Source: a virus (taxonomy: Duplodnaviria > Caudoviricetes). Taken from it: 60,606 nucleotides of DNA. Under the pieces are notes generated by a model. The model did not search any database and had not been told where the DNA came from. It was given only the letters and a program-made list of their open reading frames with translations. The DNA lies in IMG/VR virus record IMGVR_UViG_3300011435_000002, positions 1 through 60,606 of that record. The stretch is one strand, 5' to 3'. The first letter of the stretch is position 1, and every line of letters starts with the position of its first letter. This document shows positions 1 to 60,606 of the stretch, piece by piece. The position numbers and the translations under genes were made by a program.

Positions 1-123
1 CGAGGCCCGGCGAGCCATCGCCGCCGACCCGACACACGTCCACGGGACCACCCACACGGCCTACGCGTGCCCCGGTTTCGTCGCCATACAGGTCTGCGAT
101 GACTGCGGAACGACGGTCGCCGC
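1..123. repeat. Terminal direct repeat, left copy (circular assembly overlap)
   Basis: Identical to 60484-60606; an ORF reads through the join. Confidence 0.95.
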
Positions 124-163
124 TCTGTCCGAGGCCGCACAGGAGAAGGGAGAGACGGGATGA
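1..163 (+). CDS. 3' part of a Cys-rich hypothetical protein that starts at 60338 and spans the join
   Basis: Frame continues across the repeat to TGA at 161-163; CDDC motif; overlaps the next ATG. Confidence 0.65.
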   Translation, partial: EARRAIAADPTHVHGTTHTAYACPGFVAIQVCDDCGTTVAALSEAAQEKGETG

Positions 164-300
164 TGCTTCGCTACTGGCGACTTCGGTTGCGGCTGGCTGG
201 GATCGTGCATCGTGACGGTTCGACCGGGCATGAGTGGCGCTGTCGTCTCGCGGAATGGCTGCACGGTAGTTATCAGCATGGGTACACCGATGACCGCTGA
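160..300 (+). CDS. Small hypothetical protein (46 aa, MMLRYWRLRL...)
   Basis: ATGA coupling with the upstream ORF; purine-rich RBS; not in the ORF track (<60 aa). Confidence 0.45.
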   Translation: MMLRYWRLRLRLAGIVHRDGSTGHEWRCRLAEWLHGSYQHGYTDDR

Positions 301-664
301 CACTCCCGACCCCCGTCCGCCACGGCACCAACACGATCCCCAACTCGCGGACCGTTGCGACGGCTGCGCGGCCGTGAAGGCGGAACTAGCCATGATCGAG
401 CAGCTGGGTGGTGCCCCGATGATCCGGCAGCTCGCCCCGCGCGAGTACGAGGTGCTCCGGCTCCAGGCGCTGGGCCTGACCGGGCGCGAGATCGCCCACT
501 CGTCGGGCCTCACCGTGGGCACCGCCGGGCTGGACGTAGAGACGTTGGCTGACTTGCTCACCATGCGCCACATCTTGGAAGTGGGCTTCTGCGCTGAGTC
601 ACATCTCTATGAAGCGAAACGGGTACTCGCCGCCCGGCTCCGAGAGTCGACCAGTGGATCATAG
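290..664 (+). CDS. LuxR-type HTH protein, HTH apparently truncated or chimeric
   Basis: LAPREYEVLRLQALGLTGREIA matches the LuxR C-terminal HTH; CDGC in the N-terminus; start moved to ATG 290. Confidence 0.6.
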   Translation: MTADTPDPRPPRHQHDPQLADRCDGCAAVKAELAMIEQLGGAPMIRQLAPREYEVLRLQALGLTGREIAHSSGLTVGTAGLDVETLADLLTMRHILEVGFCAESHLYEAKRVLAARLRESTSGS

Positions 665-689
665 GGGGTCTAGTGGATCATAGGGGTCT
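653..689. repeat. Tandem near-perfect 18-19 bp duplication
   Basis: agtggatcatagggggtct followed directly by agtggatcataggggtct. Confidence 0.85.
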
Positions 690-844
690 TTTGTATCTCG
701 GTGTCATGTTCGTGAGTTTCTGGATTGGAGTCTGCGCTCGCACGGGATGCATCCATTGAAGATAAGAGGGAGGTGGGTTCATAAGAGAAAGCCTCAACCA
801 CAGCACAAAGCAGATCCGCATTACAACGCGGCCGGCAATTGGGT

Positions 845-1156
845 ATGCTTCATATGTCGCGAACCGGTCAAGAAGAAATAAGACAGTTTCCAGACGCGGA
901 CTGCCCCATACATCATGAGCGATTTGTGATGTACGTTAGGAAGAATGGGTATCTCAACAAGCGATGCCTGTCCTGTCAGCGCGAGCGGCAATCTAAAACT
1001 CACCATGGAGGTCCACGATGTAGGAATGGACACCTCAAAACGCCTTGGACCTGGATTTGGCAGAAAGGCCGCCACAGGTGCATTACTTGCCGGCGCAAAT
1101 CGAATGCAGCAGCAAAGAGGAGAAAGCGTGCCAGAGCAACAGCTTCCAATACCTAA
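845..1156 (+). CDS. Basic Zn-binding protein (resembles the C-terminal domain of HNH-associated proteins)
   Basis: CRNGH...RCITC and RCLSC motifs; K/R-rich tail. Confidence 0.55.
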   Translation: MLHMSRTGQEEIRQFPDADCPIHHERFVMYVRKNGYLNKRCLSCQRERQSKTHHGGPRCRNGHLKTPWTWIWQKGRHRCITCRRKSNAAAKRRKRARATASNT

Positions 1157-1511
1157 CGATCACCCCCACATCGTCGACTTGGTAATTGAGGATCTACATG
1201 CACGCCGTCGAGTGGGCATCGAGCGGTATGGAACCGCATTGCAAGCGTTTAACGGTCGGAGCGCTCTTCGTGATCTGTACGAGGAGCTGTTGGATGCGGT
1301 GCAGTACGCGCGTCAGGTGATTGAGGAAAATCCTGGAATCGACCGTGACCGAGGTGGGCTCAGTTACAATGAAGAACAGCGGCGGGAGCTGCTATCATTC
1401 GTCCAGTTAGCAGCTGAGAGAGCGGATGCCGCTGGTAGTAGCGAAATTCGCGAGTTTTTCAAAGAGGCAGAACGGTTGGCAAAGAAGTACGGTGGACTGC
1501 CCTTTGGGTGA
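1128..1511 (+). CDS. All-alpha NTP-pyrophosphohydrolase-like (MazG-related) phage protein
   Basis: GIERYGTALQAFNGRSALRDLYEELLDAVQY motif; GGAG RBS before GTG 1128. Confidence 0.55.
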   Translation: MPEQQLPIPNDHPHIVDLVIEDLHARRRVGIERYGTALQAFNGRSALRDLYEELLDAVQYARQVIEENPGIDRDRGGLSYNEEQRRELLSFVQLAAERADAAGSSEIREFFKEAERLAKKYGGLPFG

Positions 1512-1663
1512 CCATTAGAATTGCCCAGGCGATCACGTGAGGCCCATCAGGGACTTCCCACCCCAACCTTGGTTATAGGACTGGGTGACAGATAATGGTA
1601 GAAGTAGTGGGGAATCAGAGTATGGTGAGGAAAGAGCATGAAAGCTTGGCAGGAAAGAGACGA

Positions 1664-1837
1664 ATGACACGCAAGGAGTTGGTTACCGAGAGTTGGACTC
1701 ACCTAGAGATGAAAAGAGATATGAAGCACCGAATAGGGCCGTGGGATAAGTGCCCACTATGCATGCATCTTATCAGTCGCAAATGCAAGATTTGCCGTAG
1801 CTACCACAGGGCATTGCATCACAAGAAGACCGCGTGA
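1664..1837 (+). CDS. Small Cys/His-rich hypothetical protein
   Basis: CPLC and CKIC motifs; GTGA overlap with the next gene. Confidence 0.45.
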   Translation: MTRKELVTESWTHLEMKRDMKHRIGPWDKCPLCMHLISRKCKICRSYHRALHHKKTA

Positions 1838-2334
1838 AACGAATTTGCCGGGTCTGTGGAAAAGAGAAAGAGGGGAAATACTTCTACAGTGGTCAGGGTA
1901 ACACTTGTAAGAAGTGTAACAATGATCGTACTCGGAAGGCAAGAGCCGCCAATCCGATAAAGTACCGAGCTACACGTGCAGCAAGAGAAGCAACTCCTGA
2001 GAGAGGTAAGAAAAGGCGCGAGACACGGTTGAGGAGACGATATAAGCTGTCTCCAGCACGAATCGTGATGATGCTTGTAGAGCAAGACTTCAGATGTAAG
2101 ATTTGTGATGTTCCAATTACCTATCCTGGTGCTGAAAGTGAACCCCAGACTCACCCAGATGCCACTGAAGCAGTGGTGGATCATAGTCATGAAGATGGGC
2201 ATGTAAGGGGGTTACTTTGTAGTGCTTGTAACGTTGCTCTAGGCCTGTTCTTGGATAACTTAAGGATCATCAAAGCAGCTTACCATTATATTAAGAATGA
2301 TCTCAGCTCTGCGCGTACATCTACGGGAGGCTAA
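1834..2334 (+). CDS. Recombination endonuclease VII family nuclease
   Basis: CKIC...VDHSHEDGHVRGLLCSACNVALG signature; N-terminal CxxC pairs. Confidence 0.9.
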   Translation: MKRICRVCGKEKEGKYFYSGQGNTCKKCNNDRTRKARAANPIKYRATRAAREATPERGKKRRETRLRRRYKLSPARIVMMLVEQDFRCKICDVPITYPGAESEPQTHPDATEAVVDHSHEDGHVRGLLCSACNVALGLFLDNLRIIKAAYHYIKNDLSSARTSTGG

Positions 2335-2335
2335 T

Positions 2336-2542
2336 TTGGAACCCCAGGGGATGACCATACATCAAGCATCAATTGAAGGAGAAGTGGTTTGTAATCACCA
2401 TATTGCTCCTGGTACCTTCGAAGCATGGCACTGCTTCACAGACCGCAATTGCATCTGCCTAATCTGCCCCACTTGTGACGCTACTGTTCACTTGAAAATG
2501 GAATGGTCCTCTTATCCTCTTCGTATGCCCACAGAGGATTAA
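2336..2542 (+). CDS. Small Cys-rich hypothetical protein
   Basis: GGAGG before TTG 2336; CLICPTC. Confidence 0.45.
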   Translation: MEPQGMTIHQASIEGEVVCNHHIAPGTFEAWHCFTDRNCICLICPTCDATVHLKMEWSSYPLRMPTED

Positions 2543-2712
2543 CTGTCACCGCATACCAGATTGAGCCGTTATCTGATGGACATAAAGTGTCCCCATACCG
2601 TATGCCCCCTTAAGGGGGCTATTATACGGATGAGGTTACACTTTAATGTCATCCACCTCAGAAAAACCGTCACTACTGTACCAATACTGTTTTAATCGTT
2701 TTGGGGACAGTT
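2541..2712. other. Probable replication origin: long imperfect palindrome plus iteron-like repeats
   Basis: Perfect palindrome gcccccttaagggggc at 2604-2619 with outer arms; four AA(C/G)(T/C)GTC(A/C)C(C/T)-like copies. Confidence 0.45.
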
Positions 2713-3010
2713 TAATCCTGATAGGTTTACTCCCTTGTGAAGATGCGACGGAACGACCCCCCTGTGGTGAAGAAAGTTCCCTTAAGAGGCGTTTTTGTGA
2801 CCCGCGAAAATTGTCATAATCTCTTATACGGGGGTTCACCGGCGTTCCTAATCCCCTTCCAAAAACTTTGGACGAGAGGTGGAACTGGGAAAGTCGAGCT
2901 TACCCAATTTTCAATCTCAGTTCCAAATCAACCGGCACAGGAGCTTGGGGCGGAATCTGGAGGTTCAGGGCAAAGCCTTAGGAACTCAGCCTCACCGGCT
3001 GCCAAGTCGA

Positions 3011-3063
3011 TATGATGTGTTTTCTGGATCTCATTGACAGGATGAACCTAGGATGGGACAATA
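3011..3063 (+). promoter_or_regulatory. Sigma70-like promoter, class A
   Basis: TTGACA 3034-3039, 17 bp spacer, GACAAT 3057-3062; 43 of 53 bp identical to 57034-57086. Confidence 0.75.
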
Positions 3064-3121
3064 TGGTCACGGGACGGCCAGACCGTCGCGGGGACGGGCC
3101 AGACTAGGAGGTAGAGGATCT

Positions 3122-3280
3122 ATGGACATCATCAAATGGACGGGGACGAAGAGGTTGGGGCGCCTCCACCTAATTCGCAACCGCCGAGACTATGGCCACC
3201 GCGGGTACTACTTCTTTCACATGGGGCAATTCCGGGGAGTAGTTCTCAACCGCTGGACCATTATCCTCAAGGTTCGTTGA
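3122..3280 (+). CDS. Small hypothetical protein
   Basis: AGGAGG/GAGG upstream of ATG 3122; first ORF after the promoter. Confidence 0.55.
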   Translation: MDIIKWTGTKRLGRLHLIRNRRDYGHRGYYFFHMGQFRGVVLNRWTIILKVR

Positions 3281-3281
3281 G

Positions 3282-3713
3282 ATGACTCGACCAGCCAGCC
3301 TTCGACCCCAAAAGGCATTCATCGGGAAAAACAAAAAGGCTGGTTCCAAGCCACTCGAAATCGACTGGGATCGCATCGACGACTCCTATAACCACCGGGC
3401 GAACGACCAACTCAATCGACTCGAACTCAAAACCCTTCGTCAGGACCTCATTGACGCGGAGGCTAGGGGGGCATACTCCAAAGTTCGCAAAATTCGCCGG
3501 GCAATCTCCCACCTCCTAGAAGCTAACCTCGCCATATCCGCTACCTGGTGCAATACCTGCCTCAACTATCTCCACCGCTGCAAATGCCCCCGGGTTGTCC
3601 GAGAAGGGCTCCACCCCAGCACTGTCAGGGCCATCGCAAGGAAGGAGGTTAGGGACCTCGACCGTCTAGAGAAAGTTCGACTTCAACTCAAAGCCAAAAT
3701 CCAAAACACTTAG
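3282..3713 (+). CDS. Hypothetical basic protein with a CxxC...CxC motif
   Basis: 143-aa ORF in the operon; WCNTC...RCKC. Confidence 0.65.
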   Translation: MTRPASLRPQKAFIGKNKKAGSKPLEIDWDRIDDSYNHRANDQLNRLELKTLRQDLIDAEARGAYSKVRKIRRAISHLLEANLAISATWCNTCLNYLHRCKCPRVVREGLHPSTVRAIARKEVRDLDRLEKVRLQLKAKIQNT

Positions 3714-3723
3714 GAGGCAGACC

Positions 3724-3846
3724 ATGAACAACTACGACAATCCCCCGACCACCGAGACGACCACCGACCGCCTCGTGCGGATCATGGACGAAGAGCGCTC
3801 TCTTCACATCGCAGCCGACAAAGATGTTGCGCTCCTTCCTCACTAG
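3724..3846 (+). CDS. Small hypothetical protein (40 aa, MNNYDNPPTT...)
   Basis: Strong TAGGAGG RBS; not in the ORF track. Confidence 0.5.
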   Translation: MNNYDNPPTTETTTDRLVRIMDEERSLHIAADKDVALLPH

Positions 3847-3862
3847 GCAGGAAACGGATGGT

Positions 3863-3894
3863 AGTGGTACAGCCTTAGGAGGTAATCAAATGGA
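3863..3894 (+). repeat. 32-bp start-associated direct repeat, copy 1
   Basis: agtggtacagccttaggaggtaatcaaatgga, identical at 4305-4336. Confidence 0.9.
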
Positions 3895-4198
3895 TCGAGA
3901 AGAATTCGTCGCTCGATACGAAGTCCTCAATGACTTCTTTGACCAAGGATTAGATCCTTTTGAGGAGGAAACCCATAGCAAATTCCTTCAACTCACGGGA
4001 TGTGACTTCATCCTTTGGACGGATCAATCCAAGTGGAATACGGATAACGTCATCTTATCTATTTGGGAGGCAGCCAACGGTTTACAGCGATCCTCTTGGG
4101 ACCCAGAAGTTGGCCTCACGGCGTTCATCTGGACCAATGACGATCCATCTTTCACCTTCCTTGATGCTAACAGCCCGATTTGGGCTTCGGAGGCATGA
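3890..4198 (+). CDS. Acidic, aromatic-rich hypothetical protein
   Basis: ATG 3890 lies inside the repeat, behind AGGAGG. Confidence 0.65.
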   Translation: MDREEFVARYEVLNDFFDQGLDPFEEETHSKFLQLTGCDFILWTDQSKWNTDNVILSIWEAANGLQRSSWDPEVGLTAFIWTNDDPSFTFLDANSPIWASEA

Positions 4199-4304
4199 TG
4201 TGGACCCATATTTGGGATCGGGAAGGTGGATGGGCCAACATCGGGAAGGTGGTTGGACCATGAGGATCAGCCAACACAGGCACCTACATCATAATCCAGA
4301 ACCA

Positions 4305-4336
4305 AGTGGTACAGCCTTAGGAGGTAATCAAATGGA
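4305..4336 (+). repeat. 32-bp start-associated direct repeat, copy 2
   Basis: Identical to 3863-3894. Confidence 0.9.
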
Positions 4337-4757
4337 AGCAGAACAGGTTCTCGTCAAAATCAATAATGGACGGGGAACCGCTGATTTCAAATCCAACGCT
4401 CGCCGCATCCTTCGTTTGGACGCCAAAGCCATCGCCTCGAAGAAGGTAGAGGTCATCGGAACACCCGCCTCCGCTGTGGCAGATGAAGAAGCCCATTGGG
4501 GACCACGACGAGAAGCTACCCGAATCCTCTTCGATAGGGGCAATTCCATCTTCATCAATATCAAAGGGTTGAGGCGCCGCCCTTACACTCACACTTATGA
4601 AGATAGGAAGTGGGGGAACCCCATCGTCTATGTTCGTTTTGAGTATTGCCTCGAGGATGCACAGGCGATCCGGGCGCGGTGGAATGCCCAACGACCCAAC
4701 AACCGGAGCCGCCCTTGGAAGAAGGAAGAGGGACGAGCATTGGATATCAACCGATGA
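4332..4757 (+). CDS. Hypothetical basic protein
   Basis: ATG 4332 behind AGGAGG; ATGA overlap with the next gene. Confidence 0.7.
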   Translation: MEAEQVLVKINNGRGTADFKSNARRILRLDAKAIASKKVEVIGTPASAVADEEAHWGPRREATRILFDRGNSIFINIKGLRRRPYTHTYEDRKWGNPIVYVRFEYCLEDAQAIRARWNAQRPNNRSRPWKKEEGRALDINR

Positions 4758-4999
4758 ACACACTCCTTAGCCGCATCGGCCTGTGGTTCCTTCGTCGGGC
4801 TGGATATCCAACCTGCCTCAACGAGAACTGCACATGTGCTTACGGTTGGCCTTGCCTCGACTGCGATCCAACTGATACGGAGGAGACACACATCTGCCCA
4901 GGATGTGGAAGGGAACACTATTTCGCCGAACCTGAGCAGGATCTACGGGGTGATGTCACTGTCCATGGAGAGGCACTGGAAGGAGAAGATCAAGGATGA
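4754..4999 (+). CDS. Cys-rich hypothetical protein
   Basis: CLNENC, CLDC and CPGC motifs; coupled on both sides. Confidence 0.6.
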   Translation: MNTLLSRIGLWFLRRAGYPTCLNENCTCAYGWPCLDCDPTDTEETHICPGCGREHYFAEPEQDLRGDVTVHGEALEGEDQG

Positions 5000-5550
5000 A
5001 GATCAAATTCGAGGCTTACGACAGCGATAACATCGTCCATGAACTGCCGGGTATCCAACTGCCCTGCAATCAGACAAAAGCCGAAGAGGCGGATCTAGAT
5101 CATTTAGATGAGGATGAATACATCCACGTCATTGAGATTCCAGATGATTGGAACGCTCCATGGAATCCGAAGAAGAACCAATATGGATCGGAATTCATGC
5201 GGCAGTTCGCTAACTGGGCACATCGAGTATCCGACGCAGCTCTATTCGTCTCCGGGGATGACGACTACTTCGATTACTATCCCGGCAACATCTCTGCCCT
5301 CGTTGGGATAGGCGAGCAACTCGATGATCCGAGAATCAAGGAGATAGTTCAGGGGGTACTCCAATACGTCTATGATGTTCGTTACTACGACCTAGAACCG
5401 GAAACCATCGTCCCTTTCGAGGAGGTGGAGGCATACGAGGAACGCCGTGACAAGGCACTCTCGGAAGCGGCAAAGAACTTCCGTGAGGCTTACTGGACTT
5501 ACCACATTAGGAACTGGACTTACCACACTAGGAAGTATCGAGATGACTAG
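4996..5550 (+). CDS. Acidic hypothetical protein
   Basis: 184-aa ORF; ATGA overlap. Confidence 0.7.
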   Translation: MKIKFEAYDSDNIVHELPGIQLPCNQTKAEEADLDHLDEDEYIHVIEIPDDWNAPWNPKKNQYGSEFMRQFANWAHRVSDAALFVSGDDDYFDYYPGNISALVGIGEQLDDPRIKEIVQGVLQYVYDVRYYDLEPETIVPFEEVEAYEERRDKALSEAAKNFREAYWTYHIRNWTYHTRKYRDD

Positions 5551-5842
5551 AGTCGATCCAGGAGTAGTCGAAGTCATTGAGGACTTCGTCAATAGCTTCG
5601 AGCTGGAAATGGTGGCAGAGGATGCTCCTTGGTCAGAATACATCTGGCCATATCTGGAATACCGCATCAAAGAACAAATCCCAACCGACTCCTTAACGGA
5701 GGCAAACTGGAAAGCATTGTCTAGAGATTTGAGAGATTGGTGGAAGAACGGAAATCTTTATCATTGGGAAGAGGATGAAACCAATGCTTTCGGAATGGGC
5801 AGATGGAGGATGGGAGATCCAGATTTCTCATATGAACTATGA
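5543..5842 (+). CDS. Acidic Trp-rich hypothetical protein
   Basis: ATG 5543 overlaps the upstream stop. Confidence 0.65.
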   Translation: MTRVDPGVVEVIEDFVNSFELEMVAEDAPWSEYIWPYLEYRIKEQIPTDSLTEANWKALSRDLRDWWKNGNLYHWEEDETNAFGMGRWRMGDPDFSYEL

Positions 5843-6153
5843 AGGATGAAACGAGAAAGTGGATTGAGGCAGTTAGACAATCAGGAGCCTCAGCCCACCA
5901 TCAGACAATGGCAATCTACGAGAAGTTGGTTTCGGAGGAACACCTATTCGACAAAGCCTTCTTCGGACACAGGGCCACAAGGAAGCAGAGGAAGCGCCTG
6001 ACCCACCTGTGGAAGTTGTCTATGCAGTTGGGCGGGTTGAGCAAAACTCCAGTTGATGGGATTTCTGGATCTCCTATTACTCCGGAACCAGAGATGGGAC
6101 AATTGACGGGACGACGGACGGACCAGACAAACCCCAATCTGGAGGAAGTATGA
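5839..6153 (+). CDS. Hypothetical protein
   Basis: ATGA coupling on both sides. Confidence 0.6.
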   Translation: MKDETRKWIEAVRQSGASAHHQTMAIYEKLVSEEHLFDKAFFGHRATRKQRKRLTHLWKLSMQLGGLSKTPVDGISGSPITPEPEMGQLTGRRTDQTNPNLEEV

Positions 6154-7085
6154 GAAAAGATCTACTCAGGCCCACAACTCTTGAGGAATATATTGGGCAG
6201 GAGGGGATCAAGGATCTACTTCGAACAGCTATCACAGCCGCACGAGGAAGAAACGAACCACTTGACCATATCCTACTCAATGGGCCTCCAGGGTTGGGGA
6301 AGACAACGCTCGCGAACATCATCGGAAGGGAGATGGAATGGAAGATAAAGGCAGTCATCGGCCCAACTTTGGGTGGAGCTGCCGATGTGGAAAAACTCTT
6401 GGCGATCAACTGGAAACCACTCACAATCCTATTCATTGACGAGGTACACCGAGTACGCAAGCCTGCCCAAGAGGTACTCTACCCGGTGTTGGAAGATAAC
6501 GTGTTGCAGTTCTCTAATTCCAACATGGATTTGGCGCCGCTCACGGTTATCGGAGCCACAACTAACATAGGTAGATTGGAACGCCCATTCATTGACAGGT
6601 TTGGGCTTTCTTTCCAACTGCAATACTACACATATGATGAACTTGCCGAGATTATCGGAGGTTCCGCTGAGAAGCTGAAGGTAAAGCTGACATTCGCAGC
6701 CATTGACCAAATCTCATATAGGGCAAGAGGTACTCCCAGGATAGCGAACAACATCCTGAAGCGGATTCGGGATTACGCCGATGTTCTTATGCCTAAAGAG
6801 GTAGACGCAGTATTCGCAGACAAGGTAATCACTGACAAACTACATATCGACTCCATGGGGCTGAGGCTACTTGATCATCGTTATATGAGAGCCTTGACGG
6901 GTGGCAAGATCTTAGGGGTTGATGCTATCGCATCAAAACTCAATGAGGAGGTAGAGACAGTTGAAGATGTAGTTGAACCATACCTAATCAGACTAGGGTT
7001 CATCAATAGAGAAAGGACAGGAAGATGTCTAACGGTGGAAGGCGAGAAGTATCTGACATCCATCCCACGAACGTTCGGCCGGTAG
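6150..7085 (+). CDS. ruvB: Holliday junction branch-migration AAA+ motor RuvB
   Basis: LRPTTLEEYIGQ, DHILLNGPPGLGKTTLA, FIDEVHR, GATT, DRFG, RGTPRIAN..LKRIRDYA, EDVVEPYL. Confidence 0.93.
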   Translation: MRKDLLRPTTLEEYIGQEGIKDLLRTAITAARGRNEPLDHILLNGPPGLGKTTLANIIGREMEWKIKAVIGPTLGGAADVEKLLAINWKPLTILFIDEVHRVRKPAQEVLYPVLEDNVLQFSNSNMDLAPLTVIGATTNIGRLERPFIDRFGLSFQLQYYTYDELAEIIGGSAEKLKVKLTFAAIDQISYRARGTPRIANNILKRIRDYADVLMPKEVDAVFADKVITDKLHIDSMGLRLLDHRYMRALTGGKILGVDAIASKLNEEVETVEDVVEPYLIRLGFINRERTGRCLTVEGEKYLTSIPRTFGR

Positions 7086-7278
7086 AGGCTGCAAAGTTCA
7101 TTACACTGGAGCCCAACTATGAGGTTACCGGGCTCTTCATTGCAGAGGTACTATCTCAGGAAGGCTATGAGAGCACTGCTGCCACTCGAACGGCAGTACG
7201 CTCCCTCATCGAACACATTCGCTACCTCACGGCAACTGATCCACCAGCTGTGGCACGCATCTTGCAGAGGTTGGAGAA

Positions 7279-7464
7279 ATGACGAGGCAGAAGCGGAGAG
7301 GGGACAACATCCCTCCCGTCTCCGACTACGCCCATTGGAATGAGGAAGCGGAGGCCGTGTGGTACTCCGAGAACAAGTACGACATGGAACATGCCGATGA
7401 GATCATAGAGGACGAGGAAGACTCAAACTTCTATGATCCAGATGAGGAGAGTTCTAATGGTTAG
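7279..7464 (+). CDS. Small highly acidic hypothetical protein
   Basis: GGAG RBS; D/E-rich. Confidence 0.55.
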   Translation: MTRQKRRGDNIPPVSDYAHWNEEAEAVWYSENKYDMEHADEIIEDEEDSNFYDPDEESSNG

Positions 7465-7708
7465 ACCAGGAAGTAAGGAATTCATCGAGCAGCCGGACAA
7501 TTGGCCCACCTGGCCACTGCTACCCGTGAAGAACCGGGAGAGGCGGGATGACTTCGGTCCGAGCACTGGGTTGATCCATGCTGCTCAACTCACTATCGTT
7601 CGTCTCGGGAACATGTTCGACATGAACCGGGAGAAGTGGGATAACGCCGAGAAGCTCGAATTCGCAGATGTTCAGGCTTTAGTAGATGCTGGATGGGAGC
7701 CCGACTGA
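7457..7708 (+). CDS. Hypothetical protein (WPxWPLLPVK...GW)
   Basis: GAGGAG RBS before ATG 7457. Confidence 0.65.
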   Translation: MVRPGSKEFIEQPDNWPTWPLLPVKNRERRDDFGPSTGLIHAAQLTIVRLGNMFDMNREKWDNAEKLEFADVQALVDAGWEPD

Positions 7709-7875
7709 TGAAGTGGTACGGTAAGTGCCCATTTCTGCCTCGTCAATGTTCCATTGAAGAAGCGGAAGGACTTCGAATCATTCACGGGAGAAGAAATGGA
7801 GGTTCACTACCAACTCTGGCACCCCGAGAAAATGAAGAAGTCGGGCTATGGAATGCCTTACTTCAAGCAGCTTAG
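7708..7875 (+). CDS. Small hypothetical protein
   Basis: TGATG coupling. Confidence 0.45.
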   Translation: MKWYGKCPFLPRQCSIEEAEGLRIIHGRRNGGSLPTLAPRENEEVGLWNALLQAA

Positions 7876-8039
7876 TGAAGAGGAAATCTAGAATGAGGCT
7901 CAAGAAGAACGAAATCCGACTTCTTCTCAAGGGGGCTCGGTTAGTGGAACGCAACTTCGAGAAATCACAGAAAGGAGTGCCAGCGGAGGATGTAGTTGAC
8001 ATTCGCGAAGTTATCAAAAAGTTGAGGGAGCTAGCCTAA
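7848..8039 (+). CDS. Small basic hypothetical protein (true start probably downstream)
   Basis: Fills the operon; TAATG coupling with the next gene. Confidence 0.45.
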   Translation: MECLTSSSLVKRKSRMRLKKNEIRLLLKGARLVERNFEKSQKGVPAEDVVDIREVIKKLRELA

Positions 8040-8374
8040 TGGAACCCAACTACACGCCGGGAGTACCCATCTCAGACCTGATGAGGCTAGAACTAGGAGT
8101 TATCATCGCTGAGAGGTTCATGTTTCCGGACGAACAGCCAGACCCACTCAACCCATCATCAGGGTTTAGGCAGGAAGAATGCACTGAGTGGCTACACGAC
8201 CTAGGGTTCGAAAGGGTTGAATGGGCACAACCAACTGACCATATCCTCTATCTATCCCTGTGGAGGTCAACATCAAGAGGTAGGACGATGCTGGATGAAT
8301 TCATTCTCGAATTCGCTGGGCAGGACAGCCTCGTAATTAGCTTATTCAACTTCATCAAGGAAAGGCTCATCTAG
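8039..8374 (+). CDS. Hypothetical protein
   Basis: GGGAG RBS; 1-bp overlaps at both ends. Confidence 0.65.
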   Translation: MEPNYTPGVPISDLMRLELGVIIAERFMFPDEQPDPLNPSSGFRQEECTEWLHDLGFERVEWAQPTDHILYLSLWRSTSRGRTMLDEFILEFAGQDSLVISLFNFIKERLI

Positions 8375-8625
8375 TGGGAACACCAAGGCCCATGCCGAGG
8401 GAACAGGGAACCGCAAGCCTCAGAGAGGAATCTTGGAAAGTTAAAAGATGGGGTAAGCTAGAAGAGGTTACTTATGATGATGGACGGGTTGTCTACCGTG
8501 TGAAGATCTGGGATGATGGCCGAGAGCCATTCACAACTCAAACCTTCAACGACATCACGCCCGCCTACGATTTCCTTGACCGGGTAATCGAGGAGAATGG
8601 GAGCCACTTCGATGGACAAGCCTAA
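8374..8625 (+). CDS. Hypothetical protein
   Basis: Coupled ORF. Confidence 0.55.
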   Translation: MGTPRPMPREQGTASLREESWKVKRWGKLEEVTYDDGRVVYRVKIWDDGREPFTTQTFNDITPAYDFLDRVIEENGSHFDGQA

Positions 8626-8899
8626 GATCATGGGGAAGTCGGATGGTACCTTTATTGGACAACCACCGACTCAACTTCCTGTCCAAAAGACACCAATCAT
8701 CAAAGCGGATGATCACTCCATTACACGGACGAGGAACAAGAAGCAGAAGCGAAAGTACGCTATGCAGCGGATCAACAAGCTTCTAAGGGCGGCTACACGA
8801 TCGCAGACCACAGCTAGCATTCCTCGTGATTTGCTCGAGATGGGCGGAAGGGAGGCACTCAAGAAGGCAAAGGATAAGACAAAGCTACGGTGGTTCTAG
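8597..8899 (+). CDS. Basic hypothetical protein
   Basis: K/R-rich; in the operon. Confidence 0.55.
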   Translation: MGATSMDKPKIMGKSDGTFIGQPPTQLPVQKTPIIKADDHSITRTRNKKQKRKYAMQRINKLLRAATRSQTTASIPRDLLEMGGREALKKAKDKTKLRWF

Positions 8900-8920
8900 G
8901 GCAGAATAGGAGGCAATCAA

Positions 8921-9421
8921 ATGGCAATTTCGAATGCTGAGGCACGCCGGAAGAAGTCACTTATTCGGGATGCGGAGGGCAATACTCTTCACATCTTCGA
9001 TAATGACGGTACTGGGAAGTGCATAATGTGTGGGCAGTCGATCAACGGTATTGCTCATCCGTCTACCGCTCCAACTCTAAAGGGGCAGCTCTACGACTTC
9101 GCTCAGTACATCGCCAATGAAAGCGGAGGTCGTACTTCAGTTACCAGGTGGTTCCTCCCTGTGGACCACAACGACTCCTTGGCCTATCCTCCTGGTCAAA
9201 ACCCTCTGCCCGATCCCAACACCTGGTACATCGAGGCAGATGGGTTCGAATTCCAAGTCACTGCCGACGAGAACTATAACATCACAACATGGCACATTCC
9301 CAAGCCCGACCCAAATGGGCATGGTCCATATCCAGTGATGTTCCTGCTTTCCGTCATTGAGTGGTTGACGGCGATCATCAATAAGGGTAGGGAAGCAGGA
9401 AGTGAGGCAGACCGAGGATGA
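8921..9421 (+). CDS. Hypothetical protein with HxF...CxxC...H Zn-finger-like N-terminus
   Basis: taggaggcaatcaaatgg leader (variant of the 32-bp repeat). Confidence 0.7.
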   Translation: MAISNAEARRKKSLIRDAEGNTLHIFDNDGTGKCIMCGQSINGIAHPSTAPTLKGQLYDFAQYIANESGGRTSVTRWFLPVDHNDSLAYPPGQNPLPDPNTWYIEADGFEFQVTADENYNITTWHIPKPDPNGHGPYPVMFLLSVIEWLTAIINKGREAGSEADRG

Positions 9422-9735
9422 GCTACGGGTTGGCTAATGCTCAACTGCACGTTGAATGTGGTGATTTTTGCGGTGCGAGGCTGCACATCTTCATCGAGAG
9501 GGACAATGAGCAAGTTCCCTATGCTCGTCAAGTTGTAGTTGGACCTCATCAGGAACTCATCGATGCTCTTGGTGAGGGATTGGTAGGCACCTACTTCGAC
9601 ACAGTGGATGATGAGGCCATGTGGTTGATCCATCCTATTGAGATTGGCAGGGTAGAAGATCTTGCCGAGAAGCTGATTTATGACATTGCCGAAGCTGAAG
9701 AGCAAGAGGAGGAAGAAAACATAAGCCCAACTTAA
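9418..9735 (+). CDS. Acidic hypothetical protein with CxxxC
   Basis: ATGA overlap. Confidence 0.6.
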   Translation: MSYGLANAQLHVECGDFCGARLHIFIERDNEQVPYARQVVVGPHQELIDALGEGLVGTYFDTVDDEAMWLIHPIEIGRVEDLAEKLIYDIAEAEEQEEEENISPT

Positions 9736-9748
9736 CATACGGATCTCC

Positions 9749-9778
9749 TTGACAAGGCTCATCAAGTTGTAATATAAT
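9749..9778 (+). promoter_or_regulatory. Consensus sigma70-like promoter, class B
   Basis: TTGACA-18 bp-TATAAT, with GTTGT just upstream of the -10. Confidence 0.8.
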
Positions 9779-9830
9779 GGACATGTAGAAGATGGACAAA
9801 AACGCCCATCTCGAAGAAGGAGGCCATTAG

Positions 9831-10376
9831 GTGGCAACCGCAGCCAAGAAGGGTAAGAAGACGAAGGCTCCGAAGCCGGTAGTTGAAGAGGAAGAGGACG
9901 AAGACGAAGAGCTGGAGGAGGAAGAGGAGGCTCCCGCGCCCAAGGCCAAGAAGAAGATGTCAGCAGCCACCAAGGCAAAGCTGAAGGAATCGAAGGCCGC
10001 GAAGAAGGGCAAGAAGAAGAAGGAGCCCGAGGGAATGACCACCAAGGAGGTGGCAGCCCTTCTCGACATCACTCCGGTTCGTCTCCGCCGTATCCTCCGG
10101 TCGGATGACTACTCCAATGATGGTGAGTACACTCGGTACCGCCTCAGTGATGAGGACGTTGCTCGACTTCGTGCTTCTATCAAGGCTGGGGCAGGAACCT
10201 CAACCAAGAAGAAGGCCAAGGGTAAGAAGGCGAAGAAGGTCCAGGAAGCCGCTGAGGAAGTGGCTGATGAGATCGACGAGCTCGATGACCTCGAGGAAGA
10301 TGAGGACGAAGACGAGGAAGTCGAGGTTGACGACGAAGACGAAGAGGAGGATGAGGACGAGGAAGACGACGAGTAA
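9831..10376 (+). CDS. HTH DNA-binding protein with Lys-rich and poly-acidic tracts
   Basis: MTTKEVAALLDITPVRLRRILRS HTH-like core; AAGGAGG RBS; own promoter and terminator. Confidence 0.75.
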   Translation: MATAAKKGKKTKAPKPVVEEEEDEDEELEEEEEAPAPKAKKKMSAATKAKLKESKAAKKGKKKKEPEGMTTKEVAALLDITPVRLRRILRSDDYSNDGEYTRYRLSDEDVARLRASIKAGAGTSTKKKAKGKKAKKVQEAAEEVADEIDELDDLEEDEDEDEEVEVDDEDEEEDEDEEDDE

Positions 10377-10394
10377 TTCCTAACTCTTTTCATC

Positions 10395-10438
10395 TGAACT
10401 GCCCTCCTGGGGATATCCTGGGGGGGTAGTTCATTCTT
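10395..10438 (+). terminator. Hairpin, probable intrinsic terminator
   Basis: tgaactgccctcc ... ggggggtagttca stem followed by ttctt. Confidence 0.55.
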
Positions 10439-10458
10439 CATCGTGGAAAGGGAACATA

Positions 10459-10635
10459 ATGGACGAGCAGCCTACAACCGAGCCCACTACCGAGCAGCTT
10501 ATCGAGACTCAGGCAGAGGAGCCTTCTGAGAACACCCCAGAGCCACCTGTGGTAGGTACAGTTGCCGAAGAGGCTCTGAGCACTCCAGTAGCAGAGGAAG
10601 ATGCACCTACCGGGACGCCTCCCAGCTCTTGGTAG
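10459..10635 (+). CDS. Small acidic P/E/T-rich protein (58 aa)
   Basis: GGAAAGGGA before ATG; low complexity; not in the ORF track. Confidence 0.45.
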   Translation: MDEQPTTEPTTEQLIETQAEEPSENTPEPPVVGTVAEEALSTPVAEEDAPTGTPPSSW

Positions 10636-10669
10636 CTCTGATGTTTTCCTGGGGCTGATATCCCTGGGG

Positions 10670-10709
10670 GAAGGCGAGGGGAGGGGTACCTCCTCTTGCC
10701 TTTTCTTTT
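10670..10709 (+). terminator. Intrinsic terminator
   Basis: gaaggcgaggggagg-ggta-cctcctcttgccttt stem plus T tract. Confidence 0.7.
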
Positions 10710-11311
10710 AAGCTTCATTAATCTTCATCATCTACTATGATCATCAGATCACCTCCTGGATCACCGTGTTCCTCCTTCACACAGGGCGGATGATGATAGT
10801 TGTACCCCCCGTGATCCTCAATGTGATGTACCGGAACACATTAACTCCTTAAGAGCCTCAGGATGAGGATGAGGATCCAGCCGCCGACTCCTTAGGAGGA
10901 TTGTGGGATTGAGCCTCCTGTGGCAAGGGCGAAGGAACTCGGTAACATGGCAGATGCAGATGAAGATGAGGATCCGCCTGGCACAGCCTTAGGCAGATCG
11001 GTTCGGATGTACTCTGTTGGAATCACAACGCCTCTTCGGCCTGGGCCTCGCGCGATCATCATCACATCATACATAAATGGGCCTTTATGTATTTCCCTCC
11101 TCATCAGATCACCTTAAGAGCCTCTAACTTCTTCACCAAAAGTTGTGAAATTGGACAAAATTTTTTGGTCCCCCGACCGGCCCGAAGGCCGACCGGGGGA
11201 GCGACTAGCGCGCGAGTCGGTCGCACCATGCGCAGCGACCCACGTAGTACGTGACCCGTCCGATGGTGTAGGGGACTAGCGTCAGGACCGCGCCGCAACG
11301 GCAGCGTGTCG

Positions 11312-11626
11312 TCATGACGCCACGTCCGGCGCGGGCTTGACCGTAGCGACCTTGCGGACCGTAGCGGCCTTGCGCGGTGCCTTGCGCGGTGCCTGAGCGA
11401 CCGCGCGTGACCCTCGCGCCATCAGCGCCTTGCGGAGGACGCTCACCTCGGCAGCGGTGTACGCGTGACCCTGATACTCGGGATGCTTTGTCTTGTCAAA
11501 GCGTCCGATGATCGACCGCGCGAGCGTCCGTACGCCCTTTGCGGTGATCGGACGTCCCACGCCGCCGCTTGCGACGGGTCGCGACATGGCGCGTGCGACC
11601 ATGTTCGGGGTCTGAACTGTTGCCAT
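11312..11626 (-). CDS. GC-rich basic HTH-like protein with a histone-like APRK/KAAT tail
   Basis: AGGAGG before ATG 11626; weak promoter (ATGACC-18-TACGAT) at 11719-11690. Confidence 0.7.
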   Translation of the reverse strand: MATVQTPNMVARAMSRPVASGGVGRPITAKGVRTLARSIIGRFDKTKHPEYQGHAYTAAEVSVLRKALMARGSRAVAQAPRKAPRKAATVRKVATVKPAPDVAS

Positions 11627-12189
11627 TGCTGGCCTCCTAGGACTAGCGGCGAGCGACGACCCGAAAGGACCGCGTCTCGACCTGCAAGCATCGTACCATG
11701 CCCATTGTCCCACGGTCATACGATTAATGAGGGTGTTTCCGGTTTAGAAGATGAGGTTAGAAAAGCTGAGATTGATATACAGTCGGCCCAGACAGGCGCC
11801 CTGTGGTCCCAGGGATTGTCGTAGGAGATTACGCAAGGGGGTAAGTTTCCTTCTTAAGGTAACTTAAGCTAAGTCTACGCGTAAGCGGTGACAGGAGATC
11901 TAGCTGGGAAACTTTTTGAAGAAGAGGGTAAAGAAAGTTGAGATCTAGTTTACTACCCTAAACATCAACAGATCATTCTCATCAAACTGGTATTACCCTC
12001 AGCGTAGTTTGAGTGAAGTTTTAGTGAAGTTTGGTGGTACTTCTTCATCAAAGAGCAATCACTTCCCTAAAATGTGATAAGGGAAAAGGTAGTTTCGAAG
12101 CACATTCTTCATCCTCATCTTCATCAGTTTCTTCATCAAACTCTTCATCCCTAAACTGCAACTACCCTGAGGAGCTAAGATCAGGATCC

Positions 12190-12219
12190 TTGACAGGAAC
12201 CTTCTCGTGGGAATATAGT
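12190..12219 (+). promoter_or_regulatory. Sigma70-like promoter for the packaging/structural operon
   Basis: GGATCC then TTGACA-18 bp-TATAGT. Confidence 0.7.
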
Positions 12220-12329
12220 GTACGCGAGGGCAGCCTCCATCCAAGGGAAGAGTTTAATAGCCAAACTGGATCTACCCACAAGGTTCAGCAGGGAAGAGCT
12301 CCCTGAACAAACTTCCGGTCAACCCGGTA

Positions 12330-12836
12330 GTGGCTAAACCGAGATTGAGGCGACCCGATCAGGAGGTCAGCTTCATGGACGGATCATCTCATTCCCACTC
12401 CCCGATCTACCTTATACGCATGAGAAGTGGATTACAATGCGGCCTCTGCATCCTTAGGGACGCGTTCGAAACCGAAATCCCCAAACGACTGGTCGAATTC
12501 GGACAACTCGCCGAGAATGGGGACCCCCAGATGTCGGGTGAATTCGTCGCCCATCTGGAAGCTGCCCTGGGGATGAAAGCTCCCCTACCTGGGCAGAGCC
12601 TTCGCAGTTACCGTCGCGCGCGTGGGCAGTTAAGGAAGCCGTCACGACAACATCTTCCAGCCATGTACGCCCTGTGGACGCTGATGGGTGATCAACCTCC
12701 GATGGCGAAGCCTCTCTTAAGAATGATGTTGGGTGCCACAGAAAGTGACGTGTCAAAAGAATTAGATATGAGCCTCTACAACGTTCATATCACGGTGGCG
12801 AAGGGAGTTCGGACTGCGTTGAGGTACATTCGATGA
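12330..12836 (+). CDS. Putative transcription regulator with C-terminal sigma-region-4-like HTH
   Basis: LGATESDVSKELDMSLYNVHITV; CGLC; position upstream of the terminase. Confidence 0.5.
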   Translation: MAKPRLRRPDQEVSFMDGSSHSHSPIYLIRMRSGLQCGLCILRDAFETEIPKRLVEFGQLAENGDPQMSGEFVAHLEAALGMKAPLPGQSLRSYRRARGQLRKPSRQHLPAMYALWTLMGDQPPMAKPLLRMMLGATESDVSKELDMSLYNVHITVAKGVRTALRYIR

Positions 12837-13480
12837 AAGCTCTCGTTGGCGAGGTGATCGAGCCTCGTAAAAAGAAGAAGGTCAGGGAAGACAGAGCTCT
12901 AGTTGTAGTTCCCGAAAACGCTTCAAGAATTGATCGTAGGACCGCCGACCTCATCAAAGATGATGTCAAGCTCCTTGATCCGAAGCGAGAGACATTCGAG
13001 GAACGCCAGGAGAGACTTGAAGGTAATCGAGTTCCATACGCGAGTATGGTAGCGCATCAGGAAATGGCCGCTATCATTCTCGCTTCTGGTGGAACATATC
13101 GACTTGCAGCTGCTAAGGCGGGCGTTTCCGTTCGTCAGGTAAAGAAATACTACTCATCCGCTGATTTCCGACAGCGCATTGAGGAGTTGAGGAGCACCAG
13201 GTTCTCTAAGATCATCGGTCGGGTTTTGAAGGAGCTCGACAAGAGAACTGAGAAGGGTGCAATCGAGAAAATCGAGCTTTTGGACCTCCTCCGAGTATGG
13301 GATCGGGTTGCGGGTCCTGTGGGAGGTAAGGGTGGCGTCAACATCGCGATCACCAATAACCAGAACTACGATTCTCTCATCGCAGCGCTCACAGCTCCGG
13401 TCGGCCAAGGGGAAGGCGAGGATTTTCAAAGCTACGGGCCTGAAGACCTTCGACTACCAGGCGGAAGTTCACCGGAGTGA
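12833..13480 (+). CDS. terS: Terminase small subunit (HTH)
   Basis: HTH GGTYRLAAAKAGVSVRQVKKY; overlaps terL. Confidence 0.65.
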   Translation: MKALVGEVIEPRKKKKVREDRALVVVPENASRIDRRTADLIKDDVKLLDPKRETFEERQERLEGNRVPYASMVAHQEMAAIILASGGTYRLAAAKAGVSVRQVKKYYSSADFRQRIEELRSTRFSKIIGRVLKELDKRTEKGAIEKIELLDLLRVWDRVAGPVGGKGGVNIAITNNQNYDSLIAALTAPVGQGEGEDFQSYGPEDLRLPGGSSPE

Positions 13481-14777
13481 GGCTCGATTCCGAGTAGTCG
13501 ATGGAGGTCGACGAATCGGGAAATCGGTTCTAGGTGGTCGTGAAGTTTACGCTCAGGCAGTGATTCCAGACTCGTATATCTGGATTGTCGGACCGTCGAT
13601 GGACCTTGCCGAGAAAGAGTTTCGTGAAGCATGGAAGATTATCGTCGATAAGGAAATGATCCCGGTCCGTCGAAAGTCGGAACGCGAGCTGTTTATGCAG
13701 TTAGCGAACGGGACTTATATCGAGTGCCGGTCGGAAGAGAACCCAGACCAGCTGATCGGAGAGGGGCTCGACCTCATCGTTCTCGCTGAGGCAGCCCGCT
13801 TGAAGCATCGCACTTGGGATCAATATCTCCGGCCGGCACTCGCAGATCGTCGGGGTGCTGCACTTCTTACTTCCACCCCTCGTGGCTTCAACTGGTTCTT
13901 CGATTTCTTCAATCGCGGCCAGGAGGGGCACCCCGACCAAGAACCCGGATGGCAGTCCTGGCAGATTCCCTCACGCAGGAACCCCCTGTTGGACGATGCC
14001 GAGATTGCAGAAGCTAAGCGTACTTCGACGCCGGAGGCCTTCTCACAAGAATGGGAAGCTAACTTCATCTCATATGGCGGACTGGTATTCCCGGAATTCA
14101 CCAATGAGGTTCATGTTCGATCCCATATCTATAACCCATTCCTCGAAACTCAACTATGGATCGACCCCGGAACTGCTGCTCCATACTGCGTCCTTCTTGT
14201 CCAGATCACTCCAGATGAAGATATCCACGTTCTCGGAGAGATTTACCGCACAGGCCGAACGTCAGCCGACATCATCGAAGAAGTCCAGGACCCGGAGAAG
14301 TGGGGATCGTACGTTCTAGACAACTTCGGACGCCCTCGTTCCGATCTAGTGGTTACAATCGATAAGGCCGCTGCAGAAGCTGCAGGTACTTGGCGTTTGA
14401 ATGGGTATAACGCCGGTGGTGAGAAACCAACGATCAAGAAAGGCATCGAGGTTCACCATAACTTCTTGAAGGACCCATATCGTTCTACAGAGACGGAAGT
14501 GGTGCCTAAACTGACTTTTGATCCGACTTGCACCAATGCAATCAAAGAATACGGGACCTATCACTATCCCGATGAGATTAGGAAGCGTATCGAAACTAAT
14601 CCGACGGAAGTCCCTGTGGACGTTGACAATCACGCAATGGATGCGATCCGGTACGGCCTCTACAACAAGTGGCCCGAACTCTTCAATGAAGATCGAAAGC
14701 ATGTAGAGGTTGAATACATGGACTACGAGGATATCGATCCTGGAATCGGTGCTCGAGTCAGTCTCGGGGAGTACTGA
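13332..14777 (+). CDS. terL: Terminase large subunit
   Basis: GGRRIGKS Walker A, LIVLAEAA Walker B variant, TSTPRG, IDPG and NHAMDAIRY nuclease motifs; GGAGG before GTG 13332. Confidence 0.93.
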   Translation: MASTSRSPITRTTILSSQRSQLRSAKGKARIFKATGLKTFDYQAEVHRSEARFRVVDGGRRIGKSVLGGREVYAQAVIPDSYIWIVGPSMDLAEKEFREAWKIIVDKEMIPVRRKSERELFMQLANGTYIECRSEENPDQLIGEGLDLIVLAEAARLKHRTWDQYLRPALADRRGAALLTSTPRGFNWFFDFFNRGQEGHPDQEPGWQSWQIPSRRNPLLDDAEIAEAKRTSTPEAFSQEWEANFISYGGLVFPEFTNEVHVRSHIYNPFLETQLWIDPGTAAPYCVLLVQITPDEDIHVLGEIYRTGRTSADIIEEVQDPEKWGSYVLDNFGRPRSDLVVTIDKAAAEAAGTWRLNGYNAGGEKPTIKKGIEVHHNFLKDPYRSTETEVVPKLTFDPTCTNAIKEYGTYHYPDEIRKRIETNPTEVPVDVDNHAMDAIRYGLYNKWPELFNEDRKHVEVEYMDYEDIDPGIGARVSLGEY

Positions 14778-15116
14778 ATGAAGAAAATCGCGACGGCTCT
14801 GTTTATGGTGGGATTAGGGCTTGGATTAATCTCTGCGAAGGCACCCACACCTGAGTGTCATATCTCAGAACCATCTTTCGTTCTAAATGGTCTTCATATT
14901 CCTACAGACAGGCCCACGAGAATTACTTTCTCACTCGGTGATGCCGGTGGGGGCCAGTTCATAAGTACAGACGGAACTCTAACTATTCCTATTTTCAAAG
15001 AAGCACCTTTCACAGCTTACCTCGTTCAGCGGGGTGGTCGAAACTGGACCGACCTCAAATTGGGTTCTCAGTTGAACGATTACCACATCGTGGCATACTG
15101 CGAGGCGCCACAGTGA
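14778..15116 (+). CDS. Secreted or membrane-anchored hypothetical protein
   Basis: Signal-peptide-like MKKIATALFMVGLGLGLISA; two Cys. Confidence 0.6.
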   Translation: MKKIATALFMVGLGLGLISAKAPTPECHISEPSFVLNGLHIPTDRPTRITFSLGDAGGGQFISTDGTLTIPIFKEAPFTAYLVQRGGRNWTDLKLGSQLNDYHIVAYCEAPQ

Positions 15117-17053
15117 ATCGAATCCAAGAAGCTATCGCCGCCGTCACTGGCATCGACCAAGAACTCGAACATGTTCAGAGTTCTTGGCAAAGTCAGATGG
15201 AAGTGTGGGAATCTGAAAGAGGCGAGCTTCGCGAGGCACTAGAACATATCGATTCTCAGAATGCTCTTCTCCAGCGGCAGATCGAAGATATTGATTATCT
15301 GAACCTGTTCGATATCGGCGGGATTATGGAAGTCATCCCGATGGCGAACAGGAAGAACACCATCAACCGGCTTCGCCGCCTGCGACAAGAGAACCCGCTC
15401 GCGAAGCAGGCAGTCAAGCTCATTACGCGCTTCACACTCGGTAAGGGCATCGAAATCATCGTCGGACCCGATCCCGCCACCAAAATCCCGCTGGAACCTC
15501 TTGTTGATGGCGAAGCCCCGGATGATTTGCACAAGGCGAACGGACTCTTCCCCGGAAACAAGCCTTCACCTCCACCGAACCCGAATGCGAAGCGGCCACG
15601 TCCGCAGGTGAGCGAAGCCCTCGATGATTTAGTTCCCTATTCCACCAATGGCTCTTCGAAAATCGATACGAAGACGGCGCCTGGTGAGGAACAGGTAGAC
15701 GAACTCAAAAGGATCGTAGACGCCTTCTGGTGCGATGATGACAACAAGAGGGCGTTGACGGATCGAGCTGCCATGAACGAGTGGCTTGACCAGATTGCCA
15801 CAGACGGCGAGAAGTTCATGGTTGGCTTCACGTCTCCCGGTGGCTCTTACATCAAGCTCACTGAAATTCCTATGGAAGAGATCGATACGATCATCTACGA
15901 TCCTAATAACTGGAAGAAGCCCGTCTACTACATGCGGACCTATATCGAGAAGGTCTACGACGGCCAAGCCAGAGCTTACGTCGCTAAGGATGGGAATCCC
16001 AAAACTAAGTACTACCTCGACTATCGCATTCTCGATGAAGAACTTGCTGACCTCAGAACTCGTATTAAGATTCCCGCCAAGGAGTTGGCTCCTGACGACA
16101 AACGAATCAAGCACTCCATGATCAACCCCCTGTGGACGAAGAAGGGGAAGCGGGGAATCAGTGAGCTATATGCCTCCCGTGAGTGGTTTCGAGTCTACAA
16201 GGAGTTCATGGAAGATCGAGCTGCCATCAACGCAGCAGCTACCTCCGTGGCTTACAAGAGAAAGATCAAGGGTGGGCCAACCGCTGTTGCTGGGATGTCG
16301 GGTAAGTTTGGTGGCCTCAATGTCGGGTATGATAATCCTGAACTTGGTCCCTCTGAAACTAACAAGCTCTCACGACCCGTTGCCGGAGCAACATACGACT
16401 CTAATCCAGCTGTCGATTTGGAATGGATGAAGACAGACACAGGAGCTGTTAATGCTAAGGAAGATGGTAGGTCAATCCTCACTGCGGCAGGTGCAGGAAC
16501 TGGAATGTTCGTTCATTACTTTGGTGATGGCGGGGACGCTAACCTAGCAACTGCGCAGGCCATGGAACTTCCAATGGTCAAGACCTTCGAGGATTGGCAG
16601 CAGTGGTTGGAAGACGAGCTGATCGAGTTCATTGGGTGGGTCATCCGCGTCGCCACAGACGACGAGAACGCAAAGAAACAAATCTCTCGCATCGCAGGCA
16701 GCTTCCCACCCATCATCTCTCAAGATGTTGTGAAGTTTATGACTGCCTGGAGTCAGCTTGTACAGAACGTCGCGCCCGGCAACAGGGTCGTTCATAGGGA
16801 AGCAATCAAGGGTAGCCTCACAGTTATGAATGTGCCTAACATCGACTCTCTCATGACTGAGATCGATGCCGAGGAAAAGCAGCTCGAACTTCAGAAGAAG
16901 CAGCAACAGCAGGATATGCTGGATGCTCTTGCTGAACAGCCCGTTGTGGCCCCGGCAGTTCGAGATGGCTCGGGGCAACCTGATCCCGCCATCAAGCAAA
17001 CTTCGAGGGGGAAGCCCCAACCCCAACTCAATGGTGGAAAGCCCCCTAGGTGA
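15113..17053 (+). CDS. Portal protein
   Basis: ENPLAKQAV..FTLGKGI, DGE, GDANLATAQAMELP; follows terL. Confidence 0.85.
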   Translation: MNRIQEAIAAVTGIDQELEHVQSSWQSQMEVWESERGELREALEHIDSQNALLQRQIEDIDYLNLFDIGGIMEVIPMANRKNTINRLRRLRQENPLAKQAVKLITRFTLGKGIEIIVGPDPATKIPLEPLVDGEAPDDLHKANGLFPGNKPSPPPNPNAKRPRPQVSEALDDLVPYSTNGSSKIDTKTAPGEEQVDELKRIVDAFWCDDDNKRALTDRAAMNEWLDQIATDGEKFMVGFTSPGGSYIKLTEIPMEEIDTIIYDPNNWKKPVYYMRTYIEKVYDGQARAYVAKDGNPKTKYYLDYRILDEELADLRTRIKIPAKELAPDDKRIKHSMINPLWTKKGKRGISELYASREWFRVYKEFMEDRAAINAAATSVAYKRKIKGGPTAVAGMSGKFGGLNVGYDNPELGPSETNKLSRPVAGATYDSNPAVDLEWMKTDTGAVNAKEDGRSILTAAGAGTGMFVHYFGDGGDANLATAQAMELPMVKTFEDWQQWLEDELIEFIGWVIRVATDDENAKKQISRIAGSFPPIISQDVVKFMTAWSQLVQNVAPGNRVVHREAIKGSLTVMNVPNIDSLMTEIDAEEKQLELQKKQQQQDMLDALAEQPVVAPAVRDGSGQPDPAIKQTSRGKPQPQLNGGKPPR

Positions 17054-17772
17054 TGAATGGACCAGTTCGAAGCATTCCCAAGGTCACTGAACTCCTCAGT
17101 ACTAGAAGTTCTGCCTTTGGAGTGGCTGACACAAGCCTACTTGCAAGAACCTTCGTTCTTACTGCAAGACGATTTCGTTCACGGTTGCTTAGTCTCGTTG
17201 ATGATCTTGCCGCCGGTCGTATTAGTCTTCAGGAGTTTCGACGGCGTTCCTTTCGTGTTCTCAGAGACGGGCTAGGGCTCTCCTACTCACTAGGCGCCCT
17301 CTCTGTGGACTCCTTCCATACTTTGACTATGCGAGATGTTCGTGTAATCAACGAGCACCTTGCTGAGGAATCTCGGTTCCTACGAGCATTTGGTAAAGAT
17401 GTTCAGAGAGGTCTTTATGTTCTAGATCCCGTTCAGCGTGCCGGCCTCTACCTTCAATCACTCAGAGGCATGTTTGAGATGGGGAGGATGGAAGCAGCTC
17501 CCCCCGGTCCTTATGATTGGAATCTGGGACCAACCGAGCACTGCATCCCATGTATTCAAGCTTCATTAGGCGGCCCTTACCAGAAGGACAATTTCACACA
17601 TCTAGGACTCGAAGTCTTGCCTGGAATTCCAGGTAGTGGTGAAGTCTGTAAGGGTCTTACCCAATGTGGTTGTTGGATAAGTTTATCGGGGGGCTTTCCC
17701 CTCCCGAATGAGAACCTTCAGCGGCGGCTTCGAGAGCTGCTTGCAGAGGTTCTTCATGAAGACACAAGCTGA
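17050..17772 (+). CDS. Head morphogenesis (MuF-like minor capsid) protein
   Basis: W.LG.TEHCxxC...PG...CxGxxxCGC; follows the portal. Confidence 0.7.
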   Translation: MMNGPVRSIPKVTELLSTRSSAFGVADTSLLARTFVLTARRFRSRLLSLVDDLAAGRISLQEFRRRSFRVLRDGLGLSYSLGALSVDSFHTLTMRDVRVINEHLAEESRFLRAFGKDVQRGLYVLDPVQRAGLYLQSLRGMFEMGRMEAAPPGPYDWNLGPTEHCIPCIQASLGGPYQKDNFTHLGLEVLPGIPGSGEVCKGLTQCGCWISLSGGFPLPNENLQRRLRELLAEVLHEDTS

Positions 17773-17974
17773 TTTCATTACCTTTCGTAATCTGTCCCAA
17801 CGTCGTCTACTTCAAGAGTTTCTTGAGAGAACGGGGTATGGTCCGGCTGATATCCTTTCTCTGAGTTTTGAGACTCATACCTTCCTCACAAGAAATGGAG
17901 GGAAGTACGAACTGAATAATCATCACATCAAGCACCTCGCCGGTCCCGATCCAAGCCCCAACAGTCGTTTATAG
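17756..17974 (+). CDS. Small head-module protein, paralog 1
   Basis: FLERTGY...TRNGGKYEL...AGPD. Confidence 0.65.
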   Translation: MKTQADFITFRNLSQRRLLQEFLERTGYGPADILSLSFETHTFLTRNGGKYELNNHHIKHLAGPDPSPNSRL

Positions 17975-17983
17975 GAGAATCAA

Positions 17984-18271
17984 GTGGTAGATGATACCGG
18001 TACCACCGCTACTAATATCGCGGATGATACCGAGAAGCCCGAGAAGAAGCCGACTCGGTCGACCAAGTTCGACCTGGTAGACCGATTCCTCGAGCTCAGC
18101 GGCTACGAGAAGAAGGATGTCATCGGACATAGCGATGAACGTCGCACGGTGGTCACTTCTAACGGTGGGAAGTATCAGCTGAGTCCCAGTGGCAAGAAGA
18201 TTCGGGTTCACGCCGGTCCCGACACTCCCGCTATGATCGCCGAGCGAGAAGAGGAGGAGGATGACGAGTAG
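17984..18271 (+). CDS. Small head-module protein, paralog 2
   Basis: FLELSGY...TSNGGKYQL...AGPD; AGGAG RBS. Confidence 0.7.
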   Translation: MVDDTGTTATNIADDTEKPEKKPTRSTKFDLVDRFLELSGYEKKDVIGHSDERRTVVTSNGGKYQLSPSGKKIRVHAGPDTPAMIAEREEEEDDE

Positions 18272-19399
18272 ATGAAGGCTCATATCGTGCAGTTCAGAGG
18301 TCGTGACATCTTTGATCTGCAAGAGGCCGAGTTCACAGAAGATGACGGACGGATGTACGCTAATAACGTTCGCATCATCACAGCCGGCCTGTCCAAGAAC
18401 AACCGCAACTATCGACCGGAAGCCCTTCGTCAAGCCGCGAAGGATAAGACGTTCGATGGTATTCGGATGTTTGTCAATCATAGCAAAGAGCCACCGCTTA
18501 AGCGCCCCGTGGAACAGATGGTGTCCGCCGTCGAGAGTACTTGGTACGACGAAGGCAAGAGCACCCTCATGGGTAAGGTTGAGTTCTTCGATCAGAAATT
18601 CCGAGACTATGCTAAGCGGGCTCAGAAGTATCTTGGAGTTTCGATCGACGCCATTGTCCGTGGTGATCGAGTCGCTCAGACCGGTGGTAGAGTGATGGAA
18701 GATATCTACGGCTTCCATCAGCCAAAGTCCGTGGACTGGGTTCTTTTTCCTGCGGCGGGAGGGGGAATCGAGGCATGGGAAAGTGAAGGAGAAGCAGTGA
18801 TCGATTGGGAGTCCATCACAGAGGCGGATATCCAGAAGAATCTGCCGTCCCTGTGGGCGAAGTGGCACCCTGAGAACCACGGACAGCCTGGAGTTCACGG
18901 TTCGTCTCAGGAAGGCGAAGAGGAAGAGGAGGACGATCAGCCAGCGCAGACCAAGAAGACCCCCAAGAAGAAGGGCACTGATCAGTTCGTTGCTCGTGAG
19001 GAAGTCGCTTCGATCGTGGCGGAAGCCCTTACAGCTCACGACAAGGAACGAGAGAAGATTGAAGAGAAGCAGCGTCTTGCTGCTGATCAGGTTCGTGAAG
19101 CCTTTGCAGGTTCCGGACTTCCCCCTGTTACTCAGAAGAGGCTCATTGCTTCCTATGAGGGCATTGAGGAGTTCGACAAGACGAAGGTTGAGAAGGACAT
19201 CGCAGACGCGAAGGAGGAACTCAAGGCCGCGGGAGCTGGCCCGGTCATCACGGGGATGGGTCCGTCGGGCGGGGCTGGCGAGGGCACTGGTGATCAGACG
19301 CCCACCTACTCCGTCAAGGAATCCGTCGAATCTCACTTTGCTGGCCCCAAGAAGTCAGCTAAGAGCGATGACTCTCACGACGACAAGAAGGAGAGCTAG
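18272..19399 (+). CDS. Prohead protease/scaffold fusion
   Basis: AGLSKNNRNY, MFVNH, GVSI, SVDWVLFPAAGG; charged helical C-terminus. Confidence 0.85.
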   Translation: MKAHIVQFRGRDIFDLQEAEFTEDDGRMYANNVRIITAGLSKNNRNYRPEALRQAAKDKTFDGIRMFVNHSKEPPLKRPVEQMVSAVESTWYDEGKSTLMGKVEFFDQKFRDYAKRAQKYLGVSIDAIVRGDRVAQTGGRVMEDIYGFHQPKSVDWVLFPAAGGGIEAWESEGEAVIDWESITEADIQKNLPSLWAKWHPENHGQPGVHGSSQEGEEEEEDDQPAQTKKTPKKKGTDQFVAREEVASIVAEALTAHDKEREKIEEKQRLAADQVREAFAGSGLPPVTQKRLIASYEGIEEFDKTKVEKDIADAKEELKAAGAGPVITGMGPSGGAGEGTGDQTPTYSVKESVESHFAGPKKSAKSDDSHDDKKES

Positions 19400-19402
19400 T
19401 AG

Positions 19403-19768
19403 ATGTCGCGCACTTTCGTCCATGCCGGGCGCCGGCGAACCTTCACCCCGTCTGTGATCAATGCTGCCGGCGATCTGATTTTCCAGCAGGGGTTCTTCGG
19501 AGTCCTGCAGGATAATGCTGTCGTCGGTCGCCTGAATCACATGATCCTCGAAGGGGTTCATGAGCTCAAGAACGTTTATGGATCGAACATCAACCCGGGC
19601 GTGCTGGTTTCAGCTGCCCCGTCCGTGTTCGCTTCCACTCACACGATCTATCCTGCACCGTCGGTTCCGGCGAGCGGTAGGGTGATCGGACGTGTTTGGG
19701 CAACATCGCCAGCGTCATCGGCCACTGCGACCATCAAGGTCCAGCTGTTCAACCCGAACCAGCTCTAG
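19403..19768 (+). CDS. Capsid cement/decoration protein (DUF2190-like)
   Basis: FVHAG..AGD...GFFGV, EGVHEL, IGRVW; lies between protease and MCP. Confidence 0.65.
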   Translation: MSRTFVHAGRRRTFTPSVINAAGDLIFQQGFFGVLQDNAVVGRLNHMILEGVHELKNVYGSNINPGVLVSAAPSVFASTHTIYPAPSVPASGRVIGRVWATSPASSATATIKVQLFNPNQL

Positions 19769-19782
19769 AAGAGGAGAATTCA

Positions 19783-20838
19783 ATGCATGGAGCTCGGCCT
19801 GGCAACGCGCTGGGGCTGGCGCCCGGCTCACATCTGAAGATCTTCGATGCCTATATCGAAGCTCGTGAGCAGCTGGAAGCCGGGACCCTGAGCGCTCAGG
19901 AAGCCATGTCGACATCAGACTTTCCCACCTACATGGGCAGTCTGATTCGACTCAGCTTCCTCGATCGTTTCACGGAGATTTCCGGCTCTTGGAGCCAGTA
20001 CACCCGGGACTTCTCACTGGAAGACTTCGAAACCTGGAGCATGGCCCGATGGGGTCGGTTCCCGGATATCGAAGAGAAGCCACTGAACGGCCCCTACAAT
20101 GAAATCTACATCAAGGAGTTCCCGGCTGAAAACCTCCGCCTGCGAGAGTTCGGGAACGTCTTCAGTCTGACTCGGCAGCTGATCATCTCTGACCGGCTGA
20201 ACGAGATCTCGAAGTGGCCGCGACTTCTCGGTGAAGCGCTTGCCCGCACCCAGTCCAAGATCGCAGCGGTGGAGCAGTTCCAGAGCAACCCGACGATGTT
20301 CGACGGGAACGCTCTGTTCAGCACCGCTCATGCGAACCTCGCCACAGCCACAGCTCTGACGAACGACCTGACGGGGATGAACCTCCTGAAGGCGATGGAG
20401 CTTCAGCTGGACACGCAGACGGACGATGAGGGATTCAAGGTTACCTCTCCCGGTAATCGACGCACCCTGATCATCCCCGTCGAGTATCGGTGGATCGTCA
20501 ACTCGCTCATCAACAATGACGTGGTTCCGAGCGGTGCCAACCTGGTGCCGAACGAAGTCAAGGGTCGTTACGACGTGATCGAGGAACGCTTCTTCACTGA
20601 TGCGAACAACTACTACATGACATCTGATCTGAAGGGCGAGCTGGGCTTCCTGGCCGCCGTCTCACTGAACGGGAACACGACCCCGTTCCTGGGACTGAAA
20701 GACCCCGGGGTTCGCGCCGTCCTTGGCGGGAACGATCCCTATTCCTTCGAGTTCGACGAGGTCAGCTACAAGATTCGGCATGACTTTAACTTCAAGCCGG
20801 TCGAGTGGCGCGGGATCGTCGGGGCGTTGCCTGCATAA
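19783..20838 (+). CDS. Major capsid protein (HK97 fold, Mu gpT-like)
   Basis: STSDFP, LTRQLIISD, DGNALFSTAHANL, KIRHDF; GAGGAG RBS. Confidence 0.9.
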   Translation: MHGARPGNALGLAPGSHLKIFDAYIEAREQLEAGTLSAQEAMSTSDFPTYMGSLIRLSFLDRFTEISGSWSQYTRDFSLEDFETWSMARWGRFPDIEEKPLNGPYNEIYIKEFPAENLRLREFGNVFSLTRQLIISDRLNEISKWPRLLGEALARTQSKIAAVEQFQSNPTMFDGNALFSTAHANLATATALTNDLTGMNLLKAMELQLDTQTDDEGFKVTSPGNRRTLIIPVEYRWIVNSLINNDVVPSGANLVPNEVKGRYDVIEERFFTDANNYYMTSDLKGELGFLAAVSLNGNTTPFLGLKDPGVRAVLGGNDPYSFEFDEVSYKIRHDFNFKPVEWRGIVGALPA

Positions 20839-20843
20839 TCCGA

Positions 20844-20890
20844 TGGGGACCGGTTTGGCGCTCCTCCCAACCAACCGGTCCCCACATTTT
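20844..20890 (+). terminator. Intrinsic terminator after the MCP gene
   Basis: tggggaccggtt / aaccggtcccca stem plus T tract. Confidence 0.75.
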
Positions 20891-20927
20891 AGTTTGCTCT
20901 TTGAGCTATTAGAAAGGTGGCGGCACC

Positions 20928-23900
20928 GTGGCAACAATCTCTCTGGGTATGATCATCAAGAATGAGGGTCGTACCCTTGAAGCTTGTCTGAAGTCAGTGG
21001 CTCCCTTCGTCGACCAGATCGTTATCGGGTTGGCCGGGGAGTCCACTGACAACACCAAAGATATAATCGACATCCACAACGGGTACGGTAGTCCTACTCA
21101 AACTAAGATCGAATTCTTCGACATCGAGTGGATTGACGACTTCTCGGCAGCTCGTCAGGAGGTTTTTGACCGCTGCACCAGCGAGTATTTCCTGTGGCTC
21201 GATGGAGACGATGTTCTCGTCGGTGGTGAGAAGATGCAAGGTTACATTCTCACTAATCCGAATGTCGACGCGTTCTACATGGGTTACGACTACTCGCGTG
21301 ATGAAAATGGGATGAATAACTGCTATCTCATTCGAGAGCGGTTAGTCCAGCGACATCCCGAAATCCAGCCTGATTGGATCTGGATGGGTCGTGTCCACGA
21401 GGTGTTATCACCCCAGTTCCCCCATATCGCAATGAAGATTGACGATATGGTGGTAGTCCATCACAAGCCCCCCTTCAAACACGAGGTTGATCGTAATACT
21501 CGAATCCTGTACCAGCAGCTTCGAGAGCAGGAGCCAAATCCAGACCCCCGCATTCTGATCTATCTCGGGTCAGAAGCACTCGGGAGGGGAGATACTCGTG
21601 AGGGTATCATGCATCTCGAGCGTTTCGTGAAGTTGAGTGGTTGGGACGAGGAGAAATACCAGGCACAGGTCAAGATCGCACATGCTTGGCGTGGGGTGGG
21701 AGAGATTCAACGTTCTTTGGCAGCCGCACAGGAAGCCATTGCCATGATGCCGGAATGGCCGGATGCATATCTCGCGATGGCAAAAGCGTACTCATCCGAT
21801 CCGCTTAACAACTGGCAAGCGGCACTTCATTATCTGAAGACGGCTGTGCAGAAGCCGAAGCCACAAACCATGTTAATCATCAATCCCCTGGAGTATACCT
21901 ATGAGCCTTCACTTCTGATTGCTCTGGCCTATACTCATCTAGGTGATTACGAGGTCGCTCTCCAAAACTACAAGAACGCCTATGCCTTCCAAGAGGATGC
22001 GACAGTCGCAGACCAGATTAGGTTGCTCAGCCGTCAGGTTGAACTTAATCAGGTGCAGACTTCATTCCTCACTCTTCGTGAGTATCTCGGTCGTCACGAT
22101 GAGTGGTTGAAGGTCCGTAAACTCTTCGACGTAGTGCCTAAGAATCTCGAGCAGAGTGCTGCCATTCGTGAGGTTTGGGAGCGCTCCATGGATCAGACGG
22201 CCCACGTCGAAGAACCAAAGATCATGGAGGAATTCTATACCGGTAATCCATTCTGGCAGCCGATGAGCGATGAGAACATTCTGAGCCCATCGTGGTTGGA
22301 TTACCCTCGACTCAAGTTCGCACTTGATACGGCGCGTCGCGTGGAAGCCAAAACGATCGTAGACTGGGGTTGTTCTGATGGTTTCATCTCTCTCCCACTC
22401 GCGAAGGAGATCGGAGCCCGAGTCACCGGGTTCGACCTTGATCCTAGGTGTACACAGTTGGCATCGCTACGTGCGGAAAGATGGGGAGTGGAGGCTAGTT
22501 TCGAAGTCGGAAACGTTGACGAAATCGGTGGATGGGAAGGGTCAAAAGCTGACCTTGGAATCTTCTTCGAAGTCATAGAGCATGTTGTTGATCCAGCTGC
22601 TACTCTGACTCGACTTGAGAAGACAGCAAAGCACATTGCCATCACAATTCCTTATCTGGCTTGGGAAGATGGCAACGTTCCCGCATGGGATAAAGCTGAA
22701 CCTAAGGGCCACCTCCGAATCTTCGACCAGTATGATATCGAGCGACTTCTCACTGGTCGAGGTAAGATTCACAATATCTACCGTGAACCTTGGGGTAACA
22801 CCGGTTGGATTTTCGCTGATTATGAGCCCGGTGTTCAGTTGAAGAAAGAAACCATCATCATCGGTGCAATGGCCGGGATGGAGGATTGGGGACCTAGAAA
22901 ACTAAAGGAGAGTGGCCTGGGTGGCTCAGAAACTGCCGTCATCAAGTTGGCCGAAGCACTCGCGGCCGGCAATCGACGTCCGATCGTTTACAACCCAACC
23001 GATGAACCCGGCTATTACGGGGGTGTTTGTTACCGTCCCTCAGACCATTTCCGTCCCGAAATCCACTCTGATCTGTTCATCGCTTGGCGAACTCCAGAAG
23101 CCGCAGACTGGGAAATCAACACAGAACACCTCGCCCTGTGGTTGCACGATACAGATTATGGGGACCGACTAACACCTGAGAGAGCAAAGAAGTTTGACTC
23201 ATTCGTCGTGTTGTCGAAGTGGCACATGGCCCACGTGATCAAAACTTATCCATTCATCCCCGCAGAGAAAATCAAAATCATTCCGAACGGAGTTGAGACT
23301 GAGAGATTCCAGGCGAAGGTGAAAAAGAACCTTAAGAAAGTTGTTTACTCTTCGTCGCCAGATAGGGGACTGGACATTATCTTAGAGCACATTTGGCCCA
23401 AGGTCGTTGAAGCCGTCCCTGATGCCGAGCTCCATATCTACTACGGCTGGGACAATATCAACAAGGGTGCTCAAATCCCGGGCTATGAGTTTCTGGCCAA
23501 CTTCAAAGCTCATGTCGAACAACTGTTCCTGAATTCCAAGAACGTCGTTCAACATGGACGCATTCCTCAAGATCAGTTGGCGAAAGAGATGCAGGAGGCG
23601 TCGATTTGGTTGTATCCTACATACTTCTCAGAGACATACTGCATCACGGCAGTTGAGGCTCAGCTAGCAGGGGCAATTCCCATCACAAATCGACTAGCCG
23701 CATTGGAGGAGACGGTTCAGAGCGGCATCTACGTTCCTGGAGATGTCACTGATCCACAGGTACAGTCAGCCTTTGTAGAAGCTACCATCCACGTTCTACT
23801 TGCTGAGAATGATCCGAAGCTGCGGGCTCGAATTCGACTCCAAGCCCCCGTGGTGGGGTGGGATCAGGTGGCTAATCAGTGGGAAGCATTTGTAGGAGAT

Positions 23901-24056
23901 AGTCGTGAGAGTTCCGATGATTTCAGCAATCCACAGTTGGTATTGTCCGAACTGCGGACTAACGGATCAGACGAACGAACCGCGTCCTCACAGTCGGATG
24001 CACACCTGTCCGAAGATGCTCAACATGTCGGTGCCGATGGTTCCAGCAGGAACTAA
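20928..24056 (+). CDS. Multidomain GT2 - TPR - SAM methyltransferase - GT4 glycosyltransferase
   Basis: ISLGMIIKNE/DFSAAR/WLDGDD (GT2); TPR helices; VDWGCSDG and FEVIEHV (class I MTase); GGSE, IPNGV, SSPDRGL, ETYCITAVEA (GT4). Confidence 0.88.
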   Translation: MATISLGMIIKNEGRTLEACLKSVAPFVDQIVIGLAGESTDNTKDIIDIHNGYGSPTQTKIEFFDIEWIDDFSAARQEVFDRCTSEYFLWLDGDDVLVGGEKMQGYILTNPNVDAFYMGYDYSRDENGMNNCYLIRERLVQRHPEIQPDWIWMGRVHEVLSPQFPHIAMKIDDMVVVHHKPPFKHEVDRNTRILYQQLREQEPNPDPRILIYLGSEALGRGDTREGIMHLERFVKLSGWDEEKYQAQVKIAHAWRGVGEIQRSLAAAQEAIAMMPEWPDAYLAMAKAYSSDPLNNWQAALHYLKTAVQKPKPQTMLIINPLEYTYEPSLLIALAYTHLGDYEVALQNYKNAYAFQEDATVADQIRLLSRQVELNQVQTSFLTLREYLGRHDEWLKVRKLFDVVPKNLEQSAAIREVWERSMDQTAHVEEPKIMEEFYTGNPFWQPMSDENILSPSWLDYPRLKFALDTARRVEAKTIVDWGCSDGFISLPLAKEIGARVTGFDLDPRCTQLASLRAERWGVEASFEVGNVDEIGGWEGSKADLGIFFEVIEHVVDPAATLTRLEKTAKHIAITIPYLAWEDGNVPAWDKAEPKGHLRIFDQYDIERLLTGRGKIHNIYREPWGNTGWIFADYEPGVQLKKETIIIGAMAGMEDWGPRKLKESGLGGSETAVIKLAEALAAGNRRPIVYNPTDEPGYYGGVCYRPSDHFRPEIHSDLFIAWRTPEAADWEINTEHLALWLHDTDYGDRLTPERAKKFDSFVVLSKWHMAHVIKTYPFIPAEKIKIIPNGVETERFQAKVKKNLKKVVYSSSPDRGLDIILEHIWPKVVEAVPDAELHIYYGWDNINKGAQIPGYEFLANFKAHVEQLFLNSKNVVQHGRIPQDQLAKEMQEASIWLYPTYFSETYCITAVEAQLAGAIPITNRLAALEETVQSGIYVPGDVTDPQVQSAFVEATIHVLLAENDPKLRARIRLQAPVVGWDQVANQWEAFVGDSRESSDDFSNPQLVLSELRTNGSDERTASSQSDAHLSEDAQHVGADGSSRN

Positions 24057-24219
24057 GGCGAAGATCGAGACACGAGAACGGGAGGATTACTTAGGAGACG
24101 AGAAGGTTCAACTCTTCGAAGGGCGGCCCATTATGTCCATCGTTACAACCCGTGAAGACGGCAGCAACGACACAAGAGTGTTTTCTCCTGTGGCCGTTGG
24201 CTCCTCAAAGGAAGGATAG
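23905..24219 (+). CDS. Conserved-looking phage Zn-ribbon protein
   Basis: WYCPNC...HTCP, EREDY; AGGAG RBS; overlaps the GT 3' end. Confidence 0.65.
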   Translation: MRVPMISAIHSWYCPNCGLTDQTNEPRPHSRMHTCPKMLNMSVPMVPAGTKAKIETREREDYLGDEKVQLFEGRPIMSIVTTREDGSNDTRVFSPVAVGSSKEG

Positions 24220-24225
24220 TTACGA

Positions 24226-24531
24226 GTGAGTACTTCGAGTGGAAAGGGTACAGCCCACAATGCCTCGGTAAAGACTAATAATCACATCGGAAAGTTGGAA
24301 CAAGCTCTGACTGCCGCACGAGCTGAGCAGGAGTTGGAGTTTCCTGCTCGGAGGGTAGCGGCAGCAGAAAGGGCTGTTGAGAAAGCCGAGGCTGCTTTGG
24401 ATGCAGCTAATGATGCTTTGAGGCAGGCCATCTCTGATAACCAAGCCGAGAAAGATGGCATGGAAGCCGCTATTGCAGAACGGGTTGAACGGAAAGCTGC
24501 CCTTGATGCCCTTGCAGAGGAAGGGAACTAA
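24226..24531 (+). CDS. Ala/Glu-rich coiled-coil protein
   Basis: Heptad-like composition. Confidence 0.6.
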   Translation: MSTSSGKGTAHNASVKTNNHIGKLEQALTAARAEQELEFPARRVAAAERAVEKAEAALDAANDALRQAISDNQAEKDGMEAAIAERVERKAALDALAEEGN

Positions 24532-24534
24532 TCC

Positions 24535-25002
24535 ATGGCTTGGTCAAACAGCAAGATTTTCATGGCAACAATCGAGGACGTGCTTGAGAACACAACTGCG
24601 ATTGACTTGAACAGCGACACATTCAAGGCTGCGCTGTTCAACGACAGCATAACTCCATCACAGATAGTTGCTTCCGCTTCTACAGCCTATGCGGCCGGTG
24701 TCTGGGCTTCTGGTGGAGTTTCAGATGCCCCATCTTGGCCAGCAGTTGGTCGTGATCTGGCTGGTGTTGCTTCAGGTTTCGCGTCGAACGTCTATACCTT
24801 CGATGCGAACGATACAGCCTCGGCTGATGCAACTACCGATCTCGCTTCCGTGTTCGGTACACTCGTATATGATGATACTATCACTACCCCTGTGGCAGAT
24901 CAAGGTCTCAGTTACAATTACTTCGGCGGTTCCAACTCTGTTGTGAACGGAACTTTTACGATCGTTTGGAACGTCCTAGGAATCGTTCAGCTGACGTTGT
25001 AA
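24535..25002 (+). CDS. Virion structural protein
   Basis: IDLNSDTFKAAL...NGTFTIVW, typical of head-appendage modules. Confidence 0.7.
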   Translation: MAWSNSKIFMATIEDVLENTTAIDLNSDTFKAALFNDSITPSQIVASASTAYAAGVWASGGVSDAPSWPAVGRDLAGVASGFASNVYTFDANDTASADATTDLASVFGTLVYDDTITTPVADQGLSYNYFGGSNSVVNGTFTIVWNVLGIVQLTL

Positions 25003-25003
25003 G

Positions 25004-26188
25004 ATGGCAGTTGTAAGGCTCTGCGGGTTTGAAAGCGCCGCTGCTTTGAGTGATGGTATCTCAACTTTCTCTCAGGTCAGCGGTACTTTCGCTTGGGATA
25101 CCTCAGTCGTCAGAAGTGGTGCTCGTTCTTTCCATTGCACCGTAATCAACTCAAACTCCGGAGGCGGGTGTAGCCTCGCTAGTCCGAGTGCTCCAGCGCA
25201 TTCATTCGTTCACTTTGGTTTCCGGGTCGCATCTATGCCAGCTGGTGGTTCTAACCAGAAGACCATCTACTCCCGGTCTGATCAAGCTGGAACAATCAAT
25301 ATTCGCTTGAACTCAACCGGAACTCTGGGAATCTATCTTCAGAACACACTCATTGGTACAACTGCCACAACTCTTTCGTTGGATACCTGGTACTGGATTG
25401 GCATTCGAGTTGTCACGGGGTCTAGTGTGGAGTGGCTCCAGATTGATGGGGTAGATGCCGGGGTGGTGGGTAGTGCAACTGTCACAACCATTCACTCTAA
25501 CTTCGGTTTCTTCGATGCCTCGGGGCCACAGGCGGCGGCTGATGCTTACTGGGATGATATTCTTCTAGATAACGCCTCATTCGTTGCGCCCAGTAAGATC
25601 GTCACTCTGTCACCCATCAGCGACAATGCTCGTGCCACTCTGTGGACTGGAGGAGCTGGCGGTACTACCAGTCTCTTTGAGGCTGTGAACAACGAACCTC
25701 CGGTAGGAACTGCTACAGAAACAAACACCACTCAGATCGAACATGCTGGTGGAGCCGCAGGTACTACAGATGCTTACGATGCCAACATGACATCGTACTC
25801 AACCGCTGGAATAGCTGCGGCCGATACTGTCACTGCTCTACAGTATAGCATCATCCATGGAGAGGACATCAACACTGGCACTAAGCTGCTGAATTTCTCG
25901 ATAGTCTCAAACCCAACACAGGCCTCGGGAATTGCTAACTTCGCTGCTGGTGCTGATGCCGGAGCATTAGGTACTTTTCCATCCACGTGGACCCGTGCGC
26001 AGAATACTCTCGTTGAAAGCCCCGCTGTTACGAAGGGCACCTCTCCTGTCATGAGGGTTGTTCGCCCAGAGACGGCATCTCGAGTTGCTTCAGTTTGTTA
26101 TATGGAGATTGCGGTAGCTTATCAGGAAGCTATCGTAGTTCCCTACGTTCCCAGAGTTCATCCATACCGTCAGGTGATGGTGCAGTGA
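25004..26188 (+). CDS. S/T/G-rich virion protein with LamG-like beta-sandwich
   Basis: GFES, SGARS, TLSLDTWYWIG, LQIDG, YWDD. Confidence 0.65.
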   Translation: MAVVRLCGFESAAALSDGISTFSQVSGTFAWDTSVVRSGARSFHCTVINSNSGGGCSLASPSAPAHSFVHFGFRVASMPAGGSNQKTIYSRSDQAGTINIRLNSTGTLGIYLQNTLIGTTATTLSLDTWYWIGIRVVTGSSVEWLQIDGVDAGVVGSATVTTIHSNFGFFDASGPQAAADAYWDDILLDNASFVAPSKIVTLSPISDNARATLWTGGAGGTTSLFEAVNNEPPVGTATETNTTQIEHAGGAAGTTDAYDANMTSYSTAGIAAADTVTALQYSIIHGEDINTGTKLLNFSIVSNPTQASGIANFAAGADAGALGTFPSTWTRAQNTLVESPAVTKGTSPVMRVVRPETASRVASVCYMEIAVAYQEAIVVPYVPRVHPYRQVMVQ

Positions 26189-26198
26189 GGAGACCGGA

Positions 26199-26690
26199 TT
26201 GTCTACCTATTCGGTGACGATGCAGAACCAGTCCATCGTCGCAGACGCCACTTTAGTGATCATCCACACTGATTCAACGGTCGCGTCGCCGGGATCAAAC
26301 ATTCGTCTCTTGCGGGCTTGGTGCGGGCAACAGGCGAGTGAAGTTTCAGACCAGTTGGGCGTCATCATTGGGCAGAAAGCATCAGCATTCGGAACTTACA
26401 CCTCCACCACTCCGACTCCTCATTTCATTGGTGGTCAAGTTTCAGGCATCGTGGGTGCTACAACTGGGGCAGAGGGAACAGCTGGTACAGATGCTTCCGC
26501 TGAGGGGGCTGGCACTGTTACTCCAATCATTTACGATGGATTCAATAATCTCAATGGCTATCTCTGGTTGCCATCTGAACGGGAACAGATCATCATTCCA
26601 GCTGATACAGCCATTATCTTGAAGATCGTGGGTACTCCAGCAGCTCTGGGTAACTGGAGTGCTGGGATGACTTACGAAGAACTCAACTAG
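26199..26690 (+). CDS. Virion structural protein
   Basis: GAGGAG RBS; beta-rich; ends in TYEE. Confidence 0.6.
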   Translation: MSTYSVTMQNQSIVADATLVIIHTDSTVASPGSNIRLLRAWCGQQASEVSDQLGVIIGQKASAFGTYTSTTPTPHFIGGQVSGIVGATTGAEGTAGTDASAEGAGTVTPIIYDGFNNLNGYLWLPSEREQIIIPADTAIILKIVGTPAALGNWSAGMTYEELN

Positions 26691-26693
26691 TCA

Positions 26694-29600
26694 ATGCCTC
26701 GGCTCTTTCGTCTTCCCCCTGTTCCGCTACAGCGAACTCGGCATGCGGTAGCTCTGCTCCCGGCTGGAGCTGTAGAGACTAATGCGCAAGCGGGTGTAGC
26801 TTCTGGAACTGGCCAGGCGTTTGATACCGCGCAGAAGTACGTTCAGGCGGAAGTCGCAGCTGGTACTGGCCAAGCTCTAAACATCCAGACGCCGGCAGTG
26901 GCTTTCAGAGAAGCTTCAGAGGGTAACAACGGAGCTGGTGGAACCACTCTGGTAATCAACAAGCCTGCAACTCTTGTTGATGGCGATCTTATGGTTGCAG
27001 CCATCTCAGTCCGTGGAGGTACTGGCACAACTATCACACCGCCCGTTCCATGGACAACCCGAACTAGTTCTTTTGGCGCATCCAATATCATGGCAGTGGC
27101 CGGTGATGGGTCTGGTAACTTCGTTGCTGTAGGTGGTGGTGGTAAGATTGCTTATAGTACTGATGGAGAAACGTGGGTTCAGCAAACTAGCCCATTCGAT
27201 GGAAGTGATACTCTTGAGTGCGTGGGTTTCGGAAATGGTCTATGGGTGATTGGCTCCTTTGATGGGGATCTCTCGACGAGTTCAGACGGGCAAACCTGGG
27301 CAGCAGTCACGTCGCCTCTCAGTGGAGATGCTGTCTGGGATGCCAAATATGATAATGGGATTTGGGTTATTGCTGGTGGAAGCGGTAAGCTCTCTACAAG
27401 CCCGGATGCGTCAATATGGACGGCTCGTACTTCTTCCTTTGGTGCTAGCACGATCATAGAGCTCGCCTATGACTCAACTCTGGGGATGTGGGCAGCTATC
27501 GGCGCAGTAAATGGAGGCAATCCAGCAAAGATCGCCTCTACAACTGACTCAACTGCGGCATCCGGTTGGACTCAAAGAACTACGGGTTTCGGTGTTAACA
27601 ACAACGGAACCCTTCTTCTTGCGGATGGAGAAGGCGTTTTTGTTGCGGGGGCTTTCGGTACCACTGCTCAAATAATCAGAAGTACAGATGGTATCAATTG
27701 GAGTACACAAACCCATCCACTAACCTCGACGACAAATCTGAGAAGTGGCTACTTCGGTAATGGAGTCTTCGCTGTTCCTAATGATCAAGGTGAAGTAGCA
27801 ACTAGTCCCGACGGGATAATTTGGACACTATCACCGAATGCCTCAGTTGGAGTCCAGTCTCTGAAAGCTCTTACTAAGGGAAACGGGAATAAGTGGATTA
27901 CGGTTGGTAATGCTGGAACTCTCCTGAGTGCCATTCACCCCGTGGCTTGGAGAGAACTCGATCGAAAGAATTCTACTACAGCTCTAGGTCAGGCACTCTA
28001 CTGGAAGGTAGCCTATAACGAACCTTCTAGTTGGACCTGGACCCTCACATCTAATAAGGCTTCTGGAGTAGTAGTTTCGGTTTCACAGGCAGATTCAAGA
28101 GTCCCGGATTCAACGGAATTCTCAGGTCAGGCCAACGCTTCTAGTGCTACAATCACAGCTCCGACTCTGGGTTCATTCTCTGTAACAGATGGGATGGACA
28201 TCTTCTTCGGCGGCACAGCAGTTGCATCATCATTCACGCCACCGACTAACTACACAGAGCCTACTAATGCTGATGACGCCTCAACTACTCCGAACGCCAC
28301 CACCACAGAGGGGGCCTATCGCAGCTTACTTGCAGTAACTACTGTCGGCTCAATCTCAGCCACCGCTGGTAGTGCTGCCGTTAACATCGGCCACCATGTT
28401 TTCATCAAGCCTATCACGACGGCTCTTAATGCGAGCCCCGTGGCCGAAACTGCCACGGGAGTGGGAGAAGCGCTTCAACCATCTATTGATGTCAAAACTC
28501 TATCCGGACTAGCTTCTGGGGCAGGTGTTGCTCTCGGTCCCGCTCGAGGCATAACACCTGCTCCCGCAACTGGAACTGGTTCAGCAGGAGATTCCCGAGC
28601 GGCTATCTCACCAATTGGTGGGGCGGCGACTGGGACAGGTGCTGGTCAGAATGCCTCTGCGGCCCTTTCTATATCACCGGGTAGTGCATCAGGGACGGGG
28701 TTAGCGGTCGGTACGGCGGGTAAGGTCAGCCCAGGAGCTGGAGTTGCTTCGGGTACTGGGGCTGCATTTACGAGTTCGCTAAGTGGGTCCACATCACCCT
28801 CTGTGGCCTCGGGGATCGGTTTTGCTGGGGCTGTAAGTTTAAGCATCAAGCCAACCGGTGGATTAGCTTCAGGTACTGGGGTTTCTAGTCAGCCTTCCGT
28901 CGTAATCTCTGTCAATGCGAACGCGGCTACTGGTGCTGGACAAGCTATTGACGCGACAGCTAATACTGGATCAAACACCAATGCTAATGCTGGAACAGCA
29001 ATTGGAACAGGTGTCTCATTCAGTGCTGCAATCTTCCTCGCTCCAACTGCACAGACATCTATTGGAACAGGTTCAGCTCAACAGACTTCAATCTCAATCT
29101 CAGTTACTGGAGATCTGGCTTCTGGAACTGGAATTGCTTTTAATCCATCACTCTCAATCAAGGTAACGTCAGGGGTTGTATCTGGCACTGGGGCTGGTCT
29201 AAACGCAACAGTAAGTACAAGTGCTGGTACTTCAGCCGCTGCTCAAGTAGCTTCGGGCTCTGGGTCCTCGAATAACGGCTCCACTCAGATCAGCCCGACC
29301 TCTGGAGTTGGGACGGGAACCGGTGTTTCGCTTGAGGCAACAATCTCAATTAAGGCATCAGCAGGCACTGCTTCTGGAACTGGAATTGCCTTCAATGGAA
29401 CTGTTGCTTCTATCGTTCAGACTGAAGCTAATGCGGAAGCTGCTTTCGGTTCAGGCAATGCATTTAACTCATCACTCTCACTCAATATTGGAGCGGGAGT
29501 TGCTTCTGGCACTGGTGCTGGACTTGATGCGACCGGTGTCACCTTTATCGTTCCTGATCCAGGATGGAGCTGGTCCAGTCAATCCGGTATGGCAGGAACT

Positions 29601-29708
29601 AAGGTTGGTGGATGGCCTGATACCCAAGAGACTATGGCAGGAACGGAATCTGGTGGATGGCCGGTAACTCAGGAAGGTTCAGCTGGAACTGTAAAGGATA
29701 AGGGATGA
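26694..29708 (+). CDS. Large fibre/appendage protein with an inserted beta-propeller and ASGTG repeats
   Basis: S.DG..W repeats; many (V/L)ASGTG.A repeats; S/T/A/G-rich. Confidence 0.75.
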   Translation: MPRLFRLPPVPLQRTRHAVALLPAGAVETNAQAGVASGTGQAFDTAQKYVQAEVAAGTGQALNIQTPAVAFREASEGNNGAGGTTLVINKPATLVDGDLMVAAISVRGGTGTTITPPVPWTTRTSSFGASNIMAVAGDGSGNFVAVGGGGKIAYSTDGETWVQQTSPFDGSDTLECVGFGNGLWVIGSFDGDLSTSSDGQTWAAVTSPLSGDAVWDAKYDNGIWVIAGGSGKLSTSPDASIWTARTSSFGASTIIELAYDSTLGMWAAIGAVNGGNPAKIASTTDSTAASGWTQRTTGFGVNNNGTLLLADGEGVFVAGAFGTTAQIIRSTDGINWSTQTHPLTSTTNLRSGYFGNGVFAVPNDQGEVATSPDGIIWTLSPNASVGVQSLKALTKGNGNKWITVGNAGTLLSAIHPVAWRELDRKNSTTALGQALYWKVAYNEPSSWTWTLTSNKASGVVVSVSQADSRVPDSTEFSGQANASSATITAPTLGSFSVTDGMDIFFGGTAVASSFTPPTNYTEPTNADDASTTPNATTTEGAYRSLLAVTTVGSISATAGSAAVNIGHHVFIKPITTALNASPVAETATGVGEALQPSIDVKTLSGLASGAGVALGPARGITPAPATGTGSAGDSRAAISPIGGAATGTGAGQNASAALSISPGSASGTGLAVGTAGKVSPGAGVASGTGAAFTSSLSGSTSPSVASGIGFAGAVSLSIKPTGGLASGTGVSSQPSVVISVNANAATGAGQAIDATANTGSNTNANAGTAIGTGVSFSAAIFLAPTAQTSIGTGSAQQTSISISVTGDLASGTGIAFNPSLSIKVTSGVVSGTGAGLNATVSTSAGTSAAAQVASGSGSSNNGSTQISPTSGVGTGTGVSLEATISIKASAGTASGTGIAFNGTVASIVQTEANAEAAFGSGNAFNSSLSLNIGAGVASGTGAGLDATGVTFIVPDPGWSWSSQSGMAGTKVGGWPDTQETMAGTESGGWPVTQEGSAGTVKDKG

Positions 29709-30295
29709 CAACTATCGAAGCAGTGAGGTTGAAGTCCTCAGACAAGAGCGTAATCACTCGTGAGAAGACAGTAGGAAACGGAGTCGATAAGTACTTCAAG
29801 CTGAAGAACTCTGGTCTTCTGACATCTCCTACGCCCATCGTCTTCCAAGCAGGTCTGCTTAAGGTTGAGAACACCCACTACACAGTAGACTACGATCATG
29901 GAGTCATCACTTTTTTGGTGGTTCCTCCGCAGGGAGAAGAGATTGAGTTTACCTACTACTGGAGTGTTTTCACCGATGCAGAAGTCCAGTACTTCCTTAC
30001 CGAAGCTGGTGATAATGTCACAATCGCAACAGCTCAACTACTCCTGGCGTGGGCCGCAGATGCCTCTCGGTTGGCGAAGCGACAGACTCTTTCCGGTGGA
30101 GGTGGACTCGGTCAAACCGTCATCGACACATCCGTAGCTGCCAGGGAACTGCGTGCTACTGCCAAGGCTCTGATTGATACTGAGGTGGCACTAGGTGAGA
30201 GTATCCCGGCTGAGGGACTCACTGAAGTTCCCTGGACTGAGCAGGTCTATCATCAGCAGGTCAATCAGCATTACATTCGAGAGAGTGAAGGCTGA
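29705..30295 (+). CDS. Head-tail adaptor/connector
   Basis: VFTDAEVQYFL helical motif; YTVDYDHGVITF domain; position. Confidence 0.6.
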   Translation: MTTIEAVRLKSSDKSVITREKTVGNGVDKYFKLKNSGLLTSPTPIVFQAGLLKVENTHYTVDYDHGVITFLVVPPQGEEIEFTYYWSVFTDAEVQYFLTEAGDNVTIATAQLLLAWAADASRLAKRQTLSGGGGLGQTVIDTSVAARELRATAKALIDTEVALGESIPAEGLTEVPWTEQVYHQQVNQHYIRESEG

Positions 30296-30828
30296 TGTAC
30301 CACGAGAATATCGCTCGCTTCACGGCTAATCACTTGCGATCGCATATCAAGAGCTATCTTGATATAATCGCAGCTGAATATACAGGGGAGCTGAGTGTAC
30401 CTCTCATAGTACCAAAGCGCATCGACTATAACTCCGCCGTTGGAGGGATGATCAATGAGTTCGCCCAGATTCTTCCAGAGTACGGCATCGACGTCCTCAA
30501 CAAGATTCCAGGGCAGTCCGACGCCTCCCTGTGGATTTACGAGTATATCGGACAACTCAATGGACTGGTAGATGGCGGTAGTCGAGAAGCGGTGGACCTT
30601 CAGATTGCACGTCATGCACGAGCAGTTGAGATGTTCATCAGGGCTCATAAGACACTCCATCAACAGGAGTTCACCGGGTTTAGTTTAGTAGAGTTCATCT
30701 TCGTAACCACAGAATGGTCGGGAGCTGAGTATCTCGGTACGGCGGAGGATCGAGATATCTGGATCGCCGGGTTCAGCACTAACGTCTCGTGGATTACGAG
30801 CGAAGAAGGTCCGGAAGATCATGGCTAA
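30295..30828 (+). CDS. Neck or tail-completion protein
   Basis: Position and size. Confidence 0.45.
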   Translation: MYHENIARFTANHLRSHIKSYLDIIAAEYTGELSVPLIVPKRIDYNSAVGGMINEFAQILPEYGIDVLNKIPGQSDASLWIYEYIGQLNGLVDGGSREAVDLQIARHARAVEMFIRAHKTLHQQEFTGFSLVEFIFVTTEWSGAEYLGTAEDRDIWIAGFSTNVSWITSEEGPEDHG

Positions 30829-31729
30829 TCCCACTCGAGCGGGAAAGGCGATCAAGTACTTTCCAGTCGAGTTTCCCGATGCACTTGGTCGTCCGTTTCC
30901 GAAGTCACGAGGGGGTGGAGTTCGTGTCTCAATGCACGGACTTCGTGAAGCATCAAGAGCGGCTAGGATGCCTGCTATCTCCTCCGCTAAATTGATCTTC
31001 GCTGATGCCCAGAAACGAGCAGCCGAGATTCAAGCACGGATGCGATCAGCAGCAATGGCCGAGTACAGCAAAACTGGAACTGGTAGATTCGCACGAGGCA
31101 TCAACGCTCGAGTAATCAACAGCGGTAGTCCCGGAGAGAAGATCGCTTCGATGATTAGAGTCACCGCCATCAACTATCGAGAAACTCGCTTCCTCACAGA
31201 TATCGGTGGTGGTGGGTACTTCAAGAGTTATCCGGTTCGTCCTTATCGCATCTTCGCTCGAGGTGGGTTGGAAGGTCCACGGGGCAAAGCTGGTTCAAAG
31301 GTAGACATCAACTTTGTTCGCAGTACCGCTGGTGAACATCGTTTGAAGGTACCAAGAGCTGGGCGGTTCTTTGAAGCGTTCCGTAAACACGGAGGTGGAG
31401 AGAGTCGGAGAATTAGTGATGCTCTAGGCCCGATGGACCCCGGTGATGCCATGAAGGCTTTCTTTTTCTACCCCCTGTGGGTTAATCATCCGGGCTTTAG
31501 GCGAGACATCATCTCGCAGATTGCAATCCAGGAGGGCGCGGCTTATCAGGATGCAGTGGTTACAATCGTCGAGGGAGAAGTGAGAAAGACTCAGATGGCT
31601 GGTGTATCTCTCTCACGTAACATCCCAGTAATCAATCCTAACACCACCATGGTTCAATTCAAAGCAGGAACAGGAGGCGTGGTACTTGACAAGGGCGCGC
31701 AAGAACTATTCGATCGTTTAGGTGAGTAG
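30821..31729 (+). CDS. Basic neck/tail-completion protein (HK97 gp10-like)
   Basis: KTGTGRFARGI, VNHPG; position. Confidence 0.45.
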   Translation: MANPTRAGKAIKYFPVEFPDALGRPFPKSRGGGVRVSMHGLREASRAARMPAISSAKLIFADAQKRAAEIQARMRSAAMAEYSKTGTGRFARGINARVINSGSPGEKIASMIRVTAINYRETRFLTDIGGGGYFKSYPVRPYRIFARGGLEGPRGKAGSKVDINFVRSTAGEHRLKVPRAGRFFEAFRKHGGGESRRISDALGPMDPGDAMKAFFFYPLWVNHPGFRRDIISQIAIQEGAAYQDAVVTIVEGEVRKTQMAGVSLSRNIPVINPNTTMVQFKAGTGGVVLDKGAQELFDRLGE

Positions 31730-31738
31730 GAGGAACAG

Positions 31739-32380
31739 GTGAGTCAGAGACAAATCCTCGAGAACTCAATCGATCTTGCGAAGACCCTGCGTGGGCCTGG
31801 TAAGATCCTGTATGCGGGATCGGGCGTACCGATGCCCTCCAACATTCTTCAGTTGCTGGATCCCACTTCTGGAGCACCCGCCGCAAGTTGGACCTACTTC
31901 GGGTTGACTCGCGGTGGTATCAACATGGTGAAGAACCTCGACGTGACAGTTCGAGACGACCTCGATCAGATCGTCGGTGCTTATGACCAAGATGTCACTG
32001 GTCGTTCGTATCAAATTGTGACTCAGATCGCTGAAGTCGCACAGGACCAGTTTCGTCAGCAGGCTATCGCACTTGAGATGGGTCAGACCGCTACTACCGT
32101 GATGGCGACTACCGCTCAGCCAACTCAGGTTATGCGGTTCCTGGATGACAACGACAATAAGACTGAGGAACGGCGCTGGGCGGTTGTTTACCCCAAGGCC
32201 GCGAACGGAAAAGTCATCGCCTACGTATTCCGACGTGGAGCCGTTTCAGGTGGTGAGAAGACAATTCGACTGGATCAGAATGATCCGGCGAGTCCTGCAC
32301 TCGACCTTCGATTCTTCCCGGAGATTGCTACTACAATCGCCGCTGAGGATCAGTATGGTCGCGTCTTCGAGATTGACTGA
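31739..32380 (+). CDS. Major tail (tube) protein
   Basis: GPGKIL...WTYFGLTRGGI; AGGAGG RBS; precedes the chaperone and TMP. Confidence 0.75.
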   Translation: MSQRQILENSIDLAKTLRGPGKILYAGSGVPMPSNILQLLDPTSGAPAASWTYFGLTRGGINMVKNLDVTVRDDLDQIVGAYDQDVTGRSYQIVTQIAEVAQDQFRQQAIALEMGQTATTVMATTAQPTQVMRFLDDNDNKTEERRWAVVYPKAANGKVIAYVFRRGAVSGGEKTIRLDQNDPASPALDLRFFPEIATTIAAEDQYGRVFEID

Positions 32381-32883
32381 TGGCTGAGAGGCGGCAAGCT
32401 ACTCGTCGTGAGCCAATCGAAGTTGAAATCGACGACGGTCGGCTCTTCATCGCGAGACCTCTACCGTGGCTGGAAGCCAACGATCTTGGTAACATGATCG
32501 TCAAGCAGAATGCCGAGTCGTTCAACGAATTCGTTCGACTCTACGTCAGCGATGACGGAGTTCCACAGCTGGAGGCAGCACTCAAACAGAAGGTCAATGA
32601 CTGGACTCCAATTCTCAGAGCCGCATTCCCAGAGGATGCAGATGACAATGAGAAGTGGACAAAGCCAAGAATTCTGACTAATGATGAATGTGCCGACTTG
32701 GTGCTTGCTTCTCTTGATGTAAATCATCTTGAACATATCAGGCACCTCGTCGACCCAAACTCCCCGACCCCGACGCTTCCTGGTGGGATCGATACCTTGC
32801 TGTCGGGGGAGGATGGTCAGAAGACGACATCTACAGCCGACTCCGCCTCTGTGGATTCTCCCGAGCCGACACCCTCGACTTAA
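32380..32883 (+). CDS. Tail assembly chaperone (gpG-like)
   Basis: Between MTP and TMP; contains the slippery heptamer. Confidence 0.75.
   Translation: MAERRQATRREPIEVEIDDGRLFIARPLPWLEANDLGNMIVKQNAESFNEFVRLYVSDDGVPQLEAALKQKVNDWTPILRAAFPEDADDNEKWTKPRILTNDECADLVLASLDVNHLEHIRHLVDPNSPTPTLPGGIDTLLSGEDGQKTTSTADSASVDSPEPTPST
32754..32760 (+). other. -1 programmed ribosomal frameshift site C CCA AAC
   Basis: X XXY YYZ heptamer in frame; the -1 frame is open to 33080 (LPDPDASWW...MVGILEQY). Confidence 0.8.
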
Positions 32884-33080
32884 CTCGGGGAGAGATGGTT
32901 GGTATTCTAGAGCAGTATGTCGAAGATCTTTGGGATCAGCGATATTGGGAACTTGCTCTAACTGCTAAGGAACCAATGGAATCTTATAAGGAAATGAAAG
33001 ACACAGCCAAGTCACTGCGTGAATCTCCTGCACTGGAGGAACTCCCTTCAGAACAGCAAGCTTGGCTTAGGAAGGTTTGA
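32760..33080 (+). CDS. Frameshifted chaperone extension (gpGT-like)
   Basis: Open -1 frame that includes ORF 32895-33080. Confidence 0.7.
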   Translation, partial: LPDPDASWWDRYLAVGGGWSEDDIYSRLRLCGFSRADTLDLTRGEMVGILEQYVEDLWDQRYWELALTAKEPMESYKEMKDTAKSLRESPALEELPSEQQAWLRKV

Positions 33081-35527
33081 TGACAAGTACTAGGGGTACT
33101 CCTAGGCTCGGTCAATCCGGGATGGCCCTCAGCTCACTTGGTGCTGTTGGTGGTGCTCGCGGTACTGCGGCAGGCGGTCTGCGGATTCTTGTTGAGTTCT
33201 TTACTCAATATGATCCTGCTGCGGTTAAGCAACTTGAAGCTGATCTAGCTAATCTCGAACAGATTGAGCAGTCCCAAAACGCCAAGAGTGCTTCTCTCGA
33301 GCAGCAAGCTTCAAATCGACGCATTAAGATTGCTCAAGCTGAAGCTTTGGTTAAAGCCAAGATTGTCGATCGTGGTGCAAAGGCTCAGTTTAGACAGGCC
33401 CAGAATCTTCGCAAGACAGGTTCTGCAGCTGATGTAAGAACAGCCATTTCACTAGAGAAACTAGCACTCAACAAATCTGATCTAACTGCCAAAGAAGAAA
33501 AGATCATCCGAGCTGCTGTCGGACATCGCACTCGTCTAAGAAACCTCGAGGCACAGCAAGAGCGGATCGCAAAAGCCCGGCTGGCAACTGAGGAGCAGAT
33601 TGCCGCAACCTCGGGATCGTTAGCTCAGCAGCGTGGCATCAAAAGTGGCGTCATTCCGAAACTCGGTGGATTAGCAATTGGCGCAATCGGTGGAATCGTT
33701 GGTGGTGCTGTTCTCGGTGTGGGTTTTGCAGCTGCTCAGGCGGGTCTAGAACTTCTCGGTGAGGGCCTTCAGAACATCCTAGACCCAGCACGCAAGGCAC
33801 GAGAAGTGTTGTCAGATGTTGCTAGTGCTATCAATAAGTTGATTGAAGCTAGCGATGGGCTCACCGACGAGGAGGTAATCTCCAGTTATCTGAAGTCATT
33901 GGGATTGCAAGCTGACGATGACACGGTAACACTCTTAAAGCAGGCAGCTGCCGCTCAGCGGGCGCAGGAACGTGTAGACCAGTACATGCAGACTGGGCTT
34001 GTAGCTTCACAGGCGACAGCGCTTTTCGATGAACAGGTTAAGCGTCTGGCAAAACAATTTGAATCTGAAGCTCGGGCAGCCTATGTCGCCGAGAATGCCA
34101 CCGGTGGTTTGATCGACCGACAGACGGCCGCGCAAATCTCGATGGATGCTATGGGGAGAGCTGCTCGATTCCTCGCGGATGGGGAGACTATCGCTGCTGA
34201 TGAAGCTGATAGACTTGCAGCGAAAACTGCAGCCTTAGCTCGCAATCTCGAGGCTGTTGCGATTCTCGCGCGTTACGCGGCGGAAGCCCTAGATCAAGCA
34301 ATTTCAGCTGGTGCACAGGCAGCGTTCATCAATCCCATTGATCAGCAGATTGAGAGCTTACAAGAAAGCGGTCCTAGCGCAAAGACGCAAGCACTTCAAG
34401 CTAAGATTGAACAGCTCCAGTCAAGTGGTGACGGCGGTTCTCAGAAGAACTCAGAGCTGGCGAATATTGCTGAAGAGCGAGCCTTGATTCTACTTCGTAT
34501 GCGTTTGCGAATGATGGGAACAGAGATTGACCTCAGCAAGTTCGCGGGTAAATTCCTGCTAGAAGCTATCAACGCCAAGATTACGGCACTTGACAAGCAG
34601 GCTGCTGCTCAAGATCGCGTCAACCGACTGCTTGATCTGCAGTTCCGTATGTCACAAACCATTCGTCGCAACGAAGGCGAGTCCATCAACGACTTCATGG
34701 AACGTCGAGCTCAAGAAAATCGCAACCTGCTGTCTGAGCAGCGCGATCTTGAGAACGAGAGAATTAAGGAAAGTCTCCAAGAGCAACAAGAGAAAGTTCA
34801 GGACGAGGTTGCTCTGGCAGAATTGTCCGAGCGTCAGAAGAATGCTGCCGCGAAGGGCGGGTCAGATAATCGCCTCAAGCTACTTCAGAAAGAACTTGAG
34901 GCTTCTCAGAAGGCTGATGCTGCGGCTCTTAAAGCTAAGCTTGCTGCACTTGAGAAGCAGCGCCAGGCATATCAGAAGTCTGCTGATGACGCGGCCTACT
35001 ACGCCTCTGTGGCAGCCAACGATGAGATTAGAGAGGCTGCTCGTGCAGCCAACTCCGTATCTCGGATTGCCGCACTCAGCGGTAAATCTCGAGGTCTGTC
35101 AGCAGCTAAGTCGTTCCTCGAGGCACTTTTGCAGTCTGGAGTTCTGTCATCGAGCGAAGCCGCAGATGTCATAGCTGCTATAAATCGCATCAACAAGACG
35201 CTGTCGTTAGTTGGTGATGCCCAGTATGCTGTAATGAAGAACACTCTAGTTAAGCCGGGTTCTGCGCCCACTCCCTTTGCTTCTGGTGGCTTCATCCCCC
35301 TCAATGCAGGTTCTACTCCGTTCGGACGCAACGCTCGGTTCGGAGAGCACGGTACAGAAGGTGGCATGTTCGTGCTTAGTACTCAGATGATGAACAAGAT
35401 GAAAGGTAGCAACTCTGGTGGACCCTTCCGTGATTTGATCATCAATCGTTCAGATGATCCACAGGCAGACTACTACCGAACGAAGCGCATGGTGAGGGAT
35501 GTTGTGAGAGAGGAGATTGGTAAATGA
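33077..35527 (+). CDS. Tape measure protein
   Basis: 816 aa, helical, Ala-rich, one hydrophobic Gly-rich segment, FASGG near the C-terminus. Confidence 0.85.
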   Translation: MMTSTRGTPRLGQSGMALSSLGAVGGARGTAAGGLRILVEFFTQYDPAAVKQLEADLANLEQIEQSQNAKSASLEQQASNRRIKIAQAEALVKAKIVDRGAKAQFRQAQNLRKTGSAADVRTAISLEKLALNKSDLTAKEEKIIRAAVGHRTRLRNLEAQQERIAKARLATEEQIAATSGSLAQQRGIKSGVIPKLGGLAIGAIGGIVGGAVLGVGFAAAQAGLELLGEGLQNILDPARKAREVLSDVASAINKLIEASDGLTDEEVISSYLKSLGLQADDDTVTLLKQAAAAQRAQERVDQYMQTGLVASQATALFDEQVKRLAKQFESEARAAYVAENATGGLIDRQTAAQISMDAMGRAARFLADGETIAADEADRLAAKTAALARNLEAVAILARYAAEALDQAISAGAQAAFINPIDQQIESLQESGPSAKTQALQAKIEQLQSSGDGGSQKNSELANIAEERALILLRMRLRMMGTEIDLSKFAGKFLLEAINAKITALDKQAAAQDRVNRLLDLQFRMSQTIRRNEGESINDFMERRAQENRNLLSEQRDLENERIKESLQEQQEKVQDEVALAELSERQKNAAAKGGSDNRLKLLQKELEASQKADAAALKAKLAALEKQRQAYQKSADDAAYYASVAANDEIREAARAANSVSRIAALSGKSRGLSAAKSFLEALLQSGVLSSSEAADVIAAINRINKTLSLVGDAQYAVMKNTLVKPGSAPTPFASGGFIPLNAGSTPFGRNARFGEHGTEGGMFVLSTQMMNKMKGSNSGGPFRDLIINRSDDPQADYYRTKRMVRDVVREEIGK

Positions 35528-35964
35528 TTCCCAATCTCGTCGTTTTCTCCCATGCCACTTACGTGGGGGCTTCTGGGGCAACTGCCGCTGCTACTTATTC
35601 GTTCTTCACTAGTGGCTATCAGCCACCTTCTCAGGATCGTGCGGTTGACAGCGATACTGTAATCAACCAAAATGGTAGATTCAAGTATCTCTATGACAAC
35701 GGACCCGGATTTCGCAGGTGGGCACCTTTCGAGGTCCGTTGTGAAAATCAGTTTCAAGTTCAACTTGCTGCAGATGCAGCAACCCAATTCGCGCATCTAA
35801 TCGAGATGTGGTATCACCCAGGGATGCTAGGAATGCAAGCACCAGAGGGAACCTACATCGTGCATTGGTCAGAATCCCTCGAGAAGAACTTTAGGGTTTT
35901 CCCTCAGTTCAATGCTTCTCAAATTGAGAATGCGGTAACTGTGCAATTCGAAGAGGGTCAATGA
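35524..35964 (+). CDS. Distal tail protein-like
   Basis: Directly after TMP. Confidence 0.5.
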   Translation: MIPNLVVFSHATYVGASGATAAATYSFFTSGYQPPSQDRAVDSDTVINQNGRFKYLYDNGPGFRRWAPFEVRCENQFQVQLAADAATQFAHLIEMWYHPGMLGMQAPEGTYIVHWSESLEKNFRVFPQFNASQIENAVTVQFEEGQ

Positions 35965-36638
35965 TGGCAGGTAACACGAACTTCCCCACTGGTCTGGACG
36001 ACAACTCATCTCTCGGTGAAGTGACTGATGGCGTCACTGAAATCCTGGATGAGCACCACAACAACCCTAAAGAAGCCATCATCGCCATCGAGCGTAAAGT
36101 TGGAATCCATAATACGGCAGTTCCAACTTCTCTGGACTATCGCCTAGGTCATCCGAGCCTCGGTCATTCTCACAATGCCGCATCTGGGCAGGGTCCGAGG
36201 CTCAGTGCTACAGTGTTTGGGCTTGCCGCAACCGGCATCGCCTCATATGTCACAGCGGGCATCATCTCAGTGCCTACTCAGATTCCCCGCTATATCGTGT
36301 CGATGTACCAGGCTGGCTCAATTGCCGTCGGTTCTAAGATTACAGGACCGGTCGTTCTGGGTCGGACCATGCAAATCGAGAGCGTGCAAGCCGGGATGCG
36401 TCGAGGTCCGTCCGGAGCCACTACTGGTCTCATCATCAGAGTAGGACCGAGCAATATCTTCGGTGCATCTAACGGCTTTGGACCAAACTTCGCACCGGGT
36501 GCTACCACCTATCGTAGTGCTGCAACTCCTAATGTGCTCACTGCTCCCTCTGGAGCGGTAATCACTCTGGACGCCACAGCGGTGGGTTCTAGCGATCCTG
36601 GACAGGATACGACCATCACTTTCGTTTTCAGGGAATAA
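35961..36638 (+). CDS. Minor tail/fibre protein
   Basis: NFPTGLD...HHN..EAIIAIERKVG anchor-like N-terminus; beta-rich C-terminus. Confidence 0.6.
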   Translation: MMAGNTNFPTGLDDNSSLGEVTDGVTEILDEHHNNPKEAIIAIERKVGIHNTAVPTSLDYRLGHPSLGHSHNAASGQGPRLSATVFGLAATGIASYVTAGIISVPTQIPRYIVSMYQAGSIAVGSKITGPVVLGRTMQIESVQAGMRRGPSGATTGLIIRVGPSNIFGASNGFGPNFAPGATTYRSAATPNVLTAPSGAVITLDATAVGSSDPGQDTTITFVFRE

Positions 36639-36639
36639 G

Positions 36640-39351
36640 ATGGCAAAGTACGGCGATAACCACCTCTATGATGATGAGTCAATCTATGGTCGCATCACAC
36701 CAACTCTTCTAGCTGCACAGGAATCTCACCATAGGCAAACAGCTCTTCGTGTACAGATAACAGACGAGCGGCTCAACCTGTGGGAACATCTTACAGGTTC
36801 TCATACCTACGAGGAAGGAATCTCAGCAGCTTACGCGGCGGTTAATGGGTCTAACCATTCTTGGGATATTGGGTTCTGGGCTTTCCGGGGTTGGCACAGC
36901 ATGATAATCCTCCCCAATGGAACTATTGTCAGAACTCGAGTGGGTGATCCTGCAGACCTCGATGACAGGCAAATCTGGATTCAGGAAGTCACGGACCCTG
37001 ATAATCTACCTCAGTGGGATAACTGGTCAGTTCTCTATTCTGGCACCCACTATGGGAACGCTGCAATCATAGTTACAGGCGCTAGCACTTATGACATTGT
37101 TCACTTCAAGGGTGATGGCAACGTTTATCTGAATAACTCTATTCACCATGATTTTGATGCAATTGCGGGAGATGGTTGGGAACCACTTCTTTGGAATGGG
37201 GTTGTTGATCGAGACGGATCGGGTTGGATCGGAGCCCTTTACCGAGACATGAACATCGATCATCGAAGAACAATTGATAACTTCTACATTGAAGATATCG
37301 CAGGTGGGGCCAACTACTTCTGGGATCGTCAGAACTATAGTTGGATGCGTGGCGGAATGGTAGGCATCAATCTCGATGTTGATACCATCGCCCGCATTGG
37401 TGCGTTTCAGTTACACTTCAATCCACGAGACGGTGATCATGGAGTTGCTATTCACTACTGCGAACAGACCACTGACGGCGAGAATCGCTTGACTCCTCCC
37501 TACATCATTCGTGGGATCGGAGGAGGTGCGGGTAGTAACTACATCGTTGGCTTGAGCCTTCGTCTCCTGTCTGATGGCTACTATTACCTGAACGCCATTG
37601 AAGTTCACCATGATGAAGAGGGAGAGGCGGTAACTCCACTTGGTATGGGAATGCCAGTTTGGATGCGATCCAAGAACCTCAAGCATTGGAGCGATCCTGT
37701 AATTGGCCCGCCACTTGAGAACACGGGTTCACTCAGTCCTTTCATCGAGAAGGACGGCTATGTTTACTGGGCGGATAGCGAGGTCGTCTATCGTCGTCCG
37801 ATGGGGACTGTCATCTATGACATCTCAAACTATGTGCCTACCCTTGAATTCGAACTGCCCCGTGATAATCAGCCAGGAACGGGCAGTACAACGGTCGCTA
37901 ACCCAGCTGGTATCAACAACTACCTGAAAGAACTCAATGACCGAGAACTCGTAGTCGAAATCGGGTTGAAGACCGAAACTGGTGGATATGAGTACACCAA
38001 GTTCGATCGATTCTGGATTACTCGGCAGAACAAGGAACTCCAGGGAACTATCAGTCGTCTGCAAGTTGAGTTCGGGGACATCTGGGCACGGCTCGATACG
38101 TCCATGCGTGATGTTACCAATCACGTTGGTCAAACCGTTTGGGATGATTGGTCACCGGGGAAGCGCAACAAAGCTTTCAACTATTTCTTCGCCACTGATA
38201 CTAATCCGGTCGAAACTACGGACTATCGTCTAACCACCACAGGAATCTGTCTGTGGACTGGATGGAAGGGACACAACATGGACGTGTCCGTTCATTTCAG
38301 CGGGTTCACTGGTAATCCCTATATCATCACTAGATATCAAGATCCTCAGAACTTTATGTTCTGGGAGTATGATAATGGCACTGGTGATTTATACCTTAAC
38401 CAACTGATTGATGGAATTATCTTTGGAGTTGATGGGGTATCAGTACCTGTCGATTCTACGCCCACTATTCGCATTCGACAAACGTGGCATTTCTACGAAG
38501 CTTGGTTCAATGGCGTCAAGGTCATGGATGATGCCTATGCAGACAATCACTATGTACCTGGCCAGAACCCCTTGATCCATCAAGGCTATGTGGGCTTCGC
38601 CGCGAGTGCTGGTGGATATACCCTTTCCAACTTCCACTTCCAGGATTGGGAATCACCAATCACTACTGAAGACCTAATTCGCATTGCACTGGCGGCTGGG
38701 GACTTCCACGACGTAATCGTGGGTGGAGCTTCGAGTAGAGTCTTCGCACTGGTTTGGGGACCGCAGACGGACGCGGAAACTCTTGCTGATGCTCTGGCGC
38801 AGACTCTCGAAATCGACAAGCTCCAGCTGATCTGGCGTAATGGATCGGTCGAAGTCGGCAAGTTCAACAGTGAGACGTCGAAGAAAACTATCCGCAATGA
38901 AGTCGTGAAGTCTGAGGAAATCGACGAGGCAAATCGCAGAATCAATCTCGCAGTAGTGGATGGAAACGAGGACTTCTGGCTTGAGATTGATACGGCAGAT
39001 ACCATGACCAGAGGTCGACAGATTACCTCGTACTTCGACGTGCCTGAGTTGCTCGACCGTGACGACGTAATCGCTAGGGCGAAAGAGGAGATTCGGCGAG
39101 GGGCACAGGGCGCAAGCCCCGGAGGAACAACTCCCCTCTTCTTCGACCTGTGGCGGATGGATGCGGTCACCTGGGTCGATCCTGAGGGGAATGAGAAGCT
39201 AGTCCGTATCGAGGGATTCTCTGTGGAAATTGATCAGAGCAAGACGCCTCACCAGAGACAGACCTTCGATACTGCGGAGTATCCTTCTGAAACTACAAGT
39301 GCCCTCAATCGCCCACCACCGACAGCTACTGGAGTGGGGGTTGTTGAGTAG
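36640..39351 (+). CDS. Tail tip/baseplate hub protein
   Basis: 903 aa, aromatic beta-rich; position. Confidence 0.6.
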   Translation: MAKYGDNHLYDDESIYGRITPTLLAAQESHHRQTALRVQITDERLNLWEHLTGSHTYEEGISAAYAAVNGSNHSWDIGFWAFRGWHSMIILPNGTIVRTRVGDPADLDDRQIWIQEVTDPDNLPQWDNWSVLYSGTHYGNAAIIVTGASTYDIVHFKGDGNVYLNNSIHHDFDAIAGDGWEPLLWNGVVDRDGSGWIGALYRDMNIDHRRTIDNFYIEDIAGGANYFWDRQNYSWMRGGMVGINLDVDTIARIGAFQLHFNPRDGDHGVAIHYCEQTTDGENRLTPPYIIRGIGGGAGSNYIVGLSLRLLSDGYYYLNAIEVHHDEEGEAVTPLGMGMPVWMRSKNLKHWSDPVIGPPLENTGSLSPFIEKDGYVYWADSEVVYRRPMGTVIYDISNYVPTLEFELPRDNQPGTGSTTVANPAGINNYLKELNDRELVVEIGLKTETGGYEYTKFDRFWITRQNKELQGTISRLQVEFGDIWARLDTSMRDVTNHVGQTVWDDWSPGKRNKAFNYFFATDTNPVETTDYRLTTTGICLWTGWKGHNMDVSVHFSGFTGNPYIITRYQDPQNFMFWEYDNGTGDLYLNQLIDGIIFGVDGVSVPVDSTPTIRIRQTWHFYEAWFNGVKVMDDAYADNHYVPGQNPLIHQGYVGFAASAGGYTLSNFHFQDWESPITTEDLIRIALAAGDFHDVIVGGASSRVFALVWGPQTDAETLADALAQTLEIDKLQLIWRNGSVEVGKFNSETSKKTIRNEVVKSEEIDEANRRINLAVVDGNEDFWLEIDTADTMTRGRQITSYFDVPELLDRDDVIARAKEEIRRGAQGASPGGTTPLFFDLWRMDAVTWVDPEGNEKLVRIEGFSVEIDQSKTPHQRQTFDTAEYPSETTSALNRPPPTATGVGVVE

Positions 39352-39620
39352 TGCCTAGACGACTCGATACTTCACGACACGTTGTCAAGGATATCTCCGC
39401 ACGCCCCAGGAAAATCACCTCGGGAACACTAGCCGAAGATTACGACGGCATCGGACAGTATACCCTAGTGTCGCTCGCTGGCAGTTCTGTCTCCTCGGCG
39501 TATAAAGCTCGCCTCGCTGTGGGGGACTTCGGAACTGGTCAGGTAATCCCCAGGGGAACGAGAGTCACGCTATTCGTCAATCGGGGACAGATCGAAATCC
39601 TTTCACTTGGTGCGAAATGA
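39351..39620 (+). CDS. Small tail-tip protein (stand-alone copy of the next gene's N-terminal domain)
   Basis: GTLAEDYDGIGQY...AGSSVSSAYKAR shared with 39617. Confidence 0.7.
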   Translation: MPRRLDTSRHVVKDISARPRKITSGTLAEDYDGIGQYTLVSLAGSSVSSAYKARLAVGDFGTGQVIPRGTRVTLFVNRGQIEILSLGAK

Positions 39621-40636
39621 GACAGATCTGGACTCCACGTACTCAGATCAAGCGGGCTGGGAGGCTATCTGATGGTATCCATAGAGGAACGTTGGCAGAG
39701 GATTATGACGGCATCGGTCAGTATGTTCTGGTCGCACTTGCCGGTAGTTCTGTATCGTCTGCGTATAAGGCACGTGTTGCTGCTGGAGATTTCGGTGGTC
39801 GCCGTGTTATTCCTCGTGGCTCTAGGGTTGTCGTCCATTCCAATCGTGGGAACCTAGAGGTATTCTTGGGCAACCGTCCACGACCATGCGATCAGACCTG
39901 CCTGCTTGAGTACTTCGAGAATGACTTCCCGGATGATGAGTGGGGTCCGGGAGTTGGATTCGATTGGGACTGGAATCAAGCAGGGCCAGGTGGTGCTACA
40001 TACCAGGTGTTCGGTTTTCCACAGCCCGATGGTGGTAACGGGCAGGTTGCTCAGCTAGACCTTTCTCTGGGTGGTAACTCCAATGATCACGGAGATACTT
40101 ACCAAAACACTGATGACTTACCAGATGCGTGGAGTAGGGACTTTGAGTTAAGTACGGCTTTCATCGCCAGCATTCTCCCTCACGCTGATCTAGGTGACAA
40201 CCGCGCGTCATGGGCAATCGGAATGTCAGAGGACAATCCCGCTAGCTCGTTGACTCAGTGCCTCTTCTTTAGGGTTCAGGACAGTACGCTAGGCGGTCAG
40301 GATTCAGTTCGATTGCTTATACCGGGAGTTGATCCTGATAAGATCTCGTGGCCTGTCCCCCAATCAAGTACTACCAAGATTCTTTGGAAGAAGATTGGTA
40401 GTAGGCACTACGTTAAACTCTGGTATTTCGATGATCCCGAACCGACCTCCTGGACTTTCGACGGGATCATTCAAACTGATCCAGGACCAACACTCCAGTC
40501 CCTCTTCGTCTACTCTGATCAACCCCACACTCGCGTCTTCTCCACCGATCCCAATGCTTCGTTGATGACAACTTGGTTTAGGATTCTGGTATGCAACTGT
40601 GTCAGACTATCCCCTAATGTATTCACTTGGCCTTAA
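39617..40636 (+). CDS. Tail spike/receptor-binding protein candidate
   Basis: Shared N-domain, CDQTC linker, lectin-like C-terminus (KLWY...PEPTSW). Confidence 0.6.
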   Translation: MRQIWTPRTQIKRAGRLSDGIHRGTLAEDYDGIGQYVLVALAGSSVSSAYKARVAAGDFGGRRVIPRGSRVVVHSNRGNLEVFLGNRPRPCDQTCLLEYFENDFPDDEWGPGVGFDWDWNQAGPGGATYQVFGFPQPDGGNGQVAQLDLSLGGNSNDHGDTYQNTDDLPDAWSRDFELSTAFIASILPHADLGDNRASWAIGMSEDNPASSLTQCLFFRVQDSTLGGQDSVRLLIPGVDPDKISWPVPQSSTTKILWKKIGSRHYVKLWYFDDPEPTSWTFDGIIQTDPGPTLQSLFVYSDQPHTRVFSTDPNASLMTTWFRILVCNCVRLSPNVFTWP

Positions 40637-40652
40637 CAGGAGGAAGAGGTTA

Positions 40653-41099
40653 GTGTTAGAAAAGGGGAACAACCCTGATCCGACAGATGTTAACATCACC
40701 AACACATCTCCAGTTCCGGTGGTAGTAGCAGAGGAGACACTGCAACTCGAGTCTCAGATAACTTCGAAACAGCTAGCTGCGGCAGCTAGGGTAGACGCCG
40801 AAATCCTAAGAACCGAGGATCAACGAAGAATTAGTGGTATCTGGGAAGGTACGCAACAGCGCATCGCTTTGTCGGTTGTGTGGGTTGCACTATTCGTGGT
40901 CAGCATCCTCGTTCTGTCTCCAATCATAGTACTGGTTGTGAAGGGAAGTACTCCGGAGTTTGCTGTCACGGCGTCAGTTGCGGGTATGCTGTTCTTGACT
41001 GGCATCGCTAACTTGGTCATCGGATTCTACTTTGGGAGAACTAACCATACGCGAGTTGGTGGAGAGGTTGTTTCAGGAGATGATAAGTCTGGCAGATAA
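40653..41099 (+). CDS. Holin-like two-TM membrane protein
   Basis: Two hydrophobic helices; VIGFYFG; precedes the lysin. Confidence 0.7.
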   Translation: MLEKGNNPDPTDVNITNTSPVPVVVAEETLQLESQITSKQLAAAARVDAEILRTEDQRRISGIWEGTQQRIALSVVWVALFVVSILVLSPIIVLVVKGSTPEFAVTASVAGMLFLTGIANLVIGFYFGRTNHTRVGGEVVSGDDKSGR

Positions 41100-41249
41100 T
41101 GTGCAATGGGAAAGCCACGGTCATTTGAGACAAGGAGATTAGCCTATGAGATCACGTATGCCGGTCTAGACCATCAAAAATAAAACTCGAGTATTGTCCC
41201 CGCCTTGACGATATGTAAGATCAGGCTGGGAATCACATACGAGGGCGGC

Positions 41250-42182
41250 ATGGCGACAACTCCAAGATACGTAGGTAGACATGAGGATCAGTTCGATGGG
41301 TCTAAACTACAGAACCAGAATTGTGTGCCTGCCAGCTTAGGTGACGCTGCACGAAGCGTGACCAAGGGCTCTGTAGATAAGAATGGTGGACAGGTTCGTG
41401 CACTAGTCAAGATCACGGAGGAGCAGAACCCCACTTCACCTGGGTGGACTCTTAAAGATGCCGATCTGGCAGCAAGCCGATTAGGCATCAACTTTAACTA
41501 CACAACCTCGGGCACGTGGTCGCAGCTGCAAGCTCGTCGCGCCGAAGGCCGGATGATCGTTCTACAGGGTGATAGTGACGTCTTCACGTCCGGATGCTCT
41601 AGTGCCTTCGACGGCAATCATTGCATCGTCATCCATCCCAACAGCAACGATGTTGGTGACTGGCTAACAGGAGACCCGATCTGTTTAGGTTGGAGGTGGG
41701 AAGACGAAACAACTTTACGCAGATACGCAGAGAAGTTCGGTGGCGGTACTGTACTGTTCGGATACACGGACATCGTTCCACTAGCGATTAACGAGGAGGC
41801 AGACGTGGCGGTAGTTATCACGATTACTCCCCAGACAGGGAGATTTACTATCCCCGCTAATCAGTCAGTGATAGGATTAAAGGTCGATCCCACCACAGGA
41901 CTGGTGTCAGAGAGAAAGACCTGGGCACCAAATCCAAATCCCAGCTCGGCATCATACGATGCCAGAATCACCACGACGGCTTTCAGGGGAAACCCCTTCA
42001 TTCGGGGGTCCAATGGATTCTTCGATGATTATTGGATCAGTACGGCACAGGTAGAAGAAGTACCTGATGCACCTGCTCCTCCGCAGGATTGTTCTACCCA
42101 AGTAATAGCGGCGAAGCAAGCAGGAATGGCCGAGGGAATTGCGGCGGAAAAACTGCGTGTTCGTAACACGTTGGGAATCTAG
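41250..42182 (+). CDS. Endolysin candidate, papain-like (C39-type) cysteine peptidase
   Basis: Q...NCVPAS, GNHCIVI and GDP suggest a C-H-D triad; lysis-cassette position. Confidence 0.65.
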   Translation: MATTPRYVGRHEDQFDGSKLQNQNCVPASLGDAARSVTKGSVDKNGGQVRALVKITEEQNPTSPGWTLKDADLAASRLGINFNYTTSGTWSQLQARRAEGRMIVLQGDSDVFTSGCSSAFDGNHCIVIHPNSNDVGDWLTGDPICLGWRWEDETTLRRYAEKFGGGTVLFGYTDIVPLAINEEADVAVVITITPQTGRFTIPANQSVIGLKVDPTTGLVSERKTWAPNPNPSSASYDARITTTAFRGNPFIRGSNGFFDDYWISTAQVEEVPDAPAPPQDCSTQVIAAKQAGMAEGIAAEKLRVRNTLGI

Positions 42183-42188
42183 GAGGCT

Positions 42189-42446
42189 ATGATGGTACAG
42201 GAAACTGCAGTACAAGCAACTGCGTCGGCATTGACAGACGGCACCGGAATCAGCAAGCTGCTCGGGAGTAAGATTCTTAAGGATCTTGTTCTCGACGCGC
42301 TGCTATCGTTGCCGGTCAGCCTCGCTGCCATCAACATCACCGGATTGGAGGGAGCTCTGGCCGCCCCATTGGTGGTTGGTATCGCCGTGTCAGATGCCCT
42401 AATCCGGGTGATTTATAGGGGCGCGTTGCGATACGCACAGAGCTAA
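42189..42446 (+). CDS. Small membrane protein (holin/antiholin-like)
   Basis: Hydrophobic; AGGAGG RBS. Confidence 0.55.
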   Translation: MMVQETAVQATASALTDGTGISKLLGSKILKDLVLDALLSLPVSLAAINITGLEGALAAPLVVGIAVSDALIRVIYRGALRYAQS

Positions 42447-42775
42447 TTACGATCACGAGCTCGGGCCTCCTGGAGTTCGTCGATCCGGTCGAGGATGCGC
42501 AGTGCCTCTTCGACTGATGAGATCACCCGGGCAACGCCGCCTGTTCGGGTGATCTCGCTTATCCTGTAGGCCTGGAGTTTAGTGGGCTTTCCTTCTTCAT
42601 CACGTTTGACTTCGAACGCTATAAAACGCGCACGGTAACAGCCGATGATGTCGGGTAATCCCTTCTTCACCATCGGACTACCGTGCGTCTTATACCAGAA
42701 ACCGCCCCTCTTATTCAGCGCTTTGAGAATTCGTTTCTTGACGCTGGATTCGAGGGGCGATTTCTTTGTGTTCAT
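42443..42775 (-). CDS. VRR-NUC domain nuclease
   Basis: ES....I, GLPDII...FIAFEVK, TKLQ. Confidence 0.88.
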   Translation of the reverse strand: MNTKKSPLESSVKKRILKALNKRGGFWYKTHGSPMVKKGLPDIIGCYRARFIAFEVKRDEEGKPTKLQAYRISEITRTGGVARVISSVEEALRILDRIDELQEARARDRN

Positions 42776-42776
42776 C

Positions 42777-43457
42777 TTACAGGTCGTCTACGTCGATTTC
42801 ATCAACGTCTTCGTCGTCCTCATCCTCGTCATCCTCGACGACGGGCTTCTTGGACTTCTTCTTTTTGGTCTTCTCCTTCTTGGCCTTCTTCTTGGGCTTC
42901 TCCTCTTCTTCCTCCTCTTCTTCGTCCTCATCTTCCTCCTCTTCTTCGTCTTCTTCCTCTTCGTCTTCTTCCTCGTCCTCATCGTCGTCGGCCTTGTTCT
43001 TCAGGTCGTCCCAATCCTTCTTGGAGAAGGTGGCCGAAACCTTCGATGAGAACTTGCCGCTACCCTCAGGATACTCCTCTTCCTCGGTAGTGATACCGAT
43101 GAGTCCCTGCTGCTTGACAATCTTGGCAAGCGGGATATCAACCGAGCTCTGCGGTACCTTGTTCTCTCCGAGCAGGTCCATGAGGAAGCCGCGAAGGCTC
43201 CACAGCGACTCCTTCGAGAGTCCCGTCCTGTGGAAGATCTTCTTGCCACGATACTTTTTAGGCTCCTGAATTACCAGGCCCCACAGGATATGCTTACGTG
43301 ACGGATCGTCCTTCTTCTTCCGGACCTCCCCACTCTGAACCTGTGCGAGGTAGTCGTCATCAGGGACGTGGGCTGATCGTCCACCCCCACCCCGTTCAAC
43401 TCCTGTGAAGTCGACCGTCAGAACCTTGGGCGTCTTGCCCTTCTGTGGCTTCGGCAT
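42777..43457 (-). CDS. Single-stranded DNA-binding protein-like (DUF669-like) with a long acidic/basic tail
   Basis: VDFTGVE...VPDDDY, SLWSLRGFL; next to AAA_24 and exonuclease genes. Confidence 0.65.
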   Translation of the reverse strand: MPKPQKGKTPKVLTVDFTGVERGGGGRSAHVPDDDYLAQVQSGEVRKKKDDPSRKHILWGLVIQEPKKYRGKKIFHRTGLSKESLWSLRGFLMDLLGENKVPQSSVDIPLAKIVKQQGLIGITTEEEEYPEGSGKFSSKVSATFSKKDWDDLKNKADDDEDEEEDEEEEDEEEEEDEDEEEEEEEEKPKKKAKKEKTKKKKSKKPVVEDDEDEDDEDVDEIDVDDL

Positions 43458-44252
43458 CTATCGCTCTCCTGCAATCTTCTTGAGGAATCCACCAAACGTT
43501 GGGTTGCGCTCGATGTACTTAAGTTCTTCGAACCTATTACCCGCCACGTACTTTGGATGTGAACCCAATAGCATTCTCCTTTCCTTCACGGTCTTGCCCT
43601 TCTTATCTACGGTGTCCGCAACGTACATCCTCCCAATGATATCAACTGCCGACAGAAGAGTGGATCGAGGGGAAGGTGATAGTTCCGGGTGGACTTCCGA
43701 CGTAATCGTTCCATCTTCATCCTCCGAGTCTGTCCGCTTCTCCTGCGCTGTGAATATAACGTGCATTGGCAGATTACGAAACTTGATGATAACATCCTTA
43801 AGATGCTCACCCAGCTTACCCCAACTGCGTTGGTCAGGGGACTTCGGATCGCGGTTAAAGTCTCGGTCGTGGTCGTCCTTCAGAACGAACTTCATGCAGA
43901 CGATAGCGAGCATGGTAACGGTGTCGATGACCACTACCTCAAAGTCATGTTCTCCACTACGAAGAAGCCAGTAAATAGCGTCAAGGTCATCCCATACTTG
44001 TACTCGGTACTTGCTAGCGTTCTTGTATTTCCTAACAGAGGTTGTTCCCCGTTCGTTACAGTCAATGACTAGAGTTTTAAGTTCGGACGAGCAGGCGAAC
44101 CGTGTCTTGCCCACCTTATTTTTGGAGTAGACAACCATCTTAACCCAGTCGTCTTCTCCTACTGGCGTGATCTTGCCTCGCGCTTTCTCAATTTCACTCG
44201 TCCGATTCTTCGTCTTCTTCCCAGTCTTCCGTTTCGCTAACGATATCGCCAC
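43458..44252 (-). CDS. AAA_24 (Sak4-like) ATPase
   Basis: YSKNKVGKT, VVIDTVT, WG, FTAQEK, VDIIG. Confidence 0.85.
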   Translation of the reverse strand: MAISLAKRKTGKKTKNRTSEIEKARGKITPVGEDDWVKMVVYSKNKVGKTRFACSSELKTLVIDCNERGTTSVRKYKNASKYRVQVWDDLDAIYWLLRSGEHDFEVVVIDTVTMLAIVCMKFVLKDDHDRDFNRDPKSPDQRSWGKLGEHLKDVIIKFRNLPMHVIFTAQEKRTDSEDEDGTITSEVHPELSPSPRSTLLSAVDIIGRMYVADTVDKKGKTVKERRMLLGSHPKYVAGNRFEELKYIERNPTFGGFLKKIAGER

Positions 44253-45237
44253 GCAAATCCCTTTCTACTTTCAACGTGAACTTGGTGCGTCGCATCAATG
44301 ATGTGTCGAAGCCATTAAGTTCGGCTCGGCAAAGATCATGATATGAACACATTGTGGCACAATCTTTTGTGATAACGCGATACCGTCTCTTATCTGTACG
44401 GATATGCTTCGCAGTTGAGAGTGCGTCACGAAGGATTTCTTTGGTGACGTGAGCTTCACGAGGAAGTCTATAGCGTCTAAGGAAAGGGGACTTTCGTTGC
44501 AGAGGTTTGAGGATATCTCGAAAGTCGTTGGGATCGTATCCATTGGAACGAAGAAATCTATGGACCGTCGGATAGTCGCTAACAAACTTTCTCTTGCTAA
44601 GTGATCCATCCTGATTGATACGTGGTACGCCAGGAGGCTTGGATTTGACATAGTTGTAGATGACGCCGGCGATATCCCAACCCCAGGCTTCTCTAGCCGC
44701 CCACGGATATAGCATAAGTTGCGGATCCATAGCGTGATAAGCCCCAGCATCAGGGATCGTGCCTGCTGTTTTATGGTCAACAATCCACCACCTGCCCTCC
44801 CTGTCAACAATCACTAGATCGATGATACCTTGAAGTGTCTGGACCTTTCCACCGATCTTGAGCGGTGTCGGTACTTCGAACGCCTGTTCGATCGCTTTGA
44901 CTTCCCACCCATCATCCCTGTAATACCACAGGTAGGACTTGACGATCTGCTTGACGATGTCAGGAAGCTTCTGACCCCTCCTGCCCCTCTTACTCTCGAG
45001 GACAACTCTCTCTTCCTCAAAGAGCTTCTTGTAATCCTTGACGTAATCGTTGTGTCCGATCCGCCAATCGCCCTCTCTATAATGGGATTCAAGTGCTGCA
45101 TGAACCCATGATCCCAGATAGAGGGGTCGAGACTTCTGCTTCGGAACTAGACGATCGTCGTACTTGTATTCCCACTGCTTGGGACAACGCTGGAACGTCT
45201 TCAGTTCCGACCATGAAATCGCTTTTAGTTCAGTCAC
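44194..45237 (-). CDS. PD-(D/E)XK (RecB/Cas4-like) exonuclease
   Basis: SWS...FQRCP, GSWVH, GIIDLV...IVDHKT, QL.LY, CATMCSYHDLC. Confidence 0.88.
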   Translation of the reverse strand: MTELKAISWSELKTFQRCPKQWEYKYDDRLVPKQKSRPLYLGSWVHAALESHYREGDWRIGHNDYVKDYKKLFEEERVVLESKRGRRGQKLPDIVKQIVKSYLWYYRDDGWEVKAIEQAFEVPTPLKIGGKVQTLQGIIDLVIVDREGRWWIVDHKTAGTIPDAGAYHAMDPQLMLYPWAAREAWGWDIAGVIYNYVKSKPPGVPRINQDGSLSKRKFVSDYPTVHRFLRSNGYDPNDFRDILKPLQRKSPFLRRYRLPREAHVTKEILRDALSTAKHIRTDKRRYRVITKDCATMCSYHDLCRAELNGFDTSLMRRTKFTLKVERDLRGDIVSETEDWEEDEESDE

Positions 45238-45254
45238 GCCGCCTCCATGTACTC

Positions 45255-45283
45255 ATTATATTACAACCCATTTCACTTGTCAA
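45255..45283 (-). promoter_or_regulatory. Consensus promoter, class B
   Basis: TTGACA-17 bp-TATAAT with GTTGTAA upstream of the -10. Confidence 0.8.
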
Positions 45284-45510
45284 TCTTCATGACCTGGGCA
45301 GAAATCTCGGAATCCCATGAAAGCTGCCCCACCTTCCCAGAGTTCACTCAGGTTGTACTCATAGGGTGATCGACGGGCAGGCAATGGGGCTCCCTGTAAA
45401 TATCTGAAATTCCTGTGAGGTACATCGGGGTTGTGAGCTCTCGCCCATTGCAGATGAGGATACACTCGACGCCGAGGTTGCCTGCAGATAGGACAGATGA
45501 TACCAATCAA
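45280..45510 (-). CDS. Small C2H2-like Zn-finger protein
   Basis: CPIC...HL....H. Confidence 0.5.
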   Translation of the reverse strand: MIGIICPICRQPRRRVYPHLQWARAHNPDVPHRNFRYLQGAPLPARRSPYEYNLSELWEGGAAFMGFRDFCPGHED

Positions 45511-47918
45511 TGTTCACCCCAATGAGTTCCTACTGTCACGTCTGCCTCGATCGGCACTGTCGGCTTGAACCCGAACAGCTTCTTCAGCGGTAGATTTTCC
45601 ATGACTTGTTTCGTGATTTTAGCTGCTTCCCCAGCATAATCCTCTGTGGCTTCAATGAGGATAGAATCATGTACGTTCCCAAGGATGTGTGCTCTTTCAC
45701 TGTCGAGCTTCTTACTAAGTAGGACCATTGAGAGTACAGTAAGATCGGAAGCAAAGCCCTGAACCGGTGCGTTGATTGCCTCCCTCTCGGCGTCTCCCTG
45801 AACCATCTCATCGGTAGAATTGATCGTGGGCAAGTGACGAATCCTTCCGATAGGGGAAGTAACTTGACCTGTGTTCCTAACAACTCGTCGAGCTCTTTCA
45901 TGCCAAGCAGGGAGTCGATTGTACTGAGCAAAGAAAGCTTTACGATATGCCTGCGCCTCAGCGTCTGTAACTTCCGTGGCAAACTTTTCCTTAGCGTAGA
46001 CTTTGAACTTCTTCCAACCCATTCCATAGAGGAATCCAAAGTTCACCGCCTTTGCAAGTTTGCGTTCTTCCTTAGTCAACGACTTCGCAGGTTTGCCCAA
46101 AATCTTTGAAGCCGTCTCCGCATGCGGATCTCCGCCTGAATTGAATGCTTTTGTAAGAGCCCCATCTCTGGATAACATCGCAGCAATTCGCAACTCGATT
46201 TGAGCAAAGTCAGCTTCAATGAATTTCCAGCCCGACTCCACACCGATAATGCTTCGAATGTAAATATCTCGTGGCACCTGTTGCATATTAGAGGATAGTC
46301 GCCCGGTGACAGTTCCAGAGATGTTATAAGAGGTGAAAAGTCGTGGTCGGCCAGCAACTCTAACTCGGTCCATCCAATTTCTAGTATAGGTTGACTCATT
46401 CTTTTGCCACTTCCTCAGTTCCATAAGCTTGGCAACAGCCGGGTGTTTGTCTACGAGTTGGAGAAGTGCTGATTCGTTGGTTGAAGCAGCTCCCTTTGGT
46501 GTTCTGACTACGATCGGCAATTTGAGGTGACCGAAGAACCACTTACCCAAGAACTGCGGTGACCTGAAGTTGGCGATATCTTGTAAGTCCTCAGGGAGCA
46601 TCTCCATCATCTCATCGTTGACTTGCTTAATCTTGCGAAGGATAGACCTGTGGCGACGCTCTAGACGATCCATGTCCACGGGGAATCCGACCTCCTCGAA
46701 GTCGACGAACGCTCGACACGCGGGCATAGTCAAATTGATGAAAAGTCGGGCCAGTCTTGGGTGTTTCTTCAAATCTTCTCTGAAGATATGGTAGAGTCGA
46801 AGTGTGTAATCTGTATCCTTCCCATTGTAGATAGCAAGTTTACGAAGTGGAGTAACATTCGCACCGAAACTAATCCCGGCTTCGTAGTCATCAGCTCCAA
46901 GCAAGGATCGAGCAAGAGGCTTAAGTCCGCTGGGGCGATTCTCATCGAGCAGGTGAGCTGCAAGTTTAGTATCAAAGTGCGAGTAGAGATTGACACCCTT
47001 TACTCTCATCCATGCTTCATCGAACTTAACATTATGTCCGACCATTTTCTTTCCAGCAAGTGCCACATCCAAAGCACTGTAGACACGTTCGATGGGGATG
47101 TCCCAGCTTGATTCTGGATGTTCAAGCGCGACCACGTACGACTTTCCCGGTTCCCACGAGAACGAACAAGTGTGAATAACTCCATCAGGTGACCATGGAT
47201 GGAGGCCACCTTCATCCTCGTAAGCATTAGTACTCCCTGTCTCTACATCGAATGCGATGGGTGTCTCAACTGATGCAAGCATCTTGCATAGCATCGCAAG
47301 TGATTTCGAATTCCGAATTAGCTTACTTTCTGTTTCCGGGGTGGTATCTTCACCTTTGGTCAGGCGGACAAAGGACAGCAGGTCGCCTCTGAAGCCGCTG
47401 TCTAGCCCGGGATTTCGTAGGACGGCGGCAGGATGGACCGTCACAAAGGCCGTCGCGCCAGACGGCAACACCTTTGAAGTTCCCCGTTTCTTCATAACCC
47501 CCGAAGTGTTCAGGATTGCTTTGAGTGCCGCGTTGCCCATAACGAGAATGTAGTCAGGCCGAACAATCTCGAGCTCAGACCGCATGTAAACACCGCAAGC
47601 CTTAATCTGCCCTGGTGTTGGCGTTGCATTATCCGGTGGTCTACATCTAGCCGCATTAGTGATGTAAACGGAGTCTCTTGGCATTCCAACTTCGGATAGA
47701 ATGCGATCGAGATACCTACCGGCAGGTCCTGAGAAGGGGCGAGCGATATCATCTTCCCTCGCACCGGGTGCTTCCCCGACGAGCATGATGCGAGCTGGGA
47801 CAGGGCCGTCTCCCAGTAAACAAACCGATTGTGCTTCCTTATGAAGGGGACAGAGAACACAATTCTCATTCCTTATTGGCAGCCAGACTTTCTTGTAGGC
47901 TTCAGGATTAAGGGGCAT
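45507..47918 (-). CDS. polA: Family A DNA polymerase with N-terminal family-4 UDG domain and 3'-5' exonuclease
   Basis: CVLC, GEAPG, TN..RCRPP.N and HP (UDG); FDVET and HNVKFD (exo); TGRLSS, ADFAQIELR, RKLAKAVNFGFLYG and VHDS (pol); start moved to MPLNPE at 47918. Confidence 0.93.
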   Translation of the reverse strand: MPLNPEAYKKVWLPIRNENCVLCPLHKEAQSVCLLGDGPVPARIMLVGEAPGAREDDIARPFSGPAGRYLDRILSEVGMPRDSVYITNAARCRPPDNATPTPGQIKACGVYMRSELEIVRPDYILVMGNAALKAILNTSGVMKKRGTSKVLPSGATAFVTVHPAAVLRNPGLDSGFRGDLLSFVRLTKGEDTTPETESKLIRNSKSLAMLCKMLASVETPIAFDVETGSTNAYEDEGGLHPWSPDGVIHTCSFSWEPGKSYVVALEHPESSWDIPIERVYSALDVALAGKKMVGHNVKFDEAWMRVKGVNLYSHFDTKLAAHLLDENRPSGLKPLARSLLGADDYEAGISFGANVTPLRKLAIYNGKDTDYTLRLYHIFREDLKKHPRLARLFINLTMPACRAFVDFEEVGFPVDMDRLERRHRSILRKIKQVNDEMMEMLPEDLQDIANFRSPQFLGKWFFGHLKLPIVVRTPKGAASTNESALLQLVDKHPAVAKLMELRKWQKNESTYTRNWMDRVRVAGRPRLFTSYNISGTVTGRLSSNMQQVPRDIYIRSIIGVESGWKFIEADFAQIELRIAAMLSRDGALTKAFNSGGDPHAETASKILGKPAKSLTKEERKLAKAVNFGFLYGMGWKKFKVYAKEKFATEVTDAEAQAYRKAFFAQYNRLPAWHERARRVVRNTGQVTSPIGRIRHLPTINSTDEMVQGDAEREAINAPVQGFASDLTVLSMVLLSKKLDSERAHILGNVHDSILIEATEDYAGEAAKITKQVMENLPLKKLFGFKPTVPIEADVTVGTHWGEH

Positions 47919-48477
47919 CGTTGGGCATCCTGATAGGAATCCACCCGAGGTCTTCGTGTCTGATTTCCGCGGGCGAAGCCCCTTTCTTATCAGCGCATTG
48001 TGGACAGGGGGGAATACCCCAAGAAGCCCAACCATGTATACATTCTTCTGGTGGTGGAATGTGGTGAATTTCTAGTCCCGCCGTTTCGAGGAGGACGAGT
48101 CCGGTGGGATCGCGATAGGGGTGTTCGTAGACGACTCGAGAAATTCCTGAATTGATAACCGACTTCGCGCAGGCATCACAAGGCGAATGTGTGCAGTGGA
48201 GCTCCGCACCATCTGTGCTAGTTCCGAATCGGGCTGCGAAAGCAATTGCATTAGCCTCTGCATGAACTGTTCTGCTGCATCCTGAGTTGATGCCGAGTGA
48301 ACAACCAACGTCTGTGCAGTGGGGGAGTCCAGCAGGAGCTCCAACGTAACCCGTGCTAATGATTCTTCCTTCTCTCGAGATGATCGCTCCGACCTGTGCA
48401 CGATTACACGTTCCTCTCGTACTCATTACTACAGCAAGTCGCATTAGCCACTCATCTCGATTTGGTCTATCGATCAT
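47908..48477 (-). CDS. dCMP deaminase
   Basis: TCNRAQVGA, TVHAEANAI, SPCDACAK. Confidence 0.92.
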   Translation of the reverse strand: MIDRPNRDEWLMRLAVVMSTRGTCNRAQVGAIISREGRIISTGYVGAPAGLPHCTDVGCSLGINSGCSRTVHAEANAIAFAARFGTSTDGAELHCTHSPCDACAKSVINSGISRVVYEHPYRDPTGLVLLETAGLEIHHIPPPEECIHGWASWGIPPCPQCADKKGASPAEIRHEDLGWIPIRMPNDAP

Positions 48478-49229
48478 AGCAACTCTCTCTCAGCTGCGAA
48501 GACGTGCATACTTGAGATGTGCATTACGAGTTTGTTAGCTGGTGCCCCCACTTGTTTTCCCACCCATTGAGCCAATCTCCCCGCCATGTAGACATCATCA
48601 CGGAAGTGTCTGAAGAAGTCACACGATCGAATGTAGTAGACGATCTTCAGGTTTCCGTTTCTGATGAGGAAGTGGTAGCCGAGCGTGCACGGAACGCGCT
48701 GTCCTTCAGCTGCTCCAGTATCCTCTGGAAACCAGACCGGAAGATAAGCTTGCCGTGTCCCCGGACGGGACTGTAGGAGTAGAACGAGATCGGAGAGGTC
48801 GCCCCAGGGATATCGGATTCCGAAGTTGACAATCTCTCCTTTGTCGCTTCCGGCTGTCTTTGGCCAGAATCTTTCGGGATAGGTGTGGCTGAATTTCTCA
48901 TCGGACTTGAACTGTTCGTTATCTCTCTGAGCGTACGGCCACCAAGCACTTGAGGGTGGTGGATTCCACGGTTTTCCACTGACTCTCTCCTGGAAGTGAT
49001 CTTCAGCCCAGGGCAGATTGGGCCGCACCGCTGTCTGCCACTTCTCCTTCCTGTCTGGAATACCCACCTCGAATGACACGTCTTCGATCTCAATAGTCGC
49101 TGCTTGTGGCATTTCCGCATTCTGGATTGCTTGCCACTCGCCGACTTGAACTTCAGGAGCTAACTTGAGTCTATCCTGAATCTCAACCGCGATGGTATTG
49201 AAGTCCGCGGTCCAGGGAATCACGTTCAT
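48474..49229 (-). CDS. Thymidylate synthase-fold pyrimidine-modifying enzyme 1
   Basis: TRQAYL, RVPCTLGYHF, IRSCDFFRHFRDD, SMH; start at 49229 by ATGA coupling. Confidence 0.85.
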   Translation of the reverse strand: MNVIPWTADFNTIAVEIQDRLKLAPEVQVGEWQAIQNAEMPQAATIEIEDVSFEVGIPDRKEKWQTAVRPNLPWAEDHFQERVSGKPWNPPPSSAWWPYAQRDNEQFKSDEKFSHTYPERFWPKTAGSDKGEIVNFGIRYPWGDLSDLVLLLQSRPGTRQAYLPVWFPEDTGAAEGQRVPCTLGYHFLIRNGNLKIVYYIRSCDFFRHFRDDVYMAGRLAQWVGKQVGAPANKLVMHISSMHVFAAERELL

Positions 49230-49420
49230 CGCATCGACTTCGGCAGGCATGATTTCTTGATGCGACCACTATTTCGCATCTGGGAGTAGGTCTGTACTCT
49301 CCTCTCTCGTGGAATCTTCAGCAGTTTCTTGGCTTCTGATTCGGTCAGTGGAGTCTCATCTGACCGGAGTGGGGCCGATTCCGTTAGTTCCCGAATGTTT
49401 CCCTGTTGATCCATTCCCAT
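49226..49420 (-). CDS. Small basic hypothetical protein between the two TS-fold genes
   Basis: GGAG before ATG 49420; stop coupled to the TS1 start. Confidence 0.45.
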   Translation of the reverse strand: MGMDQQGNIRELTESAPLRSDETPLTESEAKKLLKIPRERRVQTYSQMRNSGRIKKSCLPKSMR

Positions 49421-50297
49421 CAATAATCTCCAACTTTGGGCGACGACCTTTCCCTGTGAGAATAAGGTCGGATGCCTCCCGTGCAGTAAGTCGTTTCTTA
49501 CCTTTGTTAATGTTCTTCTCTGCATGCCACCCCTTCAACTGTAACGTCTCCACAGGGAATGACCTGAAGTACCCTTCCTGTGCGTTCTCCCACTTCGTCT
49601 TCATCCTTCGGGCGGCTCTCCACTTGATTTCCTCCATCGGCCTATTCATGTAAGCGACGTAGTAGCGGACAGCATCACCGATGCGATTATCTTGTTCTGA
49701 GTATTTCTTCAGGAGCCCTCGCTGCTCGAGGAAGTGGACCGTCTCGACTGTTTTGAGGATGAAGTTGGGGCACATGATTTGGAATCGAATGGTAGAGGGG
49801 TCGACTCCCATTCGTTCTCCAAGTCTTCGAGCCACGAAGTCAGCGAGTGCATAATCCGCGACTCCAGAGAACCCCAGTGATTGGGCCCGAGTGAAGAGAG
49901 TGAGAGTAGGGGGTTTGCTCTTAGGCTGTCGTCTGAAACTGTAACCGAGGAGACAGTTCCCCCATTGGTGGACCGCTTTCTTTCCACCGAAATTAGGAGG
50001 GACGCCTTTGAACTGCCAAAGCGCATCGTACGTCTTCACATTCATTGCATTCTCGATCCAGGCGTGGAGAGACTCAACATCCACGTACTGGCCCGTGAAC
50101 TTGGACCACTTTGTAGGTGTGAGTCCGATGTCGCCTAGGTCGAAATCAAAGACGGCTGACTTGGCTATCACATGGTTCTGAAACGAATGGATGATGTTGC
50201 GTTGGAAGTAGTCTATCACCCCCTTCTCGTCATTGAGCATCCCGAAGTAAGCGCCTTCCCAGGCAGCCTTAAGATCAGGAAATACCTTGTTGATCAC
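49356..50297 (-). CDS. Divergent thymidylate synthase-fold protein 2
   Basis: HQWGNCLLGYSFR...LTLFTRAQSLGFSGVAD parallels the TS C...R-x10-D core. Confidence 0.55.
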   Translation of the reverse strand: MINKVFPDLKAAWEGAYFGMLNDEKGVIDYFQRNIIHSFQNHVIAKSAVFDFDLGDIGLTPTKWSKFTGQYVDVESLHAWIENAMNVKTYDALWQFKGVPPNFGGKKAVHQWGNCLLGYSFRRQPKSKPPTLTLFTRAQSLGFSGVADYALADFVARRLGERMGVDPSTIRFQIMCPNFILKTVETVHFLEQRGLLKKYSEQDNRIGDAVRYYVAYMNRPMEEIKWRAARRMKTKWENAQEGYFRSFPVETLQLKGWHAEKNINKGKKRLTAREASDLILTGKGRRPKLEIIDGNGSTGKHSGTNGIGPTPVR

Positions 50298-50542
50298 CCT
50301 TCGGAAACTCCTGCCTGTAGCCTACGCATTCTGTCTACTCGCTTCAACTTACGTTCCAGTACTTCAACGAACTCTTGAGGTTTGATGACACCTGTTAGAA
50401 TCAGGATGTCAATACAGACTTGGAGTTCTGCTGCTGACACCGTGGCTGATCCATACTCCCTTGCGAACCTGTCTCTGACTGACTCCGGTTCTGCGCCTCG
50501 TTGACGATACGCCTCAGAGGCCGGCATTTCAGGATTCGGCAT
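50294..50542 (-). CDS. Hypothetical protein
   Basis: Coupled ORF in the operon. Confidence 0.6.
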   Translation of the reverse strand: MPNPEMPASEAYRQRGAEPESVRDRFAREYGSATVSAAELQVCIDILILTGVIKPQEFVEVLERKLKRVDRMRRLQAGVSEG

Positions 50543-50933
50543 CTGATCCTTCCGCTAGTCCGCCTTTCTTAGCTGAGTAAGTTCCTGACGCTGCTCGGCG
50601 TCGGTTGATTTCCTGCTTCCGCTGATATTCTGCTGCTAGTTCGTCGTCATCCACTCCAAGGATTGTTAGCATGTTGCCGAGGAAATGGAGGGCGTCGATA
50701 ACTTCATCTCTTACTCTGTCACGATTGACAAAGGGTGGATCGGTGGCCCAAGGTTTCCAGCTGAATTCTTCCCTCGCTTCAGCTAGTTCCTGAATTGCCG
50801 CCGTTTGATTCCAGTCGAGATAATCAGCTACTTCTGCATCGGCATCGTCGCCGTCCATAGTAGATGCATATAGGTCTCCAAACCCATACGTCTCGCGCTG
50901 GAGTCGATCAGTACTCTCGAGCCACCGCCACAT
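50529..50933 (-). CDS. Dimeric all-alpha dUTPase/dCTPase-like pyrophosphatase
   Basis: QELAE...WKPW...DEVIDALHF...Y..K...N..R. Confidence 0.85.
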   Translation of the reverse strand: MWRWLESTDRLQRETYGFGDLYASTMDGDDADAEVADYLDWNQTAAIQELAEAREEFSWKPWATDPPFVNRDRVRDEVIDALHFLGNMLTILGVDDDELAAEYQRKQEINRRRAASGTYSAKKGGLAEGSDAES

Positions 50934-50934
50934 C

Positions 50935-51171
50935 TTACGGGACGTCCGGTGTCGGCGTCACTACTTCCTTGGCTGCAGTCTTCTCTGCCTTGGTAGGCTT
51001 ACAGCTGTGGTCTACCTCAGCACCCTCAGGGAGTTCCTCGACCGTCTGAAGTCCGACGACCATCCCACAGAAGGCAGGAGGAGGAATCTGGTTACGAGGG
51101 TCCTGTGGGTAGAGGGAGTGCCAGTTACCTTCAGCATCCTGTGCGTAGACAGGTGTGAGCTCATCAGTCAC
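50935..51171 (-). CDS. Small hypothetical protein (H...CG...C)
   Basis: AGGAG RBS. Confidence 0.6.
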   Translation of the reverse strand: MTDELTPVYAQDAEGNWHSLYPQDPRNQIPPPAFCGMVVGLQTVEELPEGAEVDHSCKPTKAEKTAAKEVVTPTPDVP

Positions 51172-51667
51172 TTGAATCTCCTGTATCTGTGTTAGGAAGT
51201 TGCGTCCTATTCACGAGTCTCCATTCGATTGGTCCCGTGAAACAATGTTCAAGAAACGTGCAGAGACCTCCGGAAAGATCCCACGTACGGCCTGCAACGT
51301 AGGGGCCTCGATCAATAACAGGTACGACTGCTCTCCTTCCTTCCCATCGAAACTCAACGAGAGTTCCGCACGGCAAGGAACGATGAGCGACTCCTCTGAG
51401 ACTTGTGGTATATGCCAATCCGCAGGCGGTGCGGTTCCCGTAGAATCCTGGTCCATACCAGCTTACCTCTGGGTCCCTGATCCAGGCAACATCACGTACC
51501 TGAATAGGCGGTTCGCTAGCTTGTACGCTTTCCACCTGTATAGAGGGTCGATCGTTGGTGGTGGTTGCGGTGGTCGATACCTGCGTCCCACTACAAAAGA
51601 TCTGAATTGACCCAAGTAGTAAGACAAACAAGTTTCGTAAGTGTTGTATCTGTTCATCGAAGTTCAC
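51164..51667 (-). CDS. RlpA-like (DPBB) lytic transglycosylase with N-terminal hydrophobic segment
   Basis: SWYGPGFYGNRTACG, AHRSLPCGT, VIDRGPYV..R.WDLS. Confidence 0.88.
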   Translation of the reverse strand: MNFDEQIQHLRNLFVLLLGSIQIFCSGTQVSTTATTTNDRPSIQVESVQASEPPIQVRDVAWIRDPEVSWYGPGFYGNRTACGLAYTTSLRGVAHRSLPCGTLVEFRWEGRRAVVPVIDRGPYVAGRTWDLSGGLCTFLEHCFTGPIEWRLVNRTQLPNTDTGDSSD

Positions 51668-52172
51668 CAGTAAGGTAGCCTCTTACGGTTTCCGTCACCC
51701 CGTCGGGTTCTGTAGTCGCCTCCCAGTTGTAAAGGTAGAACCTCCTTCCATAGTAGTCGACCTCCTGCGAGAAAAGATAGTCGTACTCATCGACGAGTTT
51801 TTCAATGTTCTCGTGTACTCCTTCCATTTGGTCGCCTCTGATGTTAGAGGTGATGGTTGAGTACATTGGACGGCAGTAGATCAACAGAGCATCTCGTCGC
51901 AACTGCCCAATCGTTCTGACGATAGTAGTGCCTTTCGCTTTGATACTTCCTCGGATGACAGGACCATAGACAAGTTCAGAGTAGAAAAACCTATCATGAA
52001 TCGGGATGTCTGGGTCGTGACTTTCTCCAATCGCCTGCGGCCACCACAGGTCGAACATCTGCTTGTCTTCCATGGTGTTTCTGACAATCTCGAGTTGAGG
52101 ATAGATAGTAGTCAGCCCTCTAATCAATGTCGATTTGCCAGCTCCATCCGGACCTTCAACGATGATTCTCAC
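51654..52172 (-). CDS. P-loop dNMP (thymidylate-like) kinase
   Basis: IIVEGPDGAGKST, DRF.YSE.VYG. Confidence 0.88.
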   Translation of the reverse strand: MRIIVEGPDGAGKSTLIRGLTTIYPQLEIVRNTMEDKQMFDLWWPQAIGESHDPDIPIHDRFFYSELVYGPVIRGSIKAKGTTIVRTIGQLRRDALLIYCRPMYSTITSNIRGDQMEGVHENIEKLVDEYDYLFSQEVDYYGRRFYLYNWEATTEPDGVTETVRGYLTGELR

Positions 52173-52191
52173 CAGTACCTCCTATTGACGC

Positions 52192-52221
52192 ATTATAAGA
52201 CAACCTGACACTGGATGTCAA
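52192..52221 (-). promoter_or_regulatory. Consensus promoter, class B, for the nucleotide-modification/Pol operon
   Basis: TTGACA-18 bp-TATAAT with GTTGTCT upstream of the -10; AGGAGG RBS downstream. Confidence 0.8.
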
Positions 52222-53690
52222 CGTTCCAGAATATGGGGGTCGTGCAAGATCGCTTTTGCTACCTTACCCTTCTGTTTGAGTACGCTGTAGACGATTGTGT
52301 CAATACTCCTGGGAACTACTAAGTGATAGTACATCACCTTCGTCCCCTTCTGACCCGGTCTGTGGAGACGATCCTGTGATTGCCAGTAGTGAAGTGCCGA
52401 GTAACTCATGCTGTAGTAGATGCAGATGTCAGCTGCGAATAGCTCGATCCCCTCTGAGCCTGCCTGCAGTTGGGCGATCATTACTTTGACGTTTGGATCG
52501 TTCTGAAACTCCTCAATGTTACTGTCCCTGCGAGGACCGGTAACACTTCCGGACAGTATCCTATATCCTACCTTCTGTTTCGTGAGTGCTGCTTCGAGTC
52601 GTTCGAGGTCCGCAATGAAGCGGACGAAGATAACAGCCTTGTGGCCTTCCTCAATGACCAGATCCGAAATGAGGTCCATGCAAGCTCGGAGCTTTCCATC
52701 GTCGAATACCCTGATTTTACCCTCGACATCTTTGACAAATCCCGATGTAATCTGCGATAGGCGGAGAAGCTTAGTGAGTACGATGGTAGCCGTTGCATGC
52801 GTCTCCTCGATTTCAATGATCATCTCCTTAGCCATCTGACGGTAGAGAGCTTCGGCCTTGGGAGAAAGTGTTACCGGAATGTCCAGGTACACTTTAGGAG
52901 GTAAATCAAAACAGTCCTTCTTCCGAACTCGATAGGACCACTTGCGAACTTTGGCAATTAGTTCATCGAGATGCCGGTATCCCTTCAATTGGAACTTGCC
53001 GAATCCTCCCCAGATTCCGTACTTCTTTTTGAATCTACCCCAGTCACTTCGGGAGTCACCGGTTCCAAAGATCTTCTCATCAACAACTCGGAACTGTCCG
53101 AAAGCATCGAGCGGGGCTTTAGTGATGGGAGTACCCGTGAGGATAAGCGTCTGGTCGACTTCTCTAGAGATGCGGTGGGCTGATCTAGATTGTTTGGAGT
53201 AAGCGGATTTGAGTCTATGAGATTCATCAAAGATAACAAGATCTGGTTGCCACTTGATAAGTAACCCCTCAACACTCTTTCCAGTGTCATCATCGTCACG
53301 CCAGATGCCTTCGTAGTTGATAATGATATACGTGAGTTTCGTCTCATCAGGATGGCGCAAGATTCGTGATAGTGTGTTAACTCGATGTTTCGTAGCGCCC
53401 TCAAGACGGAAAGCTCTGGAAGGGACGTTAGAATGTTGACGGATCTGACGTGGCCAAACTCCAAGCACCGAAAGTGGAGCGACAACCAACACTCGTCTGA
53501 CATCCCAGTTATAGAATCCGATCCCTGCCCAGTCAATTGCTACCTTCGTCTTTCCCGTGGACATCTCCATGAAGAGAGCTCCACGACCCTCTAGCTTGAG
53601 GAGCTTGTTGAGAGCTTTTTTCTGATGAGAGTACGGCTTGGTTTTATACGTATACCGAAGTCGTTTACTCGGAGTTAGAGTAAGGCTCAA
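52218..53690 (-). CDS. SNF2-family helicase
   Basis: MSTGKT, NYE, DESH, LTGTP, QSQDRLHRPGQ. Confidence 0.92.
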   Translation of the reverse strand: MSLTLTPSKRLRYTYKTKPYSHQKKALNKLLKLEGRGALFMEMSTGKTKVAIDWAGIGFYNWDVRRVLVVAPLSVLGVWPRQIRQHSNVPSRAFRLEGATKHRVNTLSRILRHPDETKLTYIIINYEGIWRDDDDTGKSVEGLLIKWQPDLVIFDESHRLKSAYSKQSRSAHRISREVDQTLILTGTPITKAPLDAFGQFRVVDEKIFGTGDSRSDWGRFKKKYGIWGGFGKFQLKGYRHLDELIAKVRKWSYRVRKKDCFDLPPKVYLDIPVTLSPKAEALYRQMAKEMIIEIEETHATATIVLTKLLRLSQITSGFVKDVEGKIRVFDDGKLRACMDLISDLVIEEGHKAVIFVRFIADLERLEAALTKQKVGYRILSGSVTGPRRDSNIEEFQNDPNVKVMIAQLQAGSEGIELFAADICIYYSMSYSALHYWQSQDRLHRPGQKGTKVMYYHLVVPRSIDTIVYSVLKQKGKVAKAILHDPHILER

Positions 53691-53880
53691 GTTCTTCGTC
53701 CGTCAGCAGGTTCCTACCACAGTAGGGGTTACCAAGCCAATCAACAGTAGCTGTGTGCATCCACCTACGTTCGTCGCCCTCTTCTCCTTTACCCCATGTT
53801 TTGATGCCTTCAGTACGTTCCTTAACTGGAATCCAACAGTGGGTGCAGACACTAACGCCTTCGGATGGCTCCTCGGACAT
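53665..53880 (-). CDS. Small Cys/His hypothetical protein
   Basis: CTHC...W.H...C; GGAGG RBS. Confidence 0.55.
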   Translation of the reverse strand: MSEEPSEGVSVCTHCWIPVKERTEGIKTWGKGEEGDERRWMHTATVDWLGNPYCGRNLLTDEELEPYSNSE

Positions 53881-54343
53881 CTCTCTTTCCTCCTTTCTTC
53901 TTCTGAGTCGCTTTAGCTTGTGCTCTCATCTCGTGTTCAATCTCATACCTCATGACGAGTTCTGGGTTATACTTACGCACGTATGCGTCCTTTACGCTGA
54001 TGCCACAGCCAGAGCACCGCATATAGATGAGCAGAGGTGAAGTACCTAAACCCCTTTCTTCGAACTCTCTCCACTTGATGCAGTAAGGACACCACATCAA
54101 CCCCCGTCTATCTGGGATTAGCTTCTTCAAAGGTGGTGGAAATGCCCTACTCATCGAAATGATGTCAACTACAGAAATGCCGCGGCGTTTGAGTTGTTTC
54201 CCAAACTCCACGGCCTTAGTCGGTCGTTCCCCATGAAACTGCTTGAAGAGAAGCCTACCATCCTCCGGCGATCGCCACTGGACTTTCCATTGGAATCTGA
54301 GTTTAGCTAACGACTCCTGCGTGAAAATTGGGCGTTCAAGCAT
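53852..54343 (-). CDS. Basic Zn-ribbon protein, first ORF after the structured RNA
   Basis: WCPYC...RCSGC; AAAGGAGAGG RBS. Confidence 0.7.
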   Translation of the reverse strand: MLERPIFTQESLAKLRFQWKVQWRSPEDGRLLFKQFHGERPTKAVEFGKQLKRRGISVVDIISMSRAFPPPLKKLIPDRRGLMWCPYCIKWREFEERGLGTSPLLIYMRCSGCGISVKDAYVRKYNPELVMRYEIEHEMRAQAKATQKKKGGKRDVRGAIRRR

Positions 54344-54370
54344 TCCTCTCCTTTCCTCGGGTGTGTGCAG

Positions 54371-54687
54371 AGCCAGTGAGTGGCCTCGTTAAATCACTCC
54401 TTCGTATCCCACTAGAGGAACTCTACATCCAAGAGGTGCACGCTCCAGTTGTAGACTTCGCTGGCTCTCGGGAAAAGTGAACAACCGCTTTGGTGTCTGC
54501 CATAGCCAAGGATACGATCGTACGGTCCCGATCCGTCCAAGTGACAGTTCCCTAGTTCACTTCTCCCGAGAGGAGAGCTGAAACGCGGTAGGGGGGATAC
54601 TTACGCTTCAGCTCTCCTGTGGTCAGACGAGGGGCTGGCCCAATCAACCCGTTCACCGATCCCCGAGTATCGGAGTCGTCTGTCCAC
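54371..54687 (-). ncRNA. Predicted four-domain structured RNA (5' leader or sRNA), family not recognised
   Basis: Four abutting closing stems; a G-U wobble in the longest stem favours the - strand; begins at the predicted TSS of the leftward promoter; no ORF in the track. Confidence 0.7.
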
Positions 54688-54789
54688 CTGTATATATTAG
54701 GACATCTGAGTTCTTTTGTCAAGGCCCAAAATCTTAGGTAGGTTCCTGATGTTTGACAGGTGATCCAAGTTGTCCTAATATATACAGGT
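54686..54789. promoter_or_regulatory. Divergent promoter pair with a perfect 19-bp inverted repeat
   Basis: Both are TTGACA-17-TAATAT; tgtcctaatatatacaggt at 54771-54789 and its reverse complement at 54686-54704. Confidence 0.85.
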
Positions 54790-54833
54790 TGACCACCCGG
54801 TCTATTGCGTCGCGCATAAGGGAGAATGAATAA

Positions 54834-55046
54834 GTGGCAAATCTCCTATCAGCGAGGGAGGCAGGTGAGGCACTTGACCTAACCCATCTTGAGGTCATTC
54901 GTAGAATACGAAGGGGTCAAATCAGAGCAAAGAAGGTGGGTTGGTTTTGGCTTGTGAATACGGAAGAAGTAAACCGAGTGAGGAAGAAGCGGTGGTACCT
55001 CGGGCTGATGGAGAAAAGACGTAGGAGGGGAACAGCCGAGGAATAA
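54834..55046 (+). CDS. Excisionase/HTH_17-like DNA-binding protein
   Basis: LLSAREAGEALDL...IRRGQIRAKKVG..W.V. Confidence 0.8.
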   Translation: MANLLSAREAGEALDLTHLEVIRRIRRGQIRAKKVGWFWLVNTEEVNRVRKKRWYLGLMEKRRRRGTAEE

Positions 55047-55052
55047 CCACAA

Positions 55053-57026
55053 ATGGCAAGAACGGCTCATGAATTTCTTGCCGCTGTTTGGGGTAAACGC
55101 CAAGGTTTTGTCTTTCTTCCGTTCAAAGATTTGGATAGAGAATGGCACGAGACAGCCGGTGTTCCATTCGACGGCAAAGGATCCTCGATCCCCGCAGTAG
55201 AGGAGATGAAGGCCGACCTATACTTCTGTCCGGTAGTCTTCGACCAACCACGCAGAAAGAAAGAGTTCGCCCAGGACACCAACCTCCTGTGGGCTGACCT
55301 CGATCCAGTCCACCCCGACAGCTGCAGGATCAAGCCGTCAATTGCATGGGAAAGTTCGCCCGGCAGATACCACGCACTGTGGATACTGAACCGGGACATT
55401 CCTGCAGAAAAGGCAGCTCAACTCTCGAAGCGAATTGCTTACGCAGATGGGGGTGACAAGGGTGGTTGGGATGTTACACAAGTTCTACGAATCCCTGGTA
55501 CGCGCAACTATAAGTATGAGTCCCGGCCTCGTGTTAAGCTTCTATGGTTGGAAAGAAAGGCTTACTCGACAGGGGAAATCAAAGCTGCTTACCCACGACT
55601 TAACGGAACCTCTGACCATGAACCAGCTCTTGGAGATTGGCCAGCTATTCCCGAAGCTACCATCCAATCCACTATCGCCGGACTATCTATCGGTTTACGG
55701 AAACGGATTACTCGAGATTCCTCTGGAGCCGATCGATCCCGAGAGCTACAAATTCTGGCGAGGGATCTACTCCGCAAAGACGTACAACCAGAGGTGGTTG
55801 CACACATTCTTAGAAGGTCGTCCTTCAACAAGTTCGCGGGTCGTCCCACTGAGGCACAAGAATTACTCAAGCAAGTCGCTGATGCACAAACGGCGGTCGC
55901 TGCTACTCCAAAGAAGAAGAGCTCGGACATCGGGCGCCATGCCGGGATTGCGGGGGCGAAGCCCTCTGATGATGACGAAACAGTTGAACAGATGGAAGTC
56001 CATAAGTGGGGTGACTTCCTTTCCATTCCCACACATCTACGTTGGCTTGTAGACGAAAGTTGGGTTGATAACAGTGTCGGCTTTATCTCAGGCCGCTCAA
56101 AGTCTTACAAAACTTGGATTGCGCTTGATATGGCACTCAGCCTGGTGTCCGGGAAACCATTCCTTGGCCGTTACCCTGTCAGGAGAAGTGGTCCTGTACT
56201 GTTGGTCCAAGAAGAAGACCCAGCTCCTGTCTTACAAGAACGTCTTCGACTGATCGGTAAATCAAAGGACATGTTACCTGAGGCAACCTTTCTCCCCAAC
56301 GGTATCATTCATGTCGAGTATCCCCAGTATCCTCTCCACATCATTAACTTGCAGGGCTTCACACTTGGCAGTGACGAGAAGATTGACCAGGTACGTCGTC
56401 TCATTGCTGAGATAAATCCAGTTGCTGTCATCCTCGACCCGTTGATTGTCATGCTCGCGGGCACAGGGGCGGATGAGAATCGTGCGACAGAAATTTCCCT
56501 CATTCTTCAGGCGGTGAAGATGTGGCGCGAGGAATTTGGCTGCTCGGTGATTATCGTCCATCACTGGAACAAAGCGAAGAACGAAGACGAACAGCGATTC
56601 GGAGAGCACATGTATGGTTCGTTTGTGTTCCATGCATGGTTGGAGAGTGCTCTGCATGTGATGCCGGTCATCGAGGAAGGACAGGAGAAGATCGACACCG
56701 TTGTGGTCGAGAGAGAATTCAAAGCCGCCCCATCTGGCCGGAGTTTGAGACTCAAGTTTGCCATCGACTCGACGGCGGAATACACGTACGACGTTTTGTT
56801 CGAGAGCGACAAGAGTTTGAGTCCGATGGGCCAAGCAATTCTGGATTTGATAACGGAAGCTGGACCACAGGGAATGACGACGCCTGAGGTAGTGAACGTG
56901 ACAGGGCACGCACGACCCAAGGTTCAGGAACAGTTGAAGAAGATGGTAAGAAACAAGCAGGTCAAGGTACTTGAGAAGGGTGGTGGCCGAGGTAAATCCA
57001 CACGTTATGGAGTCATCGAGGAGTAG
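55053..57026 (+). CDS. Primase-helicase (RepB-like primase + AAA_25 + C-terminal wHTH)
   Basis: LWADLD, ESSPGRYHALW, QVLRIPGTRN, DRS; GRSKSYKT, QEED, ILDPL, IVHHWNK. Confidence 0.88.
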   Translation: MARTAHEFLAAVWGKRQGFVFLPFKDLDREWHETAGVPFDGKGSSIPAVEEMKADLYFCPVVFDQPRRKKEFAQDTNLLWADLDPVHPDSCRIKPSIAWESSPGRYHALWILNRDIPAEKAAQLSKRIAYADGGDKGGWDVTQVLRIPGTRNYKYESRPRVKLLWLERKAYSTGEIKAAYPRLNGTSDHEPALGDWPAIPEATIQSTIAGLSIGLRKRITRDSSGADRSRELQILARDLLRKDVQPEVVAHILRRSSFNKFAGRPTEAQELLKQVADAQTAVAATPKKKSSDIGRHAGIAGAKPSDDDETVEQMEVHKWGDFLSIPTHLRWLVDESWVDNSVGFISGRSKSYKTWIALDMALSLVSGKPFLGRYPVRRSGPVLLVQEEDPAPVLQERLRLIGKSKDMLPEATFLPNGIIHVEYPQYPLHIINLQGFTLGSDEKIDQVRRLIAEINPVAVILDPLIVMLAGTGADENRATEISLILQAVKMWREEFGCSVIIVHHWNKAKNEDEQRFGEHMYGSFVFHAWLESALHVMPVIEEGQEKIDTVVVEREFKAAPSGRSLRLKFAIDSTAEYTYDVLFESDKSLSPMGQAILDLITEAGPQGMTTPEVVNVTGHARPKVQEQLKKMVRNKQVKVLEKGGGRGKSTRYGVIEE

Positions 57027-57033
57027 AACATCC

Positions 57034-57086
57034 TATGATGGGTTTTCAGGATCCCATTGACATGGGGAACCAGAAATGGGACAATA
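57034..57086 (+). promoter_or_regulatory. Sigma70-like promoter, class A
   Basis: TTGACA 57057-57062, 17 bp spacer, GACAAT; near-copy of 3011-3063. Confidence 0.75.
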
Positions 57087-57114
57087 GACTGGACAGGACA
57101 AAAGGGACCAGACA

Positions 57115-57408
57115 ATGAGCTCTGAACCTGTCAATGAGAAGGAGGTGGGTTTGCTTAGCCAACTCGCCCTGAGACAAGAGGATTATCGCGGTATCCTACA
57201 GCAGGTACGCGATCGTCCTGACAAATCGTGGGTCGATGGGATCGTTGCCGCAGAAGGGATGGATGAGGAACAACTCATTGCGTGCGCGACTGTCCTTTTT
57301 GAGTTGTCCCATGACCCGGAAAGGAATCCAGCAGAGAATGACATCCTTTGGTCGGCAGAGTTTCTTGATCACCTGGACACACTAGGATGGAAGCTGAGTC
57401 GGAAGTAA
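57115..57408 (+). CDS. Hypothetical protein
   Basis: First ORF after the promoter. Confidence 0.6.
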   Translation: MSSEPVNEKEVGLLSQLALRQEDYRGILQQVRDRPDKSWVDGIVAAEGMDEEQLIACATVLFELSHDPERNPAENDILWSAEFLDHLDTLGWKLSRK

Positions 57409-57800
57409 GGCGCGTCGGTTTCACCGGCACACAAGAAGGAATGTCTCAGAGACAGAAGAGACTGCTGCGAATAGAACTTCGGGGTGCGACTGAGTTCCAC
57501 CACGGGGACTGCATCGGAGCGGATGCAGAAGCCGACGCGATCGCGAGGTCAATGGGTATTGCGATCTACATTCATCCACCGGCAGATGAAAGCAAGCGGG
57601 CGTTCTGCCCCGATCCAACTCCACACGGCCGAGTGTACCCGCCCGAGCCGTATCTCGAACGCAACCGCGTCATCGTCAATGATACCGATGAGTTGATCGC
57701 GGCCCCTAGACTAAACCAAGAGGAAGTGAGGTCAGGTACATGGAGCACGGTACGCTACGCCCGTCAAAAGGAACGTCCGATAACGCTCCTGGCGCGATGA
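57387..57800 (+). CDS. SLOG-superfamily (DprA/YspA-like) protein
   Basis: VGFTG, HHGDCIGAD, RNR.IV...D.LIA, SGTWSTVRYA. Confidence 0.8.
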   Translation: MEAESEVRRVGFTGTQEGMSQRQKRLLRIELRGATEFHHGDCIGADAEADAIARSMGIAIYIHPPADESKRAFCPDPTPHGRVYPPEPYLERNRVIVNDTDELIAAPRLNQEEVRSGTWSTVRYARQKERPITLLAR

Positions 57801-57970
57801 AACGCCACCGCTGGGTCGGAGGCATGAACGCATTCTCATGCGAGACTGTCTGTGGCCTTCCGATGGATGATTCAATCCACTACACTTATGACGAGGTGGA
57901 TATGATTGAGTGGGCCGCGATCGAGCGAGGGGAAGCATCGAGGTGGGATAGTGACGACCCAGAGTGCTAA
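57797..57970 (+). CDS. Small Zn-binding hypothetical protein
   Basis: H...CETVCG...IH; ATGA coupling. Confidence 0.5.
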   Translation: MKRHRWVGGMNAFSCETVCGLPMDDSIHYTYDEVDMIEWAAIERGEASRWDSDDPEC

Positions 57971-58262
57971 GGAATGGAAGCCTCCCAATCTCAAGAAGCC
58001 AGAGAACTACTCACAGACCGTCACGTACTGTCTGGAGATGGGTCTAACGAAAGCGTTAGTTCTTCACACTGATTTGAGCCCTGACCAGATCGAAGAAGTG
58101 TTGAAGTACTCTGCCCTGTATTTCACCCAGGAGATGGCCCGTTGGCTTCAAGAGAGGAGGGAGGAACGTGTCAGAAGTAACCAAGGAGCAGTGGAAGAAA
58201 CTGGTCAAGATAGTGCGGGCGCAGGACCAGTCGATCAAGGATCTGTGGGAGGAACTGGGTAG
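57951..58262 (+). CDS. Hypothetical protein
   Basis: GAGGTG before GTG 57951. Confidence 0.55.
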   Translation: MTTQSAKEWKPPNLKKPENYSQTVTYCLEMGLTKALVLHTDLSPDQIEEVLKYSALYFTQEMARWLQERREERVRSNQGAVEETGQDSAGAGPVDQGSVGGTG

Positions 58263-58371
58263 ATGGAATGACGTGAGGGCAGGCGAAGAAGATGACCTTC
58301 GAGAGTTGATGGAACGGAACCGTCGCGCGGTCAATAGACTCGCGCGTCGCGTAAAGGAGATGGAAGAATAA
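58168..58371 (+). CDS. Coiled-coil hypothetical protein
   Basis: GGAGG RBS; TAATG coupling. Confidence 0.6.
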   Translation: MSEVTKEQWKKLVKIVRAQDQSIKDLWEELGRWNDVRAGEEDDLRELMERNRRAVNRLARRVKEMEE

Positions 58372-58601
58372 TGGAAGGTTTGCCTACTAAGGAAGTCTTT
58401 GGAGTTTCTGAGATTAAGCAGACTTCACCCTCAACGCATCGTCATCTACATGTAGAGTTCTACTTGTATGATGGAGAACAGGTGGGTGAGTCCCGCTCGT
58501 TTGACGAGATGTACGAGGTACTGGATGACGACGCCGACGGGAAGGTGCGAGCACGTATCGGCGAAGCCCTGACGAAGTTCCTGAGGGGAGAAGATGCCTA
58601 G
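58371..58601 (+). CDS. Hypothetical protein
   Basis: Coupled ORF. Confidence 0.6.
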   Translation: MEGLPTKEVFGVSEIKQTSPSTHRHLHVEFYLYDGEQVGESRSFDEMYEVLDDDADGKVRARIGEALTKFLRGEDA

Positions 58602-59421
58602 ACGCAGACTCGCTGAAGAATATCAACTGCGAGAGGACTCACTCCAACCACAGCTGAGGCCGTCCTTTAGCAAACTAATCTCAAAATTGCGTGCGCTACC
58701 CAGTCTTCAAGATCACCCCGACGCGGTGCTTGAGTTGATTCACCTGCTTGCGCACCGCTCGTTTGTGTTCGAGAAGAATCGACCAGAGCATGCTTTTAGG
58801 GCAATGCAACGAATGCACTCTCTGTGGCAGTTGTCGCTCGGAAGTCCCTCTGTGTCAGATGGCGATGACGAGGGGAATGAGCGGCAGTTGGAATCGGCTC
58901 TAAAAACGGTAACAGGAGATGAGAATTCGAAAAGTAGAAGCTTACCGTCCACTTTCAAGTGCCAAAGCTTGGTATGCAGTGAGAGAGCTACTCGTTACAT
59001 CCATGGCATACCATTCTGCGACAAGCACTCGGATGGAACAGAGGAGACTATGACAAAGGTAAGGAACGATACGACTCCCGGCCCATCGCACAAGTCACCC
59101 GTCGGGTGGAAGATGAAAGGCTCCACCGGTTTCACCGTTCCTGGATTCCCTGGGAAGTGGCTCTGGAAGGCTAGTAACGACGAGGATGAGCCGCCGGACA
59201 TGAACGCCGTCGTAGGCGTACTGGCATCTGGGTTTGCTGGAGGCGAAGCCCCCGATCTAGAAGACAAGAAGTTGAAGAAGAGAGTGAGGAACATTATTGA
59301 AGAACACACATGGGACACGGTGGCGACTACTCCCAGTTGTACCTGTTCTAAAGAGTTCGATTTCTTTGAGCAATGGGCTATTCACGTGCGGAAGTTGATT
59401 TGGAAGGAATTGGCGAAGTGA
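58594..59421 (+). CDS. Multi-module hypothetical protein with Cys/His motifs
   Basis: CQSLVC...FCDKH; H...CTC...H; internal GAGGAG-ATG near 59050 may be a second start. Confidence 0.6.
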   Translation: MPRRRLAEEYQLREDSLQPQLRPSFSKLISKLRALPSLQDHPDAVLELIHLLAHRSFVFEKNRPEHAFRAMQRMHSLWQLSLGSPSVSDGDDEGNERQLESALKTVTGDENSKSRSLPSTFKCQSLVCSERATRYIHGIPFCDKHSDGTEETMTKVRNDTTPGPSHKSPVGWKMKGSTGFTVPGFPGKWLWKASNDEDEPPDMNAVVGVLASGFAGGEAPDLEDKKLKKRVRNIIEEHTWDTVATTPSCTCSKEFDFFEQWAIHVRKLIWKELAK

Positions 59422-59579
59422 AGATAGCGGACATTCAACTAGCACTCGACGAATTGAATGAGGCACAAGCTCTTCTAGATGGCAATAAGGAGAAGAATGC
59501 TCTGCCTGTTCTAGCACAAGTAGCAGTGACTCTGGCACGCCTTGTGGTTCAGATTACAGCCGAAGGGGCTGAACGATGA
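59418..59579 (+). CDS. Small hypothetical protein
   Basis: GTGA/ATGA coupling. Confidence 0.5.
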   Translation: MKIADIQLALDELNEAQALLDGNKEKNALPVLAQVAVTLARLVVQITAEGAER

Positions 59580-59767
59580 AGGTACAAGAGCTCTATACTG
59601 AAATGTCCACAGGCGACAGTCACCTCGCTCATCTACAGCAGGCCGATAACGAGGAATATGAAGTCTGCGTTGATTTGCCCATGGATGAGGGTGCGGGCGG
59701 TGGAGTACAGCCGATCGCGGGCGTTCGGTGGGACCACAGTGAGAAGAGAATGGTGATTGAAGCATGA
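59576..59767 (+). CDS. Small hypothetical protein (MKV.EL type)
   Basis: ATGA coupling. Confidence 0.55.
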   Translation: MKVQELYTEMSTGDSHLAHLQQADNEEYEVCVDLPMDEGAGGGVQPIAGVRWDHSEKRMVIEA

Positions 59768-59939
59768 TGGACTCACGAACCTTTCTTCACCAGAAGCTGA
59801 TTCGCGTACACGGCGTTCCAGCTTATCTACGTGCACAGCTGAAGCACAACTATCTGAACACGTTCAACTACAGGAATGCAGACAGGAGGCTGGTTTGTGA
59901 CCTCTGCAACCGCCCGCGTGAATCTAGGAGGCATCTACT

Positions 59940-60341
59940 ATGAACACCAACGAGCTAGAGCGGCTGGCACGAGAGGCTACGCCGGGACCGTGGGTAATCG
60001 AGCGCGGCAGCATCGCGTGGATGATCCGCGAACGTCCGGGCGGTCCCCAGGTCGGTAACGTGATCTGCGTCGAAGACGCCACCTACATCGCCGCCACCTC
60101 CCCGGACGTGATCCTCGCGCTACTGGAGGAGCGGCGGGTACTGCGGGAGGCGCTGGCCGGGGCAGGCTCGGTGCTCATGCTCACGGTGACGAACGTACCG
60201 GACGACGGCGAGCGCCCGCACTGGTGTCGGTTCGGCCCACCGCGCCATGACGCGACATGCCAAGGGATGCTCCACGTCCAAGACGCCCTCCGCGCAGCCC
60301 TCCAAGCCGAGCCTTCGCGGGCCGAGGAAGGGGCATCGTGA
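59940..60341 (+). CDS. Ead/Ea22-like protein
   Basis: LERLAREATPGPW...DATYIAATSPDVILALLEE; AGGAGG RBS. Confidence 0.75.
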   Translation: MNTNELERLAREATPGPWVIERGSIAWMIRERPGGPQVGNVICVEDATYIAATSPDVILALLEERRVLREALAGAGSVLMLTVTNVPDDGERPHWCRFGPPRHDATCQGMLHVQDALRAALQAEPSRAEEGAS

Positions 60342-60606
60342 CGCCGGACGACTTCGACGCGAAGCTCTGCACCTGCGGCCACTTGTACGGACGCCATCCG
60401 TGGTACGACAACCCGCGCCGTTACGGAGCGTGCATCGACTGTTCGTGCAATCGCCGATACGACGCTGAGGTACAGGCGGCAGCCGAGGCCCGGCGAGCCA
60501 TCGCCGCCGACCCGACACACGTCCACGGGACCACCCACACGGCCTACGCGTGCCCCGGTTTCGTCGCCATACAGGTCTGCGATGACTGCGGAACGACGGT
60601 CGCCGC
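60338..60606 (+). CDS. 5' part of the Cys-rich protein spanning the join (MTPDDFDAKLCTCGH...)
   Basis: GTGA coupling; CTCGH and CIDCSC motifs. Confidence 0.65.
   Translation, partial: MTPDDFDAKLCTCGHLYGRHPWYDNPRRYGACIDCSCNRRYDAEVQAAAEARRAIAADPTHVHGTTHTAYACPGFVAIQVCDDCGTTVA
60484..60606. repeat. Terminal direct repeat, right copy
   Basis: Identical to 1-123. Confidence 0.95.

What the first reader, a model, noticed from the sequence alone, without database searches (positions are those of the whole stretch)
54371..54687. Unrecognised ~320-nt structured RNA with four abutting domains and alternative long-range pairings
Seen: four stem-closed domains tile this non-coding stretch with zero-nucleotide linkers. 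D1 54619-54687 (gtggtcagacga/tcgtctgtccac, 1 mismatch); D2 54571-54618 (perfect 12 bp aggagagctgaa/ttcagctctcct); D3 54467-54570 (16 bp, whose one mismatch is a G-U pair only on the - strand); D4 54371-54466 (agccag/ctggct). Each has internal helices. The leftward promoter (-10 at 54699-54694) predicts a start at about 54688, the first base of D1. A D4 segment (54402-54410; GGGAUACGA in the RNA) can pair with either the D2 loop (54594-54600, 7 bp) or a D3 segment (54510-54517, 8 bp), and these pairings are mutually exclusive. It does not resemble tRNA, tmRNA, RNase P, SRP or 6S by eye. Inference: a conformational switch, an antitermination leader for the 12 kb replication/modification block, or the RNA half of an RNP with the adjacent basic Zn-ribbon protein (53852-54343).
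Basis: partly seen in the sequence, partly recalled or inferred. Interest (0 to 1): 0.82.

Follow-up and report, generated by a model that had tools for sequence, protein, structure and literature searches.

The report
Modular hairpin leader RNA of phage
The stretch is a real, heavily folded, untranslated leader at the start of a phage's early replication messenger RNA, built from hairpin modules that distant relatives share and reshuffle; it matches no catalogued RNA family and its job is still unproven.

Summary
Window 54369-54687 (- strand) folds into four abutting stem-closed domains, far better than shuffles. It begins at the predicted start of a TTGACA-17-TAATAT promoter and ends 25 nt before the Zn-ribbon ORF 54343-53852. 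The window is a complete 60.6-kb metagenomic phage.

Rfam 15 gives no match for the window or for 13 related loci.

The domains recur in the same leader of distant relatives, with compensatory changes:
- D2 in 7 loci: 9 of 13 pairs changed on both sides, 0 of 500 shuffles as good.
- D3 in 3 loci.
- D4 in 2 loci.
- D1 closing stem in 7 loci.

Relatives carry 0 to 5 modules. The four with none on this leader have a hairpin on the divergent primase leader. So 21 of 21 loci start at least one early transcript with a strong hairpin. A C-run in an apical loop, always in the transcript sense, is the commonest hallmark.

My reading is a cis-acting 5' leader that protects and tunes the early replication mRNA (about 0.4). 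The alternative pairings are at chance level. An obligate RNP with the Zn-ribbon protein is disfavoured. Antitermination is untested. No transcript data exist.

The parts
54694..54722 (-). Leftward early promoter (TTGACA, 17 nt, TAATAT). It belongs to an extended promoter motif conserved in relatives.
   Evidence: The same extended motif stands upstream of the Zn-ribbon gene in related loci.
54619..54687 (-). D1: 5'-terminal domain. Its closing stem starts at the predicted transcript start.
   Evidence: offset 6 nt after the -10 hexamer. The closing stem aligns in 7 loci, with changes on both sides in 5 of 10 pairs.
54571..54618 (-). D2: hairpin with a 16-bp stem and an apical loop that holds a run of six C (54591-54596).
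   Evidence: Covariation in 7 loci. Model R1 scores 42.4 bits on - against 20.8 bits on +, and this is the only significant hit in the window. The C-run is unpaired in the MFE.
54469..54570 (-). D3: 100-nt domain closed by a 16-bp stem with one G-U pair.
   Evidence: A 19-pair closing stem is shared with L004 and L035: the core is invariant and the flanks covary.
54369..54468 (-). D4: three-way-junction domain. Its terminal hairpin carries a 12-nt loop (54383-54394) identical in L004.
   Evidence: 4 of 9 closing pairs and 3 of 5 hairpin pairs changed on both sides. Model R2 finds only the window and L004.
54344..54368 (-). Short unstructured linker with the Shine-Dalgarno region of the Zn-ribbon gene.
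53852..54343 (-). First gene of the operon: a 163-aa protein with a CxxC...CxxC Zn-ribbon, a long helix and an Arg-rich tail. Its function is unknown.
   Evidence: (pLDDT 87.5).
54753..54833 (+). Mirror promoter (54753-54781) and the short, weakly structured rightward leader of the HTH/primase-helicase operon.
   Evidence: I12; z -0.03.

Best explanation
The stretch is the roughly 345-nt untranslated 5' leader of the leftward early (replication and nucleotide-metabolism) mRNA of a complete metagenomic phage. It is a string of four autonomous hairpin modules and it acts in cis.

Proposed working:
1. D1 buries the 5' end of the transcript in a helix. This blocks 5'-end-dependent decay by an RppH/RNase E type or RNase J type pathway.
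2. The gap-free tiling with long closing stems (12-16 bp) leaves no single-stranded entry for endonucleases or Rho on a long ribosome-free leader.
3. The exposed C-rich loop of D2 is a docking site for something G-rich. In the minimal relatives that is most simply the G-rich ribosome-binding site of the gene behind it. It would set how much of the first gene is made.

Shown: the fold, its conservation and covariation, its strand, its position at the promoter, and its modular gain and loss. Inferred: every functional step, since no transcript or decay data exist.
For: Position:
- In 17 of 21 distinct loci the left leader starts with a hairpin of 48-139 nt (dG -25 to -47 kcal/mol). In most it begins 1-7 nt after the -10 hexamer.
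- The other 4 loci have such a hairpin on the right leader instead, so 21 of 21 have at least one.
- Adjacent domains are 0-4 nt apart in all but one junction.

Selection for structure:
- 14 of 15 leaders fold with z at or below -3.3 against shuffles.
- D2 helix: 95.6% of cells paired against at most 44% when slid, 9 of 13 pairs changed on both sides, 0 of 500 shuffles as good.
- D4 and D3 also covary.

Strand:
- C-runs of 5 or more occur 12 times in 15 left leaders, against 2 G-runs and 1.3 expected. 10 of the 12 are unpaired.
- L137 and L139 add two more.
- The right-side hairpins of L016 and L032 carry the C-run in their own transcript's sense.
- Interior G-U pairs: 59 sense against 42 antisense overall, 8 against 2 in the window.
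- R1 scores higher on the sense strand in every locus where both strands hit.

Modules work independently of place: D2 abuts the ribosome site in L024, L027 and L005, but sits 240 nt upstream in the window.

Known biology (passages read in PMC3997798): a base-paired 5' end slows RNase E, and B. subtilis RppH needs at least 2 unpaired 5' nucleotides.

G-rich ribosome sites: GGGG lies within 22 nt of the start in 4 of 14 Zn-ribbon genes behind C-run leaders (read by eye). The background is 5 of 93 other ORFs.
Against: - No transcript, 5' end or half-life has been measured. No RNA run holds the sequence.
- Two other strong promoters of the same phage, at 52221 and 45283, have short unstructured leaders. 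A 5' hairpin is therefore not a general need of this phage's mRNAs.
- A stabiliser does not explain why the outer stems of D2 and D3 and the 12-nt D4 loop are conserved in sequence, or why every relative keeps at least one hairpin.
- Loop to ribosome-site pairing is not specific. Cognate pairs average -12.6 kcal/mol against -11.6 for non-cognate (permutation p 0.08), and the window's own pair is among the weakest at -8.2.
- In the shortest leaders the 6-9-nt linker looks too short to reach the apical loop within one molecule (my estimate).
- The + strand of the window folds as well by z-score.
- Related loci are not independent samples.
Confidence: 0.4

Rival explanations
1. Protein-RNA control in the style of lambda N/nutL, HK022 put or Mu Com. 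The leader would be the RNA target of the Arg-tailed Zn-ribbon protein, or of RNA polymerase itself. It would give processive antitermination of the 10-12-kb operon, or autoregulation of the first gene.
For: - The layout matches lambda pL: a strong early leftward promoter, a long and highly structured untranslated leader, then a small basic protein as first gene. Passage read in PMC5725501: nutL lies about 200 bp upstream of N, the sequence between is highly structured, and N with the Nus factors represses N translation.
- The protein is confidently folded (pLDDT 87.5) with a Zn-ribbon, a long helix and a disordered Arg-rich tail.
- The sequences of the outer stems and of the D4 loop are conserved, as expected of protein contacts.
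- L006 and L009 have hairpins on both divergent leaders, as put has.
Against: - L003, L010, L016 and L032 keep the protein but have no hairpin on its leader.
- No boxA-like site lies in the leader: 12 matches in the whole window against 12.3 expected, none in the leader.
- Terminator-like sites are not enriched in 42-58 kb.
- The protein matches no Pfam family, no solved structure and no named viral protein.
- The two hairpins of L006 and L009 are unlike each other.
Confidence: 0.17
2. A precursor of stable trans-acting small RNAs. Each stem-closed module would be cut out, for example by RNase III in its long closing stem as rRNAs are, and would act on its own. The C-rich loop would serve as a seed against G-rich ribosome-binding sites, or as a decoy for a host factor.
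For: - Modules are autonomous, of variable number, independent of order, and found on either divergent early transcript.
- Closing stems are unusually long and perfect: 12-20 bp, against 8.9 +/- 1.4 bp in shuffles.
- Every one of 21 loci keeps at least one hairpin.
- C-rich apical loops are the seed type of known regulatory RNAs such as 6C, RsaE and SprX. This is recalled; I saw only the search listing of PMC4005690.
Against: - No terminator or mapped processing site.
- No G-run target is evident at gene starts in the window.
- No expression data.
- No Rfam family is matched.
Confidence: 0.17
3. A DNA-level element: the replication origin or single-strand initiation hairpins for the adjacent RepB'-like primase-helicase. 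The hairpins would form in the non-template strand displaced by early transcription.
For: - It lies inside the replication module, next to a primase-helicase with RepB_primase and AAA_25 domains.
- Cumulative GC skew has its minimum at 52-54 kb.
- At least one hairpin is kept beside the divergent promoters in all 21 loci, on either side.
- Both strands of the window fold well.
- IncQ RepB' starts on hairpin-bearing ssiA/ssiB (passages read in PMC8567376).
Against: - ssiA and ssiB are 40-nt sites with a 21-nt hairpin, one on each strand. Here there are four hairpins of 48-100 nt, all on one strand with no mirrored partner, and many relatives have a single hairpin.
- The leader has more G+C than its surroundings (56% against 52%) and is very stable. 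That is the opposite of an unwinding element.
- The hairpins start at the transcript start in most loci, which a DNA site has no need to do.
- The helices covary instead of keeping iteron sequence.
- The skew minimum equally follows the switch of gene orientation.
Confidence: 0.1
4. A conformational switch or riboswitch that uses the mutually exclusive long-range pairings of 54402-54410 with the D2 loop or with D3.
For: The complementarities exist (7 and 8 bp), and the D4 segment and the D2 loop are partly unpaired in the ensemble (0.52 and 0.66).
Against: - Such 7-mer matches are expected by chance, 3.0 +/- 2.1 per shuffle.
- The D3 partner is mostly paired (unpaired probability 0.27).
- The homologous L004 segment has a different sequence, and I did not establish equivalent partners at matching places (read by eye; no count made).
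- The number of modules varies too freely among relatives for a fixed ligand-sensing architecture.
Confidence: 0.06

Closest known systems
Lambda pL-nutL-N leader (RNase III-sensitive structured leader before the N gene)
   Same: First gene of the leftward early operon. A leader of 200 nt or more that is untranslated and highly structured. A small basic protein lies downstream (PMC5725501, Discussion passage read).
   Different: No boxA-like site and no detectable homology of the protein. Here the structure starts at the very 5' end. Modules can sit on the other divergent transcript instead.
5'-terminal stem-loop mRNA stabilisers (ompA, papA and aprE leaders)
   Same: The 5' end is base-paired with about 0-2 free nucleotides. 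Base-paired 5' ends slow RNase E, and RppH needs unpaired 5' nucleotides (PMC3997798, passages and reference list read).
   Different: Those are single short hairpins. Here there are four abutting domains of 48-100 nt, with conserved loops and conserved outer stems.
RNase III processing stems of T7 early mRNA and of rRNA operons
   Same: Long closing helices bracket autonomous units with almost no linker (recalled knowledge; not read here).
   Different: No cleavage is shown, and no similarity of sequence.
C-rich-loop regulatory RNAs (actinobacterial 6C; staphylococcal RsaE, SprX and RNAIII)
   Same: A run of C in an apical loop, able to pair with G-rich ribosome-binding sites (recalled; only the listing of PMC4005690 was seen).
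   Different: Those are free-standing sRNAs with terminators. No Rfam model, 6C included, matches the window or 13 related loci.
HK022 put RNA
   Same: A cis-acting hairpin RNA downstream of divergent early promoters (recalled).
   Different: put is a conserved two-stem unit of about 70 nt on both operons. Here the number and side of the modules vary. I had no put model of my own and made no direct comparison.
IncQ ssiA/ssiB priming hairpins
   Same: Hairpins beside a RepB'-type primase (PMC8567376).
   Different: Size, number, strand arrangement and G+C content do not fit.
Large structured early leaders of phiEco32-like coliphages
   Same: Host-type early promoters feed a long folded non-coding leader that is absent from Rfam.
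   Different: Those carry boxA copies and are about 0.8-0.9 kb. Here there is no boxA and the leader is 0.32 kb. There is no sequence relation.

Membership tests
Any Rfam 15 family | Score at or above the family's gathering threshold | tested here: not met
   0 matches in the whole window. At E up to 10 in 54200-54900 there are only 6 sub-threshold rows, and the best two lie on the promoter palindrome. 0 matches at E up to 0.5 in 13 related loci.
Lambda-type nut site | A boxA element in the leader | tested here: not met
   The recalled rrn-type boxA consensus, allowing up to 3 mismatches, gives 12 matches in the window against 12.3 expected. None falls in 54344-54700.
Lambda-type nut site | A boxB hairpin bound by an N-like arginine-rich peptide | not testable with these tools
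   The protein has an Arg-rich C-terminal tail, but no binding test is possible.
Antitermination leader (any type) | Terminators downstream that must be read through | tested here: inconclusive
   Intrinsic-terminator-like sites: 14 found against 14.4 expected in 42-58 kb. Rho-dependent sites cannot be scanned.
5'-terminal stem-loop stabiliser | A base-paired 5' end with at most about 2 free nucleotides | tested here: inconclusive
   The stem starts 6 nt after the -10 hexamer in the window and 1-7 nt after it in most relatives. The start site is predicted, not measured.
5'-terminal stem-loop stabiliser | Lengthens mRNA half-life | not testable with these tools
   No RNA data.
IncQ ssiA/ssiB | Two 40-nt sites on opposite strands, each with a 21-nt hairpin | tested here: not met
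   Four hairpins of 48-100 nt on one strand, with no mirrored copy. Definition taken from PMC8567376.
Conformational switch | Alternative pairings above chance and conserved | tested here: not met
   7-mer complementarities are at the shuffle level. Only one other D4 sequence is available.
Obligate RNP with the adjacent protein | The RNA is present wherever the protein is | tested here: not met
   4 of 21 loci have the protein behind a 24-36-nt leader without a hairpin.
Conserved structured RNA (generic) | Covariation that keeps helices across homologues | tested here: met
   D2. D4. D3. D1 closing stem.

The most novel reading that the evidence does not exclude
The leader is not merely a leader. 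It is a cassette array of independent small structured RNAs, each closed by a long processing stem. They would be made at the very start of infection from either of the two divergent early promoters and released to act in trans. The C-run loop would serve as a seed or decoy against a G-rich host or phage target, for example ribosome-binding sites or a host defence or RNA-binding factor. This would explain why every relative keeps at least one module, why modules move between the two transcripts, and why the outer stems are long and conserved.
Probability: 0.15. Interest if true: 0.75.

Novelty: new member of a known kind. Interest (0 to 1): 0.5.

Why it matters
Structured leaders of phage early operons (lambda N leader, T7 early RNA, put) taught much about antitermination, RNase III and mRNA decay. 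All of them come from a few coliphages.

Here is an uncatalogued, covariation-supported family from uncultured soil, sediment and groundwater phages, and it has unusual properties:
- hairpin modules that are gained, lost and swapped between two divergent early transcripts;
- a strand-specific C-run loop;
- at least one module kept in every relative examined.

It gives defined RNA motifs (D2, the D3-D4 unit, the C-loop 5' hairpin) that can be added to RNA family libraries. It also gives a compact 0.45-kb promoter-leader fragment that can be tested in a reporter.

If the modules prove to be released trans-acting RNAs or protein decoys, it would be a new way for phages to deliver early regulators.

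Tried and rejected
Protein function. The Zn-ribbon protein has no Pfam family. It hits two weak PHROGs of unknown function and no solved structure by sequence. Foldseek against the PDB gave nothing at E up to 0.001. BFVD gave one unnamed match. The Atlas neighbours automatically named 'DNA-directed RNA polymerase' score 0.88, a lead only.

These include a 64%-identical homologue. They would add leaders for covariation tests.

Pattern scans of viral contigs.
- A 14-nt piece of the D4 loop region gave 79 stretches. Only L105, which is L004's own contig, was related.
- A D3-stem pattern gave 12 stretches. One was L004's contig and one an unrelated palindrome in L124; the rest were chance.

Other searches for relatives.
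- The genome-contig scan found only two distant Clostridia hits.
- Phage GenBank records gave no DNA or protein match.

Expression and variants.
- No RNA holder was listed.
- Contigs of 4 of 4 DNA runs laid on 53600-55100 were identical to the window where they covered it. No natural variants were available to test compensation.

Loop to ribosome-site co-evolution: not significant. G-run targets at gene starts in the window: none evident.

Alignments. MAFFT alignments of the divergent C-loop hairpins and of six D3-like domains were out of register and gave no usable consensus. An alignment of five whole group-A leaders also gave little.

The pdb_via_wide library was not available.

Rows dropped from the 21-locus table.
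- Duplicates or stretches identical in the part examined: L008, L028 and L136 (= L009); L011 and L033 (= L003); L023 (= L022); L025 and L135 (= L006); L038 and L040 (= L016); L105 and L138 (= L004); L134 (= L007); L140 (= L012); L141 (= L013).
- Loci with no recognisable promoter or cut by a contig end, most of them distant: L014, L015, L017-L020, L026, L030, L031, L036, L037, L039, L041, L121, L122, L142, L143.

Supplementary files of papers were not opened.

Full report
**What the window is.** The window is a complete virus record of 60,606 bp with 123-nt direct terminal repeats.

The finding lies between two mirror-image sigma70-type promoters and the first gene of the leftward block:
- The promoters are both TTGACA-17-TAATAT: 54722-54694 on the - strand and 54753-54781 on the + strand.
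- The first leftward gene is a 163-aa Zn-ribbon protein with an Arg-rich tail (54343-53852).
- Behind it come a small ORF, an SNF2-type helicase, a P-loop kinase, a dUTPase-like gene and a thymidylate-synthase-like gene.
- The rightward promoter drives a 70-aa HTH protein and a RepB'-like primase fused to an AAA_25 helicase.

| Measure | Observed | Shuffles |
|---|---|---|
| Energy, 357-nt stretch | -138.4 kcal/mol | -118.4 +/- 5.9; 0 of 100 as good |
| Energy, 319-nt core | -135.7 kcal/mol | -109.7 +/- 5.6; 0 of 200 as good |
| Longest helix | 16 bp | 8.9 +/- 1.4; 0 of 200 as long |
| At least 4 domains with at most 2 exterior unpaired nt | yes | 1 of 200 |

The opposite strand folds about as well (z -3.53), so the strand has to be decided by other evidence. 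Rfam 15 gives nothing at gathering thresholds for the whole window. In permissive mode it gives only sub-threshold rows, the best two on the promoter palindrome.

**Relatives.**
- The Zn-ribbon protein has 19 homologues at 45-99% identity, all unnamed.
- With their alignment I fetched 17 viral, 21 metagenomic and 2 genomic loci.
- With the primase I fetched 10 more.
- After removing duplicates and loci without a recognisable promoter (listed under Tried and rejected), 20 distinct relatives plus the window remain.
- All share an extended version of the promoter, in the same divergent arrangement.

**The leaders compared.** The distance from the -10 hexamer to the Zn-ribbon start codon ranges from 24 to 533 nt. 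Wherever it exceeds about 70 nt it is filled with abutting stem-closed hairpins, with linkers of 0-4 nt in all but one junction. 14 of 15 such leaders fold with z at or below -3.3.

The window's domains have recognisable homologues:
- **D2.** It aligns with the second hairpin of L024, L027, L021, L005, L022 and L013 as a 13-bp helix. 95.6% of cells are paired, against at most 44% when the partner is slid. 9 pairs changed on both sides, and 0 of 500 shuffles were as good. A covariance model of D2 hits only these leaders. It is single-copy in the phage, and scores 42.4 bits on the - strand against 20.8 on the + strand.
- **D3.** It shares a 19-pair closing stem with L004 and L035. The core is invariant and the flanks covary, with G-U pairs on the sense strand.
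- **D4.** It is shared with L004 only. The closing stem has 4 of 9 pairs changed on both sides, and the terminal hairpin 3 of 5. The 12-nt loop is identical in both.
- **D1.** Its closing stem aligns in 7 loci.

The leader is therefore a real, conserved RNA-like structure built from modules that are combined differently in different phages.

**Strand and level.**
- A run of five or more C occurs once in 12 of 15 left leaders, against 2 G-runs and 1.3 expected. It is unpaired in 10 of the 12. L137 and L139 add two more.
- The four relatives whose Zn-ribbon leader is short (L003, L010, L016, L032) carry a strong hairpin at the start of the opposite, primase-side leader.
- In L016 and L032 that hairpin again has its C-run in the sense of its own transcript.
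- So 21 of 21 loci start at least one early transcript with a hairpin of dG -25 kcal/mol or stronger, and the asymmetric hallmark follows the direction of transcription.
- Interior G-U pairs lean the same way (59 against 42; window 8 against 2). The sense fold is the more stable in 11 of 15 loci.
- In most loci the first stem starts 1-7 nt after the -10 hexamer, that is, at the expected transcript start.

Together these point to a function in the RNA. Sequence alone cannot exclude the displaced non-template DNA strand.

**What it probably does.** I commit, at about 0.4, to a cis-acting leader.
- A base-paired 5' end protects against 5'-end-dependent decay (passages in PMC3997798).
- Gap-free tiling leaves no entry for endonucleases or Rho on a ribosome-free stretch.
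- The C-rich loop docks something G-rich.

In the minimal relatives the ribosome-binding sites are unusually G-rich. GGGG occurs in 4 of 14 by eye, against 5 of 93 other ORFs. L004 and L009 show -21 kcal/mol loop to site duplexes. Against this:
- Cognate pairs are not significantly better than non-cognate ones (p 0.08).
- The window's own pair is weak (-8.2).
- Short linkers make an intramolecular contact sterically doubtful.

A plain stabiliser also does not explain the sequence-conserved outer stems, the invariant D4 loop, or why other strong promoters of this phage have short plain leaders.

**Rivals.**
1. *Protein-RNA control, as in lambda N/nutL.* The parallel in layout is close (PMC5725501). 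But there is no boxA in the leader, no excess of terminators, and four relatives have the protein without the leader hairpin.
2. *A precursor of trans-acting small RNAs cut out at the long closing stems.* This fits the modularity, the placement on either side and the universal retention. It has no direct support.
3. *An origin or ssi element for the RepB'-like primase.* The location and the GC-skew minimum fit. The hairpins do not resemble ssiA/ssiB, the region is richer in G+C than its surroundings, and the helices covary.

**Limits.**
- No RNA data exist.
- DNA runs showed no variants.
- D3 and D4 rest on 3 and 2 sequences.
- The relatives are not independent samples.
- Transcript starts are predicted from promoter consensus only.
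- The host is unknown. The holders are freshwater-sediment and groundwater metagenomes.

**Verdict.** This is an uncatalogued, covariation-supported, modular leader RNA family of a group of uncultured phages. It is a new member of the known kind 'structured phage early leaders', with an unresolved and possibly more interesting function.

Noticed in passing
window 54682-54722 and 54753-54793: The two divergent promoters form a 41-nt inverted repeat, 80% complementary, with 30 nt between the arms. This palindrome produced spurious microRNA-precursor rows in the permissive Rfam search (E 4e-7, below gathering). A short inverted repeat flanking the -10/+1 region looks like an operator that overlaps the first bases of D1.
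   Followed up: partly
related loci, - strand upstream of the Zn-ribbon promoter (e.g. L004, L012, L013, L029): The rightward (HTH/primase) leaders share a conserved stretch of about 18 nt just before the ribosome-binding site. They come in two length classes: about 50 nt, weakly structured, and 83-101 nt with a strong 5' hairpin.
   Followed up: partly
window 3011-3063, 6052-6104, 57034-57086: Three copies of a 53-nt direct repeat (66-81% identity). It contains a TTGACA box with a TG-extended -10-like element (57057-57085). This may be a second promoter class of the phage.
   Followed up: no
window 52192-52221 and 45255-45283 (- strand): Two perfect or near-perfect sigma70 promoters inside the leftward block, with very short unstructured leaders. 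They contrast with the 345-nt leader studied here.
   Followed up: partly
window 53852-54343 (-): The Zn-ribbon protein family has a confident predicted fold (pLDDT 87.5): an N-terminal beta-beta-alpha-beta unit, a Zn-ribbon, a 30-residue helix and an Arg-rich tail. It has no Pfam family and no named structural neighbour. In the loci inspected (the window and L003) it stands first, before a small ORF and a long ORF that Pfam identifies as an SNF2-type helicase in the window only.
   Followed up: partly
window 9880-10375 and 42770-43010: Long acidic (Asp/Glu codon) low-complexity repeats on opposite strands dominate the repeat output.
   Followed up: no
L124 3385-3590: An unrelated GC-rich viral contig carries a palindrome of about 200 nt whose inner arms happen to share the D3 stem core. 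Its gene context is different, and I take it as coincidence.
   Followed up: partly
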